A DNA stretch of 64,000 nt from Candidatus Aenigmatarchaeota archaeon (lineage in GTDB: Archaea > Aenigmatarchaeota > Aenigmatarchaeia > GW2011-AR5): positions 211,111 to 275,110 of the forward strand of contig JACQID010000006.1 of NCBI GenBank assembly GCA_016198685.1, read 5' to 3'. The notes beneath the pieces were generated by a model, which saw nothing but the letters and a program-made list of their open reading frames with translations, was not told the DNA's origin and did not search any database. This document shows, in pieces, positions 1-64,000 of the stretch. The translations under genes were made by a program, and so were the position numbers. Position 1 is the first letter of the stretch, and each line of letters opens with the position of its first letter.

Positions 1-1113
1 CCTTTGACGCAAGATTCATCAAAAGTCATGCTGCCGGTTGGCAATAAGCCGTTTATTCAATGGTCCTTGGAAGCTGCAGGAAAGATAGGGCCTATAAGCA
101 TTGTTTGCAGAGCCGACCAGAAAGATGTGCAATTTCTAGCCCGGAGCATCGGCGCGGAAATCATAATCCAGGAAAAGCCGCTTGGCACTTTGGATGCATT
201 GAAATCCTGTAAGCCGCACGTTGCAGGCGATTTCTTGCTCGTCAATGGTGACTGCATGTTTTCAGAGAAAGACATGATAAAAATTGCGTCATGCAACGCC
301 AATGCCATGGGAATCCTGCGCGTACAATCAGTGAAGAATTTCGGTGCCGTGGAATCTTCAGGCGGGATCCTGCAACGCATACGCGAAAAGCCTTCCGAAG
401 GCGGGGAAGGATTTGCAAATGCGGCCATATACCGTTTCACCAAAGATATATTTGATTATATAGGTGCGCCTATCTCCAAGAGGGGCGAGTACGAACTTAC
501 CGATGCTATAAATACCATGGCAAAACGCTTCAATATACAGACCATCGAAGTTCCGAGCTGGATTACGCTGACATACCCTTGGGATATTCTTGACGTGAAT
601 CAGAAGGTTCTTGACAGTTTCGGTAGCGTGATAGCCAAAGGCGCGGAAATAAGGAGCGGGTGCGTCATAGAAGAGCCGGTGGCAATAGACGAAGGGGCAG
701 TAATAGGCCCGAACTCTTACATAAGAAAATATTCGTCAATAGGGAAAGGCTGCCATATAGGAAATGCAGTCGAAATCAAAAGTTCTGTAATAATGGAAGG
801 AAGCAAAATACCGCATCTTTCGTATGTGGGCGACTCCATTGTCGGGAAAAGATGCAATCTTGGAGCAGGCTTCATCAGTGCAAACCTGCGGCTCAATGAG
901 CAGAACGTAGGCTCGCTCGTTAAGGGAGTTGCTGTTGATAGCGGCAGGAAAAAGCTGGGCGCGATAATAGGTGATGATGTTAAGACAGGCGTGCGCGTAT
1001 CGGTCATGCCGGGCAAGAAGATATGGCCGGGCATTGCAGTGCCCGCAGGAGCTATAATAAAAAATGATGTTGAAAAGCAGCCGAATATATCGAAAATGGG
1101 GAAAGTGATATAG
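1..1113 (+). CDS. glmU: Bifunctional sugar-1-phosphate nucleotidyltransferase/acetyltransferase (archaeal GlmU-like), 5'-truncated by window edge
   Basis: Frame opens at base 1 (PLTQDSSKVMLPVGNKP, the tail of the usual PLTxxxPKxMLP motif), with ISKRGEYELTDA and C-terminal hexapeptide repeats; directly upstream of glmS. Confidence 0.85.
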   Translation, partial: PLTQDSSKVMLPVGNKPFIQWSLEAAGKIGPISIVCRADQKDVQFLARSIGAEIIIQEKPLGTLDALKSCKPHVAGDFLLVNGDCMFSEKDMIKIASCNANAMGILRVQSVKNFGAVESSGGILQRIREKPSEGGEGFANAAIYRFTKDIFDYIGAPISKRGEYELTDAINTMAKRFNIQTIEVPSWITLTYPWDILDVNQKVLDSFGSVIAKGAEIRSGCVIEEPVAIDEGAVIGPNSYIRKYSSIGKGCHIGNAVEIKSSVIMEGSKIPHLSYVGDSIVGKRCNLGAGFISANLRLNEQNVGSLVKGVAVDSGRKKLGAIIGDDVKTGVRVSVMPGKKIWPGIAVPAGAIIKNDVEKQPNISKMGKVI

Positions 1114-2835
1114 ATGTGCGGAATCGTGGGATTTGCGTTCAGAGATTCCTTTGAGATTAAGGATAGCGTGAAAGCGCTCAAGAGGCTTGAGTACAGGGGC
1201 TATGATTCTTTTGGGTATGCCGACAATAATGGCGTTGTCGGAAAACATGTGGGCGAAATAGCCATCGATAAAGTCCCTGCATTAAATACGAAAATTGCAA
1301 TAACGCACACGCGATGGAGCACACACGGGGGCGTGACAGAAATGAATGCGCATCCCCATACAGATTGCTCAGGAAAAATAGCCATAGTGCACAACGGGAT
1401 CATAAGCAATTATAGGGAAATAAGGGAAGAAATGGAAAAGGCAGGCCATGCATTCAAGTCGCAGACAGATAGCGAGGCTATAGCTCATTTTTTTGAAAAC
1501 AAAAACATCAAAGATGCTGCTCCGGAATTTTTCTCCAAATTCCAGGGGGAATTTGCAGTGCTTCTTGTAAAAAAGGCGGAAGAAAAAATATATGCGTTTA
1601 AACGGGGCTCTCCGCTTGTGCTTGGGATTGCGCCAGAGGGCAATATACTTGCGAGTGACATCTATGCGTTTTCGGACAGGACAAACAGAGCCGTATTCTT
1701 CAATGAAGACGAATTTGCAGAAATAACTTCAGAAGGATTCACGTTCTATTCCATAACAGATACTACAATTCCTATCGAGAAGGAAATCACGGTATTTTCA
1801 TGGAAAGAAGGCGAGGAACTCGGGGAATATCCTCACTATATGATAAAAGAAATAAAGGAAATACCGCGCGCAGCGAGCCGGCTTCTTCTTTCTCTTGGCG
1901 GAGAGCAGAAACCTGCAGTTGAAAAAGTGGTTAGAATGCTAAAGGATGCCAAGCGGGTAATATTCGTGGCATCAGGAAGTTCATATCATGCTGCACTGAT
2001 AGGCGTACAATTCCTGGCACGTGCCGGCATGGAAGCGCGTGCAGTAGTAGCTTCTGAATTCAGGAGCTTCATGCTTCTTGATGAAAATACGGTTGCCGTG
2101 GCAGTGTCGCAATCCGGAGAAACCATGGATGTCATAGAAGCGATGCGCGGCATAAAGGCAAAGGGCGTTAAGATAGCTTCTCTTGTCAATGTCCCTTACT
2201 CGACTGTACAGAGGATGTCCAATGCCCACCTGAACATAGGTGCAGGGCAGGAAGTCTGCGTTGCAGCCACGAAGACATTCATCAATCAGGTGATAACTAT
2301 GGCATACATGGCATCAATGCTCGGATACAGGGCGGATTTTGCTTCCCTGAATGACTGCATAACAAAAGCGCTGTTGCAGGAAGAACGAATAAAGGAGATA
2401 GCCGCAGAACTGAAAGATGAGAGAGACATTTACATTCTGGGAAGAGGAGTCTGTTATCCTGTCGCAAGGGAGATAGCGCTCAAGCTCAAGGAGATCGCCT
2501 ATGTGCATGCCGAAGGCATGATGGCAGGCGAGCTGAAGCACGGCACGCTAGCGCTCATAGAAAAGGGGACGCCAGTCATATGTCTGATGCCAAAAAATGA
2601 CAAAGATATAGTCTCAAGCGCCGAGGAAGTAAAGGCGCGTGGCGCTAAAGTCATATCTTTTACAAGCAACGGCTACGATAGTGAAGAAGGCGTGAAAATA
2701 AATGCCACAGATGCAGCGACTTTCGCTATTGCATCTGCCATAGTCGGACAAATTCTTACATATTATATCGCCATGGGGAAAGGGCTGCCGATTGACAAGC
2801 CCAGAAATCTTGCAAAAAGCGTTACCGTAAAATAG
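1114..2835 (+). CDS. glmS: Glutamine-fructose-6-phosphate aminotransferase
   Basis: N-terminal MCGIVG, HTRWSTHG, HNGII, SQSGET; C-terminal RNLAKSVTV. Confidence 0.97.
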   Translation: MCGIVGFAFRDSFEIKDSVKALKRLEYRGYDSFGYADNNGVVGKHVGEIAIDKVPALNTKIAITHTRWSTHGGVTEMNAHPHTDCSGKIAIVHNGIISNYREIREEMEKAGHAFKSQTDSEAIAHFFENKNIKDAAPEFFSKFQGEFAVLLVKKAEEKIYAFKRGSPLVLGIAPEGNILASDIYAFSDRTNRAVFFNEDEFAEITSEGFTFYSITDTTIPIEKEITVFSWKEGEELGEYPHYMIKEIKEIPRAASRLLLSLGGEQKPAVEKVVRMLKDAKRVIFVASGSSYHAALIGVQFLARAGMEARAVVASEFRSFMLLDENTVAVAVSQSGETMDVIEAMRGIKAKGVKIASLVNVPYSTVQRMSNAHLNIGAGQEVCVAATKTFINQVITMAYMASMLGYRADFASLNDCITKALLQEERIKEIAAELKDERDIYILGRGVCYPVAREIALKLKEIAYVHAEGMMAGELKHGTLALIEKGTPVICLMPKNDKDIVSSAEEVKARGAKVISFTSNGYDSEEGVKINATDAATFAIASAIVGQILTYYIAMGKGLPIDKPRNLAKSVTVK

Positions 2836-2877
2836 CATATACAGCTTGTTTTATAAAAACTCATAACTTATTATGTT

Positions 2878-3582
2878 ATGGAGAGACACCATCATCTTAT
2901 TCTTTGGGATATCGGAGGAGTGCTCCTCAGGCTCAATTACGGCGAATTCTACGATGAAGGTGCCAGGCTTTCAGGAACGCTCACCCCTGAGCAGTTCAAA
3001 GACGCGTATATAGAGTCAAGAATCGACTATCGCGCAATGAAAGGCGTGCTTGACAAGGCCATGTTTATTTCCGAGCTCCGAAGGATTCTGAAAAGGCCTA
3101 TTGCAGAGCAGGATGTAAAGAATTTTCTAAAGCTCTCGCTTGGCAGGCCATATCCTCCTACCTTAGAACTTAAGGAACGTGCCCATCGTTCAGGATATCC
3201 CGTAGGCGTGTTATCGAATGCATCGCAAATAGTTCATGAGATACTTAAGGAGGATTTTCCGGAAACGATTGAAACATTTTCTCGGGAGAATCCCGCGGTG
3301 TTTTCTTACCAAGTTGGATCTGTAAAGCCCGAGGACGAAATTTACAAGGCGGTTCCCAAATTCGATGAAGTTACGTTCATAGACGACAAAGTGTCTTATG
3401 TGAAGAAAGCCATAGATGATTTCGGATGGAACGGGATATTGTTCACTCCTATCATAGACAAGCATGAAGCAATCAGGGCCGAACACAATGACGTAAGAAA
3501 ACCCCTGAAGAATTTTGCAGAAGCCGGCTCTACGGAGCAGCTTGTCGAGGCATTAAACCGGTTCGGCATCTCCCTGCTTTGA
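2878..3582 (+). CDS. HAD-superfamily hydrolase
   Basis: WDIGGVLL motif I, LSN motif II, KP...FIDD motifs III/IV. Confidence 0.8.
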   Translation: MERHHHLILWDIGGVLLRLNYGEFYDEGARLSGTLTPEQFKDAYIESRIDYRAMKGVLDKAMFISELRRILKRPIAEQDVKNFLKLSLGRPYPPTLELKERAHRSGYPVGVLSNASQIVHEILKEDFPETIETFSRENPAVFSYQVGSVKPEDEIYKAVPKFDEVTFIDDKVSYVKKAIDDFGWNGILFTPIIDKHEAIRAEHNDVRKPLKNFAEAGSTEQLVEALNRFGISLL

Positions 3583-5229
3583 CTTTTCTATCGACTGCAT
3601 CTCGAAAAGTTTCTTCACGCGCTTTATGTTGTCGGCATCTGCCGGTCCCTTGTCATAGCGTATGCGTTTGAGGCGCGGGAAACGCAATGCCATGCCGCTG
3701 CCATAAGTTGGCGATTTCTGTATTTCTTCATACGCGACTTCCACGACTATTTCAGGGCTGACTTCTGCAATTCGGTCCTGCTCCCGGATCACCGCTTTCT
3801 TCAGCATCTGCGTCAGTTTTTCCAATTCTTCTTCTGTAGTGCCTGATGCCATCTTGCCTATTTCAACTAATTTTTCTTTCTTCTCATCCCATACAGAAAG
3901 AAGGAATGAGCCGTACCATGCAGAACGCTTGCCCTCGCCAACTATGGCTTTTGTGATAATGCAGTCAAGGGTTTCCATAATTTCCTTGACCTTAAGCCAG
4001 TATCCGACTCTCTTTCCCGGCTGGTAAGGAGCTTCAATGTTCTTCACCATGACGCCCTCCTGCCCGGCAGACAGTGCCTTCTGGTAAAAAGCATTCGCTT
4101 CCTCGTAATCAGTAGTTTCCAGATGCTCGGCAAAGCCGAACCCGGCGAGAGGTTTCACTGTTTCCTTGAGCTTCATCCACCGTTCCTTTAATGGCGATCG
4201 CATGAGGTTCTCGCCATCGAGATAAATGATATCGAACATCCTTACATGAACAGGAATTTCTCTGACCATTTCGTCTATCGAATGCTTCCTTTGTATTCTT
4301 CGTGAAAGCATCTGAAACGGAAGCGGATTGCCTTCTTTGCTTATGGCAACGACCTCTCCCTCTGCTATAGACTGTTTTGCACGCATGGACTCACGTGCAC
4401 GTGCAACGATTTCAGGGAACTGGCGTGAAACTTCCTCAAGATTACGGGAAAATATTTTCACATCAGAATTTTTCTTGTGTATTTGAATGCGAAATCCGTC
4501 GTATTTGGTTTCAACTGCAGAACTTTCAAATTTCTCAAGGGCCGTCTTGAGATCTGCAGCCCTTTCGGCAAGCATCATGCGGACAGGAACGAAAACTTCC
4601 ATCTTTGCGGTCTTTCCCTCGGCTGCCATAGCTGCGACCCTGCCAAAATCGCCGGTGACGTCGAAAAGGTGCTCAACTTCTTTAGGATCGCGTGAGAATG
4701 CCTTGGCTATGGCATCTCTTACTGTTCCCGCAGCAACGCCTACGCGCATCTCCCCAAGCACAGTCCTTACTATGTATCTAGCCTCTTTCGGGGATGCAGC
4801 GGACAGAAGTTCGGAAATCAAAGCTATCTTCTTTTCACGCGATCCCTTGCCCTGCATGCCGGGAAGTTTCTTGATATTCTCGACTACTTTTCGGGCAGTA
4901 AGATTTCTATGGCCAAGAGTATTCTGTTTTCTGCTTTTCATGAGTTGTTCTGAAGTAAGGCCGAGATCGCCGGTTTCCCTGAAGACTGCATCAAGCTCCT
5001 TTTCGGATGCGCCTGTCACATTAATGATTATCTTTTTCATGAGTTCCGATGCGACACCAAGGTTTTCCTGGCCTGAAGGGAATACCTGGCCTAAAGAAAG
5101 CAACACTGTATCATATAGTTCATCTTTCGTCGTCTTGGAATAGAATTCGCTTAATATATCACGTTTCTGCAGTTTCTTCGTTGTGGACTCAAGCTTCCCG
5201 TAGGAATCTGCGAGATCTGAATAATCCAT
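3553..5229 (-). CDS. lig: ATP-dependent DNA ligase
   Basis: ETKYDGFRIQIH (KxDG), EGVMVK, WLKVK, LRFPRLKRIRYDK. Confidence 0.97.
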   Translation of the reverse strand: MDYSDLADSYGKLESTTKKLQKRDILSEFYSKTTKDELYDTVLLSLGQVFPSGQENLGVASELMKKIIINVTGASEKELDAVFRETGDLGLTSEQLMKSRKQNTLGHRNLTARKVVENIKKLPGMQGKGSREKKIALISELLSAASPKEARYIVRTVLGEMRVGVAAGTVRDAIAKAFSRDPKEVEHLFDVTGDFGRVAAMAAEGKTAKMEVFVPVRMMLAERAADLKTALEKFESSAVETKYDGFRIQIHKKNSDVKIFSRNLEEVSRQFPEIVARARESMRAKQSIAEGEVVAISKEGNPLPFQMLSRRIQRKHSIDEMVREIPVHVRMFDIIYLDGENLMRSPLKERWMKLKETVKPLAGFGFAEHLETTDYEEANAFYQKALSAGQEGVMVKNIEAPYQPGKRVGYWLKVKEIMETLDCIITKAIVGEGKRSAWYGSFLLSVWDEKKEKLVEIGKMASGTTEEELEKLTQMLKKAVIREQDRIAEVSPEIVVEVAYEEIQKSPTYGSGMALRFPRLKRIRYDKGPADADNIKRVKKLFEMQSIEKSKQGDAEPV

Positions 5230-5578
5230 GCTAAAATAAGGCGGCAGCGCCTTAAATGCTTCAACCTTGAGGAATATACTCTTGACATCCTCTGCGGCGG
5301 CTTATTCTTACTATGTGCGGATTGGACGACACGTGAGTCAGATATATGGATGTAATTTACATATTTTGCATCGCGTCTTTCAAGGCCGTCAGAATAAAAT
5401 TCTTTCTCTTCGTCTTGGGCTTCCATTATTTGAGCTTGAGGGAGTTATATTTTCAGGGGCTTAGCGTGCTGTTCGTTCCCAAAACATAGACTACTATCTA
5501 TAATTAAGGGCAATCATGCATAAAAACGGGCTCAAACAACCTTTATAAAAATTGCTGTCAATAGAGGAAGGTGCTAAT

Positions 5579-6208
5579 ATGGCCGTAAAGAAACAATGGT
5601 ATGATATAGTAACTCCTAAGGCATTCGGAGAAGTAGTGGTAGGGGAAACGCTTGCTGCCGACCCGAAATTTCTGCTTGGAAGGACGCTTAATGTAAGCTT
5701 TGCAGAGCTTTCCAATGACTTTGGAAAATATTACATAAAAGCCATCTTTCAGATAGAGGCTACAGAAGGACAGAAAGCGAAAACGAAATTCATAGGCCAC
5801 GAATGCATGAGAGAACGCCTGTATAGGATGGTGCAGCGCGGGTCCAAGAAAGTTGAAGCTATTCAGGATGTTGAAACTAAGGACGGCATGCCCATAAGAG
5901 TCAAAAGCATAATCATACTGAGAAGCAACGCAGGCACTTCTGTCAAGAATGCAGCAAGAAACGCGATGAAGGAAACTGTGATTGCAGTTGCGAAAGAAAC
6001 GGAAGCGGAAAAATTCATAGGCATGATGCTTGCCGGCGAATTACAGGCTAAATTAAGACAGGAATGTAAGAAAATCACGCCTGTGATTAACGTTGAAATA
6101 AGGAAAAGCGAAGTTCTCGGCCAGAGAAAGATAATAGAAGGCGAAGAGCACAAGGCTCTTCTTGTCGCCCAGGCCAAGGAGCAAGCTGAACAGGCCGAAG
6201 CTCAGTAA
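5579..6208 (+). CDS. rps3ae: 30S ribosomal protein S3Ae (eS1)
   Basis: KKQWYDIVTPKAFG, GRTLNVS, VETKDG; start placed at second Met. Confidence 0.93.
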   Translation: MAVKKQWYDIVTPKAFGEVVVGETLAADPKFLLGRTLNVSFAELSNDFGKYYIKAIFQIEATEGQKAKTKFIGHECMRERLYRMVQRGSKKVEAIQDVETKDGMPIRVKSIIILRSNAGTSVKNAARNAMKETVIAVAKETEAEKFIGMMLAGELQAKLRQECKKITPVINVEIRKSEVLGQRKIIEGEEHKALLVAQAKEQAEQAEAQ

Positions 6209-6594
6209 GGCGTATCGTAATTTTTAAAATATCTGCTGCAAAACTGCCTCAAGTTCTTGGCGAGCTTATGTTCGCCAAGCATATTTATGGGCAGCCATAT
6301 CATTTCGCCAAAGATCTCCGGCTCCATGATATCGGGTTCGCCCTCTATTATCTTTGCTAGGAAAATATGGCCTCTTAATTCCTTGTCCTGATAACTTACA
6401 TCATCATAGCCGCCGTATTGCAATATCTGTACGGTGCATCCGATTTCTTCCTTGGCTTCGCGTACGGCTGCCTGTTCAGCGGTTTCTCCCGGTTCAATCT
6501 TGCCGCCCGGAAGCTCATAGTGAGAATGCTTTTTCTTCCAAAGCAATAGAAGCTTGCCGTCTTTGATTATGGCGCAGCCTGCTATTTCTATCAT
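6202..6594 (-). CDS. Nudix hydrolase
   Basis: Nudix box GGKIEPGETAEQAAVREAKEEIG. Confidence 0.92.
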   Translation of the reverse strand: MIEIAGCAIIKDGKLLLLWKKKHSHYELPGGKIEPGETAEQAAVREAKEEIGCTVQILQYGGYDDVSYQDKELRGHIFLAKIIEGEPDIMEPEIFGEMIWLPINMLGEHKLAKNLRQFCSRYFKNYDTPY

Positions 6595-6624
6595 GCAAAA
6601 CAATGGCCGCGAGGGTTAAAAGAA

Positions 6625-6831
6625 TTATCGTTGTTCAACGTTGGCGGCTGAAGATATCCACAAGACACCTGCAGAGAGGAACATTACAAGCGCGAGGATT
6701 AGGGCTACGCCAAAGCTTACCGGGGTAGTTCCTTCAACCCATTCTATATTGCCGGCTATTAATGCGCCGATCATCATGGCAAAAGAACCAAGTATCCATA
6801 GGCCGTGTACATGGAAGTCAAACCCCGTCAT
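6625..6831 (-). CDS. Small two-TM membrane protein
   Basis: 68 aa, two hydrophobic stretches; 4-bp overlap with upstream gene. Confidence 0.7.
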   Translation of the reverse strand: MTGFDFHVHGLWILGSFAMMIGALIAGNIEWVEGTTPVSFGVALILALVMFLSAGVLWISSAANVEQR

Positions 6832-8015
6832 TTCTTGCCCCTCTTCTTGTCGGCAACTACAGTCGACATATCCTTCACGAATCTTCGGACGTATTCGCGC
6901 ATGAGTTCTATATCCCTTTGCGGAATCTCGCCTGTGCGGTCCTCGTCAAGCATCTTTCTCATGGACACGACGCGCTTGAGCACTTCATCATAGAATTGGT
7001 CCAGCCTGCCTGCATCTATAAGATGCGTCTTTATAGCGCCAGGCAGATCCTTCGGGTCGGGAGGAAGCTTGTCTATGTTTTTGAGGCCGGCGACAGCCGC
7101 CTTGATCATTACCTCATAATTGCGCTGCACGAGATCTTTCTTTCTGTTCTTCTGCAGATGCAGAAGCATCTGCTCCATGCGCGAAACGAAGTTCTTGGAT
7201 TTTTGTATGAAGTCGTCAAGCTGCACGCCTGTGATGTCCTTTATCTCCTTGTGTTCGACGCGCTTGCGGAAGTCTATGACGCTTTCCAGATCCCTCAGGT
7301 AATTTTCTTCCAACAGCTTCGCGTCAACTAAATGCTCCTTGACGCTATCGGTTGTATGCTTGGGCGATGGAGGATTGAGACCCATATACATAAGCACGGC
7401 TTGGGATGAATTGAGCATGGCATAATAAACGTCTTCTGCGACCATGTAGAGCTTTGCCGTTTCCACGCGCGTGATCTTCTGGGGAGCGGATTCCATGAAT
7501 TTTTCAACCGCCTCCAGTGTTGTGGGTATTTTCCCGTATTCCAGGAGCTTTCTTACAGGTATCCAGAAGCCTGTATCATACAGTGCCCAGCCGTCCCTGA
7601 CTATTGTATAAAGTAATGGATGCCCGATCCTTGCCATATCCCAGAATTCCGTTAACGTCCAAGCTGGTTGAACCACTATATCTTCGGAAAGTTTCTTGCC
7701 CATGGAATAAAGATCGTCATCAAATCTCGCCTTCATCTCAGGCGTGAATCTTGATAGAGTATCGTCTATTATAACAAGCATGTCTATATCGCTTTTCTTG
7801 TGAAAGTCCGTTCTTGTGAACGATCCAAAGAGCACTACTGCCTTCACGATATCCTTGTATTTTTTGAGGATTTCGTCCTTGTATTTATTTGCTATAGCAA
7901 GTTGTTTTTTCCTGAATTCTTCAAGCGGTTTGTTCTCTATAGATGCTGGCTGCTCTCCGTTTTGGACAGGCGTCTTGACCTTCTTCGTTTTCTTGACTGC
8001 TTTCTTGGTAGGCAT
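6828..8015 (-). CDS. Nucleotidyltransferase (MNT-like) fused to a HEPN domain plus a second degenerate HEPN-like domain
   Basis: LFGSFTR...SDIDMLVIID NTase motif; helical HEPN segment with RKRVEH (Rx4H); start placed at MPTKK (8015) because the longer ORF overlaps the upstream gene. Confidence 0.8.
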   Translation of the reverse strand: MPTKKAVKKTKKVKTPVQNGEQPASIENKPLEEFRKKQLAIANKYKDEILKKYKDIVKAVVLFGSFTRTDFHKKSDIDMLVIIDDTLSRFTPEMKARFDDDLYSMGKKLSEDIVVQPAWTLTEFWDMARIGHPLLYTIVRDGWALYDTGFWIPVRKLLEYGKIPTTLEAVEKFMESAPQKITRVETAKLYMVAEDVYYAMLNSSQAVLMYMGLNPPSPKHTTDSVKEHLVDAKLLEENYLRDLESVIDFRKRVEHKEIKDITGVQLDDFIQKSKNFVSRMEQMLLHLQKNRKKDLVQRNYEVMIKAAVAGLKNIDKLPPDPKDLPGAIKTHLIDAGRLDQFYDEVLKRVVSMRKMLDEDRTGEIPQRDIELMREYVRRFVKDMSTVVADKKRGKK

Positions 8016-8055
8016 ATTATTACTTGAGAAGGGGTTATAAGAATTTATCGCTTTT

Positions 8056-9786
8056 CTAGCGGTATCTGCCTCTTTCCCATTCTTTGGCTTTTCCGGCATC
8101 AACGGCAGCCTTGCCAAGGAATGTATGCTTCTCTTCAGGTATTTTGAGAAGGCCCTGTAATGGATCCCATGCATGCTCGCGCATGGCAACAAGCTGTTGT
8201 GCATAGATATCCTTGTTTTCGAGGGATAGGCCGTAGAATTCGGGCGGAAGCGCCTCAGGTCTTGTGTCTGTATCAAGATATTTTACTATCTGCCTAAGCA
8301 CGTAAACGCTGTATTCAAATATGTTGCTCATTTGCTGGTTGCCCGGTGATCTTCCGCTGCCACGTTCAAATATAATATAGCCGTCTTTGAAGCCTTTCTG
8401 CCTGAACCAGTATATCCATTTATATAGCGTGTCCGCGCCGCGGTCAGCGAGGGCTATAGGAATATGTGCCGTCCCGAAGTACGGTATAGGATCGCCCAAG
8501 TGGAGTAGGAAGACTTGCGATCCGAAATCGTTGGGTAAGGTAGGAAGTTCAATGTTAAGGTCTATGTTCTGGCCCATCTCCTGCTCGAAGTCTATGCACT
8601 GCATGACTGCCGAGGAGCCTATTTTTTTGAGAAGATGATAGGCATGCAATGGATGATAAAGCCGCGCTATGCCTTCTGTTCCCTGTCCGGATTGCGGGCA
8701 TTCAAGAAGAAGCTTGACATTGTTTTTTTCGCAGAATTCCACGACGCTCATGCCACCCATGTGTTCCCTGTTATAATCCACTCTGCCAGGGCTTTTTCTG
8801 GTGGTAAAATGAGAATACAAGTAAAATGCAGCTACTGCCGCGTTGAATTCTCTCTGTTTCTCTATATATGCGCGGTTGGCGTCTTCTGAATTATTGGAAT
8901 AAGGTTCGCCTACTATCTTCACCCATATGGGATCCTTATTCGCTATCATGTATACGGCAGTGGCAAGATAGGCATCTATTTCTCCGGCCTCTATCTGATA
9001 TTTTTCTATTTCGCCCTCTTTCCAGATGTCAAAGAGTCTTTCTTCTCTCATTCTTCTGAGAGTGGAATTTTCGATGTCGTCCCTTTGGGCGTTTAGAGAG
9101 TTTCTTACGTCATGCTCCAATTGCTCATCGCTGAGATCCTTGTACCTTTCGTCTTTTCGGAGCGCTTCTCTCGTGGCTTCTTCGGTCTTTTTTGCTTCTT
9201 CCTGGAAAATTTTGGCGACTTCAGTGCGGTATCTGGGCGTCTGTCTCAGCTCCTGCTCCACACGGCCCCCTACAAGATGCCTCTTAAGCCAGTCTTTGAG
9301 CACTTCAGCGCCTTTATCGCCTTGAGCAATCCGTTCATCGACCCATTCGCCAAATGGTTGTCCTGTAGGAGCTACAACCTGATATGTGTAACCGAAAGGT
9401 CTTAGCTCGCGCTCATGAAACGACATCCATGTCGTGTTTGAGAGATGGAAGTTGACGTAGATGAATTTCAGGTTAGACGCGCCCTTCATGGTTATGCAAA
9501 GCCTTTCGTGGCTCTGGTCCCATCTTATGCGCTCTGCACTTTCAAACATGGCAACCTCGCCGATCTCGCCATGAAGGCCAAGTTCCATGTTCAATTTTTC
9601 GCGGACGCGATCCACGTAATTCTTTATGTCAGGCTCCAGGAACTCAAGGACTGTATCAAGATCAACCTGGTTGAATTGTATGCCTAGCGTGGCGCCAAAA
9701 GAGCCTGCCTTGCTGCCTAGACCCAAAAGATTCGGATCTTTTCCGATATTCCACCAGCCTGAAGAAATGCCAACTTTGTATGCCAT
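8056..9786 (-). CDS. Xylose-isomerase/AP-endonuclease-2-like TIM-barrel protein with large charged insertion
   Basis: LHGE, NFHLS, LLLECP, CIDFEQ, LLHLGD, HIP, IIFERG match the strand/ligand pattern of this fold. Confidence 0.6.
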   Translation of the reverse strand: MAYKVGISSGWWNIGKDPNLLGLGSKAGSFGATLGIQFNQVDLDTVLEFLEPDIKNYVDRVREKLNMELGLHGEIGEVAMFESAERIRWDQSHERLCITMKGASNLKFIYVNFHLSNTTWMSFHERELRPFGYTYQVVAPTGQPFGEWVDERIAQGDKGAEVLKDWLKRHLVGGRVEQELRQTPRYRTEVAKIFQEEAKKTEEATREALRKDERYKDLSDEQLEHDVRNSLNAQRDDIENSTLRRMREERLFDIWKEGEIEKYQIEAGEIDAYLATAVYMIANKDPIWVKIVGEPYSNNSEDANRAYIEKQREFNAAVAAFYLYSHFTTRKSPGRVDYNREHMGGMSVVEFCEKNNVKLLLECPQSGQGTEGIARLYHPLHAYHLLKKIGSSAVMQCIDFEQEMGQNIDLNIELPTLPNDFGSQVFLLHLGDPIPYFGTAHIPIALADRGADTLYKWIYWFRQKGFKDGYIIFERGSGRSPGNQQMSNIFEYSVYVLRQIVKYLDTDTRPEALPPEFYGLSLENKDIYAQQLVAMREHAWDPLQGLLKIPEEKHTFLGKAAVDAGKAKEWERGRYR

Positions 9787-9810
9787 GTTTTTTACCTATA
9801 CGTCAAGCGC

Positions 9811-11619
9811 TCAGTGATGCCCGCCGCCCCCGGGTGCAGGAGCCGCCGGTTTTGGCGGAGGAGCGGGAGTCGCCCCGCCTTTGCCGATGCCTATCTTGTT
9901 CTTGAGGAAATTGACTATCGGAGCATATCTTTCTTTTGCCATGCCTCGAAGGTGAATCTTGCCTATCCTTTCATCGAAATCCTTTTCATAAGGCCTGTTC
10001 TTCATGAATTGGAACGCAAACCCTATCTTTGCCAGCGTCTCGCTTATCTTTGCCATGCCCTCATGGAAACCGCCGCCTTCATGATCTTCTTTTTTATCGT
10101 CATGGTCATGCTCATCATGCCCTGAGTCATGGGAATCTCCACTGCTCTTCTGATTCTTTTTTTCTTTTGTCTCTTTCTCTGTTTTTTTGTTATGTTCAAT
10201 ATCGTGGATCCTATCATGCAATGATTTCTTGAGTCCAAGCAGCTCGTCCACATACCAGTCTAGCTCCTGCTTCATGGCCTCGTATTCAAGAAGCTTCACA
10301 AGCAGCACATTCTGGCTCATGAAGACGCCATAAATAAAAAAATCCGCATCCTCTATTTCATCGCCCGATGCAAGACGCATGTTCATCTTGTTGATGTCCA
10401 ATACAAAGAACGAATAATAGAGTTTTCTTGTGGTGATAGATGAAGTTTCGGTAAGTATATGTTTTACTTTTTCATCGACCCAGTCTTTAGTTATCCACTT
10501 GTATTTCACGACAAGCCCGTGATCTTTATGGAATATAAGATTATCCTGCGTCCACTTGTCATAAGGAGTAAAAGTCCCGTCTGCTTGCTCAACCGCCTGC
10601 TCTTCCGAGCCGGCCATACGGGCAAATTCAGTAGCAGTATAAAATCGCCATGCCCATGCCCTTATGTTGTTCACAGCAAGGGCTTGGGACGGATTGAAAA
10701 GAAAATTTTCGTGCATATGGTGGCTCCCCATCCCCTTGCCCTCAAGGCCTTCTGCCAGGAGCTTGTGCCTCAGTATATTCGGGCCAAGCCATTCTCTGTA
10801 CATATGGACCGTATATTCTCTGCTTCTCACGAGTTCCGTTATTTTCTGATATCGCGATTTGAGCTCTGGTTCAAACAGTTTTTTCCATTCCTGATATAGA
10901 CGGTTCTTTGAAGAAAGCACGACTGCTTCAGCTTTAGAGACGTTCAGTTTCTCGGTTATTATGTTGACATCTGTTTCACTGCCCATGCGCATGAAATCGG
11001 TTATGAGTGTCGGCCATCTGCTTACTATATTGCGCATGGCTATGCTGTCTCCGGTATGTGCGTCTACCTGATCTATAAATACCGCCCTAAGCGCGTGTTC
11101 ATCCTTTTTTTCTGCAAATGAGGACCATCGCTTATCTTCGGGCGCGTCTGGATCGTATTTCACGCCAAAATAATCAAGGAATTCCCTGTATTTTCTTTCA
11201 TCGTGCTTCAGAAGCTCAAGATCTGCTATAGATTGCGATATGGATTGCAACCCTGCCTTTATTCTGCCCTCGATTTCCTCTTTCTGGGCAATTGTTATAT
11301 GATAGTACTGGGAGTATGTAGGCGTCACTTCTATTGTCTCGGAAATTTTCTTGACGCCGTTATATTCCCATTTCCTCAACTGCAAAAGAAGGCTCATCCA
11401 TATGCCGGATGTCATTCCAGGAGGAGTTGTGGGGTTTATCTTTGTGAACATCTCAAATGGCATGGAGCATACTGCATGGCCAAGATATTTGCCATGAGGG
11501 CCAAAATATTCGGAATCAAACCCTTTGTCGTTTACCCTGGCATTTGGAACCCCTGTTATAGGATTTCTTGTCGTAAACATTTTATCGTCAAGAATGAAAT
11601 CCTTAGGTTTTTCAGGCAT
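9811..11619 (-). CDS. 602-aa hypothetical protein, helical/coiled-coil, with His/Asp-rich linker and Pro/Gly tail
   Basis: Long ORF, co-oriented with 24-33 bp gaps; no recognisable motif. Confidence 0.8.
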   Translation of the reverse strand: MPEKPKDFILDDKMFTTRNPITGVPNARVNDKGFDSEYFGPHGKYLGHAVCSMPFEMFTKINPTTPPGMTSGIWMSLLLQLRKWEYNGVKKISETIEVTPTYSQYYHITIAQKEEIEGRIKAGLQSISQSIADLELLKHDERKYREFLDYFGVKYDPDAPEDKRWSSFAEKKDEHALRAVFIDQVDAHTGDSIAMRNIVSRWPTLITDFMRMGSETDVNIITEKLNVSKAEAVVLSSKNRLYQEWKKLFEPELKSRYQKITELVRSREYTVHMYREWLGPNILRHKLLAEGLEGKGMGSHHMHENFLFNPSQALAVNNIRAWAWRFYTATEFARMAGSEEQAVEQADGTFTPYDKWTQDNLIFHKDHGLVVKYKWITKDWVDEKVKHILTETSSITTRKLYYSFFVLDINKMNMRLASGDEIEDADFFIYGVFMSQNVLLVKLLEYEAMKQELDWYVDELLGLKKSLHDRIHDIEHNKKTEKETKEKKNQKSSGDSHDSGHDEHDHDDKKEDHEGGGFHEGMAKISETLAKIGFAFQFMKNRPYEKDFDERIGKIHLRGMAKERYAPIVNFLKNKIGIGKGGATPAPPPKPAAPAPGGGGHH

Positions 11620-11652
11620 TATTATACTTATCTTGGTCGTGCTATAAATGGT

Positions 11653-11997
11653 TTATGTAAGAAGCAGCCAGATACCGAGTATGCTAAGCACGATGCCTAT
11701 GAATATTCCGGCCTTGCTCATGCCTTCTTTCTGATAATCAAGTATATCCGGGAAACCTATTACAAGAAACACTCCGATGCCTGCAAGGAAAAGCGCAAAG
11801 AGCTTTTTCAGAACAAAGCCTAGCGTAAGTTTAGAGACATATATCCAGCCGCCGCCAAATATCGACAAGACACCTACTATCAGGACTATCATAAGGTGCG
11901 TATCTTTAAGGACGCTGCCTCGCTGTTCTATGGAGAAATATATGGAAAGGATGCCAAAAGCTATGAGAACAGCTCCTATGACGTATTCTACGACCAT
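11653..11997 (-). CDS. Four-TM membrane protein
   Basis: Four hydrophobic segments from MVVEYV; start placed at 11997. Confidence 0.75.
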   Translation of the reverse strand: MVVEYVIGAVLIAFGILSIYFSIEQRGSVLKDTHLMIVLIVGVLSIFGGGWIYVSKLTLGFVLKKLFALFLAGIGVFLVIGFPDILDYQKEGMSKAGIFIGIVLSILGIWLLLT

Positions 11998-12070
11998 GTC
12001 ATGACCTCTAACGCATAAATAGCGCCATAATTTTATATACCGCGTACTATAATAATAGATAGGTTTTAGC

Positions 12071-12592
12071 ATGGTTTGGGCAAGGACAAGGTTGCTGATT
12101 TGGGACTACATATTCGAGCCAGTAAAGAGAATAAAAGTAAATTACGTCGGCCCCCATCCGGACAAATTCTACAAGGAGGTCAATAAGCTCATAAGGACAG
12201 TTTTCAACGTCCCTGACGCCTATGTGCAGGAGAAAGAATATACGTGGGAAAAGGGCGAAGAAGCCGAGAAATTCGACATAGACTGGGAAGTCAACAAGAT
12301 GCTGGATACTTTCAGCTACATAACGGTTGAAATATCCCTGAGAGGCTTTGTCTCCCATGACCACGGCAAGGCATCAATAGTGCTAAGACCGAGACTAATA
12401 ACAGAATACCCTCAAGACACGGTCTGGCAGAACAGCATAGTATACGAAATGCTCAGGCGCGTATGGCACAAGTTTTTCTATCACCAGAGAAGAATGGAAT
12501 ACCTTGCGATGGGCAAGGAAATGGTAGTGACTTTTGAGAACAGCGTCAAGGCCTATGGAGAGCAGCTTAGGGAGAGCAAGGTGGAAGAGTGA
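12071..12592 (+). CDS. Hypothetical protein (paralogue A of tandem pair)
   Basis: 173 aa; 4-bp overlap with next gene; alignable with it. Confidence 0.8.
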   Translation: MVWARTRLLIWDYIFEPVKRIKVNYVGPHPDKFYKEVNKLIRTVFNVPDAYVQEKEYTWEKGEEAEKFDIDWEVNKMLDTFSYITVEISLRGFVSHDHGKASIVLRPRLITEYPQDTVWQNSIVYEMLRRVWHKFFYHQRRMEYLAMGKEMVVTFENSVKAYGEQLRESKVEE

Positions 12593-13077
12593 GCCCAACG
12601 GTACAGGTTGAGGATGATATACTTCAGCCATCCGATTCCATGAAGATAGATTTCAAGGGAAAGCATCCTTTTGCCGCATGCGAGAAATTTCCGGAATATT
12701 TGAGGGATATAATGAAGGTATCCCGGAAAGATATAGTTGAAACTGACCTGCGATGGGATATCACTTCCGATCCGCGCACGTTTTACGGCTGGTGGGCAGG
12801 GTCGAGGAAAGAGGACAGGTGGACAAGGACTACCATAAGAATAATTGCACAAGGGGAGCAGGGCACGAATTTCAAGGGCTCCATAAAAATCATAATCAAA
12901 GGCACCATAACGACAACCTATGAATACAGCAACTTCATACAGAAGAGCTTCTGGTGGTTTTTCAATCACATGTTCTACTATAACAATAGAAGAAGATACT
13001 TTGAATTTGCTAAGGATAACATAATGGAGATACGCGAAGCTTTACTAAAGCAATTCGAAATATACCGGGAGGCATGA
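12589..13077 (+). CDS. Hypothetical protein (paralogue B of tandem pair)
   Basis: 162 aa; shared pattern e.g. HKFFYHQRRMEY vs NHMFYYNNRRRY. Confidence 0.8.
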   Translation: MSPTVQVEDDILQPSDSMKIDFKGKHPFAACEKFPEYLRDIMKVSRKDIVETDLRWDITSDPRTFYGWWAGSRKEDRWTRTTIRIIAQGEQGTNFKGSIKIIIKGTITTTYEYSNFIQKSFWWFFNHMFYYNNRRRYFEFAKDNIMEIREALLKQFEIYREA

Positions 13078-13490
13078 CTATGGGAATAGGCGACATAATA
13101 GGAGGCGTAAAAGACAAAATCCTTGGAAGGAATAACAATGAGGATCTTGATGACATAAAATCTTATGTTACCGGTGCCAATGACCAATATGGGCAAAGCT
13201 TCCGTGAAAACGTGATGGGTGCGGCTGAACAGGCAAATGATACCCCGCCCAAGCCTTGGGAGCGGGAAAATATTGCTACCGACCCTTTCGGTTCAGAGCA
13301 GCCTTTACCTGACAGGCGGGACCTTACGATGCAAAGCGGCCGCCCAAGCCGTACTGAAGCAAACTATGATATCATGGAGAAATTGACCATGATCGAATCC
13401 CAGCTTGCCGCGATCCGAAGCCAGACTGAAACAATCAATGAACGCCTGAAGAATCTTGAGTTCAGGATGGGGACAGGAAGAAGGTTCTGA
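13074..13490 (+). CDS. Hypothetical protein with disordered N-terminus and C-terminal coiled coil
   Basis: Heptads in IMEKLTMIESQLAAIRSQTETINERLKNLE; 4-bp overlap. Confidence 0.75.
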   Translation: MTMGIGDIIGGVKDKILGRNNNEDLDDIKSYVTGANDQYGQSFRENVMGAAEQANDTPPKPWERENIATDPFGSEQPLPDRRDLTMQSGRPSRTEANYDIMEKLTMIESQLAAIRSQTETINERLKNLEFRMGTGRRF

Positions 13491-13514
13491 TTTTTATAGA
13501 ATGAGAAAATACGG

Positions 13515-15203
13515 CTACAAATAATATTTCCCCTGTTCTTTCTGCTCGCGGTCCTTGACTGAATCGGGCTTGTTCGCGCGTGGGCGCTTGGTTTGCGGGT
13601 CTTTTCTGAAAGTGACGTTGAGACTCTTCAAAAATTCATTAAGTCCTTCATTGAGAGTCATGACTCTGGCGTGACCGCGAATCCCAGGCTCGCCAGTGAA
13701 TAGCATTGCTTTGTCAGACACATAGTTAATGAGCATGAGATCGTGGTCTATTATGAGGACAGTTCCGAAGCTCTTGAGTATCTTGGCGAGCGCCATGCGC
13801 TGGTCTACGTCAAGATAGGCCGAGGGCTCATCAAGAAGATAAAGGTCGGCATCCTTCATCAGGCAGAGGGCTATTGCGACGCGCTGCAATTCTCCTCCGG
13901 ATAGATTCTTCACGGATTTTTCCATGAGCCTTTCGATGCCCAGCTGGCGCATTATTATCTTGTCCTGCCTATCGGCAGTTCCGAGAAGCTCGGCAACTGT
14001 CCCGGCAAAATCGCTGTCAAGATACTGCGGCTTGTACGATATCTTCACGTCCTGGCGTTCAGCCAGCATCTTTGCAAACGTCGTTTTGCCAAGGCCGTTG
14101 GCGCCCAGAACGCCAACCACTTCGTTCTGGTATATAATGCCAGGGTCGACCGTGAGGGAAAACTGATCATAATTTTTCTGCATTTCATCGAAGGCTACTG
14201 CAGCGGTCTTCGATGGCTTCTTTTCGTTAGTTGCTTCGAACTGAAGCGGGTCTCGGAACTTTACGTTTTCTTCAGGGATATATCCGTCAAGGAAATTGTT
14301 TATTCCTTTCCTCACGGAATAAGGCTGAGAGACTATGCCGTATACGCCCGGCGAACCGTAGAATATATGTATCCTATCTGCCATGATATCAAGGGTTGCG
14401 AGGTCATGCTCAACTACCATCACAAGCTTTTTTTCTGCAAGCTTCTTTATCGTCATGGCGACGTTCACTCTCTGCCTCACGTCAAGGTAGGAAGATGGCT
14501 CGTCAAAATAATAGATATCGGCATCTTTGGCGAGTGCGGCGGCGATTGCGACCCGCTGCAATTCGCCCCCTGAAACCTCGGAAAGCTTGCGGTCCAAGAC
14601 TGCGGAAAGCTCGAGTTGTTTTATGATTTCATCAGGGCAATTTTTCAGAGCCTCCTTGACAGTCCCTTTGATCACATCAGGCAATAGATTAACTTGCTGG
14701 GGCTTGTAAACGGACTTCACGTCCTCTTTCAAAAGCCGCTCGAAATAGTTCTGCAGTTCCGTGCCTCTATGCGTCTTCATTAGGCTTTCATATACATCTT
14801 TTTTGCTTCTTCCTTCAGATACCATGCCAAGATTAGGAGCGAGCTGTCCGGATAATATGCGAAGGGCGCTGGTTTTGCCTGTACCGTTAGGGCCAAGAAG
14901 GCCGACAACGCCCTGGAAAGGCACTGGAAGTCCGAAGACGCGAAAGCCGTTTACCCCGTACTGCATTATCGGGCTTTCTTTCTTCTCTTCAGGAAGGTTA
15001 ACTATATACCACGCATTGAAAGGGCACTTCTTGTGGCACAAGCCGCACCCTATGCACAAGGATTCATTTATCTGAGGATGGAATTTGTCCGGCCCGATAT
15101 AAATGCATTCTTCTCCTTCCCTGTTGACAGGGCATGCGGCTATGCATTCGTAACTGCATTTCTTCGGGTTGCAAAGTTCGTTATCAAGGACTGCTATTCT
15201 CAT
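13515..15203 (-). CDS. rli: ABCE1/Rli1 ribosome recycling ATPase
   Basis: N-terminal Fe-S Cys pattern, two NBDs (GPNGTGKT, GANGLGKT), two LSGGELQR signatures. Confidence 0.97.
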   Translation of the reverse strand: MRIAVLDNELCNPKKCSYECIAACPVNREGEECIYIGPDKFHPQINESLCIGCGLCHKKCPFNAWYIVNLPEEKKESPIMQYGVNGFRVFGLPVPFQGVVGLLGPNGTGKTSALRILSGQLAPNLGMVSEGRSKKDVYESLMKTHRGTELQNYFERLLKEDVKSVYKPQQVNLLPDVIKGTVKEALKNCPDEIIKQLELSAVLDRKLSEVSGGELQRVAIAAALAKDADIYYFDEPSSYLDVRQRVNVAMTIKKLAEKKLVMVVEHDLATLDIMADRIHIFYGSPGVYGIVSQPYSVRKGINNFLDGYIPEENVKFRDPLQFEATNEKKPSKTAAVAFDEMQKNYDQFSLTVDPGIIYQNEVVGVLGANGLGKTTFAKMLAERQDVKISYKPQYLDSDFAGTVAELLGTADRQDKIIMRQLGIERLMEKSVKNLSGGELQRVAIALCLMKDADLYLLDEPSAYLDVDQRMALAKILKSFGTVLIIDHDLMLINYVSDKAMLFTGEPGIRGHARVMTLNEGLNEFLKSLNVTFRKDPQTKRPRANKPDSVKDREQKEQGKYYL

Positions 15204-15232
15204 ACTAAACACTTGAATTTCAGAAATAAAAG

Positions 15233-15694
15233 CTACTCGTAGACGATGTCAAGGTCTTTTCCGTATATTCTGGAGAGTGAATCCAAGCTGCCGCGGCTTA
15301 CACGTCTTGCGTATCGTCTTGACACGCGCAGCCTTAATTTCTCTTTTCCGTCATAAAGGACATTGACGCCTATTACAGGAACCATCAGCATGTCTTCAGC
15401 CATCTTTTTCCTGTCGTCAGTCTCTTCGAGTATCTTCACTTTTCTCCTGAGGGCGTCCTCTATCTTTTTTACGCCCCTGCCGCCTTTCCCTATTATTTTG
15501 TTGACAGCACCCTTTTTTGCGGTTATGACGACCCGGTCGCCATCTGTGACGCTCTCATAATCGGCTTCTGAATCGACCGAGTGAAGGGCTCTGGCCACAT
15601 CTACCTCAAGCTGAGTAGTCTTGCCTTCGTGGAGGTTTTTCAGGCAGCTTTGGCACAGAACGCCACTACCTCTGCAGAACCGGCAAATTTTCAT
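15233..15694 (-). CDS. NusA-like KH-domain RNA-binding protein with N-terminal Cys cluster
   Basis: CRFC...CQSC; KH motif KIIGKGGRGVK. Confidence 0.8.
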   Translation of the reverse strand: MKICRFCRGSGVLCQSCLKNLHEGKTTQLEVDVARALHSVDSEADYESVTDGDRVVITAKKGAVNKIIGKGGRGVKKIEDALRRKVKILEETDDRKKMAEDMLMVPVIGVNVLYDGKEKLRLRVSRRYARRVSRGSLDSLSRIYGKDLDIVYE

Positions 15695-15777
15695 GAAATC
15701 ACTATTAGGCTGATAGACTAACTTTCTAAGATAACTTTTTAACTCTTGTTGGGGATAGCTCAATCAGCGGCGGCTGC

Positions 15778-16809
15778 ATGACGGTCTCCAAGAAGATGAT
15801 AAATATGGTAACAAAAAAACAATTAGACAGGGCGCATGACCTTGATTTCCGCAAGACATTGGATGTCAAGGATTTTGTTCCAGTCAAAGGTCATGATTTT
15901 TCCAAAAAGATGAACTTGAAGGAGTTTATAGATTCCTTCAAGACGCTCGGCTTTCAAGCGACCAACCTTGGCATAGGAGTGGATATTGTAAGAAAAATGC
16001 GCAAAGAGAAAGTCAAGATAATACTTACTTTTACCTCCAATCTCACGACATCTGGCATAAGGGATGTAATAACATTTCTGGCTAAAAACAGGCATGTTGA
16101 TGTGCTTTGTACGACAGGCGGGGGAATAGAGGAAGATATACTCAAGTGTTATGATCCATTTGTTCTAGGTCACTTTGACAAGGACGCAAAAGAGCTTTAT
16201 GGTAAAGGCATGAACAGGACAGGGAACATTTACGTTCCGGATTCAATATATGCAAAATTTGAAAAATTCACATTGGCGCTTCTTGAGAAATTTTACAAGA
16301 GGCAAATAGCAGAAAACAAGATATTGACAGGCATAGAGCTTGTCAAGGAAATGGGCAAGGAAATAAACAACGAGTCGTCTTTCCTTTATTGGGCGTACAA
16401 AAACAACATTCCGGTCTTTTCGCCGTCAATACTTGACGGCGCCATTGGTGATATTGTATGGTTCTTCAAGCATCAAAATCCTGATTTCAAGTTCGATTCT
16501 TCTGAAGACATATATCAGATGAATGACATGCCGCTTGACGCCAAAGACACAGGCGTCATCGCCCTTGGAGCCGGAGCTTCCAGACATTATGTCCTTAACG
16601 CCCATATTTTCAGGGGTGGCACAAAATATGCTGTGTTTATTTCCAGCGGCACGGAATGGGATGGTTCCACATCCAGCGCCAAGCCTGATGAGGCTTACAC
16701 ATGGGGAAAAATCAGGTTGTTCGAGCCTTTCTACAAGAACTCTGTTGAAGTCGCTGGGGACGCGACGATACTGTTTCCGCTGATAGTCGCTGGGGCATTT
16801 CTTGATTAA
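15778..16809 (+). CDS. dys: Deoxyhypusine synthase
   Basis: GFQATNLG, TTGGGIEED, DGAIGD, EAYTWGKI (catalytic Lys), DATILFP. Confidence 0.95.
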   Translation: MTVSKKMINMVTKKQLDRAHDLDFRKTLDVKDFVPVKGHDFSKKMNLKEFIDSFKTLGFQATNLGIGVDIVRKMRKEKVKIILTFTSNLTTSGIRDVITFLAKNRHVDVLCTTGGGIEEDILKCYDPFVLGHFDKDAKELYGKGMNRTGNIYVPDSIYAKFEKFTLALLEKFYKRQIAENKILTGIELVKEMGKEINNESSFLYWAYKNNIPVFSPSILDGAIGDIVWFFKHQNPDFKFDSSEDIYQMNDMPLDAKDTGVIALGAGASRHYVLNAHIFRGGTKYAVFISSGTEWDGSTSSAKPDEAYTWGKIRLFEPFYKNSVEVAGDATILFPLIVAGAFLD

Positions 16810-16838
16810 TCTCGCGTATTGCGGTAATCTTAATTTAA

Positions 16839-16921
16839 ACATCGAATTCCGCCGTATTAACACGGCGGATGAAACAACGGGAATTCGATGTGCAAATCCA
16901 CCGCTTTCAAGCGGTGGATTT
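16839..16921. repeat. Nested/twin inverted-repeat element
   Basis: ACATCGAATTCC (16839-50)/GGAATTCGATGT (16880-91); inner TCCGCCGT-6-ACGGCGGA; then AAATCCACCGCT-TTCA-AGCGGTGGATTT (16894-16921). Confidence 0.85.
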
Positions 16922-16947
16922 TTAAAGCTTGGTATAAAAAATACACG

Positions 16948-17379
16948 ATGGCAGAAAACAGCGAGATTTCTTTTGCAGATTGGGTTGCTAAAAACGGACT
17001 AAAATACGGTGAACCTGTAGCCATACTCCACAACGGCCATTATACCGCTAATACAAAAAGAAAGCCTGTGAGTCTTTTTCCGGGAGATGCAATCGTGGGA
17101 AATCTCCAGACGTTTAACTGGACACGCTATGATAATCATGCGCCTGAAAACGGTGCTGTTTTGGGCCTCAGATACCCAATAAAAGTATCTACTGAGGATA
17201 AAAGCGCAAGAAGATATGCCCCTGTCAACGGTCGCATTCCTTTCCATGAATACATAACAGAGGGCAATAACGGCAATGGTGTTGCATTTGTCGTAGGAAG
17301 AGAGGCAGTTGCCAAAGCAATAGGGATTAAGCCCGAGCAATTGAAATCTCTCATGGCCGACCCCTACAAAGCGCTATAA
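16948..17379 (+). CDS. Hypothetical protein
   Basis: ORF from MAENSEIS with own TATA-like box; followed by an oligo-T tract. Confidence 0.7.
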   Translation: MAENSEISFADWVAKNGLKYGEPVAILHNGHYTANTKRKPVSLFPGDAIVGNLQTFNWTRYDNHAPENGAVLGLRYPIKVSTEDKSARRYAPVNGRIPFHEYITEGNNGNGVAFVVGREAVAKAIGIKPEQLKSLMADPYKAL

Positions 17380-17383
17380 AACC

Positions 17384-17404
17384 GATTTTTCTTTTCTTGT
17401 TTTT
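17384..17404 (+). terminator. Oligo-T archaeal terminator-like tract between convergent genes
   Basis: GATTTTTCTTTTCTTGTTTTT right after the stop at 17379. Confidence 0.45.
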
Positions 17405-17406
17405 GC

Positions 17407-17982
17407 TTACCTAATCCCTATCGATTGGAGCGTTTCCACGACGCGAGTCATGTCTTTCTTGGCGAAGATGAATATGGTGTCTGTGTAGCAGCTGTACGTT
17501 TCTTGTATGTTGATTCCGCGCTCGGCTAAGGCCGAACAGACGTATGCCATGAAGCCCGTATTGTTCTCTATTTCCGCCGGGCTGATTATTCTGACCTCCA
17601 GCATGTTCTCGTTCTTGCGCATGCATGGTATATCCATCGGCTCTTCGGTTATCACGGTTGTTGCGTTGCTGCCTTTTATCACGTGAAGATAATCCGTTTT
17701 CCTCTCCATGTTGCTGGATTTCAGTATGTAAACATTCACGCCCGTTTTTATCTCAAGGCGGCTATTTTTCAGCAGGCTTATGATGTTTTTGCCGTCGGAA
17801 GTTGCCTCGTCGCCAAAACGCCTTGCAGCCACTATGACGGCGTCAAAATTCTTCACGTTCAGCTCTTGCTGCGCCGCACGGGCGAGTGAAGAGAAGTTGA
17901 CAAAGCCCCTCTTCAGGGCCCAGACCAGATACGGTCTTTCCCTTATCCATGCATGAACGCGCTTCGCTATAGGCTTTTCCAT
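17407..17982 (-). CDS. N-terminal HTH-like + C-terminal ACT domain protein (putative amino-acid-sensing regulator)
   Basis: VNFSSLARAAQQEL helix pair; ACT-like GFMAYVCSALAERGINIQETYSCYTDTIFIF. Confidence 0.75.
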   Translation of the reverse strand: MEKPIAKRVHAWIRERPYLVWALKRGFVNFSSLARAAQQELNVKNFDAVIVAARRFGDEATSDGKNIISLLKNSRLEIKTGVNVYILKSSNMERKTDYLHVIKGSNATTVITEEPMDIPCMRKNENMLEVRIISPAEIENNTGFMAYVCSALAERGINIQETYSCYTDTIFIFAKKDMTRVVETLQSIGIR

Positions 17983-18011
17983 GTTTATCTTATGTCAAAA
18001 AACTATTTAAA

Positions 18012-18029
18012 ATGTCCTATTTTGGACAT
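18012..18029. promoter_or_regulatory. Palindromic operator candidate in divergent promoter
   Basis: ATGTCC-TATTTT-GGACAT flanked by TATA-like TATTTAAA and TTTATA. Confidence 0.45.
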
Positions 18030-18070
18030 GAATTATTTATATTGTCCGGGGGATAGAAATGCTTCGGTGA

Positions 18071-18784
18071 ATGAAATGGAAAGGGATCATCAAAGAAGAC
18101 TCGAAGATTATCGGCATAAGTATAGAGTATGGTCACACGTATCTTGGAGACCCGCCAATACAAGAAGCAGGAATAGCGATTGCGAAAGACATTGAAGACA
18201 TTGCCACAAACACTGGTGTTGCCGTTTCAAGGCTCGTGCTCATAGACGACTATAACCGTTCTGGGGGAGGCAAGGAAGAATACGCTAGTTTTTATTCCAA
18301 GCATCTTGAATTCTTCGGAATGAAACCGACACATATAGTATGGGAGGGAGATTGCGTCGGGCCTGCAAAAACACTTCTCGATTCTTTGCGTGAAGTTCCT
18401 CCTGGGGCAAATCTTTTGGGTAAATATTTTAAAGGTGAGAATATGTATGTTTCGGATCCGAGCGGAAAAAGAATAAAGGTAAGACATGGCATGCATTATC
18501 AATGCCCGGTTCTTGCTGCAGTTTCAGAGTTGTCACAATTGGGGGTTGTGGACGTTCCTTATCATGCGACTGGGGAGCTGCGCCATTATAAAGGGAAGGC
18601 CGCTGTTGTTGTATTGCCTATGCAATATCGTCCCGTGGAAGAAAATGCCAATAGGCTAATTTCTCTGTTATATGGAGATGAACATGCGATACACAGGTTT
18701 TTCTTTGATGGCCGACCTTCAAAGGACTACGTTGCGTCATGGCTTGTCCAAAATGAGGTGATAAATGATGCAAGGATACCTTGA
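18071..18784 (+). CDS. Orphan HUP/class-I aaRS-like Rossmann protein (SCO2522-like by recalled motif pattern)
   Basis: ISIEYGHTY, LVLIDDY, CPVLAAVSELSQLG, LPMQYRPVE; 20-bp overlap with next gene. Confidence 0.55.
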   Translation: MKWKGIIKEDSKIIGISIEYGHTYLGDPPIQEAGIAIAKDIEDIATNTGVAVSRLVLIDDYNRSGGGKEEYASFYSKHLEFFGMKPTHIVWEGDCVGPAKTLLDSLREVPPGANLLGKYFKGENMYVSDPSGKRIKVRHGMHYQCPVLAAVSELSQLGVVDVPYHATGELRHYKGKAAVVVLPMQYRPVEENANRLISLLYGDEHAIHRFFFDGRPSKDYVASWLVQNEVINDARIP

Positions 18785-19832
18785 ATGCGTAAAGTGTAAA
18801 AAGAAATATGAAGAATCGATAAAAACTGTTACTTGTATCCACAATAAATATTACGATTATCTTGAGTACAAGAATGTAGCGCCGGCAAAAAATACAGTGA
18901 CTCTGGGGCAAGGCAATACCCCCATGGTAAAATTAAAAAAGACGGGAGCTATGATTGGATGCCAAGAATTATATGTTAAGGACGAGAGTAAGAATCCGAC
19001 AGGCTCATTCAAGGATAGGGAGAGTGCTGTATTGATAGACAAGGCGGTTGATTTTGGTATAAAGGATGTTTTTGCAATATCGTCCGGCAATGCCGCAATA
19101 TCCCTTTCAGCATACGCAAAGGTGGCTGGAATACGTTGCACATGCTATATCCCCGATCATGCATCCGAAGGTAAAAAGAAAATGATACAGCTTTTTGGAG
19201 GAAAAATAGTGGAAATGGCAGGAACATATGAAGTGGTTTATAGAAAAATTCTGGACGAAAATATTCCGGGGTGGAATTGCACCTTAAACCCGTTCAAATC
19301 CGCAGGAAGCAAAAAAATCGCTTGGGAAATATACGAAAAGGTAGGGATGCCGGATAAGATTATCGTTCCGTGCGGTAATGGATCTAATCTTGCAGGCATA
19401 TGGTCAGGCTTCAAGGAAATCGCGCAGATGAAAAAAATCGCGAAGCTTCCACAAATGATAGGAGTGCAGGTCGAAGGAGCTTCGCCGCTCAAAAGCGCCA
19501 TGGAAAGTGGAAATGATTATGAGATTTTAAGCAACATTGCTGATTCCGTTGCTGAAGGTATCGTAGCAACCGAATCGTACTCTTCGCCAAAAGCATTGCG
19601 TGCATTGAAGGAATCAAAGGGTTCTGTATTAGAGGTGAATGAACGTGAGATAAAGAGCGCCTTAAGGCATATGTTAATTGAGGAATCCTTGGTAATGGAG
19701 CCTACGTCTGCAGCTGCATTTGCAGCCGTCTGGAAGCTCAACATTTCCGGTAAAAAAGTCATAGTTTTGCTGACGTCTAGTGGGACAAATACTCTTTCTG
19801 AGATATCGGATATTGTTTTGGGTTCGCGCTGA
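18765..19832 (+). CDS. thrC: Threonine-synthase-like fold-type II PLP enzyme
   Basis: KDESKNPTGSFKDR (PLP Lys), SSGNAA, VPCGNGSNL, EPTSAAAFA. Confidence 0.8.
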   Translation: MMQGYLECVKCKKKYEESIKTVTCIHNKYYDYLEYKNVAPAKNTVTLGQGNTPMVKLKKTGAMIGCQELYVKDESKNPTGSFKDRESAVLIDKAVDFGIKDVFAISSGNAAISLSAYAKVAGIRCTCYIPDHASEGKKKMIQLFGGKIVEMAGTYEVVYRKILDENIPGWNCTLNPFKSAGSKKIAWEIYEKVGMPDKIIVPCGNGSNLAGIWSGFKEIAQMKKIAKLPQMIGVQVEGASPLKSAMESGNDYEILSNIADSVAEGIVATESYSSPKALRALKESKGSVLEVNEREIKSALRHMLIEESLVMEPTSAAAFAAVWKLNISGKKVIVLLTSSGTNTLSEISDIVLGSR

Positions 19833-19865
19833 TAATATTAAAAACACTGCCAAAGAAGTGATACC

Positions 19866-21527
19866 ATGACGCTCGAGAAATTCCGGGAAGAGTCGAGGCA
19901 AATAGCAGGCAATTACAATACGCTTTTGGAAACGCCTCCAAAGGAAATAAAGGCGGATTTGGCCATGCCGTGCTTCTCGCTTGCAAGGGAACTTCGCAAA
20001 GCGCCGCAGGAAATAGCCGTTTCGCTCGCAAAAGAATTTTCAAAAAACAAATTTACCTTGATAAAAGAAATCAAGGCTGAAGGGTCATATGTGAATTTTT
20101 ACGCCAACTGGGACAAGCTATCGGAAGAAATAATAACAAGTGCGTCCGAAAAAGAGTATGGCAAAGGAAATGCAATGGGCAAGGTTATTGTGGAGTTTGC
20201 GCATCCGAATACGCACAAGCTCTTCCATATAGGGCACTTAAGGAACATAATTACCGGCGAATCCGTAGCGCGAATGCTAGAGTATTCGGGCGTGAAAGTC
20301 ATACGGGCAAACTACCAGGGAGACGTGGGCTTGCATATAGCAAAATGTTTGTGGGCCATTGGCAAGGAAGACGTAAAAAAAATAAAGAATCTTGACGATA
20401 AGATACGGTTCCTTGGCAAGGCTTATGCAAAAGGCAGCAAGTCATACGAAGAAGATGAAAACGCGAAAAAAGAAATAATAGAGATCAATGCGAAAATATA
20501 CAAGAAAGACCCGGGCATAATGAAGCTCTGGCAGGAAACCCGCCAGTGGAGCCTGGATTATTTTGCAAGAATATATGCGAGGGTCTATACAAGATATGAC
20601 AGGCTGTTTTTCGAATCCGAAGTTGCTGGAAAAGGCCTCAAGATATCCCAGCATGCGCTGAAGAAAGGGATACTCAAAGAGAGCGATGGCGCGGTAATAT
20701 TTGACGGCGAATCGCATGGTCTTGATAAGCGCGTATTCATAAACAGCCTGGGCTTTCCGACATATGAAGCCAAAGAGCTTGCCCTCGCCGAGCTAGAATT
20801 TACCGAGTTTGGGAAAATAGACAAGTGCATACATGTAGTCGGGCCTGAACAGGCCAGCTTCTTTAAGGTGACGTTCAAGGTCGAAGAGCTCCTCGATCAG
20901 AAATACAAGGATAAACAGTTTCATCTGGCTTATGGCTGGGTAAAATTACGGGACGGCAAGATGTCCTCACGGCTCGGCAACGTCATAGAAGGCGAGTGGC
21001 TGCTTCAAGAGCTCAAGAAGGCCATACTAGGGAATTATGTTGCAAAAGAGGATCACGATGAAAAGCTCAAGGAAGAGATAGCGGAGGCGGGCGCAATCGG
21101 GGCGGCAAAGTATTATTTCCTCAAGTACGGGACTGCATCCGAAATTTCCTTTGACATAAAGGAAGCGGCGTCGCTTGAAGGTGATACAGGCCCGTACCTG
21201 CAGTATACTCATGCACGGGCTGCATCTGTCCTGAGAAAATCAGAGAAGACGCCACAACCAGGACCGGTTTCGGAGAATGAGACAGAGCTTGCGCGCAAGC
21301 TTGCGGAATTCCCGGAGTCTGCCCGGAAAGCTGCAGAAGAATTGAAGCCGAACATCGTGGCAAATTATGTTTTTGAACTCGCATCGATGTTCAATGCCTA
21401 TTATCATGAAGAGAAAATAATAGGATCGCAAAACGAGGCCCAGAAACTTGCATTGGTCGGAGCTGTCAAGAACGTTATAGGAATTTCCCTAAATCTTCTG
21501 GGGATAAAGCCGCTCGAAAAGATGTAA
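19866..21527 (+). CDS. argS: Arginyl-tRNA synthetase
   Basis: HIGH (FHIGHLRN), KMSSR, GPYLQYTHARAASVLRK. Confidence 0.97.
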   Translation: MTLEKFREESRQIAGNYNTLLETPPKEIKADLAMPCFSLARELRKAPQEIAVSLAKEFSKNKFTLIKEIKAEGSYVNFYANWDKLSEEIITSASEKEYGKGNAMGKVIVEFAHPNTHKLFHIGHLRNIITGESVARMLEYSGVKVIRANYQGDVGLHIAKCLWAIGKEDVKKIKNLDDKIRFLGKAYAKGSKSYEEDENAKKEIIEINAKIYKKDPGIMKLWQETRQWSLDYFARIYARVYTRYDRLFFESEVAGKGLKISQHALKKGILKESDGAVIFDGESHGLDKRVFINSLGFPTYEAKELALAELEFTEFGKIDKCIHVVGPEQASFFKVTFKVEELLDQKYKDKQFHLAYGWVKLRDGKMSSRLGNVIEGEWLLQELKKAILGNYVAKEDHDEKLKEEIAEAGAIGAAKYYFLKYGTASEISFDIKEAASLEGDTGPYLQYTHARAASVLRKSEKTPQPGPVSENETELARKLAEFPESARKAAEELKPNIVANYVFELASMFNAYYHEEKIIGSQNEAQKLALVGAVKNVIGISLNLLGIKPLEKM

Positions 21528-22013
21528 TCAGGGTATTTTTCTCACAGTTCTTTCCACTAAATCGAAAAGAAAAGCTTGACCCCTTCCAATGCGATCCAAT
21601 AGGCCATTTATGGCTAATTCAGCTCTCAGATAAAAAGTGGCAAAATCTTCGCATACATCCTCATGAGAAATGACTACAACGGCATCGGCGTTGCGCCCCC
21701 TGCTTTCTATATTGCTCATCAAACGACGCTGGTAACTAACGTTTCCTTCGGTGTAACCCTCGTTAATGCCCTGGCTTCCAGCAAGATAATCGAGCGTCTC
21801 AACGGAAGACGCACCGAGTTCCCCAGCTACTATTCTTGCGGTCTCTTGTGCTCTTCCAAGGGGCGATGTGATCAAGCGAATGCTGCCTTCGCCTATCTGA
21901 TTCTTTAGATATACGCCAAGAGCTTGGGCCTGTTCAACGCCCAGTTCGCTTAATCCGGACTCGTAATTTCTCGAGAGCGGGTCGCCGTGCCTCGCAATTG
22001 CAACATACCTCAT
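21528..22013 (-). CDS. Histidine phosphatase (SixA/PGM-like)
   Basis: ARHG, TSPLGRAQET, ISHE. Confidence 0.85.
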   Translation of the reverse strand: MRYVAIARHGDPLSRNYESGLSELGVEQAQALGVYLKNQIGEGSIRLITSPLGRAQETARIVAGELGASSVETLDYLAGSQGINEGYTEGNVSYQRRLMSNIESRGRNADAVVVISHEDVCEDFATFYLRAELAINGLLDRIGRGQAFLFDLVERTVRKIP

Positions 22014-22115
22014 GATTTAAGAAAGGGCTAAAAGCTTTAATTCATTGGCAGATTCAGCCTGCGGATGAATTGTTCTCCTGCAAGATTGGATGCCGTGAAA
22101 GGACGAAAAGATTTT

Positions 22116-22574
22116 TCATGCCCGTCCCATGAATTCCGTTGTGCCGTCAGGGCGCACAAAAATAGCGTGCCCCCTTCTCAATTCAGGATGCGGTATTACA
22201 AGGCCGTATTTGCTACGCACATAAAAAGGCGGCAATGCGCTGGAAACTGCCTTGTGGGTTACCACAACTACATTATCTGCCATGTGAACAGCTTCGTCAA
22301 CGCGGCCAATAATTGCGTTCAACGGTATTCTACCCGATGTATATTCGCGGAGCATAGGATCAGTTTCCACATATGCATCGCCCAAGAGATCCGCCAATCT
22401 TTCCGCGCTGTTTTGGGACATGGGACTGCCGGCGGTGAGTATATAGAAGCATCCGGCCTGTCCCGATTCCTTTATCCTGCAGCCAAGATAATCGATTTGC
22501 TCTGCGCCGTATGTATTCAGGCTGCCATCTTCTTGATGATAATTGCCGTGCCTTGCAATGAAAAGATTTGGCAT
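22116..22574 (-). CDS. Histidine phosphatase paralogue, partly degenerate
   Basis: ARHG and VTHK present; SPxxRA replaced by AGSPMSQNS. Confidence 0.75.
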   Translation of the reverse strand: MPNLFIARHGNYHQEDGSLNTYGAEQIDYLGCRIKESGQAGCFYILTAGSPMSQNSAERLADLLGDAYVETDPMLREYTSGRIPLNAIIGRVDEAVHMADNVVVVTHKAVSSALPPFYVRSKYGLVIPHPELRRGHAIFVRPDGTTEFMGRA

Positions 22575-22597
22575 GACGTCTTTACATCAGAAAATTA

Positions 22598-23110
22598 TTA
22601 ATTTGTTTTTCTGGCCAGAATAACGTATTCTTTTTCCTTGCCGTGGATTTCAAATTCAAATATTATCTGAAAATCAGTGAGAAGAGAACGAAGCAGGTTC
22701 CTCCTCTCTTCATAGACGCCATGCGAAAAGAAGACAGACAAAAGTGCCAGTCCTCCGGGCTTCAATACCCTGGCGAAATCCGTGTCTTTCACGAGATGCA
22801 TCGTATCAACAGACACCACTGCATCAAAGCGACCGTTCTTGAAAGGAAGAAACTTTGCGTCGCCAATTACCAGAGTTTCCTTGTCGACTTTTTTCATGAA
22901 ATCCTTGCGGATGTCCAAAGAGACAACGTTTTTGACGTCAAATTCCTTGCTGACAAGAAAACGCTCCAAATAGCCGGAACCGGATCCTATATCCAGAACC
23001 CGTTTTTCGAGTATGGATGAGAAAAAGTCCCTTCCCATGATGCGCAGGAACTCGTCGTATTTTTCCCATTGAACATCCTGCCATGAATCATAAACCTGAG
23101 GCGTGAACAT
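22598..23110 (-). CDS. Class I SAM-dependent methyltransferase
   Basis: VLDIGSGSG, GDAKFLPFKNGRFDAV, RVLKPGG. Confidence 0.9.
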   Translation of the reverse strand: MFTPQVYDSWQDVQWEKYDEFLRIMGRDFFSSILEKRVLDIGSGSGYLERFLVSKEFDVKNVVSLDIRKDFMKKVDKETLVIGDAKFLPFKNGRFDAVVSVDTMHLVKDTDFARVLKPGGLALLSVFFSHGVYEERRNLLRSLLTDFQIIFEFEIHGKEKEYVILARKTN

Positions 23111-23115
23111 CGTTA

Positions 23116-23589
23116 TTAATTGCGCTCCAATGAATTAAATCTTTGCATTATGGTTGCGATGCGTTTTTCCTTGAGTACGCCCTCTTCGGCCGATACATCG
23201 TAAGAATTGACAGAAAGTGCAGAGGATATGATACTCACTGTCCATACAGGAACGCCGGCTTTCATGGCAAGCGTGAGAAGCGTTTGCACAGGAGGCATGC
23301 TATAATCTGCAACTGCAATCTGCACTGCTTTCTCAGGGGATATTTTTACGGTGGCGATGTCGAGCTTTTCCAGCTTGCTCAAGGCAGGCGTTTCCGCTTC
23401 GACTTCCACTGTGCCGTTCTCATGAACAGTGCAGTTTACTGTCGTATGGGTTTTAGGATTATAAAAATGGAGGGTCCATTCGCCTATGCTTTCGTGCACA
23501 GAAGCGAACAAGGAGCCCAGGAAATAATTTTCAAGGCGTTTGGTCTTTTCGCTTTCCCCGGCTATCTTTACGGCCTTGGAGAAAAGCAT
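23116..23589 (-). CDS. Hypothetical protein, PepSY-like C-terminal segment
   Basis: ISPEKAVQIA...VWTVS...YDVSAEEG pattern. Confidence 0.55.
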   Translation of the reverse strand: MLFSKAVKIAGESEKTKRLENYFLGSLFASVHESIGEWTLHFYNPKTHTTVNCTVHENGTVEVEAETPALSKLEKLDIATVKISPEKAVQIAVADYSMPPVQTLLTLAMKAGVPVWTVSIISSALSVNSYDVSAEEGVLKEKRIATIMQRFNSLERN

Positions 23590-23590
23590 C

Positions 23591-23818
23591 TTACACCTTC
23601 TTCAGTTTTTCAGCAACGAAGTTTATAACAGCTTCGTCTACGGGTATAGCGAAGGACTTATTGTATCTTCTTTCGCCTTCCTTCGTGAAGAAGCCTCTGC
23701 TTAGCGATATGAAAACATTTTCGCCTTCTTCAGTCTTGGCTTTCTTCCTGGCGACTTCCAGAAACTTGTTCTCGCCAAATTTTATTTCCTCGGATGTTAT
23801 GGTTTCAAATTCTACCAT
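23591..23818 (-). CDS. Small protein, possible PC4/PUR-like ssDNA/RNA-binding fold
   Basis: Beta-hairpin pattern FLEVARK..FISLSRGFF..KSFAIP then a helix; GGAGGT SD upstream. Confidence 0.55.
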   Translation of the reverse strand: MVEFETITSEEIKFGENKFLEVARKKAKTEEGENVFISLSRGFFTKEGERRYNKSFAIPVDEAVINFVAEKLKKV

Positions 23819-23895
23819 TTGTGCCTTACCTCCTTGTGTTTTGTTTGCTGAAAATTAGAGGGCATCGACTTATTTAAAGATATTTCATTGCCATC

Positions 23896-25344
23896 CTAAA
23901 AAACTATTTCAATGTCTGAAAGCTTGCCGTCCTTGAACAAACGAATAAGATGATTGTTCGTATCCGCTATCAAAAGAGCATCGCCAAGGCTAATTACATC
24001 ATTGGGTTCATAAAGCGGAAGGTAATCGCATTCCGTATCGCCTATAGTGCAAATCTTGGAGGTTTTTCTTCCTATTAAAGCAGACACAGTTCGGGTTCTA
24101 AGGTCAGCTTCCCTGATTGCGTGGTTGTAGGTGTCGGCGATATACACCTTTCCGTTGGAATAATCAACTCCAAGTGGATGCTGCAAAAGAGCCTTGTCAA
24201 ATTGTCCGTCGGCAAAGCCGAACACAAACAGGCCTTTTCCTATCAATGTTTCGACAACTCCGGATGAAAAATGGACGCGACGCAAGGCGGATACCTCGCT
24301 GTCAACAAAATACAGGAATTCTCCGTCAGTTGCAAGACCCGATGGCTGTGCAAGGAAGGCAGAATGTCTTGGCCCGTCGATTATGTTCTCGGCCGAAGTT
24401 CCGGCGTAAGATACAAGCTGCCGGGTTCTTGTATCCATTTCCCATATCTGGTGGGAGCCTGCCATGGCTATATAGAGTTTGTTATTGCGAAACAGGACAT
24501 CCCAAGGAGAATTGAGTTTCCCTTTGTGCGGCTCGCCCTTCGATTGTTCGCCGGTGCCGGCAATCGTTTCAACCGTTTTTCTCTTCAAGTCTATGAGTCT
24601 TATTGCATGATTCTCAGTATCTGCGACGTATATACGGTCATCGGCGATCGCAACTCCCTGCGGCCTGCTGAACATGGCATTGGCAAAGCTTCCATCCATG
24701 AGGCCTCCTGCGATAGAACCTATTTCGTATAGGACTTTTGCTTTTGTGCCGTGCAATTCCGTGACAAGAATTCGGTTATGGTTAGAATCTGCTATCGCAA
24801 GAATGCCGTCTTTATAATCAATTTTTCCGGGGAATGAAAGAACACGTTTCGTTTCTTTTGGGCTAGAAGTTATTGAAATCTTCTCGGCGGCGATATCCCT
24901 TCTTTTGAGAAGTGCGGTTATCATGACATCGATGTCCTGCAATTGGCCCTCTCCCGATCGTTTATATGCAATTTTCCCATCAGGCCCTATTATTACTATT
25001 GTAGGCCATGCAGTAACCCTGTAAGCATTCCATATATGGTGATCTTTGTCCACGATGACCGGATGCGTTATTTCGTACCTTTCGACTGCCGACTGTATGT
25101 TATTCACATCATTTTCGTTTTCGAATTTTGCGGAATGGACGCCTATGAACACAACCGGTTGCCCGGCATAATCTTCTTCGAGCATCTTAAGGTCCGGTAA
25201 CACATGGATGCAATTGATGCAGCAGTAAGTCCAGAAGTCAAGGACCACGACATGGCCTTTGAGGGCTTTCATGCTGAGAGGCCTATCACTATTGAGCCAC
25301 TCGCCTGTTGCGGGAAATTCCGTAGCGGAAGAAGAAAACAACAT
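23896..25344 (-). CDS. Thioredoxin-like + NHL-repeat protein (NHLRC2-like)
   Basis: DFWTYCCINC; repeated ADxxNHxI and PxG motifs. Confidence 0.9.
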   Translation of the reverse strand: MLFSSSATEFPATGEWLNSDRPLSMKALKGHVVVLDFWTYCCINCIHVLPDLKMLEEDYAGQPVVFIGVHSAKFENENDVNNIQSAVERYEITHPVIVDKDHHIWNAYRVTAWPTIVIIGPDGKIAYKRSGEGQLQDIDVMITALLKRRDIAAEKISITSSPKETKRVLSFPGKIDYKDGILAIADSNHNRILVTELHGTKAKVLYEIGSIAGGLMDGSFANAMFSRPQGVAIADDRIYVADTENHAIRLIDLKRKTVETIAGTGEQSKGEPHKGKLNSPWDVLFRNNKLYIAMAGSHQIWEMDTRTRQLVSYAGTSAENIIDGPRHSAFLAQPSGLATDGEFLYFVDSEVSALRRVHFSSGVVETLIGKGLFVFGFADGQFDKALLQHPLGVDYSNGKVYIADTYNHAIREADLRTRTVSALIGRKTSKICTIGDTECDYLPLYEPNDVISLGDALLIADTNNHLIRLFKDGKLSDIEIVF

Positions 25345-25404
25345 ATAGATTTTAGATACGACAGTGCAATAATAAATACCTTTCTGATCGAATATCTGAG
25401 AATT

Positions 25405-25722
25405 ATGTACATTATCGGCGGGAACGTAAATGCATCAGAACCTTTTCAGGCCGCCTTAGAAAGATGCGCCGACGGTTCGCTTTCGGGCATCTTAGAAACG
25501 CTCTCAGGAAGATATCCTGCACAGGTTGTGTCAGGCAGACATGGCGAAATGATGACTGCAGGCCCTCTCACTTTCAGACTTGAAACGCTATGGATGACAA
25601 CGCAAAAACTAACGCAAGTTTTAGGACGATGTTTCTACAATGGGCGGGTTGTTGGAGATATCAATGCCTATATCGAAGAAAGGCCTGCCGGTACAAGACT
25701 TCATTCATTGTACATGGATTAA
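25405..25722 (+). CDS. Hypothetical protein
   Basis: Non-overlapping part of ORF 25204-25722, from MYIIGG. Confidence 0.5.
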   Translation: MYIIGGNVNASEPFQAALERCADGSLSGILETLSGRYPAQVVSGRHGEMMTAGPLTFRLETLWMTTQKLTQVLGRCFYNGRVVGDINAYIEERPAGTRLHSLYMD

Positions 25723-26864
25723 ATAAAATCCTTCACGCTTTTCTGGCGCAATATAACGCTTCTTTTCAGGTATTCTGCCAAAGGCAGGCGTATTCTTGCT
25801 TTAATATATTCAAGCGCTTCTGTTTTCGATGCAAATCGTTTAGCTATGGAGTTGAATGCATTGCGGATCGTTTCCCGGACCAGCCAGACGCCAATCGGCA
25901 CGGTATAGCCTCCGCCTATTTCCCGGAACACGACGGCCTTGCACTGCTTTTTCATGGCATGAACCGCTTCAGTGACTCCGATGCGCGAAGCATAGTATCC
26001 TCCGGCTTCAGTGCTTGCGTAATCCTTGCGTCCGGAGAACGGCTCGTACTCGGCTGCTATTTCCACGGCATCGGAAAATGACCAGTTGCTGCCAGGATGC
26101 CATGCCTCGAAGTTTTCAAATTCCCAAGTGCCTGGCATCAGAAGAATGACAAAATGGTTGTCCATATATTCCGATTCGTAGACAAGGCATTCTTCAATTT
26201 CTGGAAACAATCGGATTTCCTTCATAAGGTGTTTTGCAATTATGTCATCTGATGCGGTAATGGACCAGCGTGTCGGAACCATTTTTTTTGATATGCCGAG
26301 AATTCCCGAGGAAAGTATATTGGTAAGCTTGTAGACATCGACTCCGGATTTGTAAAGAAGAAAGCTTGCATCAGCGGCTTTCAGGTCATCGGAAACTATG
26401 CTGTCGACTTTTCTGGAAATCTTGGGATTCTGCGCAAGCCTCATGCTTTCTATTGTCACGGATGGCCCCATCGGCTGAACGTAAGATGAAATCGTCATCC
26501 TATAGCCGGGCTTGTTTCGGAACCCAAGCTCGACATCAGTAGGAGAGGAAGCGAGTGCAAGCTCTTGATTATACTCAAGGAATTTTGACGGAGCATGGAC
26601 TGAATGTCTGTATTTGCTCCGAAGAAGCGATGATCGCAGTTTTATTATGTCGTAATAGCCTTTCCCGAACCATTGGCCGGGATTATCCTGCGCAGATGAA
26701 TATTCCATGGATGCAAGAGGACCGACAAATACATCCGGGTATCCCTGTCTTCCTACAAATATGGAAGATGACGGGCCGAAGAATGAATCGCCCATTTCCT
26801 GCAAGGCGCTTTTTATGGCAAGAGAAACGAAGACCGGCGGCGCGGTCCTTGACCTGACATTCAT
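25719..26864 (-). CDS. nreA: Nre-family archaeal DNA repair protein
   Basis: SIFVGRQGYPDVFVGP, MVPTRWSITASDD, GGYYASR; C-terminal PIP-like QKSVKDFI. Confidence 0.9.
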   Translation of the reverse strand: MNVRSRTAPPVFVSLAIKSALQEMGDSFFGPSSSIFVGRQGYPDVFVGPLASMEYSSAQDNPGQWFGKGYYDIIKLRSSLLRSKYRHSVHAPSKFLEYNQELALASSPTDVELGFRNKPGYRMTISSYVQPMGPSVTIESMRLAQNPKISRKVDSIVSDDLKAADASFLLYKSGVDVYKLTNILSSGILGISKKMVPTRWSITASDDIIAKHLMKEIRLFPEIEECLVYESEYMDNHFVILLMPGTWEFENFEAWHPGSNWSFSDAVEIAAEYEPFSGRKDYASTEAGGYYASRIGVTEAVHAMKKQCKAVVFREIGGGYTVPIGVWLVRETIRNAFNSIAKRFASKTEALEYIKARIRLPLAEYLKRSVILRQKSVKDFI

Positions 26865-26932
26865 GAATCAATTTGGATTTAATCTATAAAGCGCTTGCCC
26901 GGAGCGAAGGGAATGTGGAGAAAGTAACGGCG

Positions 26933-27187
26933 CTATTTCTTAACAGATGCGCTTTTTTTGGCATGCTTGCTCCATTTAAGGTCCTCGTATTCTATCCATG
27001 CCATGACAAAGCCGATGAATATCAGTCCCATCCCGAATAAACCGGAGAATAACACGGCAAAAGCGTATGTAGGTCTTATGTGAAATATCGGGTCGCCTGA
27101 AAAATGACCAAGAATGGGACCAACATACCAGTATAGACCTGCGGCAAAAAGAATCATGCCGATCAGAATCTTGGCTGCGGAATGCAT
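26933..27187 (-). CDS. Small two-TM membrane protein
   Basis: 84 aa, two hydrophobic helices, basic tail. Confidence 0.7.
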   Translation of the reverse strand: MHSAAKILIGMILFAAGLYWYVGPILGHFSGDPIFHIRPTYAFAVLFSGLFGMGLIFIGFVMAWIEYEDLKWSKHAKKSASVKK

Positions 27188-27244
27188 ATTATGCTATAGA
27201 AAGTTAGTTTTATATTCTTTACCCGGCTACTTAATGGTGATATT

Positions 27245-27781
27245 ATGAGCCTTTATTCATCGCTTAGAGAGATGTGGAAAAAGCCTAAAGACATATACAA
27301 GTCTTCAGTCAGAAGCATGAAAGATGAAAGCTTTGAACGCATAGAAAGACCGACAAGGCTCGATCGGGCAAGAGCTTTGGGGTACAAGGCCAAGCAGGGT
27401 TATGTTATAATCAAGGCAAAAATAGGAAAAGGCGGGCGAGTAAGACCAAGAGCCAGAAAAGGCAGAAAGCCCTCTAAAATGGGTACATTCTTCACGCCTA
27501 AGCACAGTGCACAGGCTATTCTCGAAAGAAGAGCAGTCAGGAAATACCCGAATATGGAAGTTTTGAACTCTTATTATGCCGGCGAAACCGGAATGCACAA
27601 GTTCTATGAAATTATACTCGTTGACAGAAGCCATCCTGTGATAAAGAATGACAAACACATCAGCTGGATCACGTCGCAAAGAAGAAGAGCTTTCCGTGGC
27701 CTGACATCGCAGGGCAAGAAGGGCAAGAGAGGCAAGCAATACCCCAAGCCTTCTGAATTGGGAATAAGCAGAAAAGTTTAG
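27245..27781 (+). CDS. rpl15e: 50S ribosomal protein L15e
   Basis: RPTRLDRARALGYKAKQG, NSYY, RRAFRGLTS. Confidence 0.96.
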   Translation: MSLYSSLREMWKKPKDIYKSSVRSMKDESFERIERPTRLDRARALGYKAKQGYVIIKAKIGKGGRVRPRARKGRKPSKMGTFFTPKHSAQAILERRAVRKYPNMEVLNSYYAGETGMHKFYEIILVDRSHPVIKNDKHISWITSQRRRAFRGLTSQGKKGKRGKQYPKPSELGISRKV

Positions 27782-27826
27782 GCCCTTTTTTAAGCTTCCT
27801 TAACTACTTTTATCAGGCGTAGGTTA

Positions 27827-28504
27827 ATGGACTATTATGACTTGCACACGCATTCGTCCCTTACCATAGGAGAGAACACGACAGATGAAATGCTAGCCAT
27901 GGCTCGGAAACTTGGTTTACGCGGGATAGGAATTTCCGGGCTTCGCGAAAAGCCGGCTTCAGAATTGGATATAATCTCATGTTATATTATAGAAGCAAAA
28001 AACCCGCAGCAGCTCATGGAAGAGGCAAGGAAATACAGGGATTCATACGAAGTTCTGATGGTTTCGGGCGGCAATTACGAGGTCAATAGGGCAGCTTGCG
28101 AGAATCCCATGATAGACATTTTGTGCCATCCTGGAAAGGGCAGAAAAGATTCAGGCCTGGATCATATATGCGTGAAGGCTGCGAAGGAAAATAACGTTGC
28201 CATAGAAATAAATTTCCGGGAAATTCTGGATAATTACAGGAAAAGACGCGTCAGAATACTCGAAGGAATAAGGAGAAACGTTTTGCTCTGCCGAAAGTTT
28301 GGAGCCCCTATGGTGGCGTTTTCAGGCGCAGTAACAAAATGGGGAATGCGCGCAGGCAGGGAACTGGCCGCAGTTGCAGCCATTGCAGGCATGGAACTGC
28401 CTGATGCCATAGCGAGCGTGAGCGTCATACCGCAGCAGATAGTCGCAAATAACAGGGAGAGGCTTTCCGGAAAGAAATGGCAGGGGGTAGTTATCCATGA
28501 ATGA
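27827..28504 (+). CDS. rnp3: RNase P protein Rpp30
   Basis: PHP-like YDLHTH; NRAACE, DHICVKAA, AIEINF. Confidence 0.9.
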   Translation: MDYYDLHTHSSLTIGENTTDEMLAMARKLGLRGIGISGLREKPASELDIISCYIIEAKNPQQLMEEARKYRDSYEVLMVSGGNYEVNRAACENPMIDILCHPGKGRKDSGLDHICVKAAKENNVAIEINFREILDNYRKRRVRILEGIRRNVLLCRKFGAPMVAFSGAVTKWGMRAGRELAAVAAIAGMELPDAIASVSVIPQQIVANNRERLSGKKWQGVVIHE

Positions 28505-28868
28505 TCCTAGGATGCTTCCGCCCAGCATGAGGCCCAAGAAGAGATATATAATATTCGAAATAATATCGGAATCACCTGTAGAATTTAAGGACTTTTCCAG
28601 CATGGCATGGAATTCATTTCTTTCTACATTGGGCGAAGCGCATGCAGCTGAGGCAAGAATATGGATAATACCGAATCTTTATGACGCCAAAAAACAGAAG
28701 GGCGTAATAAGATGCGGGAATGCATATGTCGAAGACATCCGGGCAGCCTTGGCCATGCTTTCTATCGTAGGAGAATCCCGTGCAATAATCAGGGTGGTTG
28801 GTGTCACAGGCACGATAAAATCGGCCAAGGAGAAATACGCCGATCCTAATTTAAAACAATACGCGTAA
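28497..28868 (+). CDS. rnp2: RNase P protein Pop5
   Basis: LPPSMRPKKRYIIF, GVTGTIKSA. Confidence 0.92.
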   Translation: MNDPRMLPPSMRPKKRYIIFEIISESPVEFKDFSSMAWNSFLSTLGEAHAAEARIWIIPNLYDAKKQKGVIRCGNAYVEDIRAALAMLSIVGESRAIIRVVGVTGTIKSAKEKYADPNLKQYA

Positions 28869-28876
28869 GTGATCGT

Positions 28877-29275
28877 ATGGATTATGCTGACATGCTTAAG
28901 AGGGCAAGGGAAAGAATCCCGAAGACCGAGAATAAGGAAAGGTTCGAGATTCCCATAGCTGAGGTGACCACGGGCAAACAGACCTCCATTAAGAATTTCA
29001 CTGAGATAGCCAAGGCCCTAAGGAGGGATTCAAAGCACCTCTCCAAATTCTTGTTCAAGGAATTGGCAGTGCCTGGAAGCTCAAGAGGCACGGAACTTCT
29101 GCTCCAGGGCAAGTTTTATCCAGGCCCAATAAAGCAGAAGATAGAGGAATATGCAAAAGAATATGTTTTCTGTCAGGAATGTGGCAAGCCTGACACCAAC
29201 ATGACAGAGGAAGGCAAGATCGTTGTGATCAAGTGCGAAGCCTGTGGCGCAAGAAAAACAGGAAGAAAGCTCTAG
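28877..29275 (+). CDS. eif2b: Translation initiation factor aIF2 beta
   Basis: RFEIP, YVFCQECGKPDT, KCEACGA. Confidence 0.95.
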   Translation: MDYADMLKRARERIPKTENKERFEIPIAEVTTGKQTSIKNFTEIAKALRRDSKHLSKFLFKELAVPGSSRGTELLLQGKFYPGPIKQKIEEYAKEYVFCQECGKPDTNMTEEGKIVVIKCEACGARKTGRKL

Positions 29276-29311
29276 CCAATTCTTTTTATAATTCCTATAG
29301 GAAATAATCCT

Positions 29312-29608
29312 ATGGGATTTTCGTACAAGATGCATGTCAGCGGGGACCACAGAGTATTGGCTATAGCAGATTCGGACGTGTTAGGCATGGTTTTTGAGGA
29401 AGGGGAACTTTTCATGGAAGTCGGGAAGAATTTCTACGGCGGCGAAGAATGCTCGGAAGATCAGGCACGTGAGCTTGCTGCAGAAGCCACGATAATAAAT
29501 GCCGTGGGGAAGAAAATCGTTAAGCTTCTCTCCGACGATGGCATGGTGGACAAGTCGATGATACTTGAAATAGGAGGCGTGCACCATGCGCAGGTCATTC
29601 GTATCTAA
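29312..29608 (+). CDS. DUF424 family protein
   Basis: LAIADSDVLG, NFYGG, ATIINAVG, GGVHHAQ. Confidence 0.85.
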   Translation: MGFSYKMHVSGDHRVLAIADSDVLGMVFEEGELFMEVGKNFYGGEECSEDQARELAAEATIINAVGKKIVKLLSDDGMVDKSMILEIGGVHHAQVIRI

Positions 29609-30200
29609 AGGTCAGTGGTTCATAATCTCCGCGGTTATAATATCAGGCGCATTGCTCGCTATATCCTTTATTTTCCGAGGCTATTTTGCCGCCGACACGT
29701 CTGCTGTGCAGCTAAACGACCAAAGCTATTACTTCTACTCAATCAACGAATCTATAGCGAACATCCATGCATCGAATACGGATTGCACAACCAAGCAGAA
29801 GGACATGGAAGAACTGGAGCATTTCGCTTCGCAGGAAATGATAGATAAAGGCATCGCTTTAGCGATGATATACGAAGTAGACTGTACAAGCAATACTATA
29901 AACAAGAAAGTTTTGCTCCTTCACTCCGGTGACATGGAAATCTGGGAGGGGCAAAGACCGGCAATTTCGTCATTGATTCTACAAGGAGGTACAGGGAAGG
30001 GGGGAATTGCTGTTCCTGTAAATTATGAGTATAATATTCAAGCTGACATATACAGCAGCTTTGGAGGCGCTTTAGTCCGCTCTGAGCAAATCACAGTTCC
30101 TGCCGATGCGACTGAATTTGATGTAGGTCCGGCATCGGGCGGAAATTATATAGTACTGCGAAGCGTGTTACTTTCGGGCAACAGGCAGTTCGTCCTATAA
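29586..30200 (+). CDS. Secreted protein with class III (prepilin-like) signal peptide
   Basis: SKGQ|WFIISAVIISGALLAISFIF. Confidence 0.6.
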   Translation: MRRSFVSKGQWFIISAVIISGALLAISFIFRGYFAADTSAVQLNDQSYYFYSINESIANIHASNTDCTTKQKDMEELEHFASQEMIDKGIALAMIYEVDCTSNTINKKVLLLHSGDMEIWEGQRPAISSLILQGGTGKGGIAVPVNYEYNIQADIYSSFGGALVRSEQITVPADATEFDVGPASGGNYIVLRSVLLSGNRQFVL

Positions 30201-31277
30201 GCCTTCCACATCCTCTTTTTCTATGCCTTCAGGAAGGGCTGATTTTTTTGACATAGCTCTCAGAAGATGCGCATATTCGCGGACTCTGCGAGAGGAGATG
30301 TGGAGAATCGAAGATAGCTTGGAGGTGTCTTTTCGCGCGGCATATGCCCTCGGATAAGAGTATCTTGTGAATTTTCTATACATCTCCTGCTTGGCAAGCG
30401 CCACGCCAACTGCCCCCATGCTTGGATATTTGGCAAGCGACCATGCCTGTCTTTTCATTATGCGAGACGCAATCAAATCTGCTTTGGAGAGGGAATCCAG
30501 TGCTTTCCATATTTCTTCCGGCTTTTCATATTCCTCGGCCAAATTCCATTCAAGCCAGAGCAAAACATCAGATTCCGGCTTTTCACTATTACGAAGAACA
30601 GAGAGGACGTTTTCCATGCTTCTTGTTTTGAATATGATTTTCACAGTCTCAAATATGTCGTTTTCTGAATCCCGCAATCCGGCATTTTTTTCGTCGGCGA
30701 GGGATTCCATGTCTATTATCGCGGCGCGTACATCGCCGTCTGCGACGCGCGCTATATGAGACAAAGCAATGTCACTGGACTTCAAGGTCTCCTTATCGCG
30801 GATATTCTTCAGCAGTTTCGCTATGCTATCGTATCGGACTCTTTTGAACGCGAGAGGAGATGAAACTGCTCTTAGGTTTCTGAGCTTCTTGGAATAAGGA
30901 TCGGCCGCAATCAGCAGAACGGGAAATTTTGATGATTTTACTATCTCCTCCACCGCCTTCACAGAATCAACCATGTCAAGATCCTCTATGAGGATGGCTT
31001 TTTTCTTGTGTATGAGGCTTTGCTGCTCGGAGGAATTTTTAATCGTGGCTTGCAAGCCCTTGAGAGAGCGGTCATCCGCAGCGCTGGATTCAACAAGTTC
31101 CGCTCCTGCAGCCATGGCAGCGAGCTTTACTGAAAGAGATTTGCCAGTGCCCGGCGGCCCGGAAATCATTAGCGCTCCTCCTTTCCATTCGCGTATGAAT
31201 TTTTCCACGGCCCGTGCTGCCTCGGCATTACCCAATATTTCAGAAGCAGAAACAGGCTCGTATTTCTTCAGAAGCAT
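30195..31277 (-). CDS. rfcL: Replication factor C large subunit (short)
   Basis: KKYEP, GPPGTGKS, GDVRAAI, LEWN. Confidence 0.85.
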   Translation of the reverse strand: MLLKKYEPVSASEILGNAEAARAVEKFIREWKGGALMISGPPGTGKSLSVKLAAMAAGAELVESSAADDRSLKGLQATIKNSSEQQSLIHKKKAILIEDLDMVDSVKAVEEIVKSSKFPVLLIAADPYSKKLRNLRAVSSPLAFKRVRYDSIAKLLKNIRDKETLKSSDIALSHIARVADGDVRAAIIDMESLADEKNAGLRDSENDIFETVKIIFKTRSMENVLSVLRNSEKPESDVLLWLEWNLAEEYEKPEEIWKALDSLSKADLIASRIMKRQAWSLAKYPSMGAVGVALAKQEMYRKFTRYSYPRAYAARKDTSKLSSILHISSRRVREYAHLLRAMSKKSALPEGIEKEDVEGL

Positions 31278-31410
31278 ATTTATTCTTCTTTTGCAATCAT
31301 TAAACCTTTAAGTTCTGACGTCCCATAGATTAGCATGGGAAACCAAAATTCCCACCCGGTGACAGCATTTCTTTTTATAGTTTGAACGGCGAGTTAGTGC
31401 GGTGTTCCGG

Positions 31411-31584
31411 ATGGAAAAAAAACAAGAGATTTTGGAAGACGCGCAGGAAGAAGAAAGACCGCTCAAAGATTTGAGGCCGGTAAAAGATGCCCGCGAAATA
31501 CAGCTTCTTGAGCAAGGTTACGTTCCCAAGTTGAGCAAGACAGGAGAAAAATTCAAGGGCAAGAACAAGATAATAATCGGTTAA
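31411..31584 (+). CDS. Small charged hypothetical protein
   Basis: 57 aa, fills the intergenic gap. Confidence 0.45.
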   Translation: MEKKQEILEDAQEEERPLKDLRPVKDAREIQLLEQGYVPKLSKTGEKFKGKNKIIIG

Positions 31585-31664
31585 TTCCTTTGTGCGAGAA
31601 TCAGGACATCTGATTACATGTTTCAGTAGAGGTAGATTCGCGCCTCCTTTAGCGCCAAAGCAAT

Positions 31665-32702
31665 TCAATTGGCGTGGAATTTTACCGATCTGGCAAATTG
31701 TACAAGCCCTGCTTTCATTGATCTCTGCTCGACTATGTCATTGATGAAAGCCCTGTACCCGGTGCTTGTTCCATCCAATCCTATATACCCATGATCTATT
31801 TCTGCGGCAGCGAGGATCTCCGGCTTGTAAGGGCTGGTTTTTAAAATTCCTAATGCTTCTTCGACAGAAGAACTATTTACCATGCCACGGTATTCTGCAT
31901 AGCCTTCCATTATCATTCTGGCTATATATTCAGGCACGTCCGCATATCCGGCAAGTTCAGCGGAATCGACGTGTCTCAGTTCATGCTTTGTAACCCTGTA
32001 TAGCTCATCAAGATATATTTCAGGGTGTGTTATAGCGCCATTAAGTATTTCTTGATTTATTTCCAATGAATCGGCATACGCTCCTCTCGGTCCCAGTCTT
32101 ATGCCGGTAACACCCAAGGCGGCATCATTTTCCTTGGGATATACTGTTATTTTTCCCGAGGGTTGCGATCTAAGGCCTAGTCGATCTTCATGTTTTACTG
32201 CTTTTGCTGCATCATCTATGTATTTCTGCACTTCGTTGTCTGCGCTGTAGATTGCCGGAAAATTGAGCCATGCGGGCGCGTCTAACTCCTGAACAGATGC
32301 TCTAACAAAGCCTTCGCCTTCGGGAAGCGAAGAAACGTATATATCATTAAAATTATTGATCTGCGTAGCAGGAGCTCCTATATTCTTTGCGCTTGTTCTT
32401 TCTCGTGCATGCGTTCCTTGGATATCAGGAATATATACGCCTGTTTCTGCAAATCCAGCACCTGAAGACGCGGGTTTGTAATTCTTAACGGAAGAAACAT
32501 ACACTTCTCCAAGAGGATTTCTCGTTATATAACCAGCTCTGCCGATAGTATACCCTTCAGAGACGGGATTATTGAATACGTATGACTTAGGAGTTTCCCA
32601 TGTAGGCTTATTCATGAAACGTGCCTGATCCGTTAAAAGATCCGGCAGTGTGCGGGATTCTTCAATCTGCTTAGGAATCTGCCTAATTATAATAGCTACC
32701 AT
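31665..32702 (-). CDS. Hypothetical protein with gluzincin metallopeptidase-like motif
   Basis: KHELRH (HExxH) followed by EGYAEY. Confidence 0.6.
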   Translation of the reverse strand: MVAIIIRQIPKQIEESRTLPDLLTDQARFMNKPTWETPKSYVFNNPVSEGYTIGRAGYITRNPLGEVYVSSVKNYKPASSGAGFAETGVYIPDIQGTHARERTSAKNIGAPATQINNFNDIYVSSLPEGEGFVRASVQELDAPAWLNFPAIYSADNEVQKYIDDAAKAVKHEDRLGLRSQPSGKITVYPKENDAALGVTGIRLGPRGAYADSLEINQEILNGAITHPEIYLDELYRVTKHELRHVDSAELAGYADVPEYIARMIMEGYAEYRGMVNSSSVEEALGILKTSPYKPEILAAAEIDHGYIGLDGTSTGYRAFINDIVEQRSMKAGLVQFARSVKFHAN

Positions 32703-32726
32703 AAAACCGTATCTGTAGAAGAAAAT

Positions 32727-33392
32727 TTAAACCTTATCTGCCGCATAGATCTTCTTGATTTCATCGAGAGAGAGCTGGTGGATCTTCTTCGTCTTGAGAT
32801 TTCCAGGCGTGCCTGGTAAAATACCGGCGTTCTTGTTTTTCATGGTATATGCATGGCGAAGAAACGCCCAGAATTTTTCATCCATGATCTTTTTCTGCTT
32901 TAATACAAGAAAAGCGGAATCTATGCCTTTCGGCGCGAACGCTTCAGCCGGAACAATCCCTGCAATCTCCGCATCACAGCAATCCTCAACCAGAAGACCA
33001 AGCTTGTCCTGCGATATGGCTTTTTCTGCGAATTCCTTCTGTACAAGAAGAACGCAGATTTCCCATTTCTTCTTGAGAAGGGCAAGGAGGAGCGGCTGGG
33101 AAATGTAATACGGTATGTTGGATACTACCTTGCTGAATTCATGTTCCTTCTTCAAAAAAACAAGAGCATCTTCATGGAATACATCAACGTTAGCTATGGC
33201 CTGCAACGTAGGAATGAATTTTTCGTCCTTTTCGACGGCAAGAACTTTCGCCTTGGCCGCGAGCTTGCGGGTCAAATAAGCAGGGCCTGCCCCTATCTCC
33301 AGAATCACATCTTCTTTTTTCAATTCGGCAAGCGCAACCTCTTCGTTTAGAATGGCATTGCTCGAAATAAAGTGCTGATGGAGCTTTTGCAT
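32727..33392 (-). CDS. rsmA: 16S rRNA dimethyladenosine transferase KsgA/Dim1
   Basis: QHFI, LEIGAG, VVSNIPYYIS, QKEFA. Confidence 0.9.
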   Translation of the reverse strand: MQKLHQHFISSNAILNEEVALAELKKEDVILEIGAGPAYLTRKLAAKAKVLAVEKDEKFIPTLQAIANVDVFHEDALVFLKKEHEFSKVVSNIPYYISQPLLLALLKKKWEICVLLVQKEFAEKAISQDKLGLLVEDCCDAEIAGIVPAEAFAPKGIDSAFLVLKQKKIMDEKFWAFLRHAYTMKNKNAGILPGTPGNLKTKKIHQLSLDEIKKIYAADKV

Positions 33393-33394
33393 AG

Positions 33395-33586
33395 CTAAGT
33401 CCTGAACTTCGCAACATCCTGCAGTTTGTCTACATGCGTCATAAGAAGAGCCCTGCAGCAGTATCTCTTTACGCCCAGTTCATCAAGAACCTTTTCGGCG
33501 TTTATGCCATCGTTCTTCTCTTTGAACTTCTGCCATAAGCCGCCTATGGGCTTGCCGCATGTCATGCATCTAACGGGTATTATCAT
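33395..33586 (-). CDS. rpoN: RNA polymerase subunit N (Rpo10)
   Basis: MIIPVRCMTCGK, RYCCR. Confidence 0.96.
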   Translation of the reverse strand: MIIPVRCMTCGKPIGGLWQKFKEKNDGINAEKVLDELGVKRYCCRALLMTHVDKLQDVAKFRT

Positions 33587-33611
33587 TATTATCACTTGCT
33601 TTATGCAGTAT

Positions 33612-34025
33612 TTATCGCTTGCTCTGCTGCTTGCTTGCGCGAGGTCCGTCCTTTGAGCGGGATGGCTTGTGAGGCTCGGTCCTTCTTGCATCAGAAACCA
33701 GAATCGAGCGGTCGTATTCGGAATAAAGCTCTTTGAGCTTCTTGTCCTTGGTCCATTCCACAAGAGCGTGGCCTATAGCGGTTCTGGCGGCATTGCCTTG
33801 CCCCCAGACGCCGCCTCCGGCAACAGAAACATCAATATCAACGGTTCCCGCTACATCGCCAGCGAGCACAATAGGCTCCTGCATTCTCATGCGCTTGTAT
33901 CGCGGCTGAACGTTTTGAATAGGAACAGAATTTATCCTCACGATTCCTTTACCTTCCCTTATGATGGCTCTTGCTACAGCCTTCTTCCTCTTTCCAGTTG
34001 CAAACATGTTTTTCTTCTTGGCCAT
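33612..34025 (-). CDS. rps9: 30S ribosomal protein S9
   Basis: [22 protein letters not shown]. Confidence 0.96.
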
Positions 34026-34429
34026 TAGCCTCTCCATCCTACGGTTTTCGCGAGCTCTTCCATATATAAGAAGGAAGATTTAATATTCTTTTCCATCTTG
34101 ATGGCTTCCTTGCCTTTGTATTCTTCAGGCATGCCGACATAAATCGAAAGCTTCTTCATGGCTGCCCTGCCCTTGAGAGTCTTGTAAGGCATCATGCCTC
34201 TTATCGTGCGTCTCACGAGCCTTTCAGGCGAGCGCTGGAAATACGGGCCGGAATACTTGGAACCTCTTTGTTCTCTTTCAAGATATTTGCCCTTTATAGT
34301 TTTCTTCGGGCCTGTTATTATTATCTTTTCCGCATTCAGGATCGTGACTTCTTCGCCCTTTATAAGATTCTTTGCAGCAGAAGAGGAGAGTCTTCCGAGA
34401 ACAGCATTCTTTCCGTCTATTATTATCAT
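34025..34429 (-). CDS. rpl13: 50S ribosomal protein L13
   Basis: [20 protein letters not shown]. Confidence 0.96.
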
Positions 34430-34529
34430 ATTTATCAGCCTTTACTTTTCGCAAGAAGATTTAAATGCATTGCAACTCCTTGCATGAGGTTATTATTAGG
34501 CTTTATAACCCTTTTGGGAGAGGGTATAG

Positions 34530-34973
34530 ATGAAATTTAGAATTCCTTTTAGTGAAGCAGTAATAGCTGCCGTGTTAGCTGCGTCCGCAGCATGTAGTGA
34601 AATGCCGTCTACTCAGCAGCCATCAGTAACGACTGCTTATCCTACTCCAAACCTAAGCACCCGGTATTATTCTCCTGGAAAATCTTCCATGGTGGTAAAA
34701 ATAGAGGGCATAGACTGCAGTGATAAATATAGGATGGACCGGGAGAAATATCTTGACGATTTAACGACAGGAATATCAATTATCAGAACACATGGTGTGG
34801 CAGGTTATCCTATTCATCCAGATACCATCACATACGAATCTCTAGGAGATGGCAAATTTAATCTGACATTCAAGCTTCAAGGACCCCTTAAAAGTCAAGA
34901 AGACGCTGAGAGGATACATATTCAAACAGCTAACATTCTGTGCCCGACAATATCACTAAAGGAATATCATTAA
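34530..34973 (+). CDS. Hypothetical secreted/lipoprotein-like protein
   Basis: Hydrophobic leader ending ASAAC; S/T/P-rich linker. Confidence 0.65.
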   Translation: MKFRIPFSEAVIAAVLAASAACSEMPSTQQPSVTTAYPTPNLSTRYYSPGKSSMVVKIEGIDCSDKYRMDREKYLDDLTTGISIIRTHGVAGYPIHPDTITYESLGDGKFNLTFKLQGPLKSQEDAERIHIQTANILCPTISLKEYH

Positions 34974-35068
34974 TGCGGGGGGCAGGGTTTGAACCTGCGA
35001 AGGCACTAAGCCACGGGATTTCTTCACGGTCTTAAGTCCCGCCCCTTTGGCCGCTCGGGAACCCCCGC
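34974..35068 (-). tRNA. trnL: tRNA-Leu(TAA) with 11-nt intron (35020-35030) at position 37/38; CCA not encoded
   Basis: GCGGGGG/CCCCCGC acceptor, CGGGA-CTTAAG|A-TCCCG anticodon arm, long variable arm, GGTTCAAACCC. Confidence 0.93.
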
Positions 35069-35149
35069 TTGCATTTTAATTGGATATTATTGTTTTATAG
35101 CTGTAAATGCAAGAGTTGAATATAAAATTGATTGCAGAAAGAATCGATA

Positions 35150-35914
35150 TTACTTGATTGCTTTCTTGGCGTCTTTTAAGAAATCTTCGGCATTCTTTTC
35201 TATGCGTTCAAGAGCCATATCAAGAAGCTTGGGAGCCTCTAATCCGGATGCTGTTTCTACATTGAAGACAAAGGCCGTCTCGTCGTGACGGGCCTCATTA
35301 CCCTCGATGAATCTTACGCAGTCCTTGCATCCGTCCATGGGCGCGAGCCTTACGTTTGCGCCTTTCTTTTCAAGAGTATGAGCTTCGCAGGGCTTGGCTT
35401 TCCCTTCAGCCTTGACAATGTAAATATTCTGATAACCTGCTATTGCAGCCTGGTTTCTTGCTTTCTTTCTGCCAAAGCCCAAGCGTGCTGTTGCCTCGAA
35501 TTTCAATTTCTGTCCTTCAAGAAGTTCGACAATGGGGATGTCAGGGTCAGTAGACCTTACAGACGGATCAGTGCTTTTCATGTCCCCTGCCTTGACTATG
35601 CATGGGCCTTCTTTTTCTGCCACGAGAACCATCTGGCAGCGGCTGCATCCTTCTCCATTGCACTTGCATTCGGATTGCAGGCTGTACATTACAGGATCAA
35701 AAGTCAGGGGAATAAGACCGAGTCTTCGCACTAGAGCTTCATCAAAAAGCCCGGAGTTGTTGTTCTCAACATCAGCTTCTTCAATGGAAAGGACGGGTAT
35801 TCCGCCTATAAGAGTTCTCCTTATTGCGTTAGCCATTCCGACATCGCTTTCGGAAAGGACAAACCTTATGCTGTCCGAGGATTTTTCGAGAATCTTGAGT
35901 TCCATTATTATCAC
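35150..35914 (-). CDS. rpoD: RNA polymerase subunit D (Rpo3)
   Basis: ANAIRR, RLGLIPL, F.VET.SG. Confidence 0.96.
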   Translation of the reverse strand: MIIMELKILEKSSDSIRFVLSESDVGMANAIRRTLIGGIPVLSIEEADVENNNSGLFDEALVRRLGLIPLTFDPVMYSLQSECKCNGEGCSRCQMVLVAEKEGPCIVKAGDMKSTDPSVRSTDPDIPIVELLEGQKLKFEATARLGFGRKKARNQAAIAGYQNIYIVKAEGKAKPCEAHTLEKKGANVRLAPMDGCKDCVRFIEGNEARHDETAFVFNVETASGLEAPKLLDMALERIEKNAEDFLKDAKKAIK

Positions 35915-35971
35915 ATTTAATGTGAATGAAAATCTTTTAAAGGGTTCATTCGCGATTTCTTGCCACGCAGC

Positions 35972-36364
35972 TTATACTCTTCTTCCCCTGCGGCCGCCCT
36001 TCTTCCTCATGCTGTCATGCGGCATAGGCGTCACATCCTCAATTGAGGATATCCTGAAACCGCTTCGCGCAAGCGCACGTATAGCAGGCTGCGCACCCTG
36101 GCCGGGTATCTTGGATTTCGTTCCACCGGGCGCCCTTATTCTGATGTGAAGGTTGGTTACGCCCTGTGCATGAGCTTTTTCTGCAACCTTCCTGACAGCC
36201 TTCATGGCCGTGAAGGCCTTGCCCTTGTTCATATCCTTGTCCGAGACCTGGCCGCCCGAAGATATTGCTATCGTTTCAGCGCCTGTAACGTCGGTGATAT
36301 GGATTATGGTATTGTTCATGGAAGAATATATGCTGGCTATTGCGAATTTTTGCTTCATCATCAT
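35972..36364 (-). CDS. rps11: 30S ribosomal protein S11
   Basis: [32 protein letters not shown]. Confidence 0.97.
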
Positions 36365-36879
36365 GCACCTTCTGCCGGCTTGGCTTCACTTTCATTTAAT
36401 TTAGCTATAATCTTGGCGGCTATTGACTCTTCAAGCTTTATGGAGGCTTCCTGAGTCGTAGGCACAAGATAGCTTGGCCATCTGGCTTTTCGTCCGTCTA
36501 TCATGACATGGCCATGGGTTATAAGCTGTCTTGAATGCTTCATCGTGTTTGCAAGGCCTTTTTTTGCAACAACGGATTGCAATCTTCTGTCCAGTATCTG
36601 CTCAAGAGGTATTCCTAGAACTTCATCCAGGCTCTTGACGTTTATGCCAAGCATTGCAAGCTTTGCAAATAGCTCCTGTTCTTTACTCTTGTCAGGAGAT
36701 GCCTGTAGGCTTCTTGCTCTTCTTCGAAGATTTCTGAGTATGCTTTCAGCTCTCCAGAGTTCCTTCTTTCTTCGAAGACCGTAAGAGCTGACTATGCCTT
36801 TCTCTTTTTCTATCCTCTCCTTGTCATATGGCTTGACAGGAGTCGCATATTTTCTTGTTTGCTGTTTTGGGTGTCCCAT
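36361..36879 (-). CDS. rps4: 30S ribosomal protein S4
   Basis: [26 protein letters not shown]. Confidence 0.96.
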
Positions 36880-36885
36880 GAATCA

Positions 36886-37380
36886 TCACTTCTTTGCCGG
36901 TGCAGGAGAGCTTTCGGCCTTTTTAGGTGCAGATTTCTCCTTCATGGCTTTCTTGCTGACGCCGACGCTTGTGTTCGTTCTGAACGAGCTGCGCGTGCGC
37001 TGTCCTCTTACAGGCTGGCCAAGTTCGTGTCTCAGCCCCTTGTAGGACTTTATCCTTTTGAGGAGGTTGATGTCTTCTCTCCTTGCAAAATCTAATGCTA
37101 TTTTAGTGAGATGAATATCCTTGCCCGTTTCCATGTCTTTTCTTCTGTTCAGGAGGAACGCAGGAACAGCAGGATTGGCTATTGCGCCCTGAAGGGTTTT
37201 GAGTTCGTCCGCAGACAGCTCGCCTATTTTCTTGTCTTCGCTTATTCCAGCTTTCATGCAGGCAACTTTGGAAAATGTGAATCCAACGCCTTTTATTCTT
37301 CGAAGGGCCTTGCCGGTCTTGAGAGTGCCATCTATGTCAGTATCCATGAATCTTACAATTTTTCTGAGTTCTGCCATCAA
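36886..37380 (-). CDS. rps13: 30S ribosomal protein S13
   Basis: IKGVG, YKGLRHELGQPVRGQRTRS. Confidence 0.97.
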   Translation of the reverse strand: MMAELRKIVRFMDTDIDGTLKTGKALRRIKGVGFTFSKVACMKAGISEDKKIGELSADELKTLQGAIANPAVPAFLLNRRKDMETGKDIHLTKIALDFARREDINLLKRIKSYKGLRHELGQPVRGQRTRSSFRTNTSVGVSKKAMKEKSAPKKAESSPAPAKK

Positions 37381-37420
37381 TTCACCGGGATTATTTCTTT
37401 ACAACCTAAAGCTTTAATGT

Positions 37421-37582
37421 TTACTCGATATTTGCCCATTTGAAGTCTCTCGGGTCGCGTCTGAGTTTGAACATATTCTTTTCGCATTTGTTGGAGTCGA
37501 AGGTGAAGATTTTCCCGTTTTTGTCAACGAAGACCAAACCTGTTCCTTCTTCTATTTCTTTGGAGCAAAAAGAGCATTTCAT
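37421..37582 (-). CDS. rpl24e: 50S ribosomal protein L24e (not in ORF track)
   Basis: Hand translation MKCSFCSKEIEEGTGLVFVDKNGKIFTFDSNKCEKNMFKLRRDPRDFKWANIE. Confidence 0.93.
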   Translation of the reverse strand: MKCSFCSKEIEEGTGLVFVDKNGKIFTFDSNKCEKNMFKLRRDPRDFKWANIE

Positions 37583-37585
37583 TTT

Positions 37586-37792
37586 TTATCGCCTTCCATA
37601 AGATTCGGAGGATTCCATTTCCGTTTCCTTGAGCATCAGTATGTCGCCAATTGCTACCGGACCCATCACGTTTCTTGTGAGAACCTTGCCCTTGTCACGG
37701 CCGTCTGTTAGTATGCACTTGACTACGGCGACTCCCTTGGCTCCGGATCTCTTTATTATGTTGATGACTTCGGCAGGTGTGGCGTCTGACAT
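37586..37792 (-). CDS. rps28e: 30S ribosomal protein S28e
   Basis: PAEVI, LTRNVMGPV.IGDILML.ETE. Confidence 0.93.
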   Translation of the reverse strand: MSDATPAEVINIIKRSGAKGVAVVKCILTDGRDKGKVLTRNVMGPVAIGDILMLKETEMESSESYGRR

Positions 37793-37797
37793 ATTGA

Positions 37798-38112
37798 TCA
37801 CTTGACTATTGAATTAAGTTTTGCTTTTGCTTCGCCTGCGTCCAGCACTGCAACAGAAACTGTCGGGACCTGCAATCCGGCAGCTCTTCCGAGTTCGGAT
37901 TTTGTAGGTACCTTCACGAGAGTTATCTTCTTCTCGTCGCACAGAGGCTGAAGGTGCATGACAATTTCAGGAGGAGTGACATCTTCGGCAACGACGACAA
38001 GCTTGGCCAAGCCTCTTTCCACGGCTTTGGTTGTTTCGTTTACGCCTTTCCTTATCTTGCCCGTCTCGCGGGAAGCTTCTATTATTTCAAAAATTTCTTC
38101 CGGTTTGGTCAT
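37798..38112 (-). CDS. rpl7ae: 50S ribosomal protein L7Ae
   Basis: GKIRKGVNETTKAVERG, AEDVTP, LGRAAG. Confidence 0.96.
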   Translation of the reverse strand: MTKPEEIFEIIEASRETGKIRKGVNETTKAVERGLAKLVVVAEDVTPPEIVMHLQPLCDEKKITLVKVPTKSELGRAAGLQVPTVSVAVLDAGEAKAKLNSIVK

Positions 38113-38135
38113 TGGTATACACCTCGCTTTTTATC

Positions 38136-38198
38136 GCAGGAGTCCTTTTATTCTTGTTGACTCATACTGCAAATACTTCGGCCTTAGCCGAAATATTT
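38136..38198 (-). promoter_or_regulatory. Two adjacent hairpins upstream of rpl7ae
   Basis: GCAGGAGTC/GACTC-ata-CTGC (38136-38170) and AAATACTTCGGC-CTTA-GCCGAAATATTT (38171-38198). Confidence 0.45.
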
Positions 38199-38392
38199 AC
38201 TGTCTTTATTAAGAGGGAAAATGTTTTAAAGGGTTTGTGGCCGGGGATTATGAGAAATAGCGCAGAGAATCCGATTTATATGACCAGATGTTTCTCATTA
38301 TTATTTCATGGCGAAAAGAGCTGGAATTCCCTTTATAAAATATTTTGTTGATAGGGTTGAAGATATTTATAGGTTTGCTCCAATTAAATCCC

Positions 38393-38557
38393 ATGCAAAC
38401 CAGCAGGTTCCTGAAAGTCAAGTGCGGAAAGTGCAAGAACGAACAGATTACCTACAGCAAGGCTTCCACAATAGTCACGTGCCTTGTCTGCGGTGAACAG
38501 CTTGTTCAGCCTGCAGGCGGCGTCGCCCGGATTCTGGCTCAGGCCGAGGAGCTCTGA
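38393..38557 (+). CDS. rps27e: 30S ribosomal protein S27e
   Basis: SRFLKVKCGKC...CLVCG...PAGG. Confidence 0.95.
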   Translation: MQTSRFLKVKCGKCKNEQITYSKASTIVTCLVCGEQLVQPAGGVARILAQAEEL

Positions 38558-38561
38558 AATA

Positions 38562-39323
38562 ATGGCGAAGAAAAGGGGCTTCCCGATGCAGGGGGAGCTT
38601 GTTATCTGCGCTGTTAAAAAACTGAACCCTAATTCTGCGGATGTTTTTCTCGAAGAATACGGAATGGACGGAATGGTTCACATTTCCGAGATAGTCACGG
38701 GATGGGTCAGGAATATAAAGGACCACATAAAGGTCGGGCAGACTGGAGTTGCAAAAGTCATACGTGTTAACGAAGATGAGGGCTATATTGCCCTTTCGTT
38801 AAAGCGGGTCGACAGCAGGCAGGAAAAGGAAAAGCTCAAGGAATATAATCTTGACAAGAAAGCCGAAAAGATGCTTGAGATGGCTGCCGAGAAAAGAAAG
38901 AAGACGCTCGATCAGGCGTACAAGGAAGTCGGATTCACGCTTCAAGAAAGTTTTGGCTCTCTATTCAAGGCCTTCAAGAAATCCGTATCGGGGCCCGAAG
39001 GCCTTATATCACGTGGAATAGCAGCCGAATGGGCAGAAGCAATAAGCGATGTTGCAGTCAAGAATATCGAGCAGAAGGAGTTTGAATTCAGGGCGGATTT
39101 GACCCTGAGAAGCTATGATGAAAACGGCCTGGATTCTATAAAAGAATTATTGGGTAATGCAGAGAAGGCGGGACTTGAAGTCCTTTACATATCCGCTCCG
39201 CGTTACATGCTTAAATTCAGGACAAAGGATGCAAAGAAAGGAGAGCGGGAGTTCCAGGAAATACTCGAAAAGCTTGAATCCAAGTCAAAGAAAGTAGAAA
39301 CTTCTGCAAAAATAATCGAGTGA
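38562..39323 (+). CDS. eif2a: Translation initiation factor aIF2 alpha
   Basis: S1 domain HISEI, IALSLKRV, SAPRY. Confidence 0.95.
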   Translation: MAKKRGFPMQGELVICAVKKLNPNSADVFLEEYGMDGMVHISEIVTGWVRNIKDHIKVGQTGVAKVIRVNEDEGYIALSLKRVDSRQEKEKLKEYNLDKKAEKMLEMAAEKRKKTLDQAYKEVGFTLQESFGSLFKAFKKSVSGPEGLISRGIAAEWAEAISDVAVKNIEQKEFEFRADLTLRSYDENGLDSIKELLGNAEKAGLEVLYISAPRYMLKFRTKDAKKGEREFQEILEKLESKSKKVETSAKIIE

Positions 39324-39484
39324 ACAAAATGTTCAAATGCTCCGCATGCGGCAAGTATATCTTGATACAATGCACATGCGGCGGCAAAGCAGTGCCTGCA
39401 GAACCGCCGAAATTCTCGGCTGCAGACAAGTATGGCAAGTATAGAAGAATGGCCAAAAGTTTTAATTATGCCAAGAACCAATAA
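39320..39484 (+). CDS. nop10: H/ACA RNP protein Nop10 (not in ORF track)
   Basis: Hand translation (M)NKMFKCSACGKYILIQCTCGGKAVPAEPPKFSAADKYGKYRR. Confidence 0.92.
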   Translation: MNKMFKCSACGKYILIQCTCGGKAVPAEPPKFSAADKYGKYRRMAKSFNYAKNQ

Positions 39485-39498
39485 TTATGAGTGATTGA

Positions 39499-40266
39499 AT
39501 GAACTCTTACATAAAAATTATTGAAAAGCCGAAGCTCAAGAAACCTATCATGGTTGTCGGACTTCCTGGCGTTGGCAATGTGGGAAGGGTTGCCGCAGGG
39601 TATATGGTTACAGAACTCAAGATGAAAAAGATGGCAGAGCTTTATTCGCCGCATTTCCTGCATCTTGTCGTCGTTGAAGAAGGCGACACGCTGAGGATGC
39701 TGAGGTGCGAGTTCTATTATATGAAAGGAAAGAAGAACGATCTCATTGTGCTGACTGGCGATACGCAAAGCGTTACAACAGAAGGACATTACGAATTCTG
39801 CGAGAGCGTCTTGGAGTACGCGAAGAAACTGGGAGTAAAAGAAATAATAACTATCGGCGGTTTCTCCGATGGAAAGGCGCCTCAAGAGCCCCGCATTATA
39901 GGCGCTGCAGACAGCAAGACGACAAAAAAGAAATATGACAAGTATAAAGTAGACTTTGGCAAGGATCATCCTATCGGGACAATAGTCGGTGCATCCGGCA
40001 TGCTCGTAGGCATGGCAGAAAGGTACGGAATGTCAGGGCTCGTTCTGATGGGGGAAACAATGGGAATGCCCTTTGTCATGGATCCGAAAGCTGCGGACAG
40101 GACTTTACATTCACTCATACGTATTCTTGGAATAAACCTTGACCTCGGAAAGCTCGAGAGCACGGTCAAGGAGCTTGAAGATAGGCTTAAAAAGACAGAG
40201 GAAATACATAAGAATCTGCTCAAGGACGTAACCAAATCCAAGGATGATGTCCGTTATATAGGATGA
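39499..40266 (+). CDS. PAC2-family proteasome assembly chaperone
   Basis: GLPGVGNVG, ITIGGF, IVGASG, GET; conserved position after nop10. Confidence 0.9.
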   Translation: MNSYIKIIEKPKLKKPIMVVGLPGVGNVGRVAAGYMVTELKMKKMAELYSPHFLHLVVVEEGDTLRMLRCEFYYMKGKKNDLIVLTGDTQSVTTEGHYEFCESVLEYAKKLGVKEIITIGGFSDGKAPQEPRIIGAADSKTTKKKYDKYKVDFGKDHPIGTIVGASGMLVGMAERYGMSGLVLMGETMGMPFVMDPKAADRTLHSLIRILGINLDLGKLESTVKELEDRLKKTEEIHKNLLKDVTKSKDDVRYIG

Positions 40267-40481
40267 GCCTCGAAAAAGGTGACAATATGTTTGAATATCC
40301 AGGTTTTACAAGGTTTGAAAGTACAAGGATAATTTCTGCAAGGACGCTCCAGCTTTCAATGGGCGCCCCGCCGCTTATTAAAACCGGCTCTTTCGTGCCG
40401 CAGGAAATAGCCCGCAAAGAATTTGACATGAACATACTTCCCATAACAGTCAAGAGGATATTGCCCAAGAGGGCGGAATAA
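40263..40481 (+). CDS. rpoK: RNA polymerase subunit K (Rpo6)
   Basis: TRFESTRIISARTLQLSMGAP, LPITVKR. Confidence 0.94.
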   Translation: MSLEKGDNMFEYPGFTRFESTRIISARTLQLSMGAPPLIKTGSFVPQEIARKEFDMNILPITVKRILPKRAE

Positions 40482-40505
40482 ATTCAATAAGTTTTAAAAG
40501 GTTTT

Positions 40506-41186
40506 TTGATGCAAATTGATGCTGATAGTATGCCCAAATCGAAAGAAAAGCTTATTGTGCCAAGAGAGGTCTATCTTTCTGCAGGAGTGCACATAGGCAT
40601 GACAACAAAGACTGCGGACATGAAGAAATTCATATATAAGGTCCGACCTTCCGGGCTTGCAGTTCTCAACGTAGGGATGCTTGACAAGAGAATAGGCATA
40701 ATAACAAACATGCTCGCAAAGAAAAGCAAGATACTGCTTGTTTCAAGAAAAGAAAGCAGCTCTCAGGCCGTAAACAAATTCGCAGAAGCAGTCGGCGCAA
40801 GGGCGATAACAGGGCGATTCATGCCAGGCACGCTGACGAATCCGCAATCAAAAGACTTCTATGAGCCTGATATTCTCATAATCACCGATCCGCTTGAAGA
40901 CAAGCAGGCCATGACAGAAGCTCTCCAGATGCGCATACCTATCGTGGGGCTCGCAGACACGTTCAATGAAACGTCTTATATTGACTTTGTGCTTCCATGC
41001 AACAACAAGGGCAAGAAATCCCTTGCGTTGGTGTTCTGGCTGCTTTCTAGATTGATAAAGGAAAAACGCGGCGAAGCTTTTGATATGAAGATGGAAGACT
41101 TCGGCTATGAAATGGATGCCCAAAGACCTTCAGGAAAAGAAGAAGGCGCCGAAGCCGAACAGGAAGAAGCGGAAAAGGAAGCATAA
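40506..41186 (+). CDS. rps2: 30S ribosomal protein S2
   Basis: YLSAGVHIG, GRFMPGTLTNP, PCNNKG. Confidence 0.96.
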   Translation: MMQIDADSMPKSKEKLIVPREVYLSAGVHIGMTTKTADMKKFIYKVRPSGLAVLNVGMLDKRIGIITNMLAKKSKILLVSRKESSSQAVNKFAEAVGARAITGRFMPGTLTNPQSKDFYEPDILIITDPLEDKQAMTEALQMRIPIVGLADTFNETSYIDFVLPCNNKGKKSLALVFWLLSRLIKEKRGEAFDMKMEDFGYEMDAQRPSGKEEGAEAEQEEAEKEA

Positions 41187-41243
41187 TTATTTCTCAGCCC
41201 TAACAAACCGAAATGCTTTTTAATGCGGTAATCAGTTAATTGT

Positions 41244-41756
41244 ATGCCTGAAGTGCTTGACAAGGATTCGCTCAGGGCGCTGAGCGCCGGGACAAGGCAG
41301 GAGATCGTCAAGCTCCTTAAGGGAAGACCCTATACGGCTTCTGAACTTTCTAAAATAACAGGAAAACATGTAACAACGATATCAGAGCATCTCGATACGC
41401 TCTGCAAATCCGGCATCATAGAGAAGAATGACACAGGCAACAAGTGGTTATATTATAAACTAAGCGGCAAGGGCGAGAAGCTCTTCAAGCCGCAATATTA
41501 TTCATGGATTCTTGTACTAGCCATATCGGTTTTCGGCATATTCTTCGGGCTAAGCGGAATGTTCGGCATGCAAGAATATGTGCTAGAAGACATGACATCT
41601 AAGTCTGCTACGATAATGGAAGGCGTAAGAGAAGTTCCTGCATCAAGTCCTGGAGCGAATTATATGCCAATAGCATTGACAGTTTTATCGCTTGCTGCAG
41701 GCGGCTATGCGGCATTCCGCATAATGCGCTCTAGAAATACGGCAGGAATAATCTAG
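41244..41756 (+). CDS. ArsR-type winged-HTH protein with two TM segments
   Basis: TRQEIVKLL...ASELS...TISEHLDTL, then hydrophobic helices. Confidence 0.8.
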   Translation: MPEVLDKDSLRALSAGTRQEIVKLLKGRPYTASELSKITGKHVTTISEHLDTLCKSGIIEKNDTGNKWLYYKLSGKGEKLFKPQYYSWILVLAISVFGIFFGLSGMFGMQEYVLEDMTSKSATIMEGVREVPASSPGANYMPIALTVLSLAAGGYAAFRIMRSRNTAGII

Positions 41757-42703
41757 CCGCGTATTATCAGGAATGCTATATAACATAAGTACAGCACAAC
41801 GAACATCGCTCCCTGACTTTTTTCAAGCGTGTGCCTCTTGCCTATGAACATGAATACGAATAGCAGCGTTGTTACCAATAGAAGAATAAGAATATCTACA
41901 GATGCATGGAGTGACATTGTTATGGGATTGAGCAAAGCGGAAATTCCGAGTATGAAAAATATATTGAAAATATTGGAACCTATTATGTTTCCTATCGCCA
42001 TGTCATCTTCTCCTTTTCTTGCAGCATTTATTGAAGTGAAGAGTTCTGGCAATGATGTGCCTACTGCAATTATTGTTGCAGATATTAGATATTCGCTAAC
42101 GCCCATATTGGATGCCAACATGACAGCGCCTTCGACAACCCATCTGCCGCCAAAATAAAGCGCAACAAGACCTAATGCTATTGCAATTATTGAATGGAGC
42201 ATAGGTCCAGTTTTTCCCGTGTCGGCTTTCAAGCCTGTACTCAATGCCATCGTTGCGACATAATAGAGAAATATTCCAAAGAAGAGAAGCAAAATGATTC
42301 CATCCGATTTTGTAATAACTGCTGATGTGTCATCAAGAAATGTTCGGGAAGAATATGTAAAGAGGGCAATAGCAGCAAGCAAAGAAAGCGGTATTTCATT
42401 CCATACTGTGGACCTGTGAACTTTCAGAGCTCGGGAAAGGGCCGAGATACCTAAAATAAGAAGGATATTCGCTATATTGCTGCCAGCCACATTTCCTATT
42501 GCTATGTCAGAGCTGCCTTGCATGGAAGCTATCACATTGACTATGAGCTCAGGCAGTGATGTTCCGAAGGCAACTATCGTAAGCCCGACAACAAGAGTCG
42601 GAACACCAAGCTTTTTTGCTAGCGAAGATGCGCCGTCAACAAGCCAATCGGCCCCTTTGGAAAGAAGTACAATGCCTGCCGCAAGGAGCGCGTACTCTAA
42701 CAT
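41753..42703 (-). CDS. Ca2+/Na+ (CaCA, YrbG-like) antiporter
   Basis: Two alpha repeats GTSLPE ... GSNI. Confidence 0.93.
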   Translation of the reverse strand: MLEYALLAAGIVLLSKGADWLVDGASSLAKKLGVPTLVVGLTIVAFGTSLPELIVNVIASMQGSSDIAIGNVAGSNIANILLILGISALSRALKVHRSTVWNEIPLSLLAAIALFTYSSRTFLDDTSAVITKSDGIILLLFFGIFLYYVATMALSTGLKADTGKTGPMLHSIIAIALGLVALYFGGRWVVEGAVMLASNMGVSEYLISATIIAVGTSLPELFTSINAARKGEDDMAIGNIIGSNIFNIFFILGISALLNPITMSLHASVDILILLLVTTLLFVFMFIGKRHTLEKSQGAMFVVLYLCYIAFLIIRG

Positions 42704-42843
42704 GCATCAATTAACAACGAGAAAACATTATAAAGTGTATTCTTATAGTAAATCGCAATGATAATGGAACTTTTAGCTGCAATTTACTATATGTAAATGA
42801 CATTATGAAATGTTCCAAAATAAATGTTATTTACTATTAGAAA

Positions 42844-43386
42844 TCAAACGGCGCCGGCGCCGGATTTTTCTTCAACGAGAATCCTGCATGTGGTAGGAAG
42901 TTTGTATTTCGCCTGCATCATCGCCTTCTTGACGAGGGGAATCATGGATTTAGGAGACTGGATTTCTATCATCTTCTGATTTGCGTGGATGCGTGCGGCA
43001 ACGCCGACGGGCTTGCCGAATGATGCACGCATGCCCTGCTGGAATCGGTCTGCACCTGCTCCGGTTGCCAAAGCGTTTTCTCTTATCACGTGATGGGGAA
43101 ATACCCTGATCTTCATGAAGAAGGTTGCGCCCTTGGCCATGCGCTTCTCAAGATAAGAAACAGCCGCGACTCTGGCGGATTCAAGCGAATTATGCCTTAT
43201 CTGGACATCGTTCTTGGAAACAAGATAGATACTGCTGTCATAATCGCCCTTTGTGCCGTGCTCAAACTCAACAAGCTTGGACTTCGGCACTCCCTTTACA
43301 TAGCCCTTCGCAGGCACTCGAATACTCTGTCTTGTGTAAGGGCGTTCTAGTCTTCTGTAGCATCTTCCCGGTCTTAGTGTTGCCAT
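42844..43386 (-). CDS. rpl10e: 50S ribosomal protein L10e (uL16)
   Basis: RPYTR, LESARVA, FPHHVIREN, DRFQQGMRASFGKP. Confidence 0.96.
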   Translation of the reverse strand: MATLRPGRCYRRLERPYTRQSIRVPAKGYVKGVPKSKLVEFEHGTKGDYDSSIYLVSKNDVQIRHNSLESARVAAVSYLEKRMAKGATFFMKIRVFPHHVIRENALATGAGADRFQQGMRASFGKPVGVAARIHANQKMIEIQSPKSMIPLVKKAMMQAKYKLPTTCRILVEEKSGAGAV

Positions 43387-43589
43387 AAATATCAACTATT
43401 CCTTAATCGAACAAGTTTCTTAAAGGTTTCACATCTCTTCCAAAGCGGCAAAGTTCTATGAAATACTGGATGCTGCCGCCGGTAAATGCGTTGAAAGCAA
43501 GGCCTGCAAAAAACCCGTCCTTCAATCCCCTAATTTTGTCGCTGGTCATTTTCTTAATTCCGGCATGATCTAGTTCAAATAAAACAGAG

Positions 43590-43715
43590 CGCCGAGAGCA
43601 GGATTTGAACCTGCGCGAGCACAAGGCTCACACGCTATCGGAGGCTTCATATTTTCCATACCGGAAAAATGACCATTCCAGGCGTGCGCGTTGGACCAAG
43701 CTCCGCCATCTCGGC
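43590..43715 (-). tRNA. trnS: tRNA-Ser(GGA) with 39-nt intron (43637-43675) at position 37/38; CCA not encoded
   Basis: GCCGAGA/TCTCGGC acceptor, CACGC-CTGGAA|A-GCGTG anticodon arm, variable arm GAGC/GCTC, GGTTCAAATCC. Confidence 0.93.
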
Positions 43716-43743
43716 ATTTCTATTATTCTACCTTAGTTAACGG

Positions 43744-44586
43744 TTAAAAAACCTCACTGCACATCTTCTCAAGCTCATTATCGCTCAGCATGGAATAGAA
43801 ACAATGCCCTTTTGCATTCCTGAGGTTTCTAACTTCTTCCTCGCCTGCAACGATGAGATATTCTCGTTTTGGATGCGGATCCTTTCCGTTTCGTATCCAT
43901 GAAACATCATTGTGCTTTTTCAGTGCTTGCCGGTATTCTTCGGTTTCTTGAAACTGCGATTGCACGTAGGAACCATCCGTGAATGCCTGAAGCATGGATT
44001 CAATCAGGATATCTTTAGCGTCTTCGGCTGTCCTGCCCATTAAACTGCAAATATCCGGCATTGAAGATAGCAGTTCCGCTTCGCCTGGTCTGAGATCTAT
44101 TGCATCCTCAATGTGTTGCGCAGAATAAGGCATAAGAGCTACAGCGCCATGAGCGAAGGCATTGCCCTTTGTTAAGCATCTTGCATAACTGCCTACGATT
44201 TTTCCGTGCACCTTTAGAGTGCATGTTTTGCTGTCACCGTGCGCATAGTACAATCCGGCAGCTCTCATGGAACGCGTAAGACGTTCGCAGATGTAAGCAT
44301 TCATGTCTGCGAGTGACCCGAACCGATACGGCAAAGACAGTGCCCAATGAAAGCTGTCTCGCATTTCCAACGTTGCAGTTCCTCCTGTCATTCTTCGGGC
44401 TACTGGGTAATCGCCCTTTATTATCGAAGGATGCTGATTTTTCCCAAGGATTATTACAGGATCAGAATAAGCGTAAAATCGCAAGGAGGGAAAATTGGTC
44501 ATTGTCTCGTCTATAGCAAGTTGTTGTGCAGGCAGAAGAGAATCATTATAGCCCAAGAATGCGAAGCTCACGTTAAGGAAATGCAA
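43744..44586 (-). CDS. lplA: Lipoate-protein ligase A family protein
   Basis: LRFY, ILGKNQ, RRMTGGTA, GKIVGS, HG. Confidence 0.75.
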   Translation of the reverse strand: MHFLNVSFAFLGYNDSLLPAQQLAIDETMTNFPSLRFYAYSDPVIILGKNQHPSIIKGDYPVARRMTGGTATLEMRDSFHWALSLPYRFGSLADMNAYICERLTRSMRAAGLYYAHGDSKTCTLKVHGKIVGSYARCLTKGNAFAHGAVALMPYSAQHIEDAIDLRPGEAELLSSMPDICSLMGRTAEDAKDILIESMLQAFTDGSYVQSQFQETEEYRQALKKHNDVSWIRNGKDPHPKREYLIVAGEEEVRNLRNAKGHCFYSMLSDNELEKMCSEVF

Positions 44587-44601
44587 TGAAAATATTAAAG
44601 A

Positions 44602-44769
44602 TCATAGCTTCTCCGCTTCATCTATTATCATATTGGGAATGTCCCCGGCGAGCACCGAAAAGCGGAGTTTGCACGCGTTGCAGGTGAGCTTGTTTGTAGA
44701 ACTGTCATATTCGAGGTCGCCCTTGCATTTGGGGCATGCCATTATCTGGAGAAGCTCTTCAGGAAGCAT
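44602..44769 (-). CDS. trm112: Trm112-family methyltransferase activator (not in ORF track)
   Basis: Hand translation MLPEELLQIMACPKCKGDL...LTCNACKLRFSVLAGDIPNMIIDEAEKL. Confidence 0.88.
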   Translation of the reverse strand: MLPEELLQIMACPKCKGDLEYDSSTNKLTCNACKLRFSVLAGDIPNMIIDEAEKL

Positions 44770-44792
44770 ATGGTTACTTGGCGCGAAACGAC

Positions 44793-45719
44793 TTAAATCT
44801 TAGGATATGGTTGCTTCATGATTACCCTATCGATTTTCGCCGCAATTCCTTTTCGCGTATCGGTTCCATCTATCTGTGAGTATCCCAGCGCAACGAACTC
44901 CCCACGGAGCGTAAGGATTGCAACCATATCATCCTTCTTTATGCCGTCTTCTATGCGCGAGATGCCCGTCGAATACAATGGAGATCCGTTAGCTACAGAA
45001 TAAACGGCAGAATCTTTGATTATTATTTTTCCCAGATGCTCTGCGGCAGCCTCAACAGGAAGCACATAATTGCGTATTTCCTCAGAGCCTTTTTCCTTCC
45101 AGTCGATGTAGGCATCTGCGATGTCATGAATACGGACTGTGTCAGCTTCAGTGAAACGGCCGGCTGAAATTCTTCGTAACTCCTTCATATGGGCTCCGCC
45201 AAGAAGCTCGCCGATTTTATGGCAAAGAACACGGACATAAGTTCCTGCTTCGCAGCGTACACGGAAGAGTACATCGCGCTCGTTGTGTTCAATGATTTCA
45301 AAGCTATAGACTTTTCGTTTCCTTTCTCGCCGTAATACAGCGCTTCTGACAGGAGGACGCTGAGTTATTTCTCCTATGAATTTGTTTACTGCACCAAGAA
45401 GCTCGTTTTCTGTGACATCGCGGTGAAGGCGCATAATTCCTACATATTCCTTGTCCTGACCCTGCAAAGCCGGAATGACTTTACAGGCATTGTCAAGAGT
45501 AATTACAAGAACTCCTGAGACCATGGGATCAAGCGTGCCACCATGGCCGGTCTTTGTGCGGCCAAGAACATTCTTGACCATGGACGCAACATCGTGCGAA
45601 GTCGGGCCTTGCCATTTGTCAAGGACGACTATGCCGTTTTCCAGAAGATCCTCTATAGGTCGTGCGCCTGGATATTTGCCATATCGCGGCAGTTCAGCAG
45701 ACCTTATGATGAAACTCAT
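44793..45719 (-). CDS. cbf5: Pseudouridine synthase Cbf5/TruB
   Basis: GPTSHDV, GHGGTLDP, CEAGTYVR, PUA domain. Confidence 0.96.
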   Translation of the reverse strand: MSFIIRSAELPRYGKYPGARPIEDLLENGIVVLDKWQGPTSHDVASMVKNVLGRTKTGHGGTLDPMVSGVLVITLDNACKVIPALQGQDKEYVGIMRLHRDVTENELLGAVNKFIGEITQRPPVRSAVLRRERKRKVYSFEIIEHNERDVLFRVRCEAGTYVRVLCHKIGELLGGAHMKELRRISAGRFTEADTVRIHDIADAYIDWKEKGSEEIRNYVLPVEAAAEHLGKIIIKDSAVYSVANGSPLYSTGISRIEDGIKKDDMVAILTLRGEFVALGYSQIDGTDTRKGIAAKIDRVIMKQPYPKI

Positions 45720-46375
45720 AGCGAGATCTTCATGATTTTCCTAAAAAGCATGACGAAGGGAATCAACGAGATAAGATACCAGCCGGTCCAGCTCACATTT
45801 TCTCCGGCCAGCGGCAAAGGTATGGGCAGCCTTGCTATGATCTGGGAGAATACTATCCTTTCAGGAGTATGAAATACAAAAAGAGTTGTGCTCGCAGGCT
45901 CATGCCTTATTTCCCAATTAATGCCGGTTATCTGCCTTTCGCATGGCACTGCGCATTCTATACCATCTGCCGTAACCTTTCCGTCGGAGTAAGATGCGGT
46001 ATAAGGAACTGCGGCAAGGGTTACGTTGCCAATTCCGTCAGTCAATATTGCATGGCGATCGCCATAGCTGTGCTCAAGCGTGGGAATGAATATGAATATG
46101 AAAAGCACGAATGCAAGCAGAGATGGCTTCATGCTCATGCGCATGAGGACGCTGTTCTCTCTCATATAGTCGTCCATTATGCGGCTGTAAGATTCCTTGT
46201 CATTCTGCTTCTCTTTCATCTCTTTGTTCAAGGAAGTCATGCGGTCTTTGATGCGCTTGGCCTCATGTTGGTTTACAAGAAATTTCTGGGTCAATGAAAG
46301 GATAAGCGCCATGAGTCCTGAGAACAGGAAAACGTCAATTATAGGTGGTAACGTAAGAAACGGAATTATGCCCAT
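45716..46375 (-). CDS. EMC3/TMCO1 (DUF106) Oxa1-superfamily membrane insertase
   Basis: TM, coiled coil, MKP, TM..., W.GWY; usual neighbour of cbf5. Confidence 0.85.
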   Translation of the reverse strand: MGIIPFLTLPPIIDVFLFSGLMALILSLTQKFLVNQHEAKRIKDRMTSLNKEMKEKQNDKESYSRIMDDYMRENSVLMRMSMKPSLLAFVLFIFIFIPTLEHSYGDRHAILTDGIGNVTLAAVPYTASYSDGKVTADGIECAVPCERQITGINWEIRHEPASTTLFVFHTPERIVFSQIIARLPIPLPLAGENVSWTGWYLISLIPFVMLFRKIMKISL

Positions 46376-46657
46376 CTACTTCAGCCATTCAATCTTTTTG
46401 ACTCTAAACCCCTTTCCTATAGGATGTTTCTTCTTGCACACAGAGCAGACATACCTAAGGTCTGTTTTTCTCGTTGGCTTTTCCCTTCCCTTTGGATTTT
46501 CCTTGGGGAATGAGCCGTAACCTTTGAGCTTCCTTCGGTATCTTTTTTGACCCTTTGTAGACTCTCTTCTGGGTCTTCTCTTGGATTCTTCAACCTTGTG
46601 CTCGGTATGCTTCCTGCAGAAAGGACAATATCTTTGCTGTGTTTTTGGAACTATCAT
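46376..46657 (-). CDS. rpl44e: 50S ribosomal protein L44e (eL42)
   Basis: [26 protein letters not shown]. Confidence 0.96.
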
Positions 46658-47283
46658 ACGACTACCTCTAACAGACCTTTTTTTAATAACAAATCATTTA
46701 AAGGCTTTGGAATCTGCCCTTCTTCCACGGTTTGCGACTCTTTCAGCTCGTAAATATTCATGTCAGGCCCTATGAATTTTGGCATGGTCCTTGTTACGCG
46801 ATATCTTGCCACGAGTTCGATCGCAGGAGCAGGTTCCGGTACTTCCGGCCCTTTCGGAGGCTTATGCTCTGGCAAGACCGCTTTTACAGCTTCAATATGT
46901 TTTGATTCTTCAGGCATTACTGGCGCGGAGTCTATCGGAGAGCTAAGAAGCCGGAAAAAGCTTTCCCTGTAGTTCTTTATTTCTTCGACAAGGAAGTGAT
47001 AGAGGCGCTCCTCGTCTTTGGCTATGTTCTCGGCAGGGTAGCCTGTTCTTACCGTGTAAAGAGCCTGCTCGACAAGCTTCTTCTCCCGCATCTCCAGGAG
47101 CCTTCGGACGCTCCTCTTGACGTTCTCCATCTCATGCAGGTCTGCAGAGGTCTTGTCGTTCATGGACTCTTTCATTGTCATGTATTCGCGCAATTCATCA
47201 AGGAAAGTCGATGGCAATTTTTGCAGGGTCTTGCTCTCGGCCTCGCCCCGTTCAAGATCGCGTATAGCCTCAAAAGTCAGCAT
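46654..47283 (-). CDS. gins: GINS complex protein (Gins51-type)
   Basis: Helical A domain ([10 protein letters not shown]...L), C-terminal B domain [11 protein letters not shown]; primase-GINS-L44e context. Confidence 0.85.
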
Positions 47284-47355
47284 GAAAAGAATAGCCGAAT
47301 AAAACATTAAAAACGATAAACAGTCTTTATATAGAAAATATTTCACATAATACGA

Positions 47356-47869
47356 ATGAATGAGAAGATTTTGTGGGAAGGCGTGCCTGACAAGAAGGCT
47401 GTCTTCGTCTGGACAACAAGGGCATCGTTCTGATATCTTTTATAGTAGGCATATTTCTTTTTCCGTTTACATTAGTGACTATAGTACTAGGTCCAGGAGC
47501 TTTTTGATAACATTTTTGGTTTTCACTGCCGCACCCGTGGTTTTCTTGACACTGATAGCATGGGGGCTTTGCTATGCGATAAGAAATACGTATCGGTATA
47601 AAATCACGGATAGGGGGGCGTATTTTTCTGGCGGGCTCGTGTTCAAGACAGAAAAAATGGTGCCGTTCTACAAAATCACCAACGTAATAATCACGCAAGG
47701 GCCGATACAGCGTATGTTTGGCGTCAGCAGCATCGGCGTGCAAACAGCAGGCACAGGAGGAGTAGCTATGCCGGAAATAACGTATAACGGTATTGTTACT
47801 ACAAAAAAGCCCTATGATATTCTGCTTTCGAAAATAGAACACATCCGAAAACGCAGCAGAGGCGGCTAA
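47356..47869 (+). pseudogene. Membrane bPH_2-domain protein interrupted by two -1 frameshifts
   Basis: MNEKILWEGVPDKK...ASF* (stop 47431-33), then a TM frame LISFIVGIFLFPFTLVTIVLGPGAF* (stop 47505-07), then the bPH_2 frame YRYKITD...VPFYKITNV..QGPIQRMFG. Confidence 0.7.
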
Positions 47870-49224
47870 TCTGTTATCCCGTGGCTCCTGCTGAGATGAA
47901 TCGTCAGGCCTTTCATGCTTTCAAACTGCTTTTTGCACCTGCCGCATGAATAAACTTCTGGAGGGCGTTCGGGCGTTTCTTTCCTGAAATCAATTTTCCT
48001 GAAGGGGTAGTTTATCGGGTTTTTCACGGTTATATGGTCGGTTCCGCCTTTGCAAGTAGCGTCCGGCTGGCATATGCCTATATCCTGGAAATAATGGACG
48101 TTGTCACAGTTGGGCGCAGTGCGCGCATTCTGCTGCGCCCAGCGAATCTGCGTCATTATCGTGTTTTGCGGAAGCGGAACGATTTTGTTCCATTCCATCA
48201 GCCGTGACTCTATCTCCTGCCAGTTCCAGTTGCACATGCGGAGGAAATTAATAAGCGTGAAAATGCTCCTTTTCCTGCCGTCCTTTATTCCAGCAAAGAT
48301 AAGCTTGATGCACGGTGGGAACATCTCTTCAGGAATCTTGTTTTCGTATGAACGTTTCTTCTCTTCCTTTTTCTTTTCAGGCTCTTTCTGGAGTGAAGAA
48401 TGCCAGTCCAGGGCGTCAAGAAGCAGCGATTCAGCCTCATTTTCCTGCCCGGCAAAGAACGGCTTTATCTTCACCCTGTCAGGTAACGCGTCTTCCTTCT
48501 TGAAAGAAGCGAGCTCGCCGTGGGCCAGCGGCACGGATGCAAGCCATGTTTTCTCATTCAGCGAATAGGGCGCCCGGAACATGTGGCGGTTGCCCCAGTT
48601 TCGTTCCACTTCAACGAAATAATATGGGCTTATTTCTGAGATTGGCTTGTCCAGAACATCCTGAAGATTTTTCATGCCGCCCTTTGATTTTATCAATTCG
48701 TGCATCAATTGTTGGGAAATCCTCTCGCAAATAAACTTGGAAACAATTCTGGGTATGTCAGGATACAATTCTTTAGTCTGCCGGAAATTAACCTGCTTTG
48801 GAAACATTATCCACGGCATGATGATATGGAAGCCTCGCCGCCCGGAAAATTTCGCGCCGTAGTTTTTAACGCCGTATTTTTCTATGAATTTTGCGATCAA
48901 TGCTGCAGTAAGCTGGGCTTCCTCAATGCCAAGTTTTGAATCAATGTCAAGAAGTAAATCCCATCCAGTGCGCAGGGACTGGTAGTTGTCTGTTGATTTG
49001 CCGAGCGCCATGGGATTTGCCCAATGCTCTACAGAATAATGAAAGGATACAACGCCTTTCTTCGCCATTTGCATGATATCAGAGGGAAATTGCACGATGT
49101 TGGGCCTCGCGTCATATTTGCCATCGATATGCGCTCCGGCGACTTCGCGGTAACTTGCATTCCTGACAAGCTCTTTTGCGATATCCTCGCGTGCATAATA
49201 CTCAAGAACCTCAAGGCGGTTCAT
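47866..49224 (-). CDS. pri: Fused PriS-PriL DNA primase with C-terminal C2H2 zinc finger
   Basis: DLLLDID, FSGRRGFHI, RAPYSLN (PriS); FPPC..PNC..C..C (PriL Fe-S); CGRC..H...H. Confidence 0.9.
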   Translation of the reverse strand: MNRLEVLEYYAREDIAKELVRNASYREVAGAHIDGKYDARPNIVQFPSDIMQMAKKGVVSFHYSVEHWANPMALGKSTDNYQSLRTGWDLLLDIDSKLGIEEAQLTAALIAKFIEKYGVKNYGAKFSGRRGFHIIMPWIMFPKQVNFRQTKELYPDIPRIVSKFICERISQQLMHELIKSKGGMKNLQDVLDKPISEISPYYFVEVERNWGNRHMFRAPYSLNEKTWLASVPLAHGELASFKKEDALPDRVKIKPFFAGQENEAESLLLDALDWHSSLQKEPEKKKEEKKRSYENKIPEEMFPPCIKLIFAGIKDGRKRSIFTLINFLRMCNWNWQEIESRLMEWNKIVPLPQNTIMTQIRWAQQNARTAPNCDNVHYFQDIGICQPDATCKGGTDHITVKNPINYPFRKIDFRKETPERPPEVYSCGRCKKQFESMKGLTIHLSRSHGITD

Positions 49225-49307
49225 GTGGTTATTATATGGCGATTTTATTAAAAATGGTAATAGAGCGCTATGAAAGACATTTAAATGGTATGTGCTTATC
49301 TATAATT

Positions 49308-49520
49308 ATGAAGACTTTCACGGCTATACTCTACAAAGAAGATAATGTATATGTAGCAGAATGTCCTGAAGTAGGCACGGCTAGCCAAGGAACGACTATA
49401 GAGGAAGCGTTAAAGAATCTCAAAGAGGCCACGGAACTGTATCTTGAAGAATTTCCTGCCGAAAAATCAGCGCATCCCATCTTGACTACTTTTGAGGTGG
49501 CTGAAGTTGCACAAGCTTAA
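49308..49520 (+). CDS. hicB: HicB-family antitoxin
   Basis: YVAECPEVGTASQGTTIEEALKNLKEA. Confidence 0.92.
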   Translation: MKTFTAILYKEDNVYVAECPEVGTASQGTTIEEALKNLKEATELYLEEFPAEKSAHPILTTFEVAEVAQA

Positions 49521-49725
49521 GCCGGTTTCCGGAAGCGAGTGCATCAAAATTCTTTGCAATAAATTCGGGTTCAAAGTCGTACGGCAAAGAGGAAGTCATG
49601 TAGTGTTGCGTAAAAACGGCGTCGGCACGGTAGTTCCCAATCATAAGGAGGTTAATTCCCGAACCCTCAAGTCTGTTCTTAAGCTGGCAAAAGTGAGCGA
49701 AGAGGAATTTGCGAAGCATTTATGA
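49507..49725 (+). CDS. hicA: HicA-family toxin (TTG start assumed)
   Basis: GFKVVRQRGSHVVL, VPNH. Confidence 0.92.
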   Translation: MHKLKPVSGSECIKILCNKFGFKVVRQRGSHVVLRKNGVGTVVPNHKEVNSRTLKSVLKLAKVSEEEFAKHL

Positions 49726-50394
49726 CAGGCGCTTCTTCACGGCATCGCTTTCGAGCTCTCTTAGCGCATTGGAAGCTATCCAGCTTGTCGTGGGCGTGTC
49801 TACAAGCTGTATGTCATGCGCCACTTGAACGGCCAGCTTGTTGAGATGGGCGTTTCTCTTTCCGATTTGTCTTAGCGCCCAGTTGACAGCTTTCTTGACA
49901 AAATTCCTGTCATCGCCGGACTGCTTTCGTATCGGGGCAAAGAACGCTTCCAGCTTCTTGTCATCGGCTTTCTTGTCATGAACTGCAAGATATGCCATCA
50001 GGGCGAATCCTGCGCGCTTGACAAACTCGTCTTTTCGCGAGCTCCAGTCAAAAGCCTTGTCATATGCAAGAGGGGTTTTTACCATAAGGTTGCCACAAAA
50101 ATGGTCGCCCACGTCCCATGAAGTGATTTCAGATACCCATCTTTCCATTTGCCTCTCTGTCATTTTTTCAGGCTCTGCCATCATGGTAGCAAGTATCCTT
50201 GCTTCGTGAACGCCGGTGTCCCAAAGACGGAGGGCAAGCATATGATTCTTGCCGAGCTCTTTGGCCATCTTTCTGATTAGAGGCACAGTGACACCGTATG
50301 CCTTCTCAGCGCGGATGCCAAAAGATGCCATGCTTGCGAGCACTTCCGGATGGGATATGTGCTTGAGCCTTCTAAGGACTTCTTGGGGTTCCAT
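49720..50394 (-). CDS. AlkD-like DNA alkylation repair enzyme
   Basis: YGVTVP, WDVGD, FVKRAG, FVKKAVNWALRQIGK. Confidence 0.88.
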   Translation of the reverse strand: MEPQEVLRRLKHISHPEVLASMASFGIRAEKAYGVTVPLIRKMAKELGKNHMLALRLWDTGVHEARILATMMAEPEKMTERQMERWVSEITSWDVGDHFCGNLMVKTPLAYDKAFDWSSRKDEFVKRAGFALMAYLAVHDKKADDKKLEAFFAPIRKQSGDDRNFVKKAVNWALRQIGKRNAHLNKLAVQVAHDIQLVDTPTTSWIASNALRELESDAVKKRLS

Positions 50395-50436
50395 GATTAA
50401 TAAGATCAATTGCAGCGTTTAAAAACCAGTCCGGGG

Positions 50437-50907
50437 CTAATTCTTATTATATAGGAATTCTATATCCCTGCGGAATTTCGCGGGAAGGTTTAGTTTTTCC
50501 TGTTCCAATCCTTCGAGTTTGGCTTGTAATTGTGCATGAAAAAATAAGTTCTCCTGCATGGGGAGTCGGAATCCCGGTTCCAATCCTTCGAGTTTGGCTT
50601 GTAATTGTGCAAGTTCGCCTTCAAGGGTTCCAGCTCGTGTGACGTATTCTTGGATTATAATTTGTTCGGCATGTTCGGGTTTAGCAGGCTTAAGACTTCT
50701 GGCATTTACAAAACTCTGGGGCATGCAATCATCGATAAACCGGACATATACGTCTTTACCGTCAATATATGGGATAGTTGGCGGAGAAGTGACTCTGGCG
50801 TAACATATTGCTTGCCAACCCGCCCCCCTTACGTTTATTCCGTATTCCACGAGATCTCCGGGGTGATAAGCAGGGCTCGGATTTTTGGACCAAAAGTTGA
50901 ACTTCAC
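50437..50907 (-). CDS. Hypothetical protein (SH3/Tudor-like N-terminus, C-terminal coiled coil with internal duplication)
   Basis: PGDLVEY...YVRF; AQLQAKLEGLE occurs twice. Confidence 0.65.
   Translation of the reverse strand: MKFNFWSKNPSPAYHPGDLVEYGINVRGAGWQAICYARVTSPPTIPYIDGKDVYVRFIDDCMPQSFVNARSLKPAKPEHAEQIIIQEYVTRAGTLEGELAQLQAKLEGLEPGFRLPMQENLFFHAQLQAKLEGLEQEKLNLPAKFRRDIEFLYNKN
50502..50611. repeat. Perfect 35-bp direct repeat flanking a 40-bp unique insert
   Basis: GTTCCAATCCTTCGAGTTTGGCTTGTAATTGTGCA at 50502-50536 and 50577-50611. Confidence 0.95.
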
Positions 50908-50909
50908 AA

Positions 50910-51365
50910 TTACTTCACCAAAAGCTTGGCGTCTTCTATGTTGTACTTCCAGTTGTCAGGAAGCTTGTCGTTTCTTGCGTAATACTTGCCCAAGCGCCTG
51001 ATTTTGCTTTCAAGAAGCTCAAGACCGTGCTTGGCCTTAGAGTCCTTCTTGTTGGAAGACATGTGCTTGTGAACATTGACAGCCTGAACCATGAGATTGT
51101 ACATGTCTTCAGGCACTCCCTTCGGCGTCTCGCCCATTGTCTTTGTTATTCGGAGCCCGAAATAGCGGACATCGGGTATGCCATATTGGTCCCTGAGAAT
51201 GAATCCTATCTCGCTGGAAGTCTTGCCTTCCTTGGCAAGCTTGACTATGAGCTTCTCGGTCTCCTTTCTGTCGTAAGCCAGCCATGACGGATTCATCTTT
51301 TTGGCAGGCTTCTTGGAGCCGTGTTTTCCATGTTTTCTCGAATGCATTCTTGCGATATTATTCAC
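50910..51365 (-). CDS. rps15: 30S ribosomal protein S15
   Basis: ARMHSRKHGKHGS, LRDQYGIPDV, ESKIRRL. Confidence 0.96.
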   Translation of the reverse strand: MNNIARMHSRKHGKHGSKKPAKKMNPSWLAYDRKETEKLIVKLAKEGKTSSEIGFILRDQYGIPDVRYFGLRITKTMGETPKGVPEDMYNLMVQAVNVHKHMSSNKKDSKAKHGLELLESKIRRLGKYYARNDKLPDNWKYNIEDAKLLVK

Positions 51366-51939
51366 CTTTTGAGTATCTGCGTCTTTTTTCTATTTTCAAT
51401 AATGTTTTAATAGCTTTCATCGCGCCTTCGTGGCGGCTTTCATAGCCGTGTTCGATGTCTAACCATGCCTTTTCACGGCCTAATGCCGTGAGGTTCTCCC
51501 TAAGAAGATAAAGATCGTTTGCCTTATCTTCATCACGCTGCGAGAAAAATGAGAGCCCGAAGTCTATAATATAGAGCTTTCCGCTTCCAATGAGCATGTT
51601 GCTTGTGGTCAGGTCTCCATGAATTATGCCAGCACTATGCAGCCTGCCTATGGCCTCACCAATAGCCATTGCCAAAGAAGGCGTAAGCTCGCAGTCCCTC
51701 ACTTTCTCGCCGTTTATCTTTTCGAGCGCAAGCGAGTACCGGGTTTCCTCGATTATCAAGGGCACATTAACGCCATGGCGCCTTGCTTCGCGCAATAACC
51801 GCGCTTCTGTAGCGGTTCTTTTGCTGCGAAGAAGCGAATCAAGGAGAGTAATACGATATCCTTTCCTGGCCCTCTCCTTGATTATGGCGCCGTCTTTTTC
51901 GTATACGATGGCTTCGGCCCCTGTAAACAGTTTTTTCAT
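51358..51939 (-). CDS. bud32: KEOPS kinase Bud32
   Basis: GAEA, RTATEAR, HGDLTTSN, IDFGL. Confidence 0.94.
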   Translation of the reverse strand: MKKLFTGAEAIVYEKDGAIIKERARKGYRITLLDSLLRSKRTATEARLLREARRHGVNVPLIIEETRYSLALEKINGEKVRDCELTPSLAMAIGEAIGRLHSAGIIHGDLTTSNMLIGSGKLYIIDFGLSFFSQRDEDKANDLYLLRENLTALGREKAWLDIEHGYESRHEGAMKAIKTLLKIEKRRRYSKGE

Positions 51940-51990
51940 GTATCTATAACGCGGGAAATTCTTTAATTGCTTTGGAGGGCATAATGGTTC

Positions 51991-52620
51991 ATGCACGGGA
52001 AGATAATGCTCGGTTTAAAAAAATCATATCCTTCTGCAAAAATAGCGCTCCGGCATGCAGGCCCGCTGCAGCTTCTGGTTGCTGTGATGCTTTCTGCGCA
52101 GTGCACTGACAAGATGGTAAACAAGGTCACGCCCGCGCTTTTCGAACGATATAGGAGCGCAAAAGATTTTGCTTCTGCCGATATAGAGGAAATGGAAGTC
52201 CTGATAAAAAGCACGGGGTTTTATCATGCCAAGGCACGCCACATAAAAGCAGCCTGCAAAATCATCGCTGAAAAATACAACGGGAAAGTTCCTGATAACA
52301 TGGAGGGGCTTTTGGAGCTTCCGGGCGTTGCAAGGAAAACTGCGAATATCGTGCTTTCAAATGCATACGGCAAGAACGAAGGCGTTGCCGTTGATACCCA
52401 TGTAAAGCGCCTCGCATTCCGTCTCGGCTTTACGGAAAGCACGAATCCGGAAAAAATAGAAAAAGATCTGATGGCAATGTTTCCGCAAAGCGAATGGAAT
52501 AAGGTCACTTATCTGTTGATAGAGCATGGGCGGGCAATCTGCAAGGCGCCGGTGCCGTTGTGTTCGCAGTGTTCAGTGAGCAGCTTCTGCCCTAAAGACG
52601 GGGTATCAAAAAGAAAATAG
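51991..52620 (+). CDS. nth: Endonuclease III
   Basis: LSAQCTD, LPGVARKTA, VDTH, C-x6-C-x2-C-x5-C. Confidence 0.96.
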   Translation: MHGKIMLGLKKSYPSAKIALRHAGPLQLLVAVMLSAQCTDKMVNKVTPALFERYRSAKDFASADIEEMEVLIKSTGFYHAKARHIKAACKIIAEKYNGKVPDNMEGLLELPGVARKTANIVLSNAYGKNEGVAVDTHVKRLAFRLGFTESTNPEKIEKDLMAMFPQSEWNKVTYLLIEHGRAICKAPVPLCSQCSVSSFCPKDGVSKRK

Positions 52621-52630
52621 ATAGATTTAA

Positions 52631-52654
52631 TAACAAAACGTAACATATCATAAC
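52631..52654 (+). promoter_or_regulatory. Three TAAC boxes at 10-bp spacing (candidate RHH operator)
   Basis: TAAC at 52631, 52641, 52651. Confidence 0.4.
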
Positions 52655-52667
52655 GGAAAGTGATGCG

Positions 52668-52814
52668 ATGGCCGTGGTCAGAATTGATGAGAAGCTGCTT
52701 AGGGAAGTGAAAAAATTAGTAGATGGCGACCGGAGCTACGAATACCCTTCTATTGCAGCTTTTGTGAACAAGGCAATATACGAGAAACTGAGGAAGAAAG
52801 ATGATAAGGCTTGA
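52668..52814 (+). CDS. Ribbon-helix-helix (CopG/Arc/MetJ-like) protein (not in ORF track)
   Basis: Hand translation MAVVRIDEKLLREVKKLVDGDRSYEYPSIAAFVNKAIYEKLRKKDDKA; overlaps smc start. Confidence 0.75.
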   Translation: MAVVRIDEKLLREVKKLVDGDRSYEYPSIAAFVNKAIYEKLRKKDDKA

Positions 52815-55230
52815 CAGGATAACGATGAACGGCTTCAAGAGCTTTGCAGGCAAGGTGACAATCCCCCTGCCGGAAGGCTTCAATGTGATTGCAGGGCCTA
52901 ACGGAAGCGGCAAAAGCAACACGATAGACGCGTTGATATTCATTCTAGGAACTACGTCCGCCCGGTCAATAAGGGCGCAAAAATTGGAGAGCCTGATATT
53001 CAATGGCGCCAAGGACAGAAAGCCTGCAGATTACTGCGAAGTCTCATTGTATCTTGACAACACCGGAGGCGACATACCGGGCGAGGACAAGGAAGTGAAG
53101 ATAAGCAGAAAGGTCAGTAGGAGCGGCGTAAGCTCTTATCATGTCAACGGCAAGCCTTACACAAGATCGAAAGTGCTGGAGATGCTGTCATTGGCCAAGC
53201 TTTCGTCTGACGGATTCAACATAATCATGCAAGGCGATGTCACTAAGATAATAGAGATGTCTCCCAAAGAGAGAAAGGGCGTAATAGATGAAATTTCCGG
53301 AATAGCGGAGTTCGATGACAAGAAAGAAAAATCGCAGAAAGAACTGCAGCATGTTGAAGAACGGGTAAGGGAGAACATGATAGTCATTTCAGAAAAGCAG
53401 CGCCTCGTGCAGCGCCTCAAGGCTGAAAAAGAGATTGCTGAAAAATACGTCAGTTTTAGCCAGGATCTGATAAAATCCAAGGCATCGCTGGCCAAAAAGA
53501 AGCATGAAAACACCCTTGAAAAAATCGAAAGCCTGGACAGGGAGATTGACGAGCAGTCCAAGAAATTCGAGGAAATGAGCGGGAAGTTTGAAGAAACCGA
53601 AAAGGAACAGCAAGACGCGGAGAATTCAATACGCTCAATAACAGATGAAATAATACAGAAATCGCGCAACTACGAGACATCCCGCAATGCCGACAGGCTG
53701 CAGTCCGAGATGCTCAGAAAGCGCGACAGGATAGACAACAACGAACGGGAGATAGTGCGCATGGAAAGTGCCACCTCGCATGAGGTGTCAAGTATCTCAG
53801 TCAAGGAAACTTTGCGCAGCGGCATAGATGGAATCATAGGCACTTTTTCATCGTTGATATCGGTTCCGGGCAAGTACTCGACCGCTCTTGAAGTCGCGAT
53901 AGGGCAGCATGCTGATGATGTAGTCGTGGAGAATGAAGACATTGCCGTTAAATGCATAAGATTTCTCAAGGAACGAAAGCTCGGGCGCGCAAGATTCCTG
54001 CCGCTTAATTCCATACATCCAAAGCCCGTCAGGGAATGCAGGGAAGCGGCGCACATGATGGAGATAACCAAATACGAGAAAAGATATTTCAACGTCATAG
54101 CCTATGTCCTCGGCGACACCGTTGCTGCAGAAAGCATAGACGAAGGCAAAAAAATAAAGGGTTTCCGTGTAGTCACGCTTGACGGCGACCTTGTCGAGAT
54201 GTCAAGGGCAATGATAGGCGGTTTCTATTCCAGAAAGAAGGGCACATCGAATTATTCCGACGAGATAAGGAAGCTTGAAGAAGAGAATGCTGCATTGGAT
54301 GAAGAAATGCGGGTCATGCGCGAGGAGCTTGAAAAACTCAAAGGAGAATTGGAAGCAGAAACGGATGAAGTTAAGAGCCTGCAGGACAGGAAGATCCTCC
54401 TTGAAAAAAGGCTCGATGAACTCAGGTCCGGCCGCGGTTCTCTTTATAATGAGAGAAGCGTAGTCCAGAGCAGCCTTAGCAGGATGAGAATAGAGAAAGC
54501 TCGGCTGGAAGCTGTCTTGGACAATGCTAAGCTTGACCTTCAGGAATACAGGAATGTCATGGAATTCTATGACCAGACCGAAGAGGAGCTGCAGGAAAGG
54601 GTCAGGCGATGCCAGATCGAAATAAACAAGCTGGGTATGGTTAACATGAAGGCAATTGAAGATTACAACGCCGTGGCAGTCGAGTTTGACATCATGAAAG
54701 AAAAGCTTGACAAGCTGCTCAAGGAAAAGGAGTCTGTCGTAAAAGTTGTCGAGGAAGTCGAGAAGAGAAGGCACGACAAATTCATGGAAACTTTCACTGA
54801 GATAAACAGGAACTACTCGCGAATATACACCGACCTTGTAGGCGGCTTCGGGCAGCTTCGTCTTGAGGAAGCGGAAAACATAGATTCCGGCCTGATGATA
54901 GAGGCATCGCCGGAAGGCAAGAAGATACTCAATCTGGATATCATGTCAGGGGGGGAAAAAACGCTCACATCACTTGCATTTCTGTTCTCGGTTATGGAGC
55001 ATTACGGGTCGCCATTTTACGTCCTGGATGAAATAGATGCCGCACTGGACAAGGCTAATACAAAGAAGATAGTAGAACTTGTCAAGAAATATTCCAAGTC
55101 CAAGCAGTTCATAGTGATATCGCACAATGATTTCACCATACAGGAAGCAGACAAGATATTCGGCGTGAGCATGGAGAATGGCGTATCCAAGGTCTTCAGC
55201 ATCAAGCTGCCCGGAGTTGCTGCAGAATGA
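52801..55230 (+). CDS. smc: Chromosome segregation ATPase SMC (short-armed)
   Basis: GPNGSGKSN, hinge GRARFLPL/VTLDGD, MSGGEKT, LDEIDAALD. Confidence 0.95.
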   Translation: MIRLDRITMNGFKSFAGKVTIPLPEGFNVIAGPNGSGKSNTIDALIFILGTTSARSIRAQKLESLIFNGAKDRKPADYCEVSLYLDNTGGDIPGEDKEVKISRKVSRSGVSSYHVNGKPYTRSKVLEMLSLAKLSSDGFNIIMQGDVTKIIEMSPKERKGVIDEISGIAEFDDKKEKSQKELQHVEERVRENMIVISEKQRLVQRLKAEKEIAEKYVSFSQDLIKSKASLAKKKHENTLEKIESLDREIDEQSKKFEEMSGKFEETEKEQQDAENSIRSITDEIIQKSRNYETSRNADRLQSEMLRKRDRIDNNEREIVRMESATSHEVSSISVKETLRSGIDGIIGTFSSLISVPGKYSTALEVAIGQHADDVVVENEDIAVKCIRFLKERKLGRARFLPLNSIHPKPVRECREAAHMMEITKYEKRYFNVIAYVLGDTVAAESIDEGKKIKGFRVVTLDGDLVEMSRAMIGGFYSRKKGTSNYSDEIRKLEEENAALDEEMRVMREELEKLKGELEAETDEVKSLQDRKILLEKRLDELRSGRGSLYNERSVVQSSLSRMRIEKARLEAVLDNAKLDLQEYRNVMEFYDQTEEELQERVRRCQIEINKLGMVNMKAIEDYNAVAVEFDIMKEKLDKLLKEKESVVKVVEEVEKRRHDKFMETFTEINRNYSRIYTDLVGGFGQLRLEEAENIDSGLMIEASPEGKKILNLDIMSGGEKTLTSLAFLFSVMEHYGSPFYVLDEIDAALDKANTKKIVELVKKYSKSKQFIVISHNDFTIQEADKIFGVSMENGVSKVFSIKLPGVAAE

Positions 55231-55904
55231 GTGGAATTGAGATAGACGAAGGCAAGCTGATAAGCACGATTATTGGAGGGCAGGACTGGCAGGAGGTTCT
55301 GACTACGATAGTCATGGACGAGGGGATGGATCCACTGAACATAGATATCTCGCGGCTTGCCGACAGCTTCATGGTGTACCTCGGGCGGCTGCGCGAATTT
55401 GACTTCCGCATTCCAGGCAGGTTCATACTCGTTGCGTCTATTCTTCTTCGAATGAAGTGCGAAGCCATGCTAGAACAGGAGATAAAGAAGGAGGAGATAG
55501 TAGGCGAAGAGATTCCGCCTCTCGACATAAGCAATGCGCCGCAGCTGCTGCCGCCCATGATGAGAAAATCCACGCGAAGCGTTACGCTTTCCGAGCTTGT
55601 GAGCGCGCTTAACAAGGCTTTTGAATTCCGCGAAAAGAAGGAAACAAAGAAGCTTACGCTAATGAGCAAAGTTGAGAATCTCATAGAGCCGGAAGAGGAT
55701 ATTGAAGACAGGATACTCCGCGTCATGGCCCGCATTGCTGCCAGAGGAGGCGAAATGGTCTTCCGCGACATAGTGCCGCGCTGGGACAGGAAGGAGATAG
55801 TCGAGGCTTTCATGCCGCTGTTGTATCTTGTCGCCCGCAACAAGATCTACTGTGAACAGGAAGAGATATTCGGCGACATAAAGATAAGGGTGATGCAGGC
55901 ATGA
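55227..55904 (+). CDS. scpA: Kleisin ScpA
   Basis: MDPLNIDISRLAD, ASILLRMK, FMPLLYL; 4-bp overlap with smc. Confidence 0.92.
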   Translation: MSGIEIDEGKLISTIIGGQDWQEVLTTIVMDEGMDPLNIDISRLADSFMVYLGRLREFDFRIPGRFILVASILLRMKCEAMLEQEIKKEEIVGEEIPPLDISNAPQLLPPMMRKSTRSVTLSELVSALNKAFEFREKKETKKLTLMSKVENLIEPEEDIEDRILRVMARIAARGGEMVFRDIVPRWDRKEIVEAFMPLLYLVARNKIYCEQEEIFGDIKIRVMQA

Positions 55905-56401
55905 GCAGGACCGGGCTTATAGAGGCTATGCTCTTCACAACCATGAATCCATTGACCCTTGAGGAACTTGAAAAAATGTCCAAGCTTGGAAAAAAGGATA
56001 TACTTGAGGCGATAGAGTCCCTGAAAAAGAAATATGAAGAGGAAGACCATGGCATAAGGCTTTTCGAAGCAGGCGGCTACAAGCTGGTTGTCAAGCAGGA
56101 ATACATGCAGAGCGTTTCAAATCTGACTCCGCATGCCGATCTTTCGCGCGGACTTCTGAGAGTCCTTTCTGTAATAGCCTACTATCAGCCAATATCGCAG
56201 GCTGACATAGTGAAGGTCATAGGAAACAGGACATATGAATACGTAAGAGAGCTTACGGCGCGAGGCTTCGTGAAAAAAGAGAAGAAATCCAGGACGCAGG
56301 CTCTCTCGACAACAAAGCACTTCGAGGATTACTTCGGCGCCCGCGCTGAAGAGATTAAAAAGATGGCTAAAGAGAAGGGAAGCGGAGAAGACGATGAATG
56401 A
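55901..56401 (+). CDS. scpB: ScpB
   Basis: IEAMLF, LSVIAYYQP, TTKHFEDYFG. Confidence 0.93.
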   Translation: MSRTGLIEAMLFTTMNPLTLEELEKMSKLGKKDILEAIESLKKKYEEEDHGIRLFEAGGYKLVVKQEYMQSVSNLTPHADLSRGLLRVLSVIAYYQPISQADIVKVIGNRTYEYVRELTARGFVKKEKKSRTQALSTTKHFEDYFGARAEEIKKMAKEKGSGEDDE

Positions 56402-58217
56402 CAAAACGCTTACGGGCTTTGAGATAGCTCACTCACTGAGAGAAATACGGTCTATTGAGGGCTCGCATATAGAAAAAATATATCACGCAGACAGAGAGCT
56501 GGTCATATCATCGAGGGCAGGAAACTTGTATGCATTTCCCGGCGGATGTTTTTTGCTTTCGAAAAAAGAGGGCTTTGAGACACCTACGAATTTTGCCATG
56601 GTTCTTCGCAAGCACCTCAAAGGAAAGGTAATAGAGAAGATATACCAGCACGGCAGCGACCGCGTTGCAGTCTTGCAGACTGAAAACGCGTTTCTTGTAA
56701 TGGAGATGTTCCACAAGGGAAATTTCATTCTTACTGACCGGGAATGGAGGATAATAATGCCCATGGAATTCCAGCGCTGGAAGGATCGGGCAATAGTGCC
56801 GAAGGAGGTTTACAAATTCCCTGAAAGTCATGACATAAGAAAGCCCGATGTGCTGCGCTCGGAAGCGTTAAAGGGCGCTGAAAGAGCGCTTGTTATAAAT
56901 GGGCTTGGCAAGTATGCAAAGGAAGCTTTGATGGAATCAAACGTGACAGCCGGAGCGCCTGACGAAGGTGCGCTTTCCAGGCTCTCCAAGACAGTCGTTT
57001 CATTCTTTGAAAGGCCGACCCTTGGCCAATTGGTGCAAGGCTCCGGCGGATATGAGGATGTGATACCGTTTCCCATGAAGATTTATGAAGGGCGCATGAA
57101 AGAAGCGCCCAGCTTTTCTGCCGCCCTTGAGAAAATAATTACGCGGCAGCGCGCTAAACAGAGCAGCGCATCTGAGAAGCGCATGGAAACTGAAAAGAGA
57201 ATACTTGAACAGCAAAAGAAAAAAGCCGAGGAATTTTCAGCGAAGGAAAAGGAACAGAAGAGAAAGGCTGAGATACTTGAACGTAATTATCCTGATGCGG
57301 AAATGCTGTTGAATGATGGAGGCGCGCTCAAGAAAGCAGGGAAGCTTGCTGAAGCGCAGGCGTTATTGGGGCCAAGAGTCATGGCCACAAACGCGAAAAA
57401 GCCGTCCTTGACATTGCGCTTTGAATCTGAAGACATAGAGCTTTTATTGTCAAAGCCGCTGCAGAAGAACGTCGCGGATTACCATGAGAAGGCGAAGTTC
57501 TACAGAAAGAAAGTGGACAACATTGCCAAGGAGATGGGAAAAGTTCTTGACAGGATGAATACGATTGAAATAAAGCAGAAGCAGCGCGAAGCCAAAGTGC
57601 ATGAAAACAGATGGTACGGCAAATACAGGCACTTCTTCACGTCAGACGGCTTCCTTGTCGTGTCCGGCAAGGATGCGATTACCAACGAGAATCTCGTGAA
57701 GAAGCATCTTGAACAAAGAGATACCGTTCTGCATGCAGAAATCCACGGCGCCGCATTCACTGTGATAAAGGCGGGCGACGCGCCGGCTCCAAGCGAGCAG
57801 GCGATAAAAGAAGCCGCGCAGTTCGCAGCGTGCTACTCAAAAGCCTGGGCAATGGGGCTAGGGTCGGTTGATGTGTATTGGGTCACGCCAGAGCAGGTTG
57901 ACAAGACTCCGAATGCAGGGGAGCATCTTTCAAAAGGCTCTTTCATGATCCATGGAAAAAAGAATTATCTCAAGGGAACGCGGCTTGCGCTCGCGTGCGG
58001 CATAATTGACGGCAAGGTTTCGGTCGTGCCGCTCGAAACCGCAGGCAGGAAGACGCCAAAGCATATTGTCATAATGCCGGGCGACACCGAAGCCAAACGC
58101 CTCTCGAAAAGGGTCATGGATAAATTAAAAGAAGTCTGCTCAAAATCCGAGCAAGGCATTCTTGAAGGCGCGAGGATCGATGCAATGATCCCGGCGGGGC
58201 GAGGAGCGTTAGGCTAG
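56394..58217 (+). CDS. rqcH: Rqc2/NEMF (NFACT) ribosome quality-control protein
   Basis: FAMVLRKHL, GNFIL, WYGKYRHF, GKDAITNE, HA..HGA, KGSFMIHG. Confidence 0.92.
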   Translation: MNDKTLTGFEIAHSLREIRSIEGSHIEKIYHADRELVISSRAGNLYAFPGGCFLLSKKEGFETPTNFAMVLRKHLKGKVIEKIYQHGSDRVAVLQTENAFLVMEMFHKGNFILTDREWRIIMPMEFQRWKDRAIVPKEVYKFPESHDIRKPDVLRSEALKGAERALVINGLGKYAKEALMESNVTAGAPDEGALSRLSKTVVSFFERPTLGQLVQGSGGYEDVIPFPMKIYEGRMKEAPSFSAALEKIITRQRAKQSSASEKRMETEKRILEQQKKKAEEFSAKEKEQKRKAEILERNYPDAEMLLNDGGALKKAGKLAEAQALLGPRVMATNAKKPSLTLRFESEDIELLLSKPLQKNVADYHEKAKFYRKKVDNIAKEMGKVLDRMNTIEIKQKQREAKVHENRWYGKYRHFFTSDGFLVVSGKDAITNENLVKKHLEQRDTVLHAEIHGAAFTVIKAGDAPAPSEQAIKEAAQFAACYSKAWAMGLGSVDVYWVTPEQVDKTPNAGEHLSKGSFMIHGKKNYLKGTRLALACGIIDGKVSVVPLETAGRKTPKHIVIMPGDTEAKRLSKRVMDKLKEVCSKSEQGILEGARIDAMIPAGRGALG

Positions 58218-58501
58218 TCATTTGTTCGGTAGGGCGAGGAGGCTTTTCTCCATGTCTGCCTGCTGCGGGTCTGCATTTCCCGGACTTTTATTCCGTATAA
58301 ATCGACAAAATCTTTTCCTGTAAATTCGCCGTCATGGCTGATGTTGCCGATTATATAATCAATGACTGCCGGCGTGTTCACGGCCGGAAGCGTTATTTCC
58401 GGGTTCGAATTATTTCGGAAAGCAATGTTTCTGAGACTGTCGTCTGTCAATACATATTCGAGAAGCAGCTGCGCCTTTACCTGTATGTCATATCTTTTCA
58501 T
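58214..58501 (-). CDS. Hypothetical protein
   Basis: 95 aa, co-oriented downstream of tmk. Confidence 0.55.
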   Translation of the reverse strand: MKRYDIQVKAQLLLEYVLTDDSLRNIAFRNNSNPEITLPAVNTPAVIDYIIGNISHDGEFTGKDFVDLYGIKVREMQTRSRQTWRKASSPYRTND

Positions 58502-58522
58502 GATTATTATGCCGTGTTTGAT

Positions 58523-59098
58523 TCATTTATTGATATTTTCTATGATCTCCGCGATTTCCTTGTGTATATGATCCATTTTCCTGTTGCCGTTTATGATATG
58601 CGAATTGGGAAATTCCTTGAGCAATGCAATATAATTCTCGCGTATCTTTTTTAATTTGCCTATTTCTTCGAAAAGTTCGATATGCTGGCGGCTCTTGCCT
58701 ATGCGTTCCATGCATATCTCAGGCTGGGTATCAACGAAGAATGTCAGGTCAGGCTTTCTGAATGCCGAATTTATTTTCTTTATGATTTCAAGGCTGACGT
58801 CAACGCTTCCGAAGGCATAAGTTGAAAGAATATAACGGTCGGATATCACTATCTTTCCGTCCTTGAGCGCCGGCTCTATTTCCTTGTCAAGATGATGCGC
58901 CCTGTCAGCCGCAAAGAGCATCTGCAGCGCAAGAGAAGAAGTCTTCCATTCATGGCGCAGGCACGATTTTATCAGCCCGCCGATCAGCCCGTCTGTCGGC
59001 TCTTTCGTGAGAAGCGCCCTGCCCGCGAAATAATTTTTCAGCAGGCCTGCCTGCGTCGTTATTCCTGACCCGTCGAGGCCTTCAAGGACTATGAACAT
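58523..59098 (-). CDS. tmk: Thymidylate kinase
   Basis: FIVLEGLDGSGITT, LFAADR, SDRY. Confidence 0.93.
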   Translation of the reverse strand: MFIVLEGLDGSGITTQAGLLKNYFAGRALLTKEPTDGLIGGLIKSCLRHEWKTSSLALQMLFAADRAHHLDKEIEPALKDGKIVISDRYILSTYAFGSVDVSLEIIKKINSAFRKPDLTFFVDTQPEICMERIGKSRQHIELFEEIGKLKKIRENYIALLKEFPNSHIINGNRKMDHIHKEIAEIIENINK

Positions 59099-59380
59099 AA
59101 AAGACAATGCGCCTGAAGAATTAAATGCTTATTCCGATAAAGCCCGCAATGGTTGTTCTGCTTCGGAAGGCACCGGCATTTTTTCAATGAACGCATCAAA
59201 GTAATGGCCATAAGAAATGATCGGGGATTGCGTTGTAGGAATAATCCGAATATTCCGAGACAACGTTTTCTGTAAGAGTTGGTTATCGGGAAAGAAGTTT
59301 GATAGACAGTCTGATTTGAAGAAACGGTTATAAAAACCGTTATAAGACGGCGTAAAGGCGCCTGCAGACTCTAATATTTG

Positions 59381-61222
59381 TCAATTTTTCCAGAATTCCC
59401 GTATCTCGCGCTCAGGCGTGTCCGTTACCGTGAACTTGAAGTCCGATGGGAAGACCTTGCGGTAGTTGCCCCAGAGGAAGCGCTCGTCCATGAAGATGCA
59501 CACGCCGCGGTCGTTCTCCGTGCGGATGCACCTTCCTGCGGCTTGTATTGTCCGAATCATCGCAGGATATGAATATCCGTAGTCCCAGCCGCGGCTGAAT
59601 TTCAGGTCATAATAATCTATCAGCGATTTTGTTTCGAGATCAGGGCGCTCAAGAGGAATGCCGACGACGATGACGCCGTTGAGAAAATCACCTGCAAGGT
59701 CTATGCCCTCGCTAAAGGAGCCTGCCTGAACGCCGAGAAGGACCGCGCCCGTCTTGTGCATTGACACGAACTGGTTATACAGGGCTTTGCGCCCCTCTTT
59801 GTCGGCTTCCCGTTCTTCAAGAAGCGCGGGCTTTGCCATGGTGTTCTTTATCATGGGATAAATCGCGTCCCTGAATGCGTATGAAGGGAAGAATACTGCG
59901 CAATTGCCTTTCACGGCATTCACGCATGATGAAATATACGATGCAATTTTACGATACGTGTCGTCAGTGCGCTGGGAATACTTTGTAGTGATGCCCGGAA
60001 CGATGAGATTAAGGCGGTTCTCCTTTTTGAACGGCGAGTCATAGCTTTTCATCCCAGCGCCCTCAGGAAGCCCGAGGATGTTGCGGTACATCTCCTGGGG
60101 GAACAGAGTTCCGGACATGAGTATTGTTGAATGCGACCTCGTTATTATCTCCTTTGTGTACATTGCCGGATCAAGGCAGGCAAGCGATAACGTCACAAAA
60201 GATTTGCCAGAGCGCGCCAGTTCTTTTCGTATTATCCTTGCATAGCCTTCTTCTGCAAGAGACCACGAATCCATGAATTTGAGAAGCGATGCAACATAGG
60301 ATCTCTTTCTCTGCTTCGCTGCATATTGGGCCGCACTATCGAGGGTTTCTGTCATGGAGTCAAAGCTGCCGACGCGCCTTTCAACTTCCTTCAAAAAATC
60401 CTCCTTGGAAATATAGCCTTCTTTTTCATGGAGTTTGACCATGCCGTTAAGCGCGTTATATATCTCGCCTGCAATATTTGCAGCCTCTGGCATGCCTGCG
60501 AGCTTGGCTTCCTTCTCCGCATTAAGCAGGGAGAATGTCGTGATCTTCTGCGACATAAGGTCACGTACACGCGAAGGCAGGTTATGCGCTTCATCGACTA
60601 TGAAAATAATATCTTCGGGTTCCTTCTTTATTCTCGCAAGCGTTGCAGCCCGGGCAGGCGAGAATATATGATAGTAATCCGCGATTATCACAGTGCTCGA
60701 TTTTGCAGCCTCCATAAGCAATTCGTACGAGCAAAAGCTTGCGGAAAATTTCCTCTTGAATTCTTCGGCATGCAGAAATTCGTTGTTGAGCACCCTTAGC
60801 GCGGCTTTGGCCCTTTCAGTGACTGTGCGGTCGTCAGTTCTGACCGCTTTATAAAACGGGCACCTTTCATCTTTGACCATAGAGCGGCAGAAATCTGTGA
60901 ATTCGGACGTTGAGAAGTCAGAAACTTCCATGGAACACAGCCATTTCTTGCCTATCATGTCAGCAACCCGGAATTCGGCGTGCTCGCGGAGCTTCTTCAG
61001 CGTCTCCAAGGCTATTTCATGTTGGCTATGCCGTGGTGTCAGGAAAAATATAGTCTTGCCGTTCTGCAGCGCATATTCCAGCGCAGGCGAGAGGGAAGCC
61101 GCAGTCTTGCCAAGGCCCGTAGGCGCATTGGCTATAAGATGCTTCTTTTCTTCAATGGCATGGCGCACATCGTCCATGAACTGCTTTTGCTGGGGGCGAA
61201 TTGAAGAAAACGGAAAGAGCAT
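59381..61222 (-). CDS. xpd: XPD/Rad3 Fe-S DNA helicase
   Basis: APTGLGKT, four Fe-S Cys, DEAH, SGTL, QAAGRCIR. Confidence 0.95.
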   Translation of the reverse strand: MLFPFSSIRPQQKQFMDDVRHAIEEKKHLIANAPTGLGKTAASLSPALEYALQNGKTIFFLTPRHSQHEIALETLKKLREHAEFRVADMIGKKWLCSMEVSDFSTSEFTDFCRSMVKDERCPFYKAVRTDDRTVTERAKAALRVLNNEFLHAEEFKRKFSASFCSYELLMEAAKSSTVIIADYYHIFSPARAATLARIKKEPEDIIFIVDEAHNLPSRVRDLMSQKITTFSLLNAEKEAKLAGMPEAANIAGEIYNALNGMVKLHEKEGYISKEDFLKEVERRVGSFDSMTETLDSAAQYAAKQRKRSYVASLLKFMDSWSLAEEGYARIIRKELARSGKSFVTLSLACLDPAMYTKEIITRSHSTILMSGTLFPQEMYRNILGLPEGAGMKSYDSPFKKENRLNLIVPGITTKYSQRTDDTYRKIASYISSCVNAVKGNCAVFFPSYAFRDAIYPMIKNTMAKPALLEEREADKEGRKALYNQFVSMHKTGAVLLGVQAGSFSEGIDLAGDFLNGVIVVGIPLERPDLETKSLIDYYDLKFSRGWDYGYSYPAMIRTIQAAGRCIRTENDRGVCIFMDERFLWGNYRKVFPSDFKFTVTDTPEREIREFWKN

Positions 61223-61276
61223 TCCATGAGTTTTGTTCGGAAACTTAAATACCGGAAGAGAGCGAAGGGAAAGTGA

Positions 61277-61594
61277 TTAGCTTGTTTCTTCATCAATCCA
61301 CTTGAGATATTCCTCATTCCCGCCGGCTATCTGCCAAGCGGTTATGCATGCGACGGCATCAGGATGCAGGGACATGACTTTCTGTTTGAGCGCTGAAAGC
61401 AGTGAATTTCGTGTCTTCGCAATCATGGCATATTCACCCTGCTTAATCATCTTGCCTTCCCAGCGATAGACTGATTTTACAGGGAAGAAATTGACGCATG
61501 CTGCAAGGCGGCTTTCGACAAGCGATTCGGCAATGTTTGAAGCTTCAGCCTCAGACGGGACAATAATATATACAGAAATATGCCCGTTTTTCAT
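61277..61594 (-). CDS. cutA: CutA divalent-cation tolerance protein
   Basis: LAACVN, SVYRWEG, LHP, YLKWI. Confidence 0.92.
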   Translation of the reverse strand: MKNGHISVYIIVPSEAEASNIAESLVESRLAACVNFFPVKSVYRWEGKMIKQGEYAMIAKTRNSLLSALKQKVMSLHPDAVACITAWQIAGGNEEYLKWIDEETS

Positions 61595-61652
61595 AAACTA
61601 TCTTTCCAAACAGGTTTTATAAACCTTGCCGTTGATAGAAATAAGTGATATT

Positions 61653-61925
61653 ATGGTAAGAAAATCTTATGGTAAAATGAGGGGCACGCGCTTTAAGATG
61701 CAAGGCAAGATTAAGCCTACCGTAAACAAGTTTTTGGAAGAATTTCAGCCAGGCGAAAAAGTGCATATTGATTTTTCATCCCATACCGGGGTTCCGAACC
61801 CGAAATTCCAGGGCAGGACAGGAACCATACTTACCCGCAGAGGGAACGGATATGAGATTCAGGTTACGGATATGGACGCTGTCAAGAAGATATACCTCAA
61901 GCCTGAGCATCTGAAGAAGGCATAA
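61653..61925 (+). CDS. rpl21e: 50S ribosomal protein L21e
   Basis: G.TR, PNPKFQGRTG, PEHLK. Confidence 0.94.
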   Translation: MVRKSYGKMRGTRFKMQGKIKPTVNKFLEEFQPGEKVHIDFSSHTGVPNPKFQGRTGTILTRRGNGYEIQVTDMDAVKKIYLKPEHLKKA

Positions 61926-61927
61926 TT

Positions 61928-62257
61928 ATGGAAATAATTGCAGAAGACGATATGGACAGGCACGACGCCAAGGCAGTGATGGAGGCGCGTGCTGCGGTCA
62001 AGGAACTCATTTACGAGCAGAAGATTTGCCTCGAATACCTTCAGAAACTGCCTTCACTTAATGATGTGAAACTTAGGCAGCTCAGGGAAGACCTGGCCAA
62101 GATTGCGATATTGAAGCCAAGGTACATAGCCTTGATAACCAGCCTTCTGCCTAACACTGATGAGGAAGTCGACGCCCTTTTCATGAAAGAAAGGACGAAC
62201 CTCAAGAAGGAAGAAATCCACCAGATAGCCGAGATCGTCAAGAAGTATGCCGGTTAA
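61928..62257 (+). CDS. rpoF: RNA polymerase subunit F (Rpo4)
   Basis: YEQKICLEY, LLP..EEV; rpl21e-rpoF-DUF655 order. Confidence 0.88.
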   Translation: MEIIAEDDMDRHDAKAVMEARAAVKELIYEQKICLEYLQKLPSLNDVKLRQLREDLAKIAILKPRYIALITSLLPNTDEEVDALFMKERTNLKKEEIHQIAEIVKKYAG

Positions 62258-62366
62258 GGTAATTTCGTTTCGGCTTTGTTCTTAGTTTCATTGTAAAACC
62301 AGGGCAAAATCAACGTATTTAAACCGTAAAAAGTATGTAATATGAGGATTAAGATGGGCGATATGT

Positions 62367-62933
62367 ATGATGAAGGAAGAGAATTGCATAGTTTTGGACT
62401 TTTTGCCTCACGGCTACGCCGACAGGAGGCACGCAGAACCGGTAGCCCAAGCCGTAGGAACTAGTTTTTTCACTCTATTGGAGATTATACCAAGGGAAGG
62501 GACGGATTTTACCCAAGGCGAAAACATCTACATCGGCGAAGGGAAGCGTGACAAGGTTCGTTTTATTAAGGGACAGATAGAATATAAGGATCTTACGAAT
62601 ATGGGCCAAAATTACCTTGAAGACGCAGTAAAAGCCATAGTTGAAGCCAATGAGGCAAGATTTATCGATTTCTTTAATAAATCAGGTCCAGTCACTCCAA
62701 GAATGCACAAATTCCAGCTTTTGCCCGGCATAGGAAGCAAGCACATGCAGGCCATGCTAGCTGAGAGGGCCAAGAAGCTTTTCGCATCGTTCAAGGACAT
62801 TGAGGAACGCGTCAAGCTGTTCCCTGACCCTAAGAAGACAATAATAAGGCGCATACTGCAGGAGCTCAAAGATGATGAGAAATACTATCTCTTTGTCTCC
62901 AAACCGCAGAAAAAAGAGCAGCAGCGCTACTAA
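62367..62933 (+). CDS. DUF655 putative RNA-binding protein
   Basis: VLDFLPHG, FFTLLE, RMHKFQLLPGIG. Confidence 0.92.
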   Translation: MMKEENCIVLDFLPHGYADRRHAEPVAQAVGTSFFTLLEIIPREGTDFTQGENIYIGEGKRDKVRFIKGQIEYKDLTNMGQNYLEDAVKAIVEANEARFIDFFNKSGPVTPRMHKFQLLPGIGSKHMQAMLAERAKKLFASFKDIEERVKLFPDPKKTIIRRILQELKDDEKYYLFVSKPQKKEQQRY

Positions 62934-62996
62934 TTTTTGCCGCTTGTGTTTCTATTTCAGGGGAAACTATAAATTCGGAGAAGCAGAAGTAATGCC

Positions 62997-63461
62997 ATGG
63001 CTTACGGCGTGGACTGGGATAAGATCATCGCGCAACCTGAGAAAAAGCGAAACAAGCACAGGAACGCCATCATCGCACTTGCCTTTCTTGCAATCATAAC
63101 CATGGCGGGATATTATCTTGCGCCTGAAGAAGGGAACGGTCCGCTTCAAAGCACAACGGTGACGACAAGCAATGACTTGAAAAGCGATCCTTGCGATTTT
63201 TATCTTTCGGATAATAACGGAGTCACGTGCAACGAGGGCTTAATCAAGGCAACAGAAAGATACCCAGGCACGGTAAAATCCGCCACGTTGACAAATTCAG
63301 ACGAGCTTGGAATGCCGCAGAGCGGGATACCATACTGGAGAATTGTCATAGCTTTATCCAGTCCCTTAACTTATGGGGATGAAAGAATCAATGGAGAAAT
63401 AGAAGTGCTTGTTGACAGAAGCCAGGGAAGAGCCAGATTATACAAGTATTCAAGCGCATGA
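62997..63461 (+). CDS. Membrane-anchored hypothetical protein (PepSY-like C-terminus)
   Basis: Single TM then YWRIVI...EVLVDRSQG. Confidence 0.65.
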   Translation: MAYGVDWDKIIAQPEKKRNKHRNAIIALAFLAIITMAGYYLAPEEGNGPLQSTTVTTSNDLKSDPCDFYLSDNNGVTCNEGLIKATERYPGTVKSATLTNSDELGMPQSGIPYWRIVIALSSPLTYGDERINGEIEVLVDRSQGRARLYKYSSA

Positions 63462-63463
63462 TT

Positions 63464-64000
63464 ATGAGAACCATATATTATTTTGGGATAGCATCGTTGA
63501 TTCTAATATTCTCAGGAATATCGTTCGCAGGGGGCAGTTGCACGATCGTTGACTACGGCTCAAGCCCCACTGTTTGCGATCGTTGCGATGCAGGCTCAAG
63601 TGATCATAGCCATTGCACGTACGACGCAAGCTTTGGTGAATGGCAATGCAGCCAATGCAATCTGCTGTCATGCGGGGCCGCTGACGGGAATTCAAACACG
63701 AATTGCTATAACGTACCATGTTCTGCATTGAGCAGCTGTGCATCAACATCATCCTGCACATGCGCGGGATTGCCGGCAACGCCATACGCCTGCTCGGGCA
63801 CATGCAGCGGAATCGCCCCAACCACTACGTCAACCACAACAACGACTACCACAACAAGCACCACAACCACTACATCAAGCACCACGACAACCCTGCCGGG
63901 TGCAACGTGCACTGAAGGCCTTGTGTGCATTAGCGGTGACGCTTATTACCAGTACAGTGATTGCAGGCGCGATATAGACGAGAGATGCAACGGCCGCGGC
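63464..64000 (+). CDS. Secreted Cys-rich protein with Thr/Ser linker, 3'-truncated (not in ORF track)
   Basis: MRTIYYFGIASLILIFSGISFA leader, 14 Cys before a poly-Thr/Ser tract, 4 more after; no stop to window end. Confidence 0.85.
   Translation, partial: MRTIYYFGIASLILIFSGISFAGGSCTIVDYGSSPTVCDRCDAGSSDHSHCTYDASFGEWQCSQCNLLSCGAADGNSNTNCYNVPCSALSSCASTSSCTCAGLPATPYACSGTCSGIAPTTTSTTTTTTTTSTTTTTSSTTTTLPGATCTEGLVCISGDAYYQYSDCRRDIDERCNGRG

What the first reader, a model, noticed from the sequence alone, without database searches (positions are those of the whole stretch)
17407..21527. HTH-ACT regulator / HUP-fold orphan / lone PLP enzyme / ArgRS: candidate tRNA-dependent amino-acid-modifying pathway
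Seen: the HTH-ACT gene diverges from a coupled pair (237-aa orphan overlapping a ThrC-like gene by 20 bp) followed 33 bp later by argS. There is a palindrome ATGTCC-N6-GGACAT in the shared promoter, the pair looks AT-richer than its flanks, and no homoserine dehydrogenase or kinase is in the window. The orphan has a HIGH-position motif (SIEYGHTY), LIDDY, C..LAA..L..LG and LP..Y..VE, recalling class-I-synthetase-derived HUP enzymes and the actinobacterial SCO2522 family (from memory, unverified). Known: cyclodipeptide synthases and related enzymes are aaRS-fold proteins using aminoacyl-tRNA, and fold-type II PLP enzymes often make non-proteinogenic amino acids. Inference: an amino-acid-regulated two-enzyme module making a modified amino acid or dipeptide, possibly from Arg-tRNA.
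Basis: partly seen in the sequence, partly recalled or inferred. Interest (0 to 1): 0.75.

Follow-up and report, generated by a model that had tools for sequence, protein, structure and literature searches.

The report
Mini-ArgRS, PLP enzyme and ArgRS module
A small archaeon keeps a stripped-down copy of the arginine-tRNA-charging enzyme, a threonine-synthase-like enzyme and the real charging enzyme side by side, and the same trio recurs in unrelated ultra-small bacteria, pointing to an undescribed arginine- or tRNA-linked pathway.

Summary
The window (Ca. Aenigmatarchaeota, 0.93 Mb genome) encodes DUF7523-ACT regulator (-), then a 237-aa orphan overlapping a ThrC-like gene by 20 nt, then argS 33 nt later.

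With a 22-sequence alignment the orphan folds at pLDDT 92 into a class I aaRS Rossmann core. Its best structural matches are all ArgRS (Z 17.8-15.8). It lacks the N-terminal domain, Ins-1, the HIGH and KMSKS signatures and the anticodon-binding domain, but keeps invariant E19, H22, Y24, D59, E92 and C145.

The genome has no hom, no thrB and only this one PALP gene.

The orphan, a distinct ThrC-like clade and a full ArgRS lie together in all four archaeal lineages found and in three CPR bacteria. A fourth CPR genome has ornithine carbamoyltransferase, orphan and ArgRS. Two CPR genomes add arginine deiminase and a second complete set of five tRNA-Arg genes. One archaeon has tRNA-Arg(TCT) directly upstream of the orphan.

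CDPS membership, tRNA dependence and the product remain unproven. I read it as a new ArgRS-derived paralogue family in an arginine/tRNA-Arg-centred module. The same stretch was noted before in this scan, on the same genome only.

The parts
17407..17982 (-). DUF7523 + ACT_7 putative regulator, transcribed divergently from the operon
   Evidence: Pfam hits ACT_7 6.4e-9 and DUF7523 2.4e-7. It is conserved at 86% in L051. A 32% homologue lies divergently beside argS in G346, which lacks the pair.
17983..18070 (.). Shared promoter/operator spacer with TATA-like TTTAAAA and TTTATAT and the palindrome ATGTCC-N6-GGACAT (18012-18029)
   Evidence: The spacer is about 97% identical to that of L051, although the flanking proteins are only 70-87% identical.
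18071..18784 (+). Stand-alone ArgRS-derived catalytic core ('mini-ArgRS', 237 aa) without HIGH, KMSKS, Ins-1, N-terminal or anticodon-binding modules
   Evidence: AF2 pLDDT 92. VIA Z 17.8/17.5/17.2 to ArgRS. Foldseek top hits are ArgRS at 5.6e-6. The family profile cross-hits real ArgRS at E about 3e-5. hhalign to ArgRS gives E 4e-4. Invariant residues are E19 H22 Y24 D59 E92 C145 P183.
18765..19832 (+). ThrC-family fold-type II PLP enzyme of a distinct clade, with an N-terminal Cys-rich ribbon, overlapping the mini-ArgRS gene by 20 nt
   Evidence: PALP 2e-67 but below all ThrC cut-offs. The clade signature is KD[RK]ES, SSGNAA and SxAEGIxAxESYSSPK over 124 sequences. It is the only PALP gene in the genome.
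19866..21527 (+). Full-length arginyl-tRNA synthetase, the only argS in this genome
   Evidence: TIGR00456 362 bits. HIGH and KMSSR are intact. It is the single copy in G000. An ArgRS lies next to the pair in every lineage where the contig allows a look.

Best explanation
The locus is an arginine/tRNA-Arg-centred module with three parts.

(1) A stand-alone protein descended from the ArgRS catalytic core. It keeps the Rossmann pocket but has lost both ATP signatures and every tRNA-anticodon module.

(2) A dedicated ThrC-family PLP enzyme, translationally coupled to it. Its active-site motifs are remodelled and gain conserved glutamates.

(3) An active full-length ArgRS.

Proposed mechanism (inferred, not shown): the mini-ArgRS cannot adenylate. 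It instead uses the old amino-acid/3'-end pocket to hold arginine or the arginylated end of tRNA-Arg supplied by the neighbouring ArgRS. Its invariant Cys145, His22 and acidic residues may act catalytically. It then works with the PLP enzyme to transform or transfer that amino acid.

In this genome the divergent ACT protein probably controls the whole argS-containing operon through the conserved operator.

Shown: the fold, the loss of motifs, the invariant residues, the coupling, the co-occurrence and the link to ArgRS, tRNA-Arg and arginine-catabolic genes. Inferred: the substrate, any use of tRNA, the chemistry and the product.
For: Fold and ancestry:
- The first five structural matches are all ArgRS (Z 15.8-17.8), and ArgRS also leads the Foldseek list.
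- The family profile hits genuine ArgRS genes.
- hhalign aligns orphan 69-117 with the ArgRS 'FD..ES' segment (E 4e-4). A weaker alternative alignment (E 0.11) pairs IEYGHTY with VEFAHPN, LIDDYN with Y.ND.G, and VVLPxxY with VVGxEQ.

Coupling and co-occurrence:
- The two genes overlap by 20 nt.
- Among 371 Aenigmatarchaeota genomes, the four with the orphan are exactly the four with the special ThrC-like clade (44-100% identity). Eighty-five others have only ThrC-likes of 38% identity or less.
- All three Patescibacteria genomes with that clade also have the orphan next to it.

ArgRS link:
- ArgRS follows the pair in G000, G003, L051, G141 and G276.
- ArgRS lies within 0-3 kb in G524, G542 and G559.
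- G649 has OTC, orphan and ArgRS together.
- The linked ArgRSs are not monophyletic.
- G524, G542, G559 and G276 carry two ArgRS genes.

tRNA and arginine genes:
- Five tandem tRNA-Arg genes (CCG, CCT, TCG, TCT, GCG) lie upstream of ADI-ArgRS in G542 and G524. They come on top of a dispersed tRNA-Arg set.
- tRNA-Arg(TCT) lies directly upstream of the orphan in G141.

Not threonine synthesis: the genome has no hom or thrB.
Against: - No experiment or complex model exists. I could not superpose coordinates, so residue equivalences rest on weak profile alignments (E 4e-4 and 0.11).
- The position matching the ArgRS guanidinium-binding Asp is hydrophobic in the family.
- The proteins are slightly acidic, which does not suggest tRNA-body binding.
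- DHS-argS adjacency is ancestral. The archaeal placements next to argS may therefore stem from one old insertion, or from a local duplication of argS, rather than from repeated selection.
- Ten of 13 CPR genomes with a family member lack the ThrC-like clade. Four of these pair the orphan with an unknown protein of about 390 aa.
- G000 itself has no ADI and no tRNA-Arg gene near the module.
- The G276 contig is only 3.8 kb, so its binning is uncertain.
Confidence: 0.5

Rival explanations
1. Antimetabolite plus immunity. The mini-ArgRS and the PLP enzyme make an arginine analogue or ArgRS inhibitor. The neighbouring ArgRS, with its own tRNA-Arg set in some CPR genomes, is the insensitive copy that protects the producer.
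For: - Four genomes carry two ArgRS genes, one of them beside the pair.
- The linked ArgRSs of the G000 clade and of G276 sit on long branches of about 1.0.
- The G000 clade changes the arginine-pocket motif SDG..Y...D.A to SLG..YEAKELA.
- From general knowledge, aaRS genes inside biosynthetic clusters often serve self-resistance.
Against: - In G000, G003 and G649 the linked ArgRS is the only one.
- There are only two candidate biosynthetic genes, and no exporter was seen.
- No substitution is shared by all linked ArgRSs.
- The G141 and CPR linked enzymes keep the usual SDG..Y..D motif.
Confidence: 0.17
2. HisZ-like pseudo-enzyme. The mini-ArgRS is a non-catalytic, arginine-sensing or substrate-presenting subunit. 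It regulates the PLP enzyme, and other partner enzymes in other lineages, within arginine or amino-acid catabolism.
For: - Both ATP signatures and all tRNA modules are lost.
- A precedent exists in HisZ, an aaRS paralogue that regulates HisG (general knowledge).
- ADI and OTC neighbours occur in CPR genomes.
- The protein carries an acidic net charge.
- It has alternative partners in other genomes.
Against: Seven invariant residues, including a Cys, a His and three acids at strand ends, look more like a catalytic or tight ligand site. The ArgRS Asp that binds guanidinium is not kept.
Confidence: 0.2
3. ATP-dependent ligase in the manner of MshC or GluQRS. The mini-ArgRS adenylates an amino acid made by the PLP enzyme and joins it to an acceptor.
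For: GluQRS (Z 14.8) and MshC (Z 13.4) are among the structural matches.
Against: The HIGH position reads E[QH]-like and is not conserved. Most family members end right after strand 5 with no KMSKS. From general knowledge, MshC and GluQRS keep both motifs.
Confidence: 0.08
4. Ordinary threonine synthase with chance neighbours and a meaningless orphan.
For: The closest solved structures by sequence are threonine synthases (1e-44). Public sources name clade members 'threonine synthase'.
Against: - The genome has no hom or thrB.
- The protein scores below every ThrC cut-off.
- The clade-wide motif changes are conserved.
- The trio recurs in both archaea and bacteria.
Confidence: 0.04

Closest known systems
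Arginyl-tRNA synthetase catalytic domain (PDB 1bs2, 4q2t, 2zuf)
   Same: The Rossmann core superposes over 187-202 residues (Z 17-18). ArgRS-type segments are recognisable: the strand-1 'VEF..PN' motif, 'Y.ND.G', 'FD..ES' and 'VVG.EQ'.
   Different: It has no N-terminal domain, no Ins-1, no HIGH, no KMSKS and no DALR anticodon-binding domain. The arginine-binding Asp position is hydrophobic. It is not detected by Pfam or NCBIfam ArgRS models.
Truncated class I aaRS paralogues GluQRS (YadB) and MshC
   Same: They are stand-alone or shortened class I catalytic cores with non-translational roles, and they match structurally (Z 14.8 and 13.4).
   Different: Those enzymes keep the ATP motifs and adenylate their amino acid. 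This family has lost them and derives from ArgRS.
Cyclodipeptide synthases
   Same: They are also aaRS-derived Rossmann proteins that lost HIGH and KMSKS, and they use aminoacyl-tRNA instead of ATP (general knowledge). This is the best functional analogy for tRNA-dependent use.
   Different: CDPS derive from the TyrRS/TrpRS type. Here TyrRS/TrpRS score only Z 9-10, and no CDPS chain is among the top 50 matches. The conserved residues differ (Cys rather than Ser).
HisZ, the HisRS-like regulatory subunit of ATP phosphoribosyltransferase
   Same: It is an aaRS paralogue without an anticodon domain that serves as partner of a metabolic enzyme encoded nearby.
   Different: HisZ has a class II fold and is a known non-catalytic regulator. 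Nothing of the kind is shown here.
Threonine synthase and ThrC-like enzymes
   Same: It has the fold-type II PALP domain, the PLP lysine in 'SFKD', and an N..NP.[RK].EG.K loop that is partly kept. It is 35-40% identical to the Aquifex and Bacillus ThrC.
   Different: KDRG becomes KD[RK]ES, STGNTS becomes SSGNAA, and TIATAIRIGNP becomes SxAEGIxAxESYSSPK, which adds conserved Glu residues. The protein has an N-terminal Cys ribbon. There is no hom/thrB context.

Membership tests
Class I aaRS catalytic-domain fold | Five-stranded parallel Rossmann core that superposes on solved class I synthetases | tested here: met
   The model has pLDDT 92. VIA Z is 17.8, rmsd 2.9 A, with 187 residues aligned to 1bs2. 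The top 35 entries are all class I aaRS or their paralogues.
Arginyl-tRNA synthetase (TIGR00456 / PF00750) | Sequence match to the family models above cut-off | tested here: not met
   There is no Pfam or NCBIfam hit. Only weak profile cross-hits to ArgRS were found (E 3e-5; hhalign E 4e-4).
Arginyl-tRNA synthetase (TIGR00456 / PF00750) | HIGH and KMSKS-type ATP signatures | tested here: not met
   The family alignment shows no conserved HxGH. Most members end after strand 5 without KMSKS. The neighbouring real ArgRS has HIGH and KMSSR.
Arginyl-tRNA synthetase (TIGR00456 / PF00750) | N-terminal Arg_tRNA_synt_N and C-terminal DALR anticodon-binding domains | tested here: not met
   The 237 aa consist of one domain only.
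Arginyl-tRNA synthetase (TIGR00456 / PF00750) | Arginine-binding residues (strand-1 Glu, Asn, Tyr...Asp, Gln; yeast numbering recalled from memory) | tested here: inconclusive
   By a weak alignment, E19 and Y143 match. The Asn position is Y24 and the Asp position is hydrophobic. No structural superposition of side chains was possible.
Cyclodipeptide synthase | TyrRS/TrpRS-like (class Ic) core with a catalytic Ser and aminoacyl-tRNA substrates | tested here: inconclusive
   No CDPS chain is in the top 50. TyrRS/TrpRS score Z 9-10 against 15-18 for ArgRS. Use of aa-tRNA cannot be tested here.
Threonine synthase (TIGR00260 and NF00xxxx equivalogs) | Score above the curated cut-off | tested here: not met
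   Scores are 144.2 vs 167.1, 193 vs 303 and 190 vs 358.
Threonine synthase (TIGR00260 and NF00xxxx equivalogs) | PLP-binding lysine and fold-type II domain | tested here: met
   PALP scores 2e-67 over 45-336, and K83 in SFKD is invariant in 124 sequences.
Threonine synthase (TIGR00260 and NF00xxxx equivalogs) | Canonical substrate-phosphate motifs (STGNTS, NS.NP.R.EGQKT) and pathway partners hom and thrB | tested here: not met
   In P0002 the motifs read SSGNAA and NCTLNPFKSAGSKK. The clade has R or K at position 178. The genome has no hom or thrB.

The most novel reading that the evidence does not exclude
CPR bacteria and DPANN archaea share a tRNA-dependent amino-acid pathway built on arginine. 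A dedicated ArgRS, in some genomes with its own full set of tRNA-Arg genes, charges tRNA. An ATP-independent ArgRS-derived core then captures the arginyl (or a precursor aminoacyl) ester. A ThrC-derived PLP enzyme transforms it. This would be either a new indirect aminoacyl-tRNA route or a new class of aa-tRNA-dependent transferase, independent of CDPS, Fem or LanB-type enzymes.
Probability: 0.25. Interest if true: 0.9.

Novelty: new variant of a known kind. Interest (0 to 1): 0.78.

Why it matters
Stand-alone aaRS-derived proteins such as HisZ, MshC, GluQRS and CDPS have each opened a piece of biochemistry. I found no ArgRS-derived counterpart described. A 2022 review of aaRS duplicates and aaRS-like proteins never mentions ArgRS, and three literature searches found nothing.

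This family is rare: 22 representatives among 1.84 billion proteins by single-sequence search. It is confined to genome-reduced CPR and DPANN organisms, which keep few non-essential genes. It is tied to ArgRS, tRNA-Arg genes and arginine-catabolic genes.

If it acts on Arg-tRNA, it would be a new tRNA-dependent enzyme type. If it is a sensor, it would link arginine charging to amino-acid metabolism in episymbionts that live on scavenged arginine. Either outcome is directly testable with three small soluble proteins.

Tried and rejected
Structure and sequence searches that gave nothing usable:
- Single-sequence AF2 gave an unusable model (pLDDT 38).
- A PDB sequence search with the family profile returned only designer PPR repeats. 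I treat these as spurious repeat matches, as I do the 663-aa hit P0013.
- Pfam, NCBIfam and the ESM Atlas gave nothing for the orphan.
- Phage and plasmid collections gave nothing.

- One public homologue carries the tag PF28097.1, which is absent from the local Pfam copy, so its name could not be read.

Ideas tested and dropped:
- Linked ArgRSs as one transferred cassette: rejected, because they fall in at least three clades.
- ADI as an obligatory component: rejected, because it is absent from G000, G003 and G141.
- The linked ArgRS as catalytically dead and complemented in trans by the orphan: rejected, because HIGH and KMSSR are intact.
- 'The linked CPR ArgRS is the extra, imported copy': left open, because G649 has that type as its only ArgRS.
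- Partner proteins of the distant CPR members (515 aa and about 390 aa) have no Pfam, NCBIfam or PDB match.

Full report
**What is in the window**

- 17407-17982 (-), 191 aa
- 18071-18784 (+), 237 aa
- 18765-19832 (+), 355 aa, overlapping the previous gene by 20 nt
- 19866-21527 (+), 553 aa, 33 nt further on

Pfam and NCBIfam give the following. The first gene has DUF7523 plus an ACT domain. The second has no match. The third has a PALP domain that falls below every curated threonine-synthase cut-off. The fourth is a clear argS.

A deoxyhypusine synthase at 15778-16809 marks the organism as an archaeon. The window lies in a 0.93-Mb, 93.7%-complete genome. A near-identical public contig is named Candidatus Aenigmatarchaeota.

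The palindrome is at 18012-18029. Alone it is not significant, since 6 of 100 shuffles also give one. But the whole 88-bp spacer is about 97% identical to that of a relative whose flanking proteins are only 70-87% identical. The spacer is therefore under constraint. The claimed AT-richness is not distinctive.

**The orphan is an ArgRS-derived core**

A single-sequence search of 1.84 billion representatives found only 22 relatives. With their alignment, AlphaFold2 gave a model at pLDDT 92.

Foldseek and the exhaustive VIA search both put ArgRS first. VIA scores run Z 17.8, 17.5, 17.2, 16.5 and 15.8, with 187-202 aligned residues. GluRS, CysRS, GluQRS, MetRS and MshC follow. TyrRS and TrpRS, the CDPS-like type, reach only Z 9-10.

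At sequence level the family profile cross-hits genuine ArgRS genes (E about 3e-5). hhalign aligns residues 69-117 with the ArgRS 'FD..ES' segment (E 4e-4). A weaker but structurally coherent alternative (E 0.11) pairs these motifs:
- IEYGHTY with the strand-1 motif VEFAHPN
- LIDDYN with Y.ND.G
- VVLPxxY with VVGxEQ

Read this way, the protein is the ArgRS Rossmann core minus five things: the N-terminal domain, Ins-1, the HIGH loop, KMSKS and the anticodon-binding domain.

Across 26 archaeal and bacterial members, E19, H22, Y24, D59, E92, C145 and P183 are invariant or nearly so. The position matching the arginine-binding Asp of ArgRS is hydrophobic.

**The PLP enzyme is not an ordinary threonine synthase**

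The genome has no homoserine dehydrogenase. It has no thrB above cut-off. Its only GHMP kinases form a three-gene cluster on another contig, and it has just this one PALP gene.

The nearest solved structures by sequence are threonine synthases (1e-44). However, 124 members of its clade share a distinct signature:
- KD[RK]ES in place of KDRG
- SSGNAA in place of STGNTS
- SxAEGIxAxESYSSPK in place of TIATAIRIGNP

These changes add three conserved glutamates near the cofactor site. Public sources hold more than 1100 relatives at E 1e-40 or better. Those among the best 120 that carry a source name come from CPR bacteria and one Woesearchaeota archaeon, and most are annotated 'threonine synthase'.

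**Co-occurrence**

Four of 371 genomes of the phylum have the orphan: G000, G003, G141 and G276, spanning three families. The same four have the special ThrC-like clade at 44-100% identity. Eighty-five others have only ThrC-likes of 38% identity or less.

In a sample of 401 Patescibacteria genomes, three have the clade. All three have an orphan homologue beside it (E 1e-15 to 8e-11). No fused form was seen with the PLP enzyme.

**The link to ArgRS**

In every archaeal locus the order is orphan, ThrC-like, ArgRS on one strand. In G524 and G542 the ArgRS abuts the pair convergently, and in G559 it lies 3 kb away. In G649, which lacks the clade, the order is ornithine carbamoyltransferase, orphan, ArgRS.

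The linked ArgRSs are catalytically intact. They fall in at least three clades of an ArgRS tree, so this is not one cassette copied around.

G524, G542, G559 and G276 have two ArgRS genes. In the CPR genomes, the copy beside the module is of the type found in Aenigmatarchaeota. The other copy is of a typical bacterial type. G649 has the archaeal-like type as its only ArgRS, so I cannot say which copy is the addition.

G000 and G003 have only the linked ArgRS. It sits on a long branch and changes the pocket motif SDG..Y...D.A to SLG..YEAKELA.

**tRNA and arginine genes**

In G542, five tandem tRNA-Arg genes (CCG, CCT, TCG, TCT, GCG) lie directly upstream of arginine deiminase-ArgRS, which converges on the pair. 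The genome also has a dispersed set of four tRNA-Arg genes. Those have a different, uniform acceptor stem and no encoded CCA.

G524 has the same array, 80% identical, 2.5 kb from its ADI. In the archaeon G141, a tRNA-Arg(TCT) gene lies between deoxyhypusine synthase and the orphan. G000 has no ADI and no tRNA-Arg gene near the module.

**Caveats on the comparative evidence**

Divergent DHS-argS adjacency is ancestral in genomes without the pair. The archaeal placements may therefore descend from one old insertion, or from a local duplication of argS, followed by many losses.

The G276 contig is 3.8 kb. G524 and G542 are close relatives and count as one lineage.

Ten of 13 CPR genomes with a family member lack the ThrC-like clade. 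Four of them pair the orphan with an unknown protein of about 390 aa. Two encode 673- and 703-aa proteins with a C-terminal orphan-like domain.

The regulator is restricted to the G000 clade. A homologue sits beside argS in G346, which lacks the pair.

**Reading**

The facts are these. An ArgRS-derived pocket lacks ATP motifs but has a conserved Cys/His/acid constellation. It is coupled to a remodelled, acid-rich PLP enzyme. It is held next to an active ArgRS and, in places, next to tRNA-Arg, ADI or OTC genes.

The most economical mechanism is that the mini-ArgRS binds arginine or the arginylated 3' end and works with the PLP enzyme. I give the arginine/tRNA-Arg-centred module reading about 0.5. 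Within it, true dependence on Arg-tRNA gets about 0.25.

The rivals are:
- a HisZ-like sensing subunit (0.2)
- an antimetabolite pathway with a resistant ArgRS (0.17)
- an ATP-dependent ligase (0.08)
- plain threonine synthesis (0.04)

**Novelty**

I found no description of an ArgRS-derived stand-alone paralogue or of this trio. It is a new variant within the known kind 'aaRS-derived proteins with non-translational roles'. The chemistry is unknown.

Noticed in passing
L086 859-1370 (G542:C20:3858-4369); G524:C1:309871-310416: A complete extra set of five tRNA-Arg genes sits in tandem next to ADI-ArgRS. Their acceptor stems are unlike those of the genome's dispersed tRNA-Arg set, and four of the five encode CCA. 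Whether the two ArgRS enzymes and the two tRNA sets are orthogonal is unknown.
   Followed up: partly
L090 (G559:C6:50111-51712): The bacterial-type ArgRS of G559 reads TFPN where HIGH is expected, while the module-linked copy keeps HLGH. The bacterial-type copy may be degenerate.
   Followed up: no
window 15778-16809 and loci L066, L058, L055, L056: Deoxyhypusine synthase and argS are divergent neighbours in several Aenigmatarchaeota families. The mini-ArgRS/ThrC-like pair sits between them where it is present.
   Followed up: partly
L057 3515-4078 (G346): A 32%-identical homologue of the DUF7523-ACT protein lies divergently beside argS in a genome without the pair. This suggests an argS regulator.
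   Followed up: no
loci L022-L042: Eighty-five of 371 genomes of the phylum carry other non-canonical ThrC-like genes of two motif types (DFLFPTGSFKDRG..NPYFLEGTKT and NPTGSFKDRG..GDYxYRxEGxKS). G000 lacks hom; the other genomes were not checked for it. Their function is unknown. Four of the matches contain an in-frame stop codon.
   Followed up: no
L146, L148, L149, L150; L153, L154: Distant CPR members of the orphan family pair with an unknown protein of about 390 aa that has no Pfam, NCBIfam or PDB match. In two genomes the orphan-like domain forms the C-terminal part of a 673- or 703-aa protein.
   Followed up: partly
window 21528-22013 (-): A 161-aa histidine-phosphatase-superfamily gene abuts the argS stop codon convergently. 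A 34% homologue holds the same position in L051.
   Followed up: no
window 34974-35068 and 43590-43715: ARAGORN calls tRNA-Leu(TAA) at the first site. Rfam calls a 126-nt tRNA, probably intron-bearing, at the second. Each program missed the other's gene.
   Followed up: no
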